A stretch of DNA of 45,526 bases from Cladosporium halotolerans (lineage: Eukaryota). Below the pieces are notes generated by a model. It worked only from the letters and a program-made list of their open reading frames with translations, made no database searches and had not been told where the DNA came from. The translations under genes and the position numbers were made by a program. This document shows positions 1 to 45,526 of this stretch, one piece after another (positions within the stretch are counted from its first letter, which is position 1; each line of letters opens with the position of its first letter). Where the stretch lies: the NCBI RefSeq assembly GCF_011745625.1, contig NW_027191466.1, forward strand, positions 558,001 through 603,526, written 5' to 3'.

Positions 1-762
1 CGCGCTTCAGGCTTTGTCTGCGCCCTCAAAGTCCTGCATAAGTCAGAGCTGCAGCAAGGAAAGGTCGAAAAGCAAGTGCGCCGCGAAATCGAGATTCAGT
101 CAAACTTGGCGCATCCACACTGCTTGCGCCTGTACGGCCACTTCCACGACAGCAAGCGCATCTTCCTCATTCTCGAATTCGCCGGCAAAGGCGAGCTGTA
201 CAAGCATCTGCGCAAAGCCGGCAAATTCCCGGAATGGCAAGCAGCGCAGTACATCGCACAGATGGCCAGCGCTCTCAAGTACCTGCATAAGAAGCACGTC
301 ATGCACCGTGATATCAAGCCTGAGAACATCCTCGTGGGGATTCACGGCGAGATCAAGATCAGCGATTTTGGCTGGAGTGTACATGCACCGAACAATCGCC
401 GAAACACAATGTGCGGTACTCTGGACTACCTGCCACCCGAGATGATCAAGCCCGGACGTGAGGAGAATTGGTACACAGAAAAGGTCGACCTGTGGTCGCT
501 AGGCGTCCTCACGTACGAATTCTTGGTCGGTGAAGCGCCTTTCGAAGACACTCCTGTCATGACACAACGGCGAATCGCGAAGTGCGACATGTCGATCCCT
601 CCAAATCTCAGTCCCGAAGCGAGAGACCTGATCAAGCGATTGCTTGTGCTCGACCCAGAAAAGAGGATCAGCCTCGAGGACGTCGAGACTCACCCGTGGA
701 TTATCAAGCACTGCGTTAAGGGCGAAAGGGCTTATAACCGCGCGAGTTTTGAGAAGAAGTAA
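1..762 (+). CDS. IPL1: Aurora-family Ser/Thr protein kinase, 5'-truncated by the window edge
   Basis: Frame is open from base 1 ([36 protein letters not shown]). It contains HRDIKPEN, the Aurora signature [28 protein letters not shown] and [10 protein letters not shown]. Stop TAA at 760-762. Confidence 0.95.
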
Positions 763-1250
763 TGGAGTCACGCGCTGCGCGCTGAATTCCCACGTCCTGG
801 TAGCCGGGCGACTTTTTACGAGGTTGATTCTGCATTTGAACACAGCGATTGATTTAGGGCATGGCGTGGAGTCTCGGGGCTTGCTTTAATCGTGGGACAG
901 GGTTATAATAGTTGTGGCGCATCCATCGCTTCGGACGCTCAGATATGCTTGTCATGAAATGTAACACTGTTGTCTATCGTACACTGCCCGCTCTTCTAAA
1001 TCAGCCGATGCCACCCATCGAAGATTGGAGTCCATAGCGTTTCTTGAAAGGGTTGAGATTACCGACTAATACGCCGCCGCCAGCAATTGACAACCAGGAC
1101 GATCTGGCGAGACCTGAGGCCATCCCGTGGCACAGGTCCGAGGCCTTACTGGGTCTCCAACCCTTGCTGCGGAGCCTCTCGCTTTTCTCTTTGGTTCATG
1201 TTTGGTGCGCTATGCTCCACATCAACACCAATCTCACACCGTATATCCTC

Positions 1251-1973
1251 TCACTTGTAGATTTCATCGAACGGTCGGGTATCGTTGAAACAGCTGTCCC
1301 AAACCTCGTTCACAACCTGATTCGCATGCGCCGCATCTCTACACCCTGGCCTCGCCGCCACACTCAGCGCGGCTCGCCGCCTCACACACTCCTGCATCTG
1401 TTGTGTGACACCCCACTGGCCTCTTGTGAAAAACTCCCTGCCCCAACGACACTCGCCACTGAGCGTACTTGCGCGGATCTCCGTGCAAGCCGCATGCCTC
1501 AGATTATGCACCGCGTCCATCTTAAACCGCAGGTGATCGTAAGCGTGCACCATCTCATGCGCGATCGTATCCTCGGTGTGTCCCCAGTTGCGCATCTGGT
1601 TTGCGCAGATGAGAATGCCGTACTCGGGATCGAAGCCGCCGGATTGCTTCGCGTCGCATTTCTGGCATATCACGCGCTCGGGCGTTATCGAGGCGCTGCC
1701 GTCGCTGGGCCCCAGCAGGTCGATGTTGTGCTTCATGAAGCGGATGATGGGCGAGTTGGCGAACAGCCATTTCGTGTCGCGGACGCAACGCTTACAGTCG
1801 GCCTCTGCGTTGATGGTGTCTTTGACGCGGAAGTAGGCTTCGCGCTCGCGGGTTGAGGCATTGCCGGTGAGGATGGAGAAGAAGGAGGACCAGGTGTAGT
1901 AGGTTGCGTCGTCGGGTGAGACTTTGGGATTGGACGCAGGGTCCGAGGAGGACGTTGATTGTGAGGCCGACAT
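1251..1973 (-). CDS. ATP23: Mitochondrial inner membrane metalloprotease Atp23 (peptidase M76)
   Basis: Intronless 240-aa ORF with [14 protein letters not shown], the HEXXH motif [33 protein letters not shown] and C-terminal [16 protein letters not shown]. Confidence 0.95.
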
Positions 1974-2294
1974 AGTATCTGTGCTGCTAGCGATTTAGAA
2001 TTGTCCCTCTCTAGCCTTGGAAGGTCGGATCAACTCTGTTCTGGTGCTGGCCCCGACAAGCAATTGGAGTCGTCGAATGCCCGATTGAGCGATTCATGGC
2101 AAGGCTGTGATTGGCTGCGGAGACGGCGACGCGGGCAGGACGTCGCGAAACCCTCATCCCGTCCCTGCGTCTGGGACGCGACGTCACTGTTTGGGGAGGC
2201 GTCGACAAACACACCCCTCCTCAAGACATGCGCAAATAACTGGCTAAGCCAATTTTCCTGGACTTGACCACATCTTGGTCGCGGACTCGCCAGT

Positions 2295-5200
2295 ATGGAT
2301 CTGCCGCCAAAATCACCCTCTTTCGCCCGCTCGCCGTCTGCCGCTTCTCACGCGACGAGCGGGCATGACCAGGAGGATCTGAACAACAACATGCGCCGCG
2401 TCTCCCTATCACAGGACCGCCGCGCGAGCACCTCTTCTAACAAGGGAGCTGCATCGCAAAGCGGCCCTCTTACACCAAATTCTGCGCGACGCTCGTCTTC
2501 TTCGTTCGCTCTGCGCCAATCTGCCTCCTCACCGCGCCTGAGCAAAAGGACTTCGCGCTCGTCACTTTCTGCACAATCGCCGCACCAGCCTTCTGACGGC
2601 GTTGTGAAGGAACCGACGCCCAAGCGCTCCATAAGCAATCTCATTTCTGGCCTCAGAGAAGCGCAAGCACAGTCTAGCATGGCTGCTATCAAGGAGCCCG
2701 TGCGAGTGACAGCACCTGACATCGCGAAAGTCCATTTCGCGCGTGAGCTCGCCCGCTTGGAAAGTATCGGAGCAGAAACAATGGTCATCTTGCACGATGC
2801 TTGTTACGGCCACCGTTTCTCACGTCCACGCACGAGCAAGAGTTCTCTTTCCATGATCGTAGAGCGACCTGAGAGATTGCACGCTGGCGTCCTGGGCGCT
2901 GCTACGGCCTTTGTTCGAATGGGAGGGCACTATGAGGGGCAGAGTAATGCGCCGACAGTAAGTGGCGAAGTGCGCGATCAGCCGCCTTTCGTGATTCGCA
3001 AGACGGCGCGTACTTTGGATGTTGGAAGCAGCTTCGTCACCAATGTTCACGGTACGGAGTGGATGCGCGAATTGCAAGGCATGTGTGCGGCGGCTGAAGG
3101 GCGCTTGAAGAACGGAGAGAAGGAATTGGCTAGAGATTCGACCACCGAAGAGGGCGAGAAACGCACGTTGCACGAAGGTGATTTATATCTTTGCGCAGAA
3201 TCTTTGGACGCCTTTCAAGGGGCTCTAGGTGGCGTTGCGGACGCAGTCGATGCTGTCTTTGCGCATGATGTGCGAACTAAGCGCGCATTTGTCGCCGTTC
3301 GCCCTCCTGGACATCACTGCAGCGCTGATTACCCTTCTGGATTTTGCTGGCTCAATAACGTGCACGTTGGATTGGAGTATGCTGCACAAACGCAGGGACT
3401 GACTCATGCCGCCATTATCGATTTCGACTTACACCACGGAGACGGAAGTCAATCCATCGCCTGGGATCGAAATAGCAAGAACAACATCAAGCGATTAACT
3501 GCAAAAGCGAACAGTAAGCTGAAGCTGGGGCCCGATATTGGATACTACAGCCTGCACGACATCAATAGCTATCCTTGCGAAAGTGGCGACGACGAGAAAG
3601 TTCAAGCAGCCAGTCTTTGCATTGAGAACGCACACGGGCAGTCCATCTGGAACGTCCATCTGCAGACCTGGAAGACAGTTGATGAGTTCTGGCAACTTTA
3701 CGAATCGCGTTACAAGATCTTGCTCGAGAAAGCGCGCATCTTCCTCCGCCACCACACCTCGCGGTTGTGCGCAGAAGGGAAAGTGCAGCCAAAAGCCGCG
3801 ATTTTCATATCCGCTGGATTCGACGCTTCTGAATGGGAGGGAGCGGGCATGCAGAGGCATGTGGTTAATGTGCCCACGGAGTTCTATGCTCGTTTCACGG
3901 AGGATATGGTACGATTAGCTCAAGAGGAAGGCACTGGGTGTGATGGTCGTGTCATCAGCGTGCTCGAGGGAGGCTACAGCGATCGCGCGCTCTGCAGCGG
4001 TGTGCTAAGCCACCTATCTGGCCTCAGTTCGGCGTCCTCGTCAGCTCCAGCCCAGCCCATTGACCGTTCATCTGATCTCGAGCAGCATATGTCGAGCCTA
4101 TCGCTACAAAACGGAGCCGGTCGTCCCGGATATGACGCCCAGTGGTGGTCTGCTGAGAATTTGACTGCTTTGGAAGCCAAAGTAAATCCGCCTCCACCTC
4201 CTGCGGCGGTAAAGAAATATCGCATGGGTCAGCAGCCCACGTATGCCACACCGACAGAGTCGTTCGCGTACAAGGTGCACGACCCTCAAAAGTTCGCGCG
4301 CTCGATCTCCGGCACGATGAGGGAAACACCTGTAGGCTCTGTTCGACCACCTACGCCGCCTTCACCGGAGATCGACTGGGTTCTCGCGACTCAAGAGTTG
4401 ACTGGTCTCCTTGTACCGCAGGACAGGCAGACAAAGAGCTGTACCCCTGAGCAACTAGCCGCTCCGAAAAAAGCGGCCTTTGCTCCTTCTGCTGCGGACA
4501 AAGATCAAGCTGAAAAGCCGAGACAACTACGAACAAGAGCCAAGCCAACTCAGAAGGAGAGCGACCGCCGTCGTACAATCGCCGATCTGCCCGTATCGAC
4601 GGAGCCTGAACCTGCTGCACCTGCCGTACCTGCCGCACAGCCAGCGCAAGCGAAGCGTTCCAGCAGGCGATCTAGCATGGCTAGTACGGTCAGCCCCGAT
4701 CCTACCGAAGCAGATGACATTCCTCCCGTTCCAGCCATTGTCACTACAACGGACGGAGGCATGCAGCCTCCGCCTCCACCACCGGCGGCGCCAAGTCAAG
4801 CGCAGATGAAGAAAGTGCGTGCTCCTCCAAAGCTCAAGAAGCCAGTCGCACCCGCTAGTGCGCCGGTTTCTCCCATGTTCAGACGTCAACTCCCCCCTCA
4901 CGCGCAAGGAGCCGCCGTGCCGCAAGGCGATGAGATGCAGTCCCCGACTGCGACTTCTGCTGCGCCACCTGCGAGTGCCATGTCGCCCACGTCAGAGATG
5001 GATGCTTTGACGAAAGGGTTGAAGAAAGTCACGCTCAAGCTTGGCACACGGGAGGAGCACGACCGCAAGATGAAGGAGAAGCTGGACGCCGAAAGGCGCG
5101 CGAGGGCACTGAAAGGCGCAGAGACTCGGCGAATCAACAAGGCCGCGAAGGAGGCGAAGGAGGCTCAAATGGCCGATGCAAAATTGACTCCGGCGCAGAG

Positions 5201-6002
5201 AGCGAAGCTTGGACCTGAGGGTGTCAGGAGTGAAAATGTGAAGCCCGCAGTCCCCCAAGAGCCCGTTGCGATTTTGCCGAAGCCTGAACCTGAAATCTCG
5301 CAGCCTCTACCGCCGATGGAGCAGAATCCCATGGCAGGTGTTTCCACAATGCAGGGCATGGCCGATCCCGAGCCGCAAAACAACAACGCATCCATAATGC
5401 CCACCACTTCAGGAGCACCGCAATTCATCATTCCTTCTTACCAAGCGCCGGCCGCAGCACCTATCCCAGCGCCCGCACCAGCTCCTGCACCACCTCCTGC
5501 GGCAGCACCCGAAGCTCCTCAACCTGAGGTTCCGGTCATACAGCCCCAATCCGCAACGCCCCCATTGCCGTTTCCTCAATCTCGGCAATCTAGCACCGGC
5601 TCAATCTATCGCTTCGTGCCAGTCATGAACGAGACCACGCCCCCACAAAGCAGACCTTCCACTGCCGCTCGCATGACTTCTTCTCCCAAGCTAAACGCAC
5701 CAGAGTCATCTCAGTTCAACCCGTCAGCTGCGATTTTCAGCGGCCCAGCCGTCTTGGATAGGCAGCTGCCGGTATTTTCTGCAACAGGCCCCATTCCGTT
5801 CGCAGCACCGCCGACCGGAGCTTCTGCAAAGGAGGGAGTACCTCCTTCTGGTCCTCTGAGCGGCGATGCTAGCGGCATGCCTGGTGCAGTTGCTTCTCAA
5901 GGCCACTTCAATGCTGGGCGGTTGTCGCATGAGGCGCCTGCTGGGGTTGGTCCTGAAGCAGATGTTGATATATGGGCGGTGCCGGAGACACCCAAGAAGT
6001 GA
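2295..6002 (+). CDS. HOS3: Hos3-type histone deacetylase with long low-complexity Ser-rich N-terminal and Pro/Ala-rich C-terminal tails
   Basis: 1235-aa intronless ORF with HDAC motifs RPPGHH, GFCWLNN, DFDLHHGDGSQ, SAGFDASEWE and VLEGGYSDRAL, plus the Hos3-like segments IVERPER and VPTEFYARFT. Confidence 0.92.
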   Translation: MDLPPKSPSFARSPSAASHATSGHDQEDLNNNMRRVSLSQDRRASTSSNKGAASQSGPLTPNSARRSSSSFALRQSASSPRLSKRTSRSSLSAQSPHQPSDGVVKEPTPKRSISNLISGLREAQAQSSMAAIKEPVRVTAPDIAKVHFARELARLESIGAETMVILHDACYGHRFSRPRTSKSSLSMIVERPERLHAGVLGAATAFVRMGGHYEGQSNAPTVSGEVRDQPPFVIRKTARTLDVGSSFVTNVHGTEWMRELQGMCAAAEGRLKNGEKELARDSTTEEGEKRTLHEGDLYLCAESLDAFQGALGGVADAVDAVFAHDVRTKRAFVAVRPPGHHCSADYPSGFCWLNNVHVGLEYAAQTQGLTHAAIIDFDLHHGDGSQSIAWDRNSKNNIKRLTAKANSKLKLGPDIGYYSLHDINSYPCESGDDEKVQAASLCIENAHGQSIWNVHLQTWKTVDEFWQLYESRYKILLEKARIFLRHHTSRLCAEGKVQPKAAIFISAGFDASEWEGAGMQRHVVNVPTEFYARFTEDMVRLAQEEGTGCDGRVISVLEGGYSDRALCSGVLSHLSGLSSASSSAPAQPIDRSSDLEQHMSSLSLQNGAGRPGYDAQWWSAENLTALEAKVNPPPPPAAVKKYRMGQQPTYATPTESFAYKVHDPQKFARSISGTMRETPVGSVRPPTPPSPEIDWVLATQELTGLLVPQDRQTKSCTPEQLAAPKKAAFAPSAADKDQAEKPRQLRTRAKPTQKESDRRRTIADLPVSTEPEPAAPAVPAAQPAQAKRSSRRSSMASTVSPDPTEADDIPPVPAIVTTTDGGMQPPPPPPAAPSQAQMKKVRAPPKLKKPVAPASAPVSPMFRRQLPPHAQGAAVPQGDEMQSPTATSAAPPASAMSPTSEMDALTKGLKKVTLKLGTREEHDRKMKEKLDAERRARALKGAETRRINKAAKEAKEAQMADAKLTPAQRAKLGPEGVRSENVKPAVPQEPVAILPKPEPEISQPLPPMEQNPMAGVSTMQGMADPEPQNNNASIMPTTSGAPQFIIPSYQAPAAAPIPAPAPAPAPPPAAAPEAPQPEVPVIQPQSATPPLPFPQSRQSSTGSIYRFVPVMNETTPPQSRPSTAARMTSSPKLNAPESSQFNPSAAIFSGPAVLDRQLPVFSATGPIPFAAPPTGASAKEGVPPSGPLSGDASGMPGAVASQGHFNAGRLSHEAPAGVGPEADVDIWAVPETPKK

Positions 6003-6324
6003 AAAGTGTGGGTGGTATGGTCAGCATGTTATGCGAGAATTCAGATGGAGGCGGCAGATTCTTTTGTTGTTACGTGCCTTTTGGCAATGCAGATACCCCT
6101 ACATTTTGTTCTTGTAATGATTTATTGCACTGCGATCTTTCCCTTCCCCTGGTCCCTCATGTATTCTTCCATGATCGTGTTCCTTCTGTAGCGGCACTCG
6201 CCTCGATCGACATCAACACAGTGCTTGCCTATGACATGCCAATGACAATTTTGCAACTATGCGCAATCATTCTGGCCAACGACCTAGCGCTCAACGTGCA
6301 AGAACGTGCTTTCATTCAAGTTTC

Positions 6325-7191
6325 TCAATAGTAGTATCCTTTGTTGCGATTTCTCTCGCGACTCCGAGTCAAAAGCCCATAGGTCAGAGCCGCAATGCTG
6401 CGCATGGAAGCCTCAACACCAGGTCTCTCCTGCAGCTCTTCGAAGTGTGCATGGACAGCATCAGCGACAATTTCACGTAGCTCCGTAACGTCCTCCGCTG
6501 TTGAGTTGTAAACGATGTGAATGGTATGAGCAAAGTCCTCGTGCGACCACTGAGTGGCCACTGCTTCTTTGAACTTCTGTGTAGTTAAGTGTCGCAGTCC
6601 GTCTATTTGGTATTTGACGGCCATCGCGAAGAGTTTGGCGTGTTGCATGAGATTGACGTTTGGCTGCTCGGCGTCGAATGCCTGTGGCGGAGTTTCTTGA
6701 CCACTTGAATCCCATGTCGGATGGCTGTACCTCAACTTCTTGGTACTCTGTCTTGTGGACTTAGTTGACGTAGTGCTGTCCTTAGGACGGGGATAGTCCA
6801 AGTGGTAAAAGTATTCCACCATCAGCTTTACGATCTCAGGATCGTCGCATGCCTCGTCAAACTCTTCAGTGTCACCATCCGCAGCCTTGAGCTCAATGAC
6901 TCCATTTTTCCCTTCCTGCGCGTCATTGCCGTCAGCTTTGTTCGCAAAGAGAGGGCGTCCCACCGACCTTGAAGGTTCCGTTTTTGAAGGCCGTCTTGAA
7001 ATACTTGGATTGAATTGCAAGTATGACCTTGTGGACTTTGAAGTGATATGGGCCGCAGACAATCGTGCAATCCGAGTGTTGCTCCGACTCATGCACCCTA
7101 GATAGGTGTCAGCGTTTCTGATCGTCTACCACATATATTCCCCTACTCACTGGCTGAGGCCATACTTGAGAGAGTCGGCTGGAGTGATCAT
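6325..7191 (-). CDS. BTB/POZ-domain protein (3 exons: 7191-7151, 7097-6968, 6915-6325)
   Basis: Splicing GT-AG introns 7150-7098 and 6967-6916 (each with a GCTGAC branch) gives MITPADSLKYGLSQVHESEQHSDCTIVCGPYHFKVHKVILAIQSKYFKTAFKNGTFKEGKNGVIEL...DDPEIVKLMVEYFYHLDY...HAKLFAMAVKYQIDGL, a typical fungal BTB pattern. The N-terminus given in the ORF track is an artefact. Confidence 0.85.
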
Positions 7192-7442
7192 GGTCTATGG
7201 TGGATCAGTTTGTGAGTACGGAGCGAGAGCCAGCTCGATGTTGGATCTCATGTGTTTTCATTGAGAGATCGCAGCGTACATGCAGCCATCCACGACAAAC
7301 GCACGATGTTTGGTCAGTGCAGGAGCTGTCACACCAGCTACGTTCAAACACTTTGATTGGACTAAGACCTGTGACACCGAAGCAAGGTAAGTCCTGCAGG
7401 CTTCCGATCCTTTCTCACCGCCGAGAGCAAGTGCTACCCATT

Positions 7443-9318
7443 TCAATTCCTACCCAAGGCTCTCTCAATCTCGACTAGAGCGGCGAGAACCTTCTCATCT
7501 TCCTGTCTTCTGCCTACAATTTGCAGGCTGACGGGTGCATCCGCGAATCTTTCAGGCGTGTACATCTCGTACACGAATCTGTCTTGTTCGTTCTTCGGGA
7601 CGTAGTCAACATCCTTGGGATCGAGAATCGGATCAACCTTCGTTACGGGAAAGACAGCGGCTGGGTAATCGACCAAGTTCCAATGCGAAGTGTATCCCCA
7701 GTACCTCGAATGCTCGTGTGGTGTTGCCGCACCAAACGATGGAGGGCAGATGATCACATCAACTTCTTTCCCTGACTTAGCAGTATCAGACCAAGCCTTT
7801 GCATACATTGCGCGATACCGATCACGTCGAACGCAGAGCTAACCTACAGTTAGTATAGCCCTTAGATCGTTTGTCCAACCATGACTTACCTCCCACAATT
7901 CGTGCTGGGTCAGGTCCTTGATCGTCGGCTGCTCTTTGATGATGAAGTCGGTCAAGGGCAGAACGGGCTCACCGCCCTTCGCAATCAAATTGAGAACCTC
8001 CTTGCCACCGTCTGGGAAGTACAGAGCGGACAGGATATCCCAACCCTCCTGATGGTTAAGGCCCTCACAGTCCCAGTCAACCACTTCCATGCCTGCATTG
8101 CGGCAGTGCTCTGCAACCTCTCTGAGAGCACGAGTCATCGGAGGATGTGGCTGTACAACGCCATCCCACCATTGGATAGCCACCTTGGGAGGACTCGTGA
8201 ATTTGTAGGGTGTCCACTCCTTCACTGTTAGTGAAGGATCGATGCGCCATGGCTTTGCGGCGACGGCGACTCTCATGAAAAGGTCGAGAGCATCACGATC
8301 CACAGTCATGGGCCCTGGACAGGCGCCGATCGTCTCTTTGCCAGCTGCTGGTGCGATGAGACCGGTGGTGGAAATCCGCTTGAGACTTGGTCTAATTGAG
8401 TCAGCACCAACGCCTAGTAAAACGAACGATTTTGCCACATACTTAAAACCGTAGACTCCGACATGTGCAGATGGACAGCGGATGCTACCGCCTATGTCTC
8501 CACCAACACCCTGTATGACTTAGCATGGTTGTTTCAAAACATGAATGACGGCGGACTTACAAGTATGCTACCTCTCATTCCCAACAAAGCAGATTCGCCT
8601 CCGCTGCTTCCGCCGGGCGTCAGCCTACGGTTGTAAGGATTGACTGTTCGACCATATACGTTGCTGCTCGTCTCTAGGTGCATAATGGCTTGTGGCTGCG
8701 TCGTCCGGGCATAGAAAACACATCCTTGCTCCCAGAAAGTGTCGTACAGCAAGTTGGAGCCGTGCTTCTTGCCGAGCCAGGCCACAAAAGATGCTGACGA
8801 AGTAATGTTTTCGCCCACCATACCCTGGTGCTCCTTGGTAGAAATTGGCAAGCCGAAGAGTTCACCTTGAGGCTCAGGCAGAGCATCCAGATACTTCGCC
8901 CTCTCTATAGCTTCATCCCAGAGTAGTTCGACCAGGCAGTTCGTCTGTCGAAAGTCATCATTAGACTCAGCTACTTCTGTATGGGGCTCGAGACATTTAC
9001 CGCAGCGTGCGCAAGTGCAGCCCGTCTGAGGAATGCTCGCGTCACTTCTTCAACGGAAACTCGCCTGGTCCGCATCTCCGACAGGAGGTCCAAGATACCA
9101 TACCGTTCAGTGATCTCGATCTCTCTGGAAGTCAAGACTGCTGAAGCCAGGCTCTGGCAATTCATGGGTAGGTCGTTTTCTTCAGGGACGCCTTGCAACA
9201 CTGGCTTGACCTTGGCAAGCGAAGCGTCACGCTTCGCTCGAGCCCACTGAGCCTTTTCCTCCCATGACTTTAAATGTTGTGGGCTGCTGGCTTTGTCATT
9301 ATCACCGAGTAAAGGCAT
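7443..9318 (-). CDS. Amidase-signature family enzyme (acetamidase/general amidase-like), 5 exons
   Basis: Introns 9000-8945, 8560-8511, 8442-8392 and 7889-7839. The spliced product has GLPISTKE (catalytic Lys), TPGGSSGGES and GVGGDIGGSIRCPS (Ser-cisSer-Lys triad), and C-terminal APVSLQIVGRRQEDEKVL. Confidence 0.9.
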
Positions 9319-9460
9319 CTTGAAGTAAGTACGTGAGGAATGGCTTCTAAGAGCTGATATCAACTGATCACAGGCACTTGTTGCTGGCCGACGAGTGAGA
9401 TGGATTGGCAACGATGAGGTTTGTATTGCTTCCGCGAAATAAGCACGCCTTCACGTTCGA

Positions 9461-10373
9461 CTTATCTCCCATGATTGCGCTTGAGGCACATTATTCTGTA
9501 ACCCTCTCTACTCGCTCTGATAACTAACAGATTGCAGTATCTCATCCGCCGCAGATGTGGACCCGAAAGCCGGCGATAGACGAGTATATTTGCTCCGGAT
9601 GAGTGGGTCTTCGCGATTTGGGATGCCCGTTGAAGATGCAGCTGGGGATGGATGAGTCTCTCATGAGTCGGGCTGAAGTCTGCCGAAGTGGATCAATAGA
9701 TAGGCAGTCTTGCCCGAGCGCTTGGCGCCAACGGACTTGGTGGTTGTTCGGGCTTCCCCACGCGGAGGCCACGTTCCTCCTCTCGCTGTGGCCTTCCGAA
9801 TCTGTGTTTATTCTGTCTCGATAACGCCACACTCGTCGGCGACAGTCCCTCTGCTACAAGACGTTTACAAGCAGTAGTATCAATCTGCCTCTCTATCTCT
9901 TGATTGTGACCTAGCGGAGGACTGGGGTGCCTGCCTCGTGGACTAGCAGCATGTCATGACAGCCACGTGTTTGACACATGGCATGTCCCAGCGCTCGAGA
10001 GATCAATCTCGCGATGCAAAGTGATGCCGCTGATCTGGTACTTATCATTGGTCTCAGCATTAACGCTTTTAAATCGCCTTACACTCGCTCTATTCTTCTT
10101 CCTATGATTGAATCGAAAAGGGAATTATCCATTAACGGAGCACCACAGAGGCAACTCACGGCGAAAGATGGTGAGCCGGTTACAGCCGTCCTTGCATTGA
10201 TCGACAGCGTTGCCTAACAAGAGCGAGTACTTATCCTCATCATGATAAGCCAAATGCTTGACGCCACTCCCCGCCTATTCAGCTGAATTATCCGTTTGCC
10301 ACCTCCTCATTCGCGACAGCATTGGCTTTCCGACAGTACATACCTTATCACTCTTGATGCAACCCCAGATAAG
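9461..10373. promoter_or_regulatory. Cluster of GATA-factor (AreA/NIT2-type) sites in the amidase-MFS divergent promoter
   Basis: Ten GATAA/TTATC sites at about 9461, 9518, 9819, 10041, 10124, 10230, 10243, 10287, 10344 and 10367; six of them are GATAAG/CTTATC. Confidence 0.6.
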
Positions 10374-10551
10374 CCGCATTGGGTTGCCTTCAACGAGCCC
10401 TTTCTGTTTCTATACTGATGGGTATATCTGTTGTGTACGTCCGTGAATGTTTGGCTTGACGATCGGTCTTCGCTCTTTCATGCTCTTCAACCCGCCGTTG
10501 GTTTGACCATCCCCTCATTTTCCCCAATCCTACACACAACAATACCCAACC

Positions 10552-12512
10552 ATGTCTGGGGCTCAACATCGGGATCCAGACGCAATCGAAACGTTACCTC
10601 CAGGTACCGTTCGCCTCATCGACGAAGACGGATACGAATACTCGAAGCACGCCGCAGGGAATGGTCAGAAAGACATTTTGCTTGTACCCCAGCCCAGCGA
10701 AGATCCAGAGGATCCACTCAACTGGGCTTTCAAGCGCAAGATTCTTGCTACAGCATGTGTTGTGATCTATACAATTTTCATTGCGATTCCTTCCAGTGCG
10801 GTCTACTCTATTGTCACACCAATTCGCAAGGAGACTTCATTGAGCCTTGCTGATATCAACAATGGAACCGGTATCATGTTCCTGTTGTACGGGTAAGACG
10901 TCCGGGCATAATTCAGAGAATGTTCGATGACTGACATCTGAGGCCAGTTGGGGATGCATCTTCTGGCAAGCGATTGCGCTGCAATACGGCAAACGTCCTG
11001 TCTATCTTTTCTCCATCGCGACTAACATTGTAATCCTTGCTACCGCGCCACTTTGCACGAACGCGGGAACATATACCGCGAATCGTATTCTCCTCGGGTT
11101 CTTCGGTTCGCCGGTAGAGTCTTTGGCCGAGATCTCCATCACCGACATCTGGTTTGTTCACGAACGGCCGAAGTATATGGCCTATTATGGTTGGTCACTT
11201 GCGTTGACCGGTAAGCTGGCGCCGATGCTGGCAGGGTTCATCAATGTTGGCATGGGTTGGGAGTGGACACTCAGGGTAGGCACTACCGTCATTCGTCCAG
11301 CACGCATTCATTCGCTAACCTGATGATAGTGGTGGGCCATCCTTCTTGCTTTGACTCTTGTGTTCTGTTTCTTCTTCATGGAGGAGACGAACTACGACAG
11401 AAAACATGAGCCTGCGGCAGAGCAGTCCGATTTTCCCAACACGAAGACTCCTGAAAAGCCAAACATGGATGCTCAAGCAAGCGCTGCTGACACTAATTAC
11501 AAGAAGACAAGCCCTGAGGATGTCAGGCCGGTCTCATCAGATGACTACGAATCCGGAGAGGTCCAGTGGCCGCGGAAGACCTTCAAGGACAAACTCAGCC
11601 TCAAAGACAAGAAACGACCAAACCGACTTCTCAACATCATGCTGGCGCCATTCAAGGGCTTTACCTATCCGTCTGTGGTCTATGCTGGGTTTGTGAATCG
11701 TGGTATTTTCCTCCTTTGACCTTTCACTGATAATTTTTCTAGCTTTATGTATGGCGCAAACAGTCTCGTCTGGCAGGGCGTACAGAATGCCACCATCGGT
11801 ACGGTATACACAACGATGTACGGATTCAGTACTGCAGGCGTCGCTGCAGCCTATTCCGGAGGCGTCATTGGTACATTCATCGGGTAAGTCAAGGTCTCTT
11901 CGCAACGAATCGCCCGTGTCGAGCTGACAATATCGTCCTCAGTGGCTACTATTGCGGCAAAGTCGGCAAGATGCTCACCATTCGACTGGCGCGTCGCAAT
12001 GGAGGTATCAGTGAGCCAGAACATGCGGTAAGCGTCCTCAGAATCCTTTCGTTCTCCTAATCGACCCACTGATAGTCGTAAAGTTGTATCTCTTCATCGC
12101 AAGCATGTTCCTGTGTCCGTTCTCAATGATCCTCTACGGCCTCGGCGTCACCTACCACCTCCACTGGATGGCACTGGTCATCAGCCAGGTCGCAATTGCA
12201 ATCAACGCAGCCCTTTGCGTTGGAGCCGCTCTGACATATGCCATCTCGAGCTACCCCGAGCTATCTGGATCGATGGTCACGACTTGCGTCCTGATCAGGA
12301 ACACTCTGTCTTTTGCGGTCAACTATGGCATTACGCCTTGGCTGAATGCGAGTGGGTATCTTCGTGTGTACTGTATCATGGCGGGTATTGGCCTTGTGTG
12401 GAACGGCAGTTTGTTCGTGATGACTAGATACGGACGGAAGCTGAGAGAAAGGACCGCTGAGAGATATTGGAGCGACGTCGCCAAAGCTAGAGCGAAGGGT
12501 CTGGGACATTAA
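10552..12512 (+). CDS. MFS transporter (DHA1/HOL1-like), 6 exons
   Basis: Introns 10893-10947, 11276-11329, 11689-11742, 11884-11942 and 12028-12083 restore one frame. It has ILLVPQPSEDPEDPLNW, YGKRPVY, ISITDIWFVHER, FFFMEETNYDR, ARRNGGISEPEH and multiple hydrophobic TM segments. Confidence 0.88.
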
Positions 12513-13093
12513 GATATAGTATGAGGAAGGCGACTCTCATGACGTACGCCCAGTATACATACACGCACGAAGTAGTATTGTTGGCTACATACGGGCAGCG
12601 ACAACGCGTCCACTTCTCACACTGTCGATTCTGACCAGACTTGGCAGCTTCAACCGATCAACGAAAGTTGTGATATTCATGACACTTTGCCGGGCGCTAG
12701 GAAAGCCAGAGAATACTGACGATCTCAAGAGTCTGTTTAAATCCTCGTTCAAAGCATTTGCTCACCTCTTAAGACGACTAAGTCCTATTGGAAATGAACG
12801 ACATAGGGTCGATAGGGTTAGGGTTGGGGTTATACGCTCAGCGAAACAGCTGGCCAATCCCGCACAATCCCGAAATCGAAGAGCGGCAGCATCCTTGACC
12901 AACTGATAGTCATCAACTTTTGATCACATACTCACATACCGCGAGAACTCCAATCACTTCCTTTGCTCCCTTGATTGCCGTGATGCCTGATCAGCCTCAG
13001 CCCCAAAGTCAGACTCACACATGAAATGTGAGGCAAAACGCTGAACTATCGCCTGTGCCCAAACCCTCACAACAACACCACCGGATCAGAAGA

Positions 13094-14285
13094 TCAGTAT
13101 GTCGCTGTCAGACGCTGAACAAGATACTCGCCGCTAGTGAAGAATGGGTCAGTATCTGAACTCAGGCATGCAAAGGATTGACCCACCTGTTGATTCCGGG
13201 GTACTTCTTCCCCTTCGCCTCGTCGACTGTGTTAGGAATGGCATCGATGTAGCTCTCAAAATTCGGGTTGCAAAAATACGCGATGCTGTATCTCGCAGGG
13301 TGGACTCCGCTCGCAGCCGGCGCAGGCGGCTCAACAACACGATGCTTCGTGCTCTTGATGGTGTCGTTTGACCATCTTGCGAGCAAGTCGGCAGCGTTCA
13401 CGACGATAGTGTCCTCGATGGGTGTGGCGTTGACGAAGTTACCGTTAGGAGAAAGTACCTGCAATCCGCCAGCCATGTCCTGGAAAAGCAAGGTAATTGA
13501 GCCTATGATGTTCATTGTCAGTGGAGTAGGAGAGGATCAATCGCCGGGTAGGGGAGTATACTGCGAGTACGGTCAGCAAGGTCAGTCATGCTGTTCTCAG
13601 AATTTCACACTCACCCATAGTCCGTGTGCGCTCCGGCCCTCACCTTCCTCTCATTCTCCTTGAAGACAGTCGCCTTCACCTCAGGGTAATGCAGGAGTCT
13701 AAGTGTATTGTCTCCCACATCGCAATACTTATCAAACCACTTCTCATCAATACCCAAACCCACAGCAATCGCTCTCATGACCTGCACATGCAAGTCCTTG
13801 CACTTCTCGAAAAAGTCAAGCATGGAAGCCTTGAACTTCTCGCCATCGACCTCAGGCCAATGGTTCGGGTGATCCTTCTCCCCTTCCCTGCCAATCTCCA
13901 AGCTCTCCTTGATATCCTCGCCCTCAGCGGCACGGAGCTCCTCGATTTCTTTGGCATCCGTGAAATCCGTGACTTTCTCGCGGCCTTGAGCTACGTAGCC
14001 TCTGTTCGCCTCTGGCGTTGTCCAAGCCAGAGCGTCTTTCTGGCTTTGCGGACGGGCGAAGAACTCGGCCGACTGTGCAAAGGTATGCTGGACTACGTCC
14101 TTCGGGATGCCATGGTTGCGGAGGTAGATGAAACCGGCATTCTGGAAACCAGAAAGAATGGCTTTAGCAGTGGTGAGTTTGGTTTCGGCGCTTGCGGTGG
14201 GACTGGAGAAAGTGGAGAAGTCGATGAGAGGGATCTCGAGGGAGTCGTGGGAGACAGCTGAGGTCACTTGCGGAATTGCGGTCAT
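13094..14285 (-). CDS. T7H: Thymine 7-hydroxylase / thymine dioxygenase (2OG-Fe(II) oxygenase); exons 14285-13616, 13502-13187, 13133-13094; 341 aa
   Basis: IPLIDFS, GFQNAGFIYLRN, WTTPEANRGY, DIKESLEIGRE, LRLLHYP, RAGAHTDYGSITLLFQD (HxD), TKHRVVEPP (distal His), RYSIAYFCNPN and C-terminal GEYLVQRLTATY closely match the fungal T7H sequence as I recall it. It lies divergent to IDC. Confidence 0.92.
13503..13615 (-). other. Complex intervening sequence: predicted [D1,2]/[A2,3] spliceosomal twin intron (stwintron) in the T7H gene
   Basis: Minus strand reads TAT G | G GTGAGT...GCTGAC...CGCAG TATACT...ACTGAC...CATAG | GC TCA. It has two branch-point/acceptor sets, and single-intron excision frameshifts the HTDYGS motif. 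Confidence 0.8.
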
Positions 14286-14442
14286 GTTGAACAAGTGAGC
14301 TGCGGCTCGGTGATTGAATCTTTGATTGTGGATTATTGAGACTGATAGCTAGGTCGTGGGCGAAGTCGCATTCCATATACCTGGCCTTTTGCGTCTCGAG
14401 TTACGGCGTGAATGGGGTAAAGCCGCCCGGCCAGATTGCTCC

Positions 14443-14572
14443 CTTATCTTTATCATGCGCCTAGGTGGTACACGAGCTTCCGAGCTGCCTGCCTTATCCG
14501 GTATCTTGTTTTGATGTGCTGGCTTATCGCATGCGGCGGGGTCCGGGCCTTGGTGGGGTACGCGACGTGGGG
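14443..14572. promoter_or_regulatory. GATA (AreA-like) and SYGGRG (CreA-like) site cluster in the T7H-IDC bidirectional promoter
   Basis: TTATC at about 14444, 14450, 14494 and 14524; GCGGGG at 14536 and GTGGGG at 14553 and 14567. Confidence 0.55.
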
Positions 14573-14783
14573 ATGAGTACCATTGATGAGGAGCCTAAGT
14601 AGGCACAAGGTAACATAGCAATCTAAGCAATCCAACCCAAATTGAAGAATTAGGCGCTGGTACAAATCCGCTTGATCATTGACTCTGCTTGGCATCCTCT
14701 CCATTCACTTCTTAGTAAACTACCCACTCATACCCTTTGATTCCATCAGAAACCGACTTGCAGCATCGAGAACAACCGCAACC

Positions 14784-15881
14784 ATGCCAGTCGTCGATGT
14801 CCATACCCATGTCTACCCTCCAGCCTATATGGCTCTGTTACGCTCCAGGGGCGAAGTCCCCTACGTCCGCTCATTTCCAGACTCACCCAACCCAATGCAG
14901 GAACGCCTCGTGATCCTCCCCGCCGAAGACACAGCCAGCACTTCGCGAGGACGACCAATCGGGCCCGAATACTACGACATCAACCAAAAGCTGGCCTTCA
15001 TGGACACCCACAGCATCGACATCTCAGTCCTAAGCCTCGCAAATCCCTGGCTAGATTGGCTACCCGCCGACACAGCCGCCAAAACCGCCCAAGAGATCAA
15101 CGACGACGTGAATGCGATGTGCGCCCTTCATCCCGAGCGACTGTACGCTTTCGGTACTCTGCCACTTTCAGCAAAAGCCGGCGACATCGTGGCGGAAATC
15201 GCCCGCCTCAACACGCTCGACCAAATGCGCGGCGTGATCATCGGCACCTCAGGTATGGGAGCCGGGCTCGACGACCCGGCTCTAGACCCAGTCTACGCAG
15301 CGCTGGAAGCTCACGGTCAGATCATCTTCCTACACCCGCATTATGGCCTGCCTTCGTCCGTCTACGGTCCTCGCGCTGGAGACTATGGCCACGTTCTTCC
15401 TCTTGCGCTCGGCTTTCCTTTAGAAACTACAATCGCCGTCACGCGAATGCTACTCTCAGGAGTCTTCGATCGCTTCCCGAAACTGTCCGTCCTTCTCGCG
15501 CATTCGGGTGGCACGCTGCCGTTCTTGGCTGGGCGCATTGAGAGCTGCATTGAGCACGACGGCCACCTGCACGGCCAGCCCGGCTTCAAGTCGAGACGAA
15601 GCGTGTGGGATGTGTTGAAGAACAACGTCTACCTGGATGCAGTGGCTTACGGTAAAGCGGGCTTGAAAGCAGCTGTCGAGGTTAGTGGCGCGGACAGGTT
15701 GATGTTTGGGACAGACCACCCGTTCTTCCCACCTTTGGATGAGGGGCAAGAGAAATGGATGAGTGTGAGCACGAACGAGCAGGCAGTGGCGACGACTTTT
15801 GATGGGGATAAAGAGATAGTGGACGCGGTGATGGGCGGCAACGCGGTGAAGATGCTGAAGTTGGTGAAGACGTCGTCTTAG
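14784..15881 (+). CDS. IDC: Uracil-5-carboxylate (iso-orotate) decarboxylase, amidohydrolase superfamily, 365 aa
   Basis: Starts MPVVDVHTHVYPP (HxH). Contains SVLSLANPWLD, FLHPHYGLP..VYGPR..YGHVLPLALGFPLETTIAV, LAHSGGTLPFLAGRIESCIEHD and LMFGTDHPFFPP, matching fungal IDCases. Head-to-head with T7H. Confidence 0.93.
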   Translation: MPVVDVHTHVYPPAYMALLRSRGEVPYVRSFPDSPNPMQERLVILPAEDTASTSRGRPIGPEYYDINQKLAFMDTHSIDISVLSLANPWLDWLPADTAAKTAQEINDDVNAMCALHPERLYAFGTLPLSAKAGDIVAEIARLNTLDQMRGVIIGTSGMGAGLDDPALDPVYAALEAHGQIIFLHPHYGLPSSVYGPRAGDYGHVLPLALGFPLETTIAVTRMLLSGVFDRFPKLSVLLAHSGGTLPFLAGRIESCIEHDGHLHGQPGFKSRRSVWDVLKNNVYLDAVAYGKAGLKAAVEVSGADRLMFGTDHPFFPPLDEGQEKWMSVSTNEQAVATTFDGDKEIVDAVMGGNAVKMLKLVKTSS

Positions 15882-16381
15882 AATCAACGGAATAATCAAA
15901 ACATTTGGCCTGCAATGTCAGGGCACGACAGCAATCACCAGACTGCTTGCCTCTACGCGTGAGCACCAAGCCAATTCCATGTCATGAACGAAGATACAAT
16001 AGGCTTCGCCGTTCTGGAACAATGATCGTACGTTTTATTAGGCGATCAGTCTGTTTACCGAGAAAAAGCAGCTTAGCAAGTGCCAACTTCGATACGAGGC
16101 GCAAGCCACGTGCAATTGAACGCCTAGAGTTAACCTAACGGCTCGCATGTCTGTAGATTTTGGTTGTTGCCGGCAATAAGAGGGACGATCGCTTCGGGTT
16201 ACCGAGAGAGCTCGATGCGGGGTGTTGATCTCGCCAACAGCGACTTCGGAACAAAGGTGCATGAAGGCAGTACATATGCTCGCGAACATTTTTTACGACA
16301 AGCAGCAATCTCTCTGATATTTTGAATTCCGAATATTCTGGTAGTTATTCCTTTAGTAAACATATAATAGAAGTTGCGAAC

Positions 16382-17794
16382 ATGACAAGCTTATCGACAA
16401 AGCTCGCTGAGCGCGAGGCCAGCGGAAACCCTATCCAGATTGGTCTGATTGGCGCTGGCAAGTTTGGATCTATGTGTAAGTATTGTTGGAACGTTCAGTG
16501 GGATGAATGTGTACTGATACCATGCGCAGTTGTCTCACAAGTTCACCGATCACCCGGTATGCGACTGGCTGGTATCGCCGACCTGTCCAAAGAAAGAGCT
16601 CTTGCGTCTCTCAAACGTACGGGCTTTCCAGAAGAGAAATATGACTCGCAAGCGACTACATCAGTGGCCGACGGCATCAGCAGTGGAAAGACGGCTATTA
16701 CCACGGATTCAGCAGAGCTGATCGCTACGCCTGGCGTCGATGTCATCCTAGAAGTCACAGGTAGCCCAGCTGCTGGCGTTCGCCATGCTCTTCTTTGTTG
16801 CGAGCACAAGAAGCACATCGTCATGATCAATGTCGAAGCAGACGTTCTCGCTGGCCCGCTGCTTGCTCGCAAGGCACAGGAGGCCGGCATCATCTATAGC
16901 ATGGCTTACGGCGACCAGCCTGCTCTCATTGCCGAGCTTGTCGATTGGGCGCGGACTGCGGGCTTCGATGTTGTCTGTGCCGGCAAAGGCACCAAGCACT
17001 TGCCTGCGTACCACGCTTCGACGCCGGACACGGTATGGTCGCATTACGGGCTCACGCAGGAGCAGACGAAGGACTTAAATCCGCAGATGTTCAACTCGTT
17101 CCTCGACGGGACGAAGAGTGCATTGGAAATGGCAGCCGTCGCGAATGCGTGCGACTTGACGCCTCCGAAGGCTGGTCTTCGCTTCCCTCCGTGCGGCATC
17201 CATGACCTTCCGAATGTGCTGAGGCCCGCGAGTGACGGCGGTCAACTCGACAAGAAGGGGACCGTGGAAGTCGTTTCCTGCCTAGAAACGGACGGCCGTC
17301 CTGTGTTCAATGACTTACGATGGGGGGTCTATGTCGTCTTCGAGGCTCCCGGAGAATATCAGAAGGAATGCTTCGCACAGTATGGCATGAAGACGGATTC
17401 CACCGGTCGATACGCCGCACAGAGCAAACCGTACCATCTCATTGGACTAGAGCTTGGAGTCAGTGTCGCGACAATCATGTGTCGGGGCGAGCCGACTGGT
17501 TCCAGCAAGACCTTCGCTGGCGATGTCGTTGCCACCGCGAAGCGCGATCTGCAAACCGGGGAGAAGCTTGACGGCGAGGGGGGCTTCATGGTCTACGGAA
17601 AGCTGATGCCCGCTCGTGACTCCCTGGCTATCGAGGGGTTGCCCATAGGGCTCGCACATGGCTTGGTGCTGAAGAAGGACATCAAGCAAGGTTCGGGTCT
17701 CAGTTGGCAGGATGTCGAATGGAGCGAGAAATCGCAGGCGGTGGCTGTGCGTCGCGAGATGGAAGCCATGTATCGGAAGCAGCTAGGCGCGTGA
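16382..17794 (+). CDS. NAD(P)-dependent oxidoreductase, homoserine-dehydrogenase-like with C-terminal SAF domain (COG4091-type); one intron 16476-16529
   Basis: Rossmann motif IGLIGAGKFGSM(F), HIVMINVEADVLAGPLLA, AYGDQPA, AGKGTK, NPQMFNSFLDGTKSALEMAAVANA, PYHLIGLELG, and SAF-like DVVATAKRDLQTGEKLDGEGG...LPIGLAHG. The 54-nt GTAAGT...ACTGAT...CAG intron is in frame. Confidence 0.85.
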   Translation: MTSLSTKLAEREASGNPIQIGLIGAGKFGSMCKYCWNVQWDECVLIPCAVVSQVHRSPGMRLAGIADLSKERALASLKRTGFPEEKYDSQATTSVADGISSGKTAITTDSAELIATPGVDVILEVTGSPAAGVRHALLCCEHKKHIVMINVEADVLAGPLLARKAQEAGIIYSMAYGDQPALIAELVDWARTAGFDVVCAGKGTKHLPAYHASTPDTVWSHYGLTQEQTKDLNPQMFNSFLDGTKSALEMAAVANACDLTPPKAGLRFPPCGIHDLPNVLRPASDGGQLDKKGTVEVVSCLETDGRPVFNDLRWGVYVVFEAPGEYQKECFAQYGMKTDSTGRYAAQSKPYHLIGLELGVSVATIMCRGEPTGSSKTFAGDVVATAKRDLQTGEKLDGEGGFMVYGKLMPARDSLAIEGLPIGLAHGLVLKKDIKQGSGLSWQDVEWSEKSQAVAVRREMEAMYRKQLGA

Positions 17795-18641
17795 GCGTGA
17801 TGGGGACCTGGGTGTATTGAAAGCTTGATAGAGGAGAACTGTCTCATATGCTCGTATCGGGTTGAGCTTGGTAGTGCCGGTACGAGCAGGCTGAAAGTAC
17901 TAAACCTTGTACATGGTACTCCAGGCAATCTAGAGTATCTAAACATCTGCAGCTGGAGCAACAGTGACGTTAGTGGCGCTCTGAAGGCCGGGGATCAAAA
18001 CAACCACGACAACTTCGTTGCATCTGGAGGCGCGTTCGCTTGTGACCGGCAGCCGTCGGACCTGCATCGCAGGCGCCGATTCGTGTGTCACGCGACATCC
18101 GCGGTGAAGGACGCTTCTGCCTCCACCTGCCGGCTCGCAGCACAATATAGCTTGAGATGAGAGCAATATTACCGTGACCGCGCGGTCGTGTCGATCTATC
18201 GTGCTGCGCTCGCTGCGCCTTGCAATCCCTGCACCCTCGGTTCGGCGGCTCAGGGCGACCGCCCGCTGCTTTCCGCTGCCGACCAGCCTTCAGATCCACG
18301 CCGACCCATCACGACTTTCACTGACCTGCCTCATGCGGCAAGACGTCAACGGCCATGTCACCAGCCGATCCAACGGCCCCGACCTTGGTCGAAGCATCGC
18401 CCATGTCTACCCAATAATGACCTGCCCGCCCGGGTTCGTTCGGCCGCCCGCTAGACGACAACAGGTAGGTGCCTGCTCGTGTCAAACGTGCTTCTGCAGG
18501 GCCAAAACCAGATCAGACAATGTTACGCCTGGGCTAAATGCTTGAGCGCCGTAGCTCACGATACTTAAAGGCTTGTCCTGCAGCCCCCCGCTAGACTCCC
18601 ATCCCCATTCGCACGCCTGGTTCGTGGCTTAGGTCTTGACC

Positions 18642-20359
18642 ATGCTTTTCTCATCAAGCCTTTTGGCTCTTCTTGGCCTTTCCTGCACAGCTTCTGCCCT
18701 CAACCCTGCCGAGAAGGCTTTCAGAAAGGCACAGCGCCCTCAGCCGGTCATCGAGAAGAGAGTTGCCAACGAACCCTTCAAGAACGAGCGTCTCCAGAAG
18801 CGCGCTTTCAACTACCTCACCAACTCCACTGAGAAATATGTTGTGAACGGTACCGGCATTCCTGACGTGCCCTTCGACATCGGCGAGTCCTACGCCGGCC
18901 TGCTGCCCATCTCTGGCGATGCCGACGAGACGCGCGAGCTGTTCTTCTGGTTCTTCCCTACCACTAACCCGGACCCTCAAGAAGAGATCACTATTTGGTT
19001 CAACGGTGGTCCCGGCTGTAGCTCATTGAGCGGTCTGCTAACGGAGAATGGTCCTTTCACATGGGAGGCCGGTACTCTTGCCCCGGTCCAGAACCCGTAC
19101 ACTTGGGTCAACCTGACCAACATGGTCTGGGTCGAGCAGCCCATCGGCGTCGGCTTCACGCAAGGCACACCGAACATTACCAACGAAGTCCAGCTCGGCC
19201 AGCAATTCGTCGGCTTCTACAAGCAGTTCGTCAAGACTTTCGGCGTCGAGGGCTGGGACCTTTACCTGACCGGTGAGAGCTACGGTGGCTACTACGTTCC
19301 GTACATCGCAGACGCTTTCATCACCGCCGACGACCCGGACATGCCTCTCAAGGGTATCAACATCAACGATCCCATCATTGGAGACGATACTACCCAGCAG
19401 GAGGTGGTAATCGCTCCCTACCTGGAGTACTGGAACAACCTTCTCTTCCTCAACCAGTCCTTCTTGGACCGCGTCTGGGAGCGCAATGACGAATGCGGCT
19501 ACACCGAGTACCTTGAGAAGTACCTGACATTCCCTCCGCCGCAGGAGTCGTTCCCTGTCCTTCCGGCCGCCACATATGCGAACAACTACTCGTGTGATCA
19601 GTTCGAGAACGCCTACGAGGCCATTCTGGAGATCAACCCGTGCTTCAACATTTACCACATCACCGAAACTTGTCCGCACCCCTACTCCGTTCTCGGTGCC
19701 GTCAACACGGGTGACTACGTCCCTCCTGGTGCCCAGATCTACTTCAACCGCACGGATGTTCAGGCTGCTCTGAACGTGCCTCCTTCGGACTGGGCCCAGT
19801 GCAAGAACGGCGTCTTCCGCGACCCCGAGACCAACCAGACTGTCAGTGACGAGAGCTTGGGTCCTGCCCAGAACGGCGTGCTGCAGCGTGTTATCGAGTA
19901 CACGAACAACACTCTGATTGGCTCCGGTAACCTTGACATGCTCCTCAACACCAACGGCACTCTTCTTGCCATCCAGAACATGACCGTGAGTTTCCCAATC
20001 CTTTTCTCAAATCTTACAAAGCTAACATTAAACAGTGGCACGGCGTCCAGGGCCTCCAGTCCTACCCTGACACTCCATTCTACGCACCCTACCACCCCGA
20101 GTACAACGGTGGCGCTCTTGCTGGAGCTGGCTACCTCGGATCCTGGGGCCACGAGCGTGGCTTGACCTTCTACCAGGTCCAGCTTGCAGGTCACGAGCTT
20201 CCTGGCTATGCGCCCGGTGCTTCTTACAGGACTCTCGAGCTCCTTCTCGGACGCGTGAAGTCCTTGAGCGACGTTTCCTCGTTCACCACTCAAAGTGGCA
20301 ACTTCACCGGCACTTCGCCGCTGTACAGGAGGAACGCTGCATTCGGCGGCTACACCTAA
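18642..20359 (+). CDS. Secreted serine carboxypeptidase (S10, CpdS/PepF-like); intron 19986-20035
   Basis: Signal peptide MLFSSSLLALLGLSCTASA, KR propeptide sites, GESYAGLLPI, IWFNGGPGCSSL, EQPIGVGF, catalytic Ser in GESYGG and catalytic His in LAGHELP. Confidence 0.92.
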
Positions 20360-21294
20360 GATTTATGCTTAAAGACAGGAGGACACTAGACACGACAGTA
20401 TGAAATGTACGAATGCGATGGCAGCAATTTAAGCTTGCGCACACAAATCAGTTAGTCCTCGCCCCGGGTTGATATGCCCATGTGTCCGCAATTATGCAGA
20501 ATTTATTCTCAACACGTTCACTTGGTTTCCACTACTCAAGTCCGTTTCCAACTCACGTTTTGAGTTCCAAATGTAAACGACCCCATAGGTTCTCTCCGTG
20601 CTTACCCCCCACGCCGAGCCACCAACAAATTGCAGGCGTCCCGCCGTCGCCTTGGCTTCGATCTCGGACCTCTACTTTCATGTCGCGACTGCCGGCATAA
20701 TTGACGCAACAACCGTCGCACGCACGTGGCTTACCCGTGGTCGAAAGATTCTGGCCGTCCAGTCGTAATCCCCAATGGCATCAAAGAAACACTAGCTGTC
20801 TGACCTAATCCACCGCACCAGCGGTTCACCCAGCACCCCGGAAACACTGCAGAAAGATCACCAGCGCACAGCCGACTATCACTGCACGGCTGGTTGGCTG
20901 TCGCCCGCATACCAAGCCTCGGCGCGCCCATGTCAAGTCCAACGAAGCGTAGCAAAGTCGCTGCCGCGCTCAGCCAAATCCCACGACGGCATGTCACCCA
21001 AGCTATTCGTGCCTTGCACTTTTGGGGCCAGAACGCACTAGCATGCACCCTTATCGTCCGCGTTCCCTGCTTTCCACGCGTGCGCGGTAGGGTTGCTGAG
21101 ATGTCATCGGTGTCGCCGACCTCGGGTGGGCGGACTGGGCTGGCTGGTGGTTTTTTGTTTCTTGTCTTGTTTGCCTGTCTTTTAGTGCTGGTATTGCAGT
21201 CCCCCGTACTCTGCTGAATTGATTTTTTGACATATTATTTTGCTGTGTACACGAGACTACATCTACGCTTCTGAACCACCACTGCCAGGCCGCC

Positions 21295-23230
21295 ATGGCC
21301 AACAGCAAGGAGTTCGACGTCGCCACGCAGACGACGGGCTACCGCCGCGGCAGCGTCAAAGACATCGAGGAGAAACAGCGCATGGGCAAAGGCGCCGACC
21401 TCGACCTTCCCACCTACGACGATGCCGAGCGACAGGGGTCTGAAGTCGCCGCGCTCAGTGGCATGCGAGACAACACGCACCGCAAACTAAAGGCCAGACA
21501 CATCCAGCTCATCGGGTCAGTCTCTTCACGTACATAGTCCTACGTGCCCATGGGAGAGGTCTAACGCGAAACAGCATCGGCGGCACAATCGGCACAGCGC
21601 TCTACGTCCAAATCGGCCGCGGCCTGCTCAACGGCGGCCCCGGCAGCCTGTTCATCGCCTTCTCCATGTGGTGCTCCATCGTCCTCTGCGTGACGCTGTG
21701 CATGGCCGAGATGGTCACGTACCTGCCCATCTCGTCGCCCTTCATCCGCTTCGCCGGCCGCTACGTCGACGAAGCGTTCGGTTTCGCCGCCGGCTGGAAT
21801 TTCTTCGTCTTCGAGGCCATCCTTGTGCCCTTCGAGCTCACGGCGTGCAATGTGATTATTCACTACTGGAGCGATGCCGTGCCTGCGGGTGGTATCATTG
21901 CTATAGTGCTCGTGCTGTACGCTGTTATCAATGTGATGGCTGTGAAGTGGTACGGCGAGACGGAATTTTGGGCGGCGTTGGGCAAGATTCTACTGATCAT
22001 CGGCTTGATCCTGTACACGTTTGTCACTATGCTAGGTGAGTCTTGCACACTGCATTCACGCTGTAGATACTCATCCGTTATTTAGGTGGAAATCCCTTAG
22101 GCGACCGCTACGGCTTCCGATACTGGCAAGACCCTGGCTCGTTCGCGGAGCTCTACTACGAAGGCAGCCTCGGCCGATTCTTGGGGTTCTTGCAATGCCT
22201 GATCCTAGCTTCCTTCACGATCGCCGGACCCGACTATGTCTCCATGGCGGCGGGAGAGGCAGAGAATCCCCGCGTGGTCATGCCAAAGGCTTTCAATGCC
22301 GTCTTCTACCGTCTGACTACTTTCTTCGTCCTGGGCAGCTTGTGCGTCGGTATCGTAGTGCCGTACAACGACCCTGAGCTCACGGCTGCTTTCGAAAACG
22401 AGGAGCCTGGAGCTGCGGCGTCGCCGTACGTCGTCTCCATGAATAGGCTGCGCGTGCGCGTATTGCCTGATATCGTCAACGCTCTCGTCCTCGCGTCCGC
22501 CTTCTCTGCCGGTAACAGCTACATGTATTGCGCCTCTCGGTCTCTGTTTGGTCTGGCGCTGGAAGGCAAGGCGCCTAAATTCCTGACCAGGTGAGTGCAA
22601 TCAGTAGGGAAATAAGTCTTGCTGCTAACAAGTCCCAGAACCACGCGCAACGGCGTCCCGATCTACTGCGTCCTCGTCGTCGTCGCCATTTCCCTGCTCG
22701 CCTTCCTGCAAGTCTCCAGCGGCTCCGCCACCGTCCTCGAATGGTTCGTCAACCTCATCACGGCCTCGCAGCTCATCAACTTCAGCGTCACCTGCTGCAC
22801 CTTCCTCTTCTGGCGCCGCGCGCTCAGAGCCCAGAGCATCAGCCCCGACTCGCTGCCCTACAAGTCCATCTGGCAGCCCGGTGCGGCGTACGCGGGCATG
22901 ATCAGCACGGCTGTCATGGCGGTTGTTGGAGGGTATACGGTCTTCCTGCCGGGCCAGTGGAACGTGCCGACGTTCTTGTTTAGCTATTTCATGATTGGGA
23001 TGTTTCCGATTCTGTATTTTGGGTGGAAGCTGATTAAGAAGACGAAGGTGCGCAATCCGCACGAGGTGGATTTGAAGGGCGAAGTGGCGGAGATTGATGA
23101 GTATACGAGGAATTTCGTGCCGACGCCGCCGAGGTGAGTGATGAACCCAGATGCTCTGTGAATGATCGGTTGCTAACTTGATGGCAGGAATGCTTTTGAT
23201 AAGTGGTTCAATATCATATTTGGCGGGTAG
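21295..23230 (+). CDS. Amino acid permease (APC/YAT family, Agp2-like), 5 exons
   Basis: Introns 21516-21574, 22036-22085, 22591-22638 and 23134-23187. It has HRKLKARHIQLIGIGGTIGTALYVQIG, FAGRYVDEAFGFAAGWNF, WYGETEFWAALGK, AGEAENPR and ASRSLFGLALEGKAP. Confidence 0.92.
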
Positions 23231-23868
23231 TATCGAGCGCGGTAGCGTCAATAGTTGTGAGCGTCACATCTTTAGGCAGTGACGGGTTGCGGGGTGCATG
23301 AGTGCGTGCACTCTGCTCACCTGCTTCTGAAATGTGATGAATGTGAAGAATCAAAAGTATTGCGTGTTTGCCATTTCTACAGATCTTGAATGTTTCGATA
23401 AGTTCAAGTTGCCCATGTACATTGATGGAGTCATGTGCAGGGATGAGGCTCTGCAGGCTGCCGCGTGCTGGCTGGCTCCCTGGCCGACGCTGCCCCGAAC
23501 TTTAGTGTGCAGCCTTCGTCACATGTGTCAACACGCCCAAGCGCATACACAACCCGCCACACCCCGCCACGGCATAATCGACGACCACGACCCACGACAC
23601 CACCCGACACCCGACGACGACCGCGAACGCTGCGCACCCGGTGACTGGACTCACCCTCAGCGCTCCTCCGAACGACGCGACTCCGACGAACCGCCCCTGG
23701 ACTGGATCTGGATCTCTGAAACAACCGGTGGATTGGCTCCGCGTTCACCTCATTGCGCCCGCCCAGCAAACACCCAGCAAACACAACCCGCCCTCTCCAC
23801 TACACAACCACTCCTCCTTCCGCGCCCGGGAAATGCGCCGTTAGCACCGCGCACAACCCTCCTCGCCC

Positions 23869-25575
23869 ATGTCCTCATCCCCTCTTCGCCCTGGCGCCAG
23901 CCGGGATGAGGAGCTCGAATACTACAAGCGGCAGTACGAACAGCTGGAGACCGACCTCGCGGACTTCCAAGCCTCGAGCAAGGAGCTCGAAGACCAGCTG
24001 GAGAAAGACGTCGACGCGGCGGAGAAGAACGAGCGCAAGCTGCGCGAGCAGGTCGAGAAGCTGAACTTCGAAGTCGAAGAGTGGAAGGCCAAGCACAAGC
24101 AGTCGAAGACGGAGGCGAACAATGCGCAGAACGCGCTGCAGAAGGAGATCACGACGATACGCGAGCAGCACCGCGGGTTGACGCTGAAGTTGAGGGATAT
24201 TGAGGTTGCGAACGACGATTATGAGCGACAGGCGAGGAATACGACGAGCAGTTTGGAGGATTTGGAGGGGAAGCTGAATGTTTCGATTGAGCGGAATGTG
24301 TTGATGGAGGAGGAGATTAAGATTGGAGAGAAGGAAAGAGAGGCGCTGAGGATTGAGACGCAGAGGTTGAGGGATGAGCTGGGTGACTTGAAGGTGGAGA
24401 GCGAGATACGGCTGGAGAAGCTGCGCCGCGCAGAACAGACTATTGTGGCTTTGAGATCACGGAAACCGAGCCCTCTTGCGGTGGAATCATTGCGCACAAG
24501 AAGCCCTGCCAGCGAGGCGAGCACAGCGACACCCACCTCACCCACAGCTTCCACACCGCCACCAAAGTCAGACTCAGCTTCAGATGCGCCTACGCCTCCT
24601 TCGCCACCTCTTTCAGACGCACCCGGTCATGTCAAGCCCGACCCAGAGCCGAAAACACCAGCACTCGAAAAGCGACGCTCCCTCCTCCCCGACTCATCCA
24701 CCACACCTCGCCCCTCGCTATACGGCCACAGAGCCCTATCATCTCGACACACGCGCGGCCCCTCCCTCGCCTCCAGCACCAACACCGACCTCAAATCCAT
24801 GCGCCCGCCCCGCCAGCGCTCCAGCCTCCGCAACGACCTCCCGCGCTCCGAATCCTTGCACCAGATGAAATCCCTCCGCAGCCGCATGCAGAAAATCGAA
24901 GAACGCGTGCACTCCGCGCGCTCCAAACTCCCACCCCCCTACAACTCCCCGCGCAGCTCGCCCCGCGGCGGCCCCGGCGCAATCCCGTCCTCCATCACCG
25001 TCCGCCGCAGCAGCAAGCGCATCCCCTCCGCCATCGCCCACGACCTCGCCGCCTCCTCCTCCGAACCCCGCGAAAGCCACATCAAGCGCCTCTCCTACGG
25101 CCTACCGCGGCCCGCCTCAACCCAGCCTCTAGACCGCTCGCCCTCCGCCCTCGACCGCCCCCAGCTCTCCCGCCCCAGCTCCCGCATCAGCGCCCCGCCG
25201 ACCCGCCCGGACTCCCGCTCCGCGACCTCCCGCAGCGATATCCCGACGCCCGGCTCGCGCCCGCCCAGCTCCGTCGGCGGCGCCTCGTACAGCACGCTGC
25301 ACAGCTCGCAGGGGCCCGGCTCGCCGCGCAAGAGCCTGCACCGCGCGCGGCAGAGCGTTTCGGTCTCGGAGAAAGCTGAAGAAGGGGCGGCGGCGGGGAG
25401 GCAGAGGCGGACGTCCGGGCTGCCGGCGCCGATGGGGCACGCGAGGAGGCAGAGCGTGCAGTTGCCGGGGAGGCCGGGGACGGCGATGGGAGGTGGGGGG
25501 ATCGGGAGGCCGCCTAGTCGGCGGAAGGAGGAGGAGGGGCAGGGGGAGGGGGAGGGGGTTGGGGAGACGTATTGA
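23869..25575 (+). CDS. nudE: Nuclear distribution protein NudE/RO11 (dynein/LIS1 regulator)
   Basis: N-terminal coiled coil [33 protein letters not shown]...[26 protein letters not shown]...[18 protein letters not shown], then a Ser/Pro-rich tail with [16 protein letters not shown]. Confidence 0.92.
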
Positions 25576-27188
25576 TGTGGTATTTGACGGGGTTCGCTCG
25601 CTTTCGTTTAGAGACTTTTCTATGTTCTTCTTTCTTTTTTTTTTTGTTTTTTTTCCCTCTGGCTTTCTATCGGGAGGACTGGCGAAATGATTCATGCATA
25701 TACTTTTCACGGATCGGTACGGGTCCAATGGATGGACAAGGGAGGGGGTGTTGATAGGTGTTTTTTTTGACGATGAGATGGATTCTATGGAATTTTTTTC
25801 TTCAGCTCGAGTGCTAGACTCCATTCTCATTTCCTTGGTTGTGTGATCGAAGACTGCTAGCCTGACAGCGACCTCTGTGACTGGGCCAGGCTGGACGGCG
25901 TGCACTACGTAGCGAGGCAGACGGGAGAAGGCTGGGTAGTATCTAGAGAAATGCTACCGCGACGGCGAGCTGAATCTCCCGATTCGAAAGTACAGGAGAC
26001 GATGATCACTTCGGCAGCGAGGGGTGACGCCTGCAGGAAGTGTCTGCGTTGGTGTTCAGCCGGGCATGAATCATCCTTCCCATCGATCAAGCAAGTGAAC
26101 GATCCCCGTCCCTCGAACATGAGGCCATGATAAACTTTCGGAGAACGAGAGAGGAAATAAATAATCCCTCACAACAGACAACAACAATTGCAACAGCTCA
26201 TTCAGACTTCACGACGACCGAAAGACAACCAGACGGAGTCGCGTCCGCTCCCTCCCATCCGTTGCCGACGATGCAGTCCAACAGAGCGAGCGGACAGGCC
26301 AGACATCAAGGGAATCGCTTTACTGACAACGTGAAGTGCAGCGCGCTCATGCAGCCATGAGGGAGGGCTTCGCTTGCGCCGCCGACCGTTATCAAAGGCG
26401 TTGCATGTCTCACCTGCTAGCGCGCCAGCAAATGTGTCTCGCTCGCTCGTCTGCGCCGGGGCAACGAACCGAGCGTCAGAGTCACGGTTTCGCCGTGTCT
26501 TGGTGGGCGAGCGATAAGGCTGGAGAGCGCTGACGAGGACAGGTGAGGCTGAGAGAGGGACGAGCCGGGCGCAGGAACTCGGCGGGACGGGTCCCGTGGT
26601 AGATGAACATGTGCATGGATGGAGATCCGGAGAATAAAAGGCAAAGCAGAGCAAATACTCATCGACACCTAACTAGCTGCCGCGATGGGAATCCCGCGAT
26701 TTACTGGACTTGCGCCACCCGTCGTGAGGACATCGATCGCCGCACTACTGTCAGGTCGCGAGCCTAGTCTATCAGAGACTCCATGACACGAGCGCGCAAA
26801 ACGAGGAGCCGTTACTACCTACTGTTGCAGCAGCACATCTGCGCGGTCGCGACACGCCTTCGGCGATCCGACATGGAGAGCCGGGATTGGGTTTTGTTTT
26901 GGGCTGGCTGCTGGCGCGTGGGGTCCGCCGCTTCGCCCGCCCGTCCCCGATTGTTCGGTCGGAGAATTTATCAAATGGACTTGTCGATTTGGGCCTTGCC
27001 TAGCTCAGCCCGTTTCCGGGCGCGGGAGGCGTGTGTTTGACACGTTTTTTTCTTTTGCATGACGATGCGATCGGCTTGCGAGATGCGATGGGGAGTGGTT
27101 GTCTCGGTGGTGTGGGCGTCAGGCCGGTGTGATGGATGAGGCACCTCACCTTGGTGGGCAGTGCGGCTGATGCGTTTGTTGGATTTAC

Positions 27189-27221
27189 GCTCGCGCTCGC
27201 GCTCACGCTCACGCACGCTCA
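27189..27221 (+). repeat. Short imperfect hexamer tandem repeat (GCTCGC/GCTCAC)
   Basis: gctcgc gctcgc gctcac gctcac gcacgc tca in the NudE-ACC intergenic region. Confidence 0.6.
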
Positions 27222-28712
27222 CCGCAGCAGCGCTGGGTGCTATAGTTAGAATGTGCGGTGTCTGCTCTCGTGCGACAAACTACAGTATCAGCACTATGTA
27301 TGTGATGTGGTAGTAGGCGTGATCGGGACGGCGTGACAGGACAGCTGGCGCACGGAGATCTGGCGGCGGCGACGGGAGGGTGGATTGGCGGCAGCGATTT
27401 CCCGGGTCTGTGCTGCGGGTGGCCGACTGTACGGATGCCGGGAGGGCGAGAGACTGGAGATTTAGCGCGCTGGAGGCGGTGTTTGCTCGACGGGGCGGCG
27501 AAAATTGGTCGTGTGCAAATGATGCGAGCAGCGCGAGAGGGAGGAAGAGGGGAAGGACAGTAATGGCTGGCGGGTTGGGACAGACGGTGGACCTGATGTA
27601 GTGCTGTATCAGCCGTTGGGACGAGGTGTATGGGCGGGCACAGGCAGGCCATGGGCGAGTGCGGGCGTGTCGTGCGTCCGGACATTTTGGCCTGACCCTG
27701 CTTCCCAACCGGCAGGCACAGAGTTGGCGGGCGGCCGCCTCCCGCTGCACTCCACAGCCAGCACCTGCGCGCCCTGCCAGAGTTCCCCTCACGGGCATTC
27801 CCAACCAGCGCCTCTGCCTGCGCCTGCCCGCGCATACCCCGGCCATTGAGTGGCAGCGCGCCGGCTCAGCGTGTGCCATTGAGCTGCACGCCGCCGCCGC
27901 CCGCAGCGATAGCAGGGCGTTGACGTCGCGACCGTCGGGACCGGGAGGGCGACGTCTGCACGCCCGAAGCCTGAACCCCCGTCTCACCACCACCACCACC
28001 ACCGAGCCGCAGCCTCTAGCAGTCTAGCAGCACTGGCGGCGCGCGCTGAACCCTCGCGCACCCGTCAGCCAAGTCAAGTCCGGCGGGCGGCCGACGCAGG
28101 TTCGCGGTAATCGCCCGTCCGTGCGCCGCTCCATGCGCTGCTGCTGGCTGTGTTGTCCGGGAGCTTCACCAGCCCAGCGCCCCAGCTGGATCAGCCATAA
28201 TAACCACCCTACGTCCTGCCTCGCCCGCCTCAACACTTGCCTGTCCTTCCGCTCCTGTTGCCTGCTCCCTCTCCTCTCCGTGTACTGCATCTGCGTGTCT
28301 CCCACCGCCGCAGCTCCTCCCGCTAGACAATCACCGCCGCTCGCTGCCTCGCCGACCTCGAATCCCTCCACGAGCCCACGCCAACGTCGGCTTCCAGAAG
28401 TCCAGCCCCACCGCAAAACTCCGGAAATCGAGCGCCAGCGCTATTACCTCTCCCACCGCACCGCGCCTGTTTCCTGCTCGCGCCCCTGATCGCCTTAAGA
28501 TACCCTCTCAGCGCTCCGTCTCCATTTCGCACCCATCTCTACACCCATACACCTCTAATCACCCCCCTCCTCTCCCACTCCTGCATCAGCGCTAGCCGCG
28601 AGGCGGTTACACTCTTTCAGCCTCGCCGTCCGCCAGCAGCTCCCGAGCGCCGCCTGGCTGTCATCTCCGCCTTTTTCTCCCCGCGACCCGCCAGCTCTTG
28701 CACGCCTCTCTC

Positions 28713-31700
28713 ATGACCTCCGTTGCTGCAAAGATGGCCGACGCAGTGAGCGGAGCTTCCTCCAAGCTCAATGGGCACGCCAATGGCGCTCCCAGCAGCT
28801 ACGCCGCCAAATTCAACCTCGCCTCGCATTTCATCGGCGGCAGCGAGCTCTCCAAGGCTCCTCCCAGCCAGGTCAAGGACTTCGTCGCCGCGAGCGAGGG
28901 TCACACTGTCATTTCTAGCGTGAGTCCAGATGAAACTCGAGCTCCGGAGAGCTTTTTTCACCGCCCGAGCTTCCTCTCTGACCAGTCTGCAGGTCCTGAT
29001 CGCGAACAACGGTATCGCCGCCGTCAAGGAGATCCGATCGGTGCGGAAATGGGCGTACGAGACCTTTGGCGATGAGCGCGCCATCCAGTTCACCGTCATG
29101 GCCACCCCCGAGGACCTGGCGGCCAACGCAGACTACATCCGCATGGCGGACAAGTACGTCGAGGTCCCTGGTGGCACCAACAACAACAACTACGCCAACG
29201 TCGAGCTCATCGTCGACGTGGCCGAGCGCATGAACGTCCACGCCGTGTGGGCAGGATGGTAAGATTTGGACACCCGTGAAAACTTGGACAAACATAGCAG
29301 GACGGCTGGCTAACACCACCAACAGGGGACACGCCTCCGAGAACCCCAAGCTCCCCGAATCCCTCGCAGCATCACCCAAGAAGATCATTTTCATCGGCCC
29401 GCCCGGCTCGGCCATGCGATCACTCGGTGACAAGATTTCCTCCACAATCGTCGCACAGCACGCTGGTGTGCCCTGCATTCCCTGGTCTGGTACCGGCGTT
29501 GACGAGGTCGTGGTTGACGAGCACGCAATCGTCACCGTCGAGGACTCCGTCTACCAGAAGGGTTGCGTCAACTCCGTTGCCGAGGGTCTTGCGGCGGCCA
29601 AGAAGATCGGCTTCCCCGTCATGGTCAAGGCCTCTGAGGGCGGTGGCGGAAAGGGTATTCGCATGGTCCAGAACGAGGAGACCTTCGAACAGCTGTACAA
29701 GGCTGCCGCGAGCGAAATTCCCGGTTCCCCCATCTTCATCATGAAGCTCGCCGGCAACGCTCGCCACTTGGAAGTTCAGCTTCTGGCTGATCAGTACGGC
29801 AACAACATCTCGCTTTTCGGTCGTGACTGCTCCGTCCAGCGAAGACATCAGAAGATTATCGAGGAGGCTCCCGTCACCGTTGCGGGCCAGCAGACTTTCC
29901 AGCAGATGGAGAAGGCCGCCGTCTCGCTCGGCAGGCTCGTCGGTTACGTCTCCGCCGGTACCGTCGAGTACCTCTACTCGCACGCCGACGACAAGTTCTA
30001 CTTCCTCGAGCTGAACCCGCGTCTCCAGGTCGAGCACCCGACCACTGAGATGGTCACCGGTGTTAACGTCCCGGCTGCTCAGCTCCAGGTTGCCATGGGT
30101 ATCCCCCTTCACCGCATCCGTGACATTCGCTTGCTCTACGGTGCTGATCCCCACACTACCCCCGAGATCGACTTCGGTTTCGAGAAGGAGGGCTCTGCCT
30201 CGGCGCAGCGCAGGCCGCAGCCCAAGGGCCACTGCACGGCTTGCCGTATCACTTCTGAGGACCCCGGCGAGGGTTTCAAGCCCTCTTCCGGTACCATGCA
30301 CGAGCTGAACTTCAGATCCAGCTCCAACGTTTGGGGTTACTTCTCCGTCGGTGCCGCCTCCTCCATTCACAACTTCTCCGACTCGCAGTTCGGTCACATT
30401 TTCGCGTACGGCGAGAACAGACAGGCGTCGCGCAAGCACATGGTTGTCGCCTTGAAAGAGCTGAGCATTCGTGGTGACTTCAAGACCACTGTGGAATACC
30501 TGATTAAGCTGTTGGAAACTCCCGCTTTCTCCGAGAACACAATCACCACCGGCTGGCTCGACGAGCTGATCAGCAAGAAGCTGACTGCCGAGAGGCCAGA
30601 CCAGATGGTCGCCATCATCTGCGGTGCTGTCACCAAGGCGCACGTTGCTAGCGACATCTGCACCACCGAGTACCGCACTGGTCTCGAGAAGGGTCAGGTC
30701 CCTAGCAAGGAGACGCTGAAGACTGTCTTCCCCATCGAGTTCATCTACGAGGGTCAGAAGTACAAGTTCACCGTCACCCGCTCCAGCACCGACAGCTACA
30801 CTCTCTTCCTCAACGGCAGCAAGACCCTGGTCGGCGTCCGCGCTCTGTCCGACGGTGGTCTTCTCGTCCTTCTCGGCGGCAGCTCTCACAGTGTCTACTG
30901 GAAGGAGGAGGTGGGCGCTATCCGCATGTCCGTGGACAGCAAGACCTGCCTGCTCGAGCAGGAGAACGACCCGACTCAGCTCCGCACGCCCTCTCCCGGT
31001 AAGCTCGTCAAGTACACTGTCGAGAACGGCGAGCACGTCAAGAAGGGCCAGGCCTTCGCCGAGGTTGAGGTCATGAAGATGTACATGCCTCTCATTGCTC
31101 AGGAGGACGGTCTCGTCAACCTGATCAAGCAGCCCGGCGCGACTCTTGAGGCTGGTGACATCCTCGGTATCTTGGCTCTTGACGACCCGACCAAGGTCAA
31201 GTCTGCTCAGCCCTTCCTCGAGCCCATCCCTGACCTTGGCCCGCCTACTGTCCTCGGTAGCAAGCCCCCTCAGCAGTTCGCCTACTACATGGGCATCCTG
31301 CAGAACATTCTCCAGGGTTACGACAATCAGATTGTCATGAAGAGCACCCTCAAGAGCCTGATCGGTGTGCTCCGTGACCCCGAGCTGCCTTACGGCGAGT
31401 GGGCCGCTCAGGCCTCTGCCCTTCACTCTCGCATGCCGCAGAAGCTTGATGCCACCCTCGAGGACATTGTCAAGCGTGCCCACGCCCGTGGCTCTGAGTT
31501 CCCCTCCAAGCCTCTCCAGAAGGCCTTCCAGCGTTTCCTCGAGGACACCGTCTCTCCTGGTGACGCCGACCTTCTGCGCACTGCCCTGGCTCCTCTGCTT
31601 GAGATCATGGCCGCCTACAACGACGGCCTCAAGGCTCACGAGCTGACCACCATGACCAAGCTGTTCGACCAGTACTACGATGTCGAGAGCATCTTCTCTG

Positions 31701-34700
31701 CCCGCCAGAGCCGTGACGAGGAGGTCATCCTCGCCTTGCGTGACTCCAACAAGGAAAAGCTCAACAACGTCGTCCAGATCGTCCTCTCCCACACCAGGGT
31801 CAGCTCCAAGAACAACCTTCTCGTTGAGATCCTCCAGACCTACAGGCCCAACCAGCCCAACGTCGGCAACGTCGCCAAGTACTTCCGCCCTCACCTGCAG
31901 AAGCTTGCCGACCTCGAGGGTCGCGCCACTGGCAAGGTAGCGCTCAAGGCTCGTGAGCTTCTGATCCAGTGCGCCATGCCTACCCTTGAGGAGCGCACTG
32001 CCCAAATGGAGCACATCCTGCGCTCTGCCGTCCTGGAGTCTCGCTACGGCGAGAGCGGTTGGGAGCACCGTGAGCCCAACTTCGAAGTCATCAAGGAGGT
32101 CGTCGACTCCAAGTACACCGTCTTCGATGTGCTGCCTCACTTCTTCATCCACCAGGACCCCTGGGTCTCCCTGGCTGCCCTCGAGGTCTACACTCGTCGC
32201 GCCTACCGTGCCTACCAGCTTAAGTCTATTGACTACCTGGTCGAGAACGACACCCCGTACGTTCTGTCCTGGGACTTCGCCCTCCGCAAGGTTGGCGAGT
32301 CTGAGTTCGGTCTGCCGATCGAGTCCTCTCACCCGTCCACCCCTGGCACTCCCGCCGCTGAGGGCTTCTCGAGGGTCCACTCTATTAGCGATATGAGCTA
32401 CCTCAACCGCCAGGCCCACGGCGGCGAGCCCACCAGGAAGGGTGCTGTCGTCCCTGTGCAGTACCTCGACGAGGTCGATGAGGTCCTCATGAAGGCTCTC
32501 GAGGCCTTCCCTCTTGCTGGCCAGAAGACTGGCCGCAAGGAGAGCAACACTCTCGCGACCGACCTGACCAAGCGTAGGGCGCCCGCGGTCGCTCAGCCCG
32601 AGCACGATGATGACCTCTCCGCGGTCTGCAACGTCGCCATCCGCGACGCTGAGAGCCTCGACGACAAGGAGATCCTGTCTCGCCTTGTGCCCATCGTCAA
32701 CGACTACAAGCAGGAGCTGCTTGCCCGCCGCGTGCGCCGTCTGACATTCATCTGCGGTCACCAGGACGGCACCTACCCCGGCTACTTCACCTTCCGTGGA
32801 CCGAAGTACGAGGAGGACACCAGCATCCGCCACAGCGAGCCCGCTCTTGCCTTCCAGCTTGAGCTCAGCCGTCTCTCCAAGTTCAACATCAAGCCCGTCT
32901 TCACCGAGAACCGCAACATCCACATGTACGAGGCTGTTGGCAAGAACAACGAGAACGACAAGCGCTTCTTCACCCGCGCTGTCGTCAGGCCTGGCCGTCT
33001 GCGCGAGGACATTCCCACTGCTGAGTACATGATCTCTGAGGCTGACCGCCTGATGACTGACATCCTTGATGCCATGGAGATTGTTGGCAACAACAACTCG
33101 GACATGAACCACATCTTCATCAACTTCTCTGCCGTCTTCCCTCTCGACCCCAAGGAGGTTGAGGAGGCCCTCGCGACCTTCCTCGACCGCTTCGGTCGCC
33201 GTGCCTGGAGGCTCCGTGTCACCGGTGCTGAGATCCGCATCGTCTGCACTGACCCCACCACCGGTGCTCCTTACCCGCTCCGTGTCATCATCACCAACAC
33301 CTCTGGCTACATCGTCCAGGTTGAGCTGTACGAGGAGCGCAAGTCCGACAAGGGCAACGAGTGGCTCTTCCACAGCATTGGCGGCACCACCAAGATTGGC
33401 TCTATGCACCTGCGCCCTGTCGCCTCTCCCTACGAGACCAAGGGTGCGCTCCAGCCGAAGCGTTACAAGGCTCATATCATGGGCACTCAGTACGTCTACG
33501 ACTTCCCTGAGCTCTTCCGCCAAGCCATCGAGAACAGCTGGAACGCCACTGTCGCCCAGCACCCCAGCCTCAAGGACAAGAAGCCTGTATCTGGCGAGTG
33601 CATCGAGTACAGCGAGCTCGTCCTCGACGACTCCGACAACCTTGCCGAGGTCAACCGCGAGCCGGGCACCAACACCATCGGTATGGTCGGTTGGCTCATC
33701 ACCGCCAAGACCCCCGAGTACCCTCGCGGCCGTCGCTTCATCATCATCTCCAACGACATCACCTACAAGATTGGTTCGTTCGGCCCGCAGGAAGACAAGT
33801 TCTTCCACAAGTGCTCTGAGCTCGCTCGCAAGCTTGGTATCCCGCGTATCTACCTGTCTGCCAACTCCGGTGCTCGCATCGGCATGGCCGACGAGCTGAT
33901 CCCTCACTTCTCCGTTGCCTGGAGGGACCCTGCCCGCCCCGAGGCTGGCTTTGAGTACCTCTACCTCACCCCCGAGAAGAAGGCTCGCTTCGAGGACGGT
34001 GCGATGAAGTCGGTCATCACGAAGGAGATCAAGGTCGATGGCGAGACCCGCCACCAGGTCGTCACCATCATTGGTCAGGAGGAGGGTCTCGGTGTGGAGT
34101 GTCTGAAGGGCTCCGGTCTCATCGCTGGTGAGACTTCGCGTGCCTACGAGGACATTTTCACCATCACCCTCGTCACCTGCCGTTCCGTTGGTATCGGTGC
34201 CTACCTCGTCCGCCTCGGCCAGCGTGCCATCCAGGTCGAGGGCCAGCCGATCATCCTCACCGGTGCCCCCGCCATCAACAAGCTCCTGGGTCGTGAGGTC
34301 TACACCTCCAACTTGCAGCTCGGTGGCACCCAGATCATGTACAAGAACGGTGTCTCCCACATGACCGCCAACGACGACTTCGAGGGTGTCTCTAAGATCG
34401 TCAACTGGATGTCGTTCGTGCCGGACAAGAAGGGCAACCCCGTCCCGATCTCCCCGTCTGCCGACTCCTGGGACCGTGACATCACCTTCTACCCGCCCCA
34501 GAAGGCTCCGTACGACGTCCGCCACCTTATCGCTGGTCAGGAGACCGAGGATGGCTTCCTGTCCGGTCTCTTCGACAAGGACTCCTTCAAGGAGTCTCTC
34601 GGCGGCTGGGCTCGCACCGTCGTCACCGGCCGTGCCCGCCTCGGCGGTATCCCCGTCGGTGTCATTGGTGTCGAGACCCGCTCCGTCGAGAACGTCTCGC

Positions 34701-35762
34701 CCGCTGACCCGGCCAACCCCGACTCCATCGAGCAGGTCACCAACGAGGCCGGTGGCGTCTGGTACCCCAACTCGGCCTTCAAGACCGCGCAGGCGATCCG
34801 CGACTTCAACAACGGCGAGCAGCTGCCGCTCATGATCCTCGCCAACTGGCGCGGCTTCTCCGGCGGCCAGCGCGACATGTACAACGAGGTGCTCAAGTAC
34901 GGCTCGTACATCGTCGACGCCCTCGTCAAGTACGAGCAGCCTGTGTTCGTGTACATCCCTCCGTTCGGCGAGCTCCGTGGTGGTTCTTGGGTAAGTTTAT
35001 CTAGTCTTCTAAACACGCAGAATCACCAGCTAACAAACGACACAGGTCGTCGTCGACCCCACCATCAACCCTCAATTCATGGAAATGTACGCCGACGAAG
35101 ACGCCCGCGGCGGCGTCCTCGAGCCCGAGGGCATCGTCGGCATCAAGTACCGCAAGGAGCGCCAGCTCGAGACCATGGCCCGCCTCGACGAGACCTACGG
35201 CAACCTCAAGCGCCGCTCCCTGCAGAAGGACCTGTCCCCCGAGGAGCAGACGGAGATCAAGAACGCCATGACCGAGCGCGAGACCCTCCTCCTGCCCGTC
35301 TACCTCCAGATCGCCCTGCAGTACTCCGACCTCCACGACCGCGCCGGCCGCATGAAGGCCAAGGACACCATCCGCATGCCCCTCGTCTGGTCCAACGCCC
35401 GCCGCTTCTTCTACTGGCGCCTGCGCCGCCGCCTCAACGAGGAGTACGTCCTCAAGCGCATGGCCGCCGCTTCGCCGCGCGAGCTCGCCGCCAGCCGCGG
35501 CACAAGCCTCAAGACCCTCGAGGCTTGGAGCCAGCTGCCGGCTTTCGGCACCGACGACATGAGCGTCGCGGTCTGGTACGAGGAGAACAGGAAGAGCATC
35601 TCCGAGCGCATCGAGAAGATGAAGGCGGACGCCGTCGCGTTCGACGTCGCGGCGCTGATGAGGAGCCACAAGGACGGTGGCCTGGCGGGTGTCATGCAGG
35701 TGCTTGGCATGCTGCCTGTGGAGGAGAAGGAGGAGGTGCTGAGGAGGTTGGCGAAGGCTTAA
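28713..35762 (+). CDS. ACC1: Acetyl-CoA carboxylase (multidomain BC-BCCP-CT); introns 28920-28992, 29259-29325, 34991-35045
   Basis: [54 protein letters not shown], biotinylation motif EVMKM, CT motifs [15 protein letters not shown] and [12 protein letters not shown]. Stop TAA at 35760-35762. The start could be 28713 or 28734. Confidence 0.97.
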
Positions 35763-36881
35763 GGGCCTTGTATGAATCTGGGAGAAGGCGATTACGATTA
35801 TGATGGGGTCGTGTAGAGTGGGGGGTTGGATTTGGTCGGTGGATTATACTTTTCTTTGATTGTGCTTCGCATGGTGTTTCTTCCTGCGTTTTTTTAAATG
35901 GATGGGGGGTTTTGGACTGGTTGGCTTTTTATGTGGATATGCATGTGGCTTTTGTCTTTGATCATGTGCGTACTTGATAGATTTCTAATGACTCGTTATC
36001 ACTTGTTCTTGTGCCCGATTTCTTCAATTGCGGAGAGGGTTGAGTAGCTTGGTGGAGGCGCTTACCTTATTTCCGTGATGTCTGGTTTACATGCTGGAAG
36101 GGAGACTAATGGTATGCTCGGATAATGCTTCAGCCTTTCCACACTGGCTTCCAACCTCCACCCCTCTCTTATTGCTCGGTACTCTATTACCACAGGGCAA
36201 GAACTTCCATCAACCGAACCCTAAGCACCCCCATCGACTATGCGTTTCAGCAGCGTGGTGCCGACCGCACCCGAGTCATGAACTGCCCAACTTCGCAAGC
36301 CACACGACGGATTTTCAACCTAGCGAAACAACCGAAGTGAACTGTGGGTTTGTGCGACCAGGGGGCCGTCGCTCACGGCGTGCTAGCCGCCTACTTCGAC
36401 TACACGCTTGCCCTAGTTTGAGCCAAGCCTCCGAGACTTCGCTAAGCAGTTCGGCTTGGGGTTTGCCGGTCGGAGGTAGATTGAGCTGTGGTGGGAGAGT
36501 GTAGGGCTGTCTATCTTTGTGGCATGGTTTGGTATGGGCGACTTTGTCTTGGACGGAGTACACGGCCTGGATTTCCTTGGGTCTTGAGTGCTTTGCGGAA
36601 GCCCTCTGAAGCCCTCTGCGAGTTGCGACGCTCGCGTGCTCACTTTGGACCCACCTGCTTCTCTGTTAGCATGTGGTTTGCATGGAAGGCGGAGATGAGA
36701 GAAGGCTACGCTCAGGTGTGGTCGCCTGAGGTCGAGATGGTCCGATCGTCGACCGAGATCTGGCGGTAGGTATATAGGGTGGTGAGTCCCTCTGATCTGA
36801 ACCTTCTCTCCTGCTCATACTGTTTTCATATCGTCTGTTCTCTATCACATTCATTCTTTCTCTTTCTTCAATCATCTCACG

Positions 36882-37970
36882 ATGAAGTTCACTCTCTACA
36901 GCGCCCTGGCGGCGCTTACCACCAGCACCCTGGCTGCTCCCCTTTTCACCAGACAGGCCAACGCCACCAGCTCCGTGAACGGCACCACCAGCGCCAACAG
37001 CACATCCAGCGGCGCCGACGGCCCCGTCGGCTACGCCTCTCTGAACGGCGGCACCACCGGCGGCGCCGGCGGCTCCGAGACGACCGTCACCTCCATCGAC
37101 GAGCTGCTGGCCGCGGTCGAGGGCGACGAGCCCGCCATCATCTACATCGACAGCGTGCTGTCCGGCAGCTCGGAGAAGATCCGCGTCGGCAGCAACAAGT
37201 CGATCCTGGGCCGGAGCTCCAAGGCCGGCATCGAGGGCGCGGGCCTCTTCATCAAGGAGGCCAAGAACGTCATCGTCCGCAACCTGGCCATCAGCAAGGT
37301 CAACACGGGCGAGAAGGACGCCATCGGCGTCCAGAAGTCCGAGAACGTCTGGATCGACCACTGCGACTTGTCGTCCGACCTCGACCACGGCAAGGACTAC
37401 TACGACGGCCTCGCGGACTTCACCCACGGCTCCGACTACATCACCGTCAGGTAAGCAGCCAAAACCCCTCCCCTCAACCCTCCCTCCTCCCCACCCAAAC
37501 TAACACCCCAACCCCCCAGCAACACCAAATTCCACGACCACTACAAAGCCTCCCTCTGCGGCCACACCGACAGCAACGCGGACGAAGACGCCGGCAAGCT
37601 GCACGTGACCTACGCCAACAACCACTGGGCCAACATCAACAGCCGCATGCCGCTCGTGCGCTTCGGCACCGTGCACGTCTTCAACGGCTACTACGAGGGC
37701 GGCAGCATGGGCGACAGCGCCGTCAACACCCGCATGGGCGCCCAGGTGCTCGTCGAGAGCAACGCCATGGCCGGCATCAAGGACGCCGTCGTGTCGGAGT
37801 ACTCGGACGAGGACGGCTACGCGGTCGTGAGGGGCAACGATTTCGGCGAGGGCGCCAACACTGCTCCTGAGGGGACGCTGACCAGCGTGCCGTATGAGTA
37901 TGAGCTGCTCGGCAGCGAGAATGTCGAGGCGGCTGTTGTGGGTGTTGCGGGCAACACGCTTACTCTTTGA
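36882..37970 (+). CDS. Secreted pectate lyase (polysaccharide lyase family 1); intron 37451-37519
   Basis: Signal peptide MKFTLYSALAALTTSTLA, GYASLNGGTTGGAGG, VGSNKSILG, NVIVRNL, KDAIGV, VWIDHCDLS, YYDGL and NSRMPLVRFGTVHVFN. Confidence 0.93.
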
Positions 37971-38481
37971 GGGGTTGACTGGTGAGTTGAGGGCGAGGAG
38001 GGCACTGGGGAAAGTGGCTTGCGAGCAGCGTGTGAGCGCGTTTTGTGCGGACGTACATGTACCTTTTTTTATCTAGAGCGCGATAATGCAGGTCGTTTTC
38101 GAGCGAAACTTGGGGGTTCCTTTCTTACCTTCTCGCAGGGGTTGTGTTCTTTCGATGTTCAGGGCTGGTCGGAGATCGGTTTTGAGATGTCGCGCGTGCG
38201 GCGATGGCGTGATCAAGAGCGGTGTAGAGAGCGTTAGTTGCGTGAGGATACCTAGACGGGTTGCGTGAGCGTCACGGTAAAAAGCAGGCTTCGGCTGGTT
38301 TGGGGACACGACGAGTAGGCGTCTCGCGTAAGTCGAAGTGGAAAATAAAGCCTTAGGGAGAGAAGATCCGGGGCAGTCTCTTGGAAAAACGCTCATCACA
38401 TACGCTGCTATGAAGGATTTGCGGGGATATTGTTTACGTTTGCGGTGCGGAAGAGAGGGTATAATCTTCAAAATGCTATTG

Positions 38482-40005
38482 CTACTCCTCGGCGACGAGG
38501 TTCTGGCCGTCTTTCAGGCCCTCGACCTTGAGCTCGTGGCCCTCGGCTCTCTGGTAGATGTCCTTGACGTCGTCTGTGAATGGTGTCAGCGGAAATGCCT
38601 TGTCCTTACGGCTAATGGGTGCTTACCTGTAGTGGACTCAAAGTGGCTGGACGCGTCGTAGCTCTTCGAGATGAAGATGTTGTCCTTCTCGCCGCTGTCA
38701 AGCGGCTCGTACAGAGGGATGGGAGCGCCCATGAACTTCTCCTCGATCTTGCCCAGGCGGTCGAGACCGGGCTGGATCTCGAGGTGGTGGTTCGCGTCGG
38801 TCTCGGCAATCGTGCTGACGATGGCAATGTAGTAGCCCTTGGGGCAAACGTTGTGGGCCCACGAGACCATGGCGATGTAGATGTCGTGCTTGCGGCCGAC
38901 CTGCGACTGGGGGATGATGAGCTGCACGGAGTCGCTGTTATCCGTCTTGTCGATCGGGTGGTTGAGGATGCAGATGGCCTTGATCAGGTGGCCGACGACC
39001 TTGGCCTTTTCGGGGAAGTAAGAGGGATCCGCGAGGATCTTGCTGCACTTGGTCTCGAACTTCATGCCGTCGCCCTCCTCTCCGCGCTCTTTCATGGTGG
39101 CACGGATGCCAGAGACCTTGCCGTTCTCGTACTTGACCTCCTCGACGTTGGTGTTGAGCATGTAGGTACCGCCGTAGATGGCGGAAAGGCGAGCGAAGCC
39201 CTGGGGCAGCTCGCCCAGGCCGTACAGAGGGTAGATGTAAGGAGACTTGCCGTAGCGAGCCATGGAGTTGACGTAAAGGCGGATACGCTCGACGCAGTCC
39301 TTGGCCATACCCTTGGTGTCGATGTAGTCGTCGGTGGCGTAGAGGGCCATGCTGTGGCCAATGAAGTCACGGGTGCCCTGCTCGAGGCCGTACTTGTCGT
39401 ACACCTGCTTCATGGTGGTCTGTGAGAGGTTCATGCCTGTGGTATGCTCATCAGCTGCGTGTTCCTACACCCAACTATATCCTCGTCTCTCAAGACCTAC
39501 CGTTGTGTGTGCTCGGGTTCGTCTCATCAAAGCTGCCCACCCACTGCAGGAAGTTCTTCGCACGTCTCTTCTCAAACATGCCCATCAACGGGCTCTTGAG
39601 GGCCTCGCTCGCATCCGAAGGCACCTTCGCAACAGTAGCCTTTGCGCCGTTGCCCTGCTGGACGTAGCTGCCAGCGATCTGCTTGAACTCGAGATATCTG
39701 GTGACGTCGGTGGAGACGAGGATGTTGGTGAGCTCGCCATTGCTCATCAAGAGCTTGGGGACGAGGTCGATGTTCCAGTCGTTTGCCCTGCCATACTTCT
39801 TCCACGGCTCCGTGCCCTCCTGGTAGTTTCCGTACTTCTTGAACAGGCTCTCGATGTTGACGGATGCAGACTCTCCGCCGTAGTGGTCGTTGCGGTCAAT
39901 GTGCAGCACCTTCTTGCCCTTGACGGAGAGCACGCCGGAGAGGACGCACTCGGTCAGGCCGGTGCCCAGGACAACAACGTCGTATTCGGGGGCGATCTCG
40001 TCCAT
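38482..40005 (-). CDS. GDI1: Rab GDP-dissociation inhibitor; introns 39500-39437 and 38626-38574
   Basis: MDEIAPEYDVVVLGTGLTECVLSGVLSVKGKKVLHIDRNDHYGGESAS, NDWNIDLVPK, YGKSPYIYPLYGLGELPQGFARLSAIYGGTYML and SKSYDASSHFE. Confidence 0.97.
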
Positions 40006-40934
40006 GTTTGCGGTGTGATGTGTGAGGTGGTAGCTCGAGTGAGGGAGTGGCACAAGGAGAGAGAGGTGTACCTGGAGCGGTCAATAGCGTGGGCAGGCTA
40101 GAAGCCAGGATCAAGTGGGGGTTGCTGCCCCACAACCCTTCGGCAGGCTGCTGCACATGCCATCATCCCTGGATTTGAAACGTCTCTGAAGACACGGAGA
40201 AGGCGGGCGAGATTCAGCATGCGTTTGACATGACTAGCATTTGGCTGCAAGCCATTATGAAGGCATACTCAGCTGAAAATGAAGCTGGCCGTTCTTTGTG
40301 AAGGCGAGAACACAGGCATAAGCTTTGGGGCACGGTCTCTCAGTGGGCTCAGTCCTGATGAACATCCCGTGCTGGATGGTATGAGCGCAGTTCATCATCT
40401 ACTGACGGGCTGCCCCTGAGCAGTCTCGAGCCATCTTGGGCCGCATCGGCTGTCAAGGCGCTCGTAGCTAGATGACGAAACTGTCACCAGGCTGTTGCTG
40501 CTCAGCAATCGGATGGTTACCACTCACAGATGCTCCTCAGTCGTGACCAGACAACACCTGTTACACCCTCGGGCTCAGAGCGTCGCTCCTATGAGCTATC
40601 AGGGCTTAGCCGAGGGAGGACTCGGCGACGTTGTTCGCTGGCACTGAAATGGCTGGTGACTCGACTGGTAGAAACACAAGGTAAGTCAAAACATGGTACT
40701 GCAGTCGCTCACGTGTTACATGGCGAAGTCAGATGCGTGTTCGCTCCTTCCTGCGCACTCACTCGCCGCAGCGAACGCTTGACAGCATGCGCTTTAGGCA
40801 GTGCCGTCGTTTGTCACAACAATCGTGTGCCTTCACTTTCGAAGACCAAACACTCGCATTACAAAACTGGAGAGAGTGGAGAGAGAGAAACCCCATTAAA
40901 GCCGTTTCTCGCGACAAGAACATCAACGCCAACT

Positions 40935-42862
40935 ATGGAGCTGCCCAACATGCACTGCCGAGATGCAGAGACGACAACGCAAAGGCTCGCCAGCAGCGAT
41001 AACAACAACTACTACGGCCTCGGCGAGTCGCATGAAGACCCCGCACATCGTAATGAAATGAAAGGCTGGAAGATGTTCTCTATCATCACTGCCCTAATTC
41101 TAAGCATCTTCCTCTGCTCGCTCGATTTGACCATCATCGCTACCGCCATCTCGCGCATTACGGATGATTTTCGCAGCCTCGAAGACGTCGGCTGGTACGG
41201 CTCCGCCTTTCTCCTGCCCTTTGCAACCACGCAGTCTGTCTGGGGCAAGCTGTACAAATACTTTGATCTGAAGTCCATCTTCCTGATCGCCATCGGGGTG
41301 TTCGAAGTCGGGAGTGCCATCTGCGGCGCCGCTCTGAACAGCCCAATGCTCATTGTTGGTCGAGCCGTGACTGGTATAGGAGCTGCTGGTGTCGTGAGCG
41401 GATGCTTCTGCATCATTGCTTGCTCGGTTGCGCCACACAAAAGACCGCTGTACACTGGCGTGCTGGGAGCCACGTACGGCGTGGCGAGTGTCATGGGTCC
41501 ACTCCTTGGAGGAGTGTTCACGGACAAAGTGTCGTGGCGTTGGTGGTGAGTTACACTCTATAGCAAACCGCTCACTGGTCCTAGACATCTTGAGCTCAGA
41601 AGAAAGTAATCAACCATTCCCATGAGCGTCCAGCTAATCGTAGAGCAGCTTCTACATCAATCTGCCTGTGGGCGCCTTCGCAGCTACTGTGATATTCTTT
41701 ACTTTCTCCGTCCCGGACACCGCACGCATTCCTATTGATCGGTCTCTTCCTCTGAAGGAAGTTTTCTTCCAAATGGACCTCCCAGGACTCATACTCATAG
41801 TCGGAGCGATACAATGTCTATTGCTGGCCTTGTACTGGGGCGGTGTGACGAAACCGTGGAGCTCTAACGATATTATCGGCACGTTGCTCGGTTTTGGCTT
41901 ACTATCATTGGCTTTCATCGCAGTCGAGTTTCTGCAAGGGCGATACGCTATGGTAGTTCATGGGCTAATTAGGAAGCGTGAGGTTTTGGTTGGAAGTGCG
42001 TTCAGTTTCTTGTGAGTACAAACTGTGTAGCTGATGCGCCTGGTTCTTCGCTGACAAACCCCAGCATAGCTGGATCACTCTTAGTTCTGATCTACTTCCT
42101 TCCCATATATTTCCAGGCCGTCCAAGGTGTCTCCGCCATAGACAGCGGGCTCCGCAACCTGGCACTAATCATACCCGTCTGTACGCATAGCCTGAAATGA
42201 CCTTACAAATTATCTAGCTCACAGACTAACCGAGACGTCCAGCGATCTGTACAATCATCGTCGGCGGCCTGATCACTCTCTTCGGCTACTTCGCCCCTTT
42301 CATGCTCGTGGGCTCCTGCCTCACCGTGATCGGAGCCGGCCTGATCTACACATTCAAAGCAGACTCGAGTCCGGGCATTTGGATCGGCTACCAGATCCTC
42401 ACCGGCATTGCATTCGGCCTCGCGTTCCAGACTCCAATCATGGCAGCCCAGGCTCTCGCCAAGCACGAAGACGTCGCTACAACGACAGCCATTCTCTACT
42501 GTACCGCCTTCGTCTTCGAATCACTTCTTCCACGGTCCAAAGCTAATGTCAGCACAGTCTTCCAACTCCTCGGCGCCTCCATCTTCGTCTCAACCGCCGA
42601 GTCCATCTTCAGCAACAAGCTGATTTCCAGCCTGCTGGTGAACGCGCCCACCGTCGATCCCCGCGTAGTCGTCGCCGCCGGCGCAACGCGATTCCGCGGC
42701 ATTTTTGCTCCGACGGAAGTTGAAGAAATAGTCTCTTCTTACATGGAGGGGCTGAGCGCGACCTTCCTCCTCGCCGTCGTACTCGCGGGCTGCGCGGCGC
42801 TCGCGAGCTTGTTCGCGCCGTGGGTGAGCATTAAGGGGAAGATTGTCGTTGGCGGCGCATGA
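40935..42862 (+). CDS. MFS drug/toxin:H+ antiporter (DHA2, 14-TM; AflT/GliA/ToxA-like), 5 exons
   Basis: Introns 41546-41648, 42012-42064, 42181-42242 and 42501-42557. It has [61 protein letters not shown] and [15 protein letters not shown]. Confidence 0.9.
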
Positions 42863-43140
42863 GAGTCGAAAATTCACGGCAAAGGGTGCGTCCTGACTAC
42901 AGAAAACGCTACTGATACGTTGACACACACGTAATGGTTCAGATGAAGTTTTGATTTTGCTTTTTGCTACGCCGAGCGTGAGGGTCTATTACATCTTGTC
43001 GCGTTAATGATCGTGGTCAGGTGTGTATCTATCCGTCTATGGTTCGTGTCTCATTTACTCCCCATTATTTTCCGTCGACTTTTTGGTGGAGGTGCTGTCT
43101 GACGACAGGCTGGTTTGCTGAAGCCAAGGGTTTTTCAGGC

Positions 43141-44273
43141 TTAGATGCAGTGGAGCTCGCCGCCAGCGTGGGTGTGGCAGTGCTAGGGATCGGTCAGTTT
43201 GATGGTTCGAAAGGGCCTAGAATTGATTTGATGCTTCAACTTACCGACTCAGCAGACTCAGTGGCAGACTCCGTGGTCGACTCCGCGTCGTCCATGGTGC
43301 TGGTGGGCGCCTGAGTCGTCGCAGCCTCAGCGGTCTCAGCAGCGGAAGTAGTCTCGGCGGCAGTGGAAGTAGCAGCGGCGGCAGAGCTGGCGGTCGAAGC
43401 AGGAGCAGCCTCCGCGTCCTCCTCCTCAGGCACATACACGCCCGTGCAGCCCTGGCCGGGGACGGCGATGTCGAAGGCCCAGACGTCGAGGGCGAAGTAC
43501 TGCAGGGTGTGGGCGTTGCGCACGGCCTGCGCGGGCGTCTCCTGCGCGAGCGCAAGGCACTCGTCGTAGGTGTCCGCGTAGTGGAAGACTGTGGCCTCGC
43601 CGATCTTGTCCGTGTGGAACAGGCGGTGGATCAGGTCCGAGGCGAAGAAGGAGGCCAGCTCGCCGCCGGCGACCGTGTAGCCGTGTCCGCACATGGAGGG
43701 CAGGTACCAGCGAGAAGTGTAGGAGAGCTCGCAGATGACGGTCTCGTCGGAAGCGTTGCTGCCGCGCCAGTGGCCGGCCCATTCTGGGAATTTGGTTAGT
43801 ATCGATGTGTGAGAAGACGGTCGAAGGTTTTGCTTACCATCCTGAGTGGCGCAGTTCTGGTCGGGGTCGTCGCAGCGGAAGATCACGCCGGACTTGTCAC
43901 CGCGGACAAGTCTGTCGTACCAGCCAGCGGGCTCAGCAGTGGGAGCCTTGCCGAAGTACTTGGTGTAGTAGGCGGAGCTGTTGCCGAACCTGAGGATGTG
44001 GTCGCGGGCGTGGGCGGCCATCATCTCGGTCTCGGTGATGGCCTGGTGGAGCATGGCGGTCTCGGTGGCATTGCAAGACTTGTGGATCTCGTACTGGCTC
44101 ACGGCGCCCTCGGCCCAGTCGTGGACAGACGGCGACTGGAGGGTCGAGCTGGTGTTGTCCTCGTAGGAGCTGCGGCCATTGCTAGCACCGTAGGAAGAGG
44201 GCAGGCCTTGGGGAGCTGCAAGAGCCGAAGGCAGAACTGCCGCGGCCAAGGCTTGAAGAGCGAGGGAGTACAT
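43141..44273 (-). CDS. aspf2: Secreted zincophore of the Asp f2 / Pra1 / Zps1 family; introns 43837-43784 and 43244-43183
   Basis: Signal peptide, [48 protein letters not shown], the degenerate metalloprotease motif [27 protein letters not shown], an Ala/Thr/Glu linker and the last exon [13 protein letters not shown]. Confidence 0.93.
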
Positions 44274-44473
44274 GATTTAAGGTCTTTGGAGGTTGAGGGA
44301 AAGCGAAGGTTGGATGGTTGGTTCTCCGCCAGTTGTTGCAGTCAATGGCCTGCCTTATGTACTCCTCGGAGGGCTTTCTACCGGGCATGACGAGCCTTGG
44401 ATCAACCAGATTCTTTCAGGCCTTGAGGTCTTCGCCGTGGCTTCGCGGAAGTGGCGTCCTCGAAAGCGTTCTT

Positions 44474-45387
44474 GCCAAGTGCTGTACACCTTGGCGAAGG
44501 AGCCGACCATCAAGGTCTGGGTGAAGTCTCTGCCTCAACTACTCTTTACGGTTGCATTTGCTCGAGAGTGTTCGGCTACAGCATCGAGTATCCGGGCCGA
44601 TGCTGAAGCATGTCCGGGTTTTCAGCCCGAGAGCGAACCAACACTCGAACGTTGCTCTCGTTGGAGCTCCACGAGGAGTTCGCGCGTGCATATGGAGTGT
44701 TCAGTTAGATCGAACGCTAGACCGCCTGGGCCCGGCTCCGAGCGACATGCAGCGTGGTCCAACGGTCTACGAGTGGAGTAGCAGGGTCGTTCGGCTATAC
44801 CGTAACCCTCCGCCTCGTGGACTATTGCTTGCCTTACCCGAAGCAGGAATCCGCCGCGGTGCTACTTGACCCGAGTGGCATACCATCGGGTAAAACCTGT
44901 TCGAGCAGATTCCTTTGGGGCCGTTGGGTTGCTCGCTGGGATCTTGACTCCGTGGCGAAGCGACCTGTGAGTTCCTGACTCGTCTTTTGAAGGACAGCCC
45001 TGGCTTCCATTGGACATACGCCATCATTCTCATGAACCTGGCGACTGCAATCTAAAGCGGCAGTTACGAAAATGCACTCCGGTCAGTGAGGCTCTCATGC
45101 ACAATACGAGCTGTCATTTTTTCCGGTCGATCATTCGGCGCCACTTTAGTCAACACCGCGCTACCAGAACTGTACTGCGGCTCTTTGGAACATGCATGGA
45201 AGCAAGATCTTCTCAATTATGTCTTTGGACCCCATAGTCGCACGTGCTGCTTGCCGAACGTGGAGACAGACGTTGTCGGGCATCCATCAAGGTGTTCTTG
45301 GCTCCTTTCCAGCCAACCCAGCCGGCGGCCCGTTGAATGCTCTTAACGTCCTTTCCAACCGCGCCGTCTGTCTTGTTTGCCCTTGGC
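44474..45387. promoter_or_regulatory. Putative ZafA zinc-response (CAAGGT) and PacC (GCCARG) sites upstream of the zincophore gene
   Basis: CAAGGT cores at 44488-44493 (reverse), 44511-44516 and 45288-45293, with CCATCAAGGT occurring twice. GCCARG/CYTGGC at 44474, 44490, 44999, 45037 and 45382. Confidence 0.55.
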
Positions 45388-45526
45388 GAAATTGGCGATA
45401 CATTGATGGTCAGCACCTCCGCCTTCAATACTTACACTGGGCTATAATAATTTAATGGTAGATATTAAAGACAATTACTTAATGCTTTAGCTAGCAAAGC
45501 AAAATATATTGTTATGTAAAGAAATG

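Follow-up and report, generated by a model that had tools for sequence, protein, structure and literature searches.

A probable twin intron in the thymine 7-hydroxylase gene of Cladosporium halotolerans

The gene for thymine 7-hydroxylase in Cladosporium halotolerans is interrupted within a glycine codon by a 113-nt sequence that is probably removed as a twin intron, or stwintron. Exactly these 113 nt are absent from RNA contigs of a close relative, and the twin-intron mechanism is the only one that explains so precise a removal with canonical splice sites. In fungi, few structures besides stwintrons reveal how introns are defined and how they are born, and a stwintron in thymine 7-hydroxylase would be one in a new gene and a new genus. 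The window analyzed here is a stretch of 45,526 nt (contig NW_027191466.1, positions 558,001 to 603,526), and all positions below refer to it.

Gene identity and anatomy of the interruption

The gene occupies 14285 to 13094 of the minus strand. Excision of the 113-nt sequence and intron 2 leaves three exons that together code for 341 amino acids. The features considered in this work are as follows.

13094 to 14285, minus strand: thymine 7-hydroxylase (thymine dioxygenase) coding region, with the ATG at 14285 and the stop codon at 13096-13094.
13616 to 14285, minus strand: exon 1 under the [D1,2] definition, ending in CAC ACG GAC TAT G; RNA contig X15 spans 13615-14324.
13503 to 13615 ([D1,2] reading) or 13502 to 13614 ([A2,3] reading), minus strand: 113-nt intervening sequence, as given by the RNA joint.
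13561 to 13614, minus strand: predicted inner intron of the [D1,2] route, 54 nt, with donor GTGAGT at 13614-13609 and acceptor CAG at 13563-13561.
13503 to 13560, minus strand: predicted bulk of the [D1,2] outer intron, which together with G13615 would be a 59-nt intron with donor G/TATAC.
13503 to 13561, minus strand: predicted alternative inner intron of the [A2,3] route, 59 nt, with G13561 as its first base.
13187 to 13502, minus strand: exon 2, from (G)GC TCA ATT ACC to ATC AAC AG, matching residues 221-322 of PDB 5c3p.
13134 to 13186, minus strand: intron 2, an ordinary GT..AG intron of 53 nt (GTGGGT .. ACTGAC .. TAG).
13480 to 13643, minus strand: 164-nt "intron" of the public gene model (GTGAGG..TCCAG), which deletes VRAGAHTDYGSITLLFQ.
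14784 to 15881, plus strand: uracil-5-carboxylate (iso-orotate) decarboxylase, a divergent head-to-head neighbor (PDB 4hjw, E 2e-131).

The Pfam domain DIOX_N falls on exon 1, and 2OG-FeII_Oxy falls on exon 2. The top solved structures for exon 1 are those of thymine dioxygenase, 5c3o and 5c3p, with E values of 4e-75 and 6e-75, and the next family follows at 9e-11; exon 2 matches 5c3p at 1e-43. The neighboring gene points the same way, as uracil-5-carboxylate decarboxylase acts at a later step of the thymidine salvage pathway to which thymine 7-hydroxylase also belongs. The structure matches and the pathway neighbor therefore agree with the name that had been given to this gene from its letters alone, and they support the predicted assignment of the enzyme as thymine 7-hydroxylase, a member of the 2OG/Fe(II) oxygenase family. 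Along 5c3p the two exons are collinear, with exon 1 aligning to chain residues 6-219 and exon 2 to residues 221 to 322. Because the alignment stops at 219 and resumes at 221, exactly one residue, Gly, belongs at the junction.

The minus-strand letters across the end of exon 1 are CAC ACG GAC TAT GGG TGA GTG, with TAT at 13619-13617 and GGG at 13616-13614. G13615 stands directly 5' of the complete inner donor GTGAGT and fits the motif 5'-G/GTRWGY (PMC5587772). The inner acceptor CGCAG ends at 13561, TATACT starts at 13560, and CATCATAG ends at 13503, after which exon 2 begins with G(13502)C TCA ATT ACC. Two branch-point hexamers lie in the inner intron, ACTGAC at 13586-13581 and GCTGAC at 13577-13572, 17 and 8 nt before the CAG; both fit DYTRAY at 4-24 nt before their own HAG acceptor (CAG, 13563-13561). 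A separate branch point serves the outer intron, ACTGAC at 13522-13517, 11 nt before the acceptor TAG at 13505-13503. The base that follows the inner acceptor is a T (CAG/TATAC), so that excision of the 54 nt rebuilds a GT donor and with it a GTATAC..TAG intron of 59 nt. The arrangement for the [A2,3] route is present as well: the terminal acceptor reads TAG/G13502, G13561 is followed by TATAC, and CGCA joined to G13502 rebuilds an acceptor for a 54-nt outer intron. The coordinates that the sequence-only reading had given for the end of exon 1, both nested introns, and exon 2 are right to the base.

The nested introns, at 54 and 59 nt, are about the size of intron 2 (53 nt) and of the plain introns of relatives (48-66 nt). 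The rebuilt outer donor GTATAC misses the GURWGY consensus, with A at +5 and C at +6. The sequence-only reading had already noted that this donor is weaker than the usual ones.

This anatomy depends on the three G residues at 13614-13616, which had been singled out as a point to check. If GGG were a sequencing or assembly error for GG, the interruption would be a plain 112-nt intron. A homopolymer miscount would be the simplest of artifacts, and the DNA contig that covers the site (X1), from Logan's separate assembly, may derive from the window's own source data; it has 0 differences from the window over 13000-14400, at a word depth of 34. Against such an error, exon-1 ORFs of 224 amino acids end HTDYG-stop in three variants on at least 26 contigs (P0245, 23 contigs; P0248, 2; P0003, 1). 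GG in place of GGG would let the frame continue past Gly, and every exon-1 ORF of the cluster stops right after it, so the third G is no assembly slip. A 112-nt intron would, in addition, be about twice as long as every other intron at or near the site. We consider the GG explanation extremely improbable. On the other side of the interruption, the exon-2 ORF of the window is identical to P0244, which is found on 30 contigs.

Removal of the intervening sequence

We computed the products of the possible excisions. If the outermost GT..AG pair is used (13614-13503, 112 nt), a frameshift leads through ..HTDYGLNYLAFPG.. to a stop, and the product ends ..HTDYGLNYLAFPGHGWRIAGTFS-stop; removal of 13614-13561 alone gives ..HTDYGILPYPAIDPLLLH-stop. 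When the 113 nt and intron 2 are excised, the result is a 341-aa protein containing ..HTDYGSITLLFQD.., with no further frameshift or stop in the 341 codons. None of the 73 single GT/GC-AG pairs that keep the frame open in the region yields HTDYGSITLL, so a single canonical intron does not account for the protein. The one-step removals that retain the Gly codon have only the ends GG..TA, GG..AG, GT..GG, or TG..GC. A search for successive GT-AG excisions, with both introns of at least 30 nt, found exactly two routes to the mature sequence, [D1,2] (54 and then 59 nt) and [A2,3] (59 and then 54 nt). Every incompletely or wrongly spliced form that was computed carries an early stop. These results reproduce what the sequence-only reading had worked out: that removing GTGAGT...CATAG as one intron shifts the frame, that removing the first intron alone leads to a stop, that no other GT/AG pair preserves the motif, and that the same two two-step routes both lead to TAT GGC TCA.

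Three public RNA runs and one DNA run were compared with the window in the form of assembled contigs, which drop rare forms. Two RNA contigs from different studies, X15 (1423 nt) and X17, join 13501 to 13615 and skip 113 nt, with 2 letters that fit either side of the joint. Both also contain the intron 2 joint, 13133 to 13187, with 53 nt skipped, and in X15 both intervening sequences (113 and 53 nt) are absent. The skipped stretch, at 113 nt, is one base longer than the plain GT13614..AG13503 pair (112 nt), which indicates that the mature RNA is GACTATGGCTCA and not the 112-nt product. This is the mRNA that had been predicted, here found in a relative: about 2% of exon positions differ between the RNA contigs and the window (about 98% identity), so the RNA comes from a close relative rather than from the window's exact genotype.

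The genomic sequence nearest to the RNA lineage has the same interruption at the protein level. When the X15 differences are applied to the window, all 3 amino-acid changes of P0003 are reproduced, plus one more. The genomic ORF P0003 has HTDYG-stop at its end; P0247, which shares its 142,650-nt contig, starts MNIIGSITLL like the window ORF. Both ends of the interruption in the P0003 genotype therefore match those of the window. As the Gly is read as I-G-S before exon 2, a plain phase-2 acceptor AG/C is excluded.

The contigs of the third RNA run (X16) match the window without differences, and none of them crosses the joint. One of these, record 4 (173 nt, 0 differences), ends exactly at 13502, the position where an [A2,3] intermediate would diverge and one base short of the divergence of mature from unspliced RNA. 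At a depth of 2.6 in a single study, it was not taken as a hint of such an intermediate. The 237-aa ORF of a [D1,2] intermediate is absent among the 8 members of the protein cluster.

These data bear on the possibility that the extra G is a genuine frameshift, with the window gene a pseudogene and the relative that supplied the RNA having an ordinary intron. The RNA that crosses the joint is indeed from a relative that is about 98% identical, and X16, which has no differences, offers no contig across it. The exon ORFs are nevertheless intact, with P0244 on 30 contigs and the 224-aa exon-1 ORFs on at least 26 contigs in three variants; 341 codons contain no further frameshift or stop; and the RNA-bearing lineage has the same HTDYG-stop and MNIIG ends. 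We therefore regard a pseudogene as very unlikely. A G-to-T change at 13614 in the RNA lineage would give a plain 113-nt GT-AG intron there.

A different structure is given by the public gene model. Removal of 13643-13480 together with intron 2 yields, letter for letter, the 324-aa NCBI C. halotolerans protein KAL1586180.1 (P0243). This 164-nt intron has a GT-AG pair, keeps the frame, and has been deposited, but the protein lacks VRAGAHTDYGSITLLFQ, 17 residues that include the iron-binding His and Asp (HxD motif) and that are invariant or nearly so among 13 full-length relatives. The joint of this model is in no RNA contig, and the contigs from the two studies cover the deleted exon ends, 13615-13643 and 13480-13501, as exon and have the 113-nt joint instead. 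We give the public model next to no credence. Its error is the annotation failure that PMC5587772 ascribes to [D1,2] stwintrons, on which automatic annotation is there stated always to fail.

The internal splice signals by themselves are suggestive, not decisive. Among 5,000 dinucleotide-shuffled interiors, 56 contained a nested arrangement in which both introns were at least 40 nt long and a branch-point hexamer preceded both acceptors; with the real terminal branch point held fixed, the count was 281 of 5,000. The internal signals alone are thus only moderately unlikely to arise by chance (1-6%), and it is the RNA joint that carries the argument. RNA secondary structure beyond chance was not found in 13495-13625 (-27 kcal/mol, z -0.05).

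Our preferred explanation is that an old phase-1 intron position (TAT G/GT..AG/GC) would now be filled by the 113 nt, in which a 59-nt intron would have G1 and T2 of its donor parted by a complete 54-nt intron (GTGAGT..CAG). The U2 spliceosome would take out the whole in two conventional reactions. By the [D1,2] route, the inner intron of 54 nt, which is the strong one, would leave first, G13615 and T13560 would form GTATAC, and the outer intron would then be excised. By the [A2,3] route, the 59-nt intron starting at G13561 would leave first, and G13502 would then complete the CAG acceptor of the 54-nt intron. The two-step removal and its order are what we infer from this arrangement. The [D1,2] route probably dominates, because its first step would use a consensus donor and the donor of its second step has a G at -1. 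The exact 113-nt joint in the RNA of a close relative, together with the 73 single introns that all miss the mature sequence, supports the earlier proposal that the stwintron is functional. The sequence-only reading had gone on to suggest that ordered splicing and nonsense-mediated decay may govern the output of the enzyme.

The RNA joint is also compatible with one-step removal of the 113 nt through a noncanonical pair, either GT13614..GG13502 or GG13615..AG13503, as 2 letters fit either side of it. These pairs are among the sole one-step removals that leave the Gly codon, the outer donor of the two-step path is weak, and the joint is seen in assembled contigs, which lose rare forms. The U2 spliceosome, however, is blocked in catalysis by GG at either splice site, and introns with such pairs are exceedingly rare. 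A complete further set of signals is also in place, namely the inner branch points, the CAG, and the T that follows it, and the same geometry is spliced in two steps in other fungi (PMC5587772). For these reasons we consider one-step removal unlikely.

Relatives and the origin of the inner intron

We examined the glycine codon in 80 loci from metagenome contigs, those closest to P0014, none of which belongs to the Cladosporium clade. No intron is present at this site in 66 of the 80. A plain phase-1 intron of 48-66 nt (TAT G/GT..AG/GY) is present in 12 (L001-L004, L022, L057-L059, and L061-L064), and in the other 2 (L072 and L076) an intron lies a few bases downstream of the site. A phase-2 intron or a GGGT start at the Gly codon was found in 0 of the 80 loci. 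The comparison of relatives that had been put forward as a check thus returned, at this codon of the metagenome loci, a plain intron or none. All 12 introns at the site are in phase 1, just where the [D1,2] reading places the outer intron. Two of the 12 have donors without G5 (GTACCT in L062 and GTACAG in L063), so weakness of the donor does not by itself speak against an intron here.

Closer relatives are represented only by their protein sequences. P0177, P0179, and P0181, whose exon 2 is 89-90% identical to that of the window, read through in-frame plain introns of 54-60 nt that start G-K (GGT AAG), and P0216 is uninterrupted. P0006 ends HTDYGKSPT.., which indicates a GTAAGT donor. Frame-shifted ORFs of other proteins were read by hand, and these readings, made from protein letters, carry little weight: P0008 appears to have no intron, and P0171, P0214, and P0017 appear to have plain phase-1 introns of about 55, 64, and 66 nt. 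A tree built from the exon-1 sequences of 21 proteins groups the window cluster with that of C. fusiforme, P0006, P0008, P0017, and the other closer relatives just named in a clade of 12 rows with support 86/80. The tree does not resolve the interior of this clade and gives no verdict between one origin and several.

The simplest history consistent with these sequences would be a single event, in which a 54-nt intron entered an older one and parted G1 from T2 of its donor. The plain ancestral intron survives in close relatives, which makes it possible to trace how the inner intron arose. We hold at about even chances the fuller proposal that this is a young, datable intron gain within the Cladosporium lineage, in which relatives with an exon 2 of 87-93% identity keep a plain 54-60 nt GTAAG intron or none, and that the GTATAC donor works without G5, so that published searches miss such twin introns.

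The C. fusiforme cluster, whose exon 1 is 84% identical to that of the window, has ORFs that end HTDYG-stop or, in P0254, HTDYGWVKRKIML. The NCBI model of this species, P0250, has SIQISYADTPFTG as an insert, with 13 extra residues at the same spot. These protein sequences hint that the C. fusiforme gene may have the same interruption problem; the case is not proven, because a plain donor of the GTTAGT type, such as that of L004, would likewise put a stop after the Gly. Both the P0250 and the KAL1586180.1 models would mislead inferences of enzyme content from the proteomes concerned.

Comparison with known stwintrons

The dual [D1,2]/[A2,3] geometry has been demonstrated in Trichoderma reesei and Helminthosporium solani, where the splicing intermediates were sequenced (PMC5587772). 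As in the alternative oxidase gene of H. solani and the DHA1 antiporter gene of T. reesei, two GT-AG introns in Cladosporium share a single G, the 5' donor has a G before it and the 3' acceptor a G after it, both routes lead to one mRNA, and automatic annotation fails (PMC5587772). The sizes of the units are comparable, at 66 and 88 nt in T. reesei and 54 and 59 nt in Cladosporium (PMC5587772). The Cladosporium case differs from these two in its gene and genus and in its shared donor GTATAC, which lacks G5 and lies outside the published search motifs (PMC5587772). The same paper describes a shift of an intron by 1 nt (PMC5587772); nothing points to one here, as 0 of the 80 loci have a plain phase-2 intron.

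The published motif for the outer donor is GTRWGY (PMC5587772), and later search models demand G1-T2-G5 (PMC9024468). The GTATAC donor is thus outside the motifs used for finding stwintrons. The published [D1,2] pattern has 0 matches in the window; with +5 and +6 of the outer donor relaxed, it has 1, which is this site. G at +5 is a search criterion and not part of the [D1,2] definition, and the structure that defines [D1,2] is present here. If the reading is true, a class of twin introns would systematically escape searches that require G5, as every published search model does, and errors in the corresponding gene models would pass unnoticed.

Known cases are more numerous than the "limited set" spoken of in the earlier reading, a statement that is out of date: 117 [D1,2] stwintrons have been catalogued in one Hypoxylon strain, and a column of a supplementary table in that paper marks those that are also [A2,3] (PMC9024468). 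In the stwintrons of Hypoxylaceae and Xylariaceae, as in Cladosporium, the inner intron splits G1/U2 of the outer donor (PMC9024468, PMC12403724). Those stwintrons include many sequence-similar "sister" copies, with internal symmetry and strong predicted structure (PMC9024468, PMC12403724), whereas the Cladosporium sequence has no unusual fold (z -0.05). Neither a thymine nor a 2-oxoglutarate entry appears in Table S1 of PMC9024468. The literature searched yielded no stwintron described for thymine 7-hydroxylase or for Cladosporium, and the sequence-only reading likewise knew of none in this gene.

The bioDA stwintron, of the [D2,3] type, emerged when an inner intron was put into an older donor (PMC5639578). 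As in Cladosporium, relatives keep a standard intron at the stwintron position. In bioDA the inner intron lies between nt 2 and 3 and the event is ancient, at the class level (PMC5639578), whereas in Cladosporium it lies between nt 1 and 2. The Cladosporium stwintron appears to be confined to part of one genus-level clade.

Long animal introns that undergo recursive (ratchet-point) splicing regain a 5' splice site once the first reaction is over. The Cladosporium arrangement is alike in that a 5' splice site would be regenerated. At ratchet points the regenerated GT lies wholly downstream, whereas in Cladosporium its G comes from upstream and one apparent exon base is consumed.

The deposited gene model at the HTDYG/SITLL junction

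The public annotation of C. halotolerans handles the interruption in the thymine 7-hydroxylase gene by means of a single intron:

13480-13643, minus strand: 164-nt GT-AG "intron" of the deposited NCBI model (KAL1586180.1, Cladosporium halotolerans, 324 aa)

Taking this segment out of the window yields exactly the 324-aa product KAL1586180.1, so the window must belong to C. halotolerans or to a strain almost identical to it. Seventeen residues are missing from that protein by way of the 164-nt "intron," the HxD iron ligands among them. In the predicted RNA fold, GGUGAGUGUG, in the inner donor region, is paired with UAUACUCCC, where the two introns meet (13553-13613, minus strand); taken as a whole, the fold was no better than that of shuffled sequences (z, -0.05).

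The same motif in relatives

In the Cladosporium fusiforme species cluster (84% identical), the model P0250 (KAM0716417.1) has SIQISYADTPFTG added between HTDYG and SITLL, and the sister ORFs P0254 and P0252 end in HTDYG-stop or HTDYGWVKRKIML. On this sequence evidence, the same noncanonical interruption may be present in the cluster. Two metagenome loci, L072 and L076, also have an intron in this motif but at a different position, a few bases 3' of the interruption site in the window (at about 883 and about 790, respectively). It comes after ..DYGSI and reads GSIS-E...

RNA contigs across the gene

We compared contigs assembled from three public RNA runs (X15, X16, and X17) with the window.

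RNA contigs: ends and differences from the window
13502: end of contig, run X16, record 4; 0 differences from the window; depth 2.6, single study
After 13037, 3' untranslated region: 8-base insertion in the contigs of X15 and X17
13135-13244: 108 nt around intron 2 replaced by 55 other letters; a single contig of low depth (run X16, record 3)

Of all forms, only the [A2,3] intermediate, which would lack 13561-13503 alone, would diverge past base 13502, and X16 record 4 stops exactly there. X16 record 3, which has 6 further differences outside the replaced stretch, probably derives from a copy of this gene in another organism. The 8-base insertion is a strain difference.

Gene neighborhood

Thymine 7-hydroxylase and uracil-5-carboxylate decarboxylase form a two-gene thymidine-salvage cluster. 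The genes are arranged head to head, and the approximately 500 bp between their start codons (14285-14784) is probably a shared promoter region.
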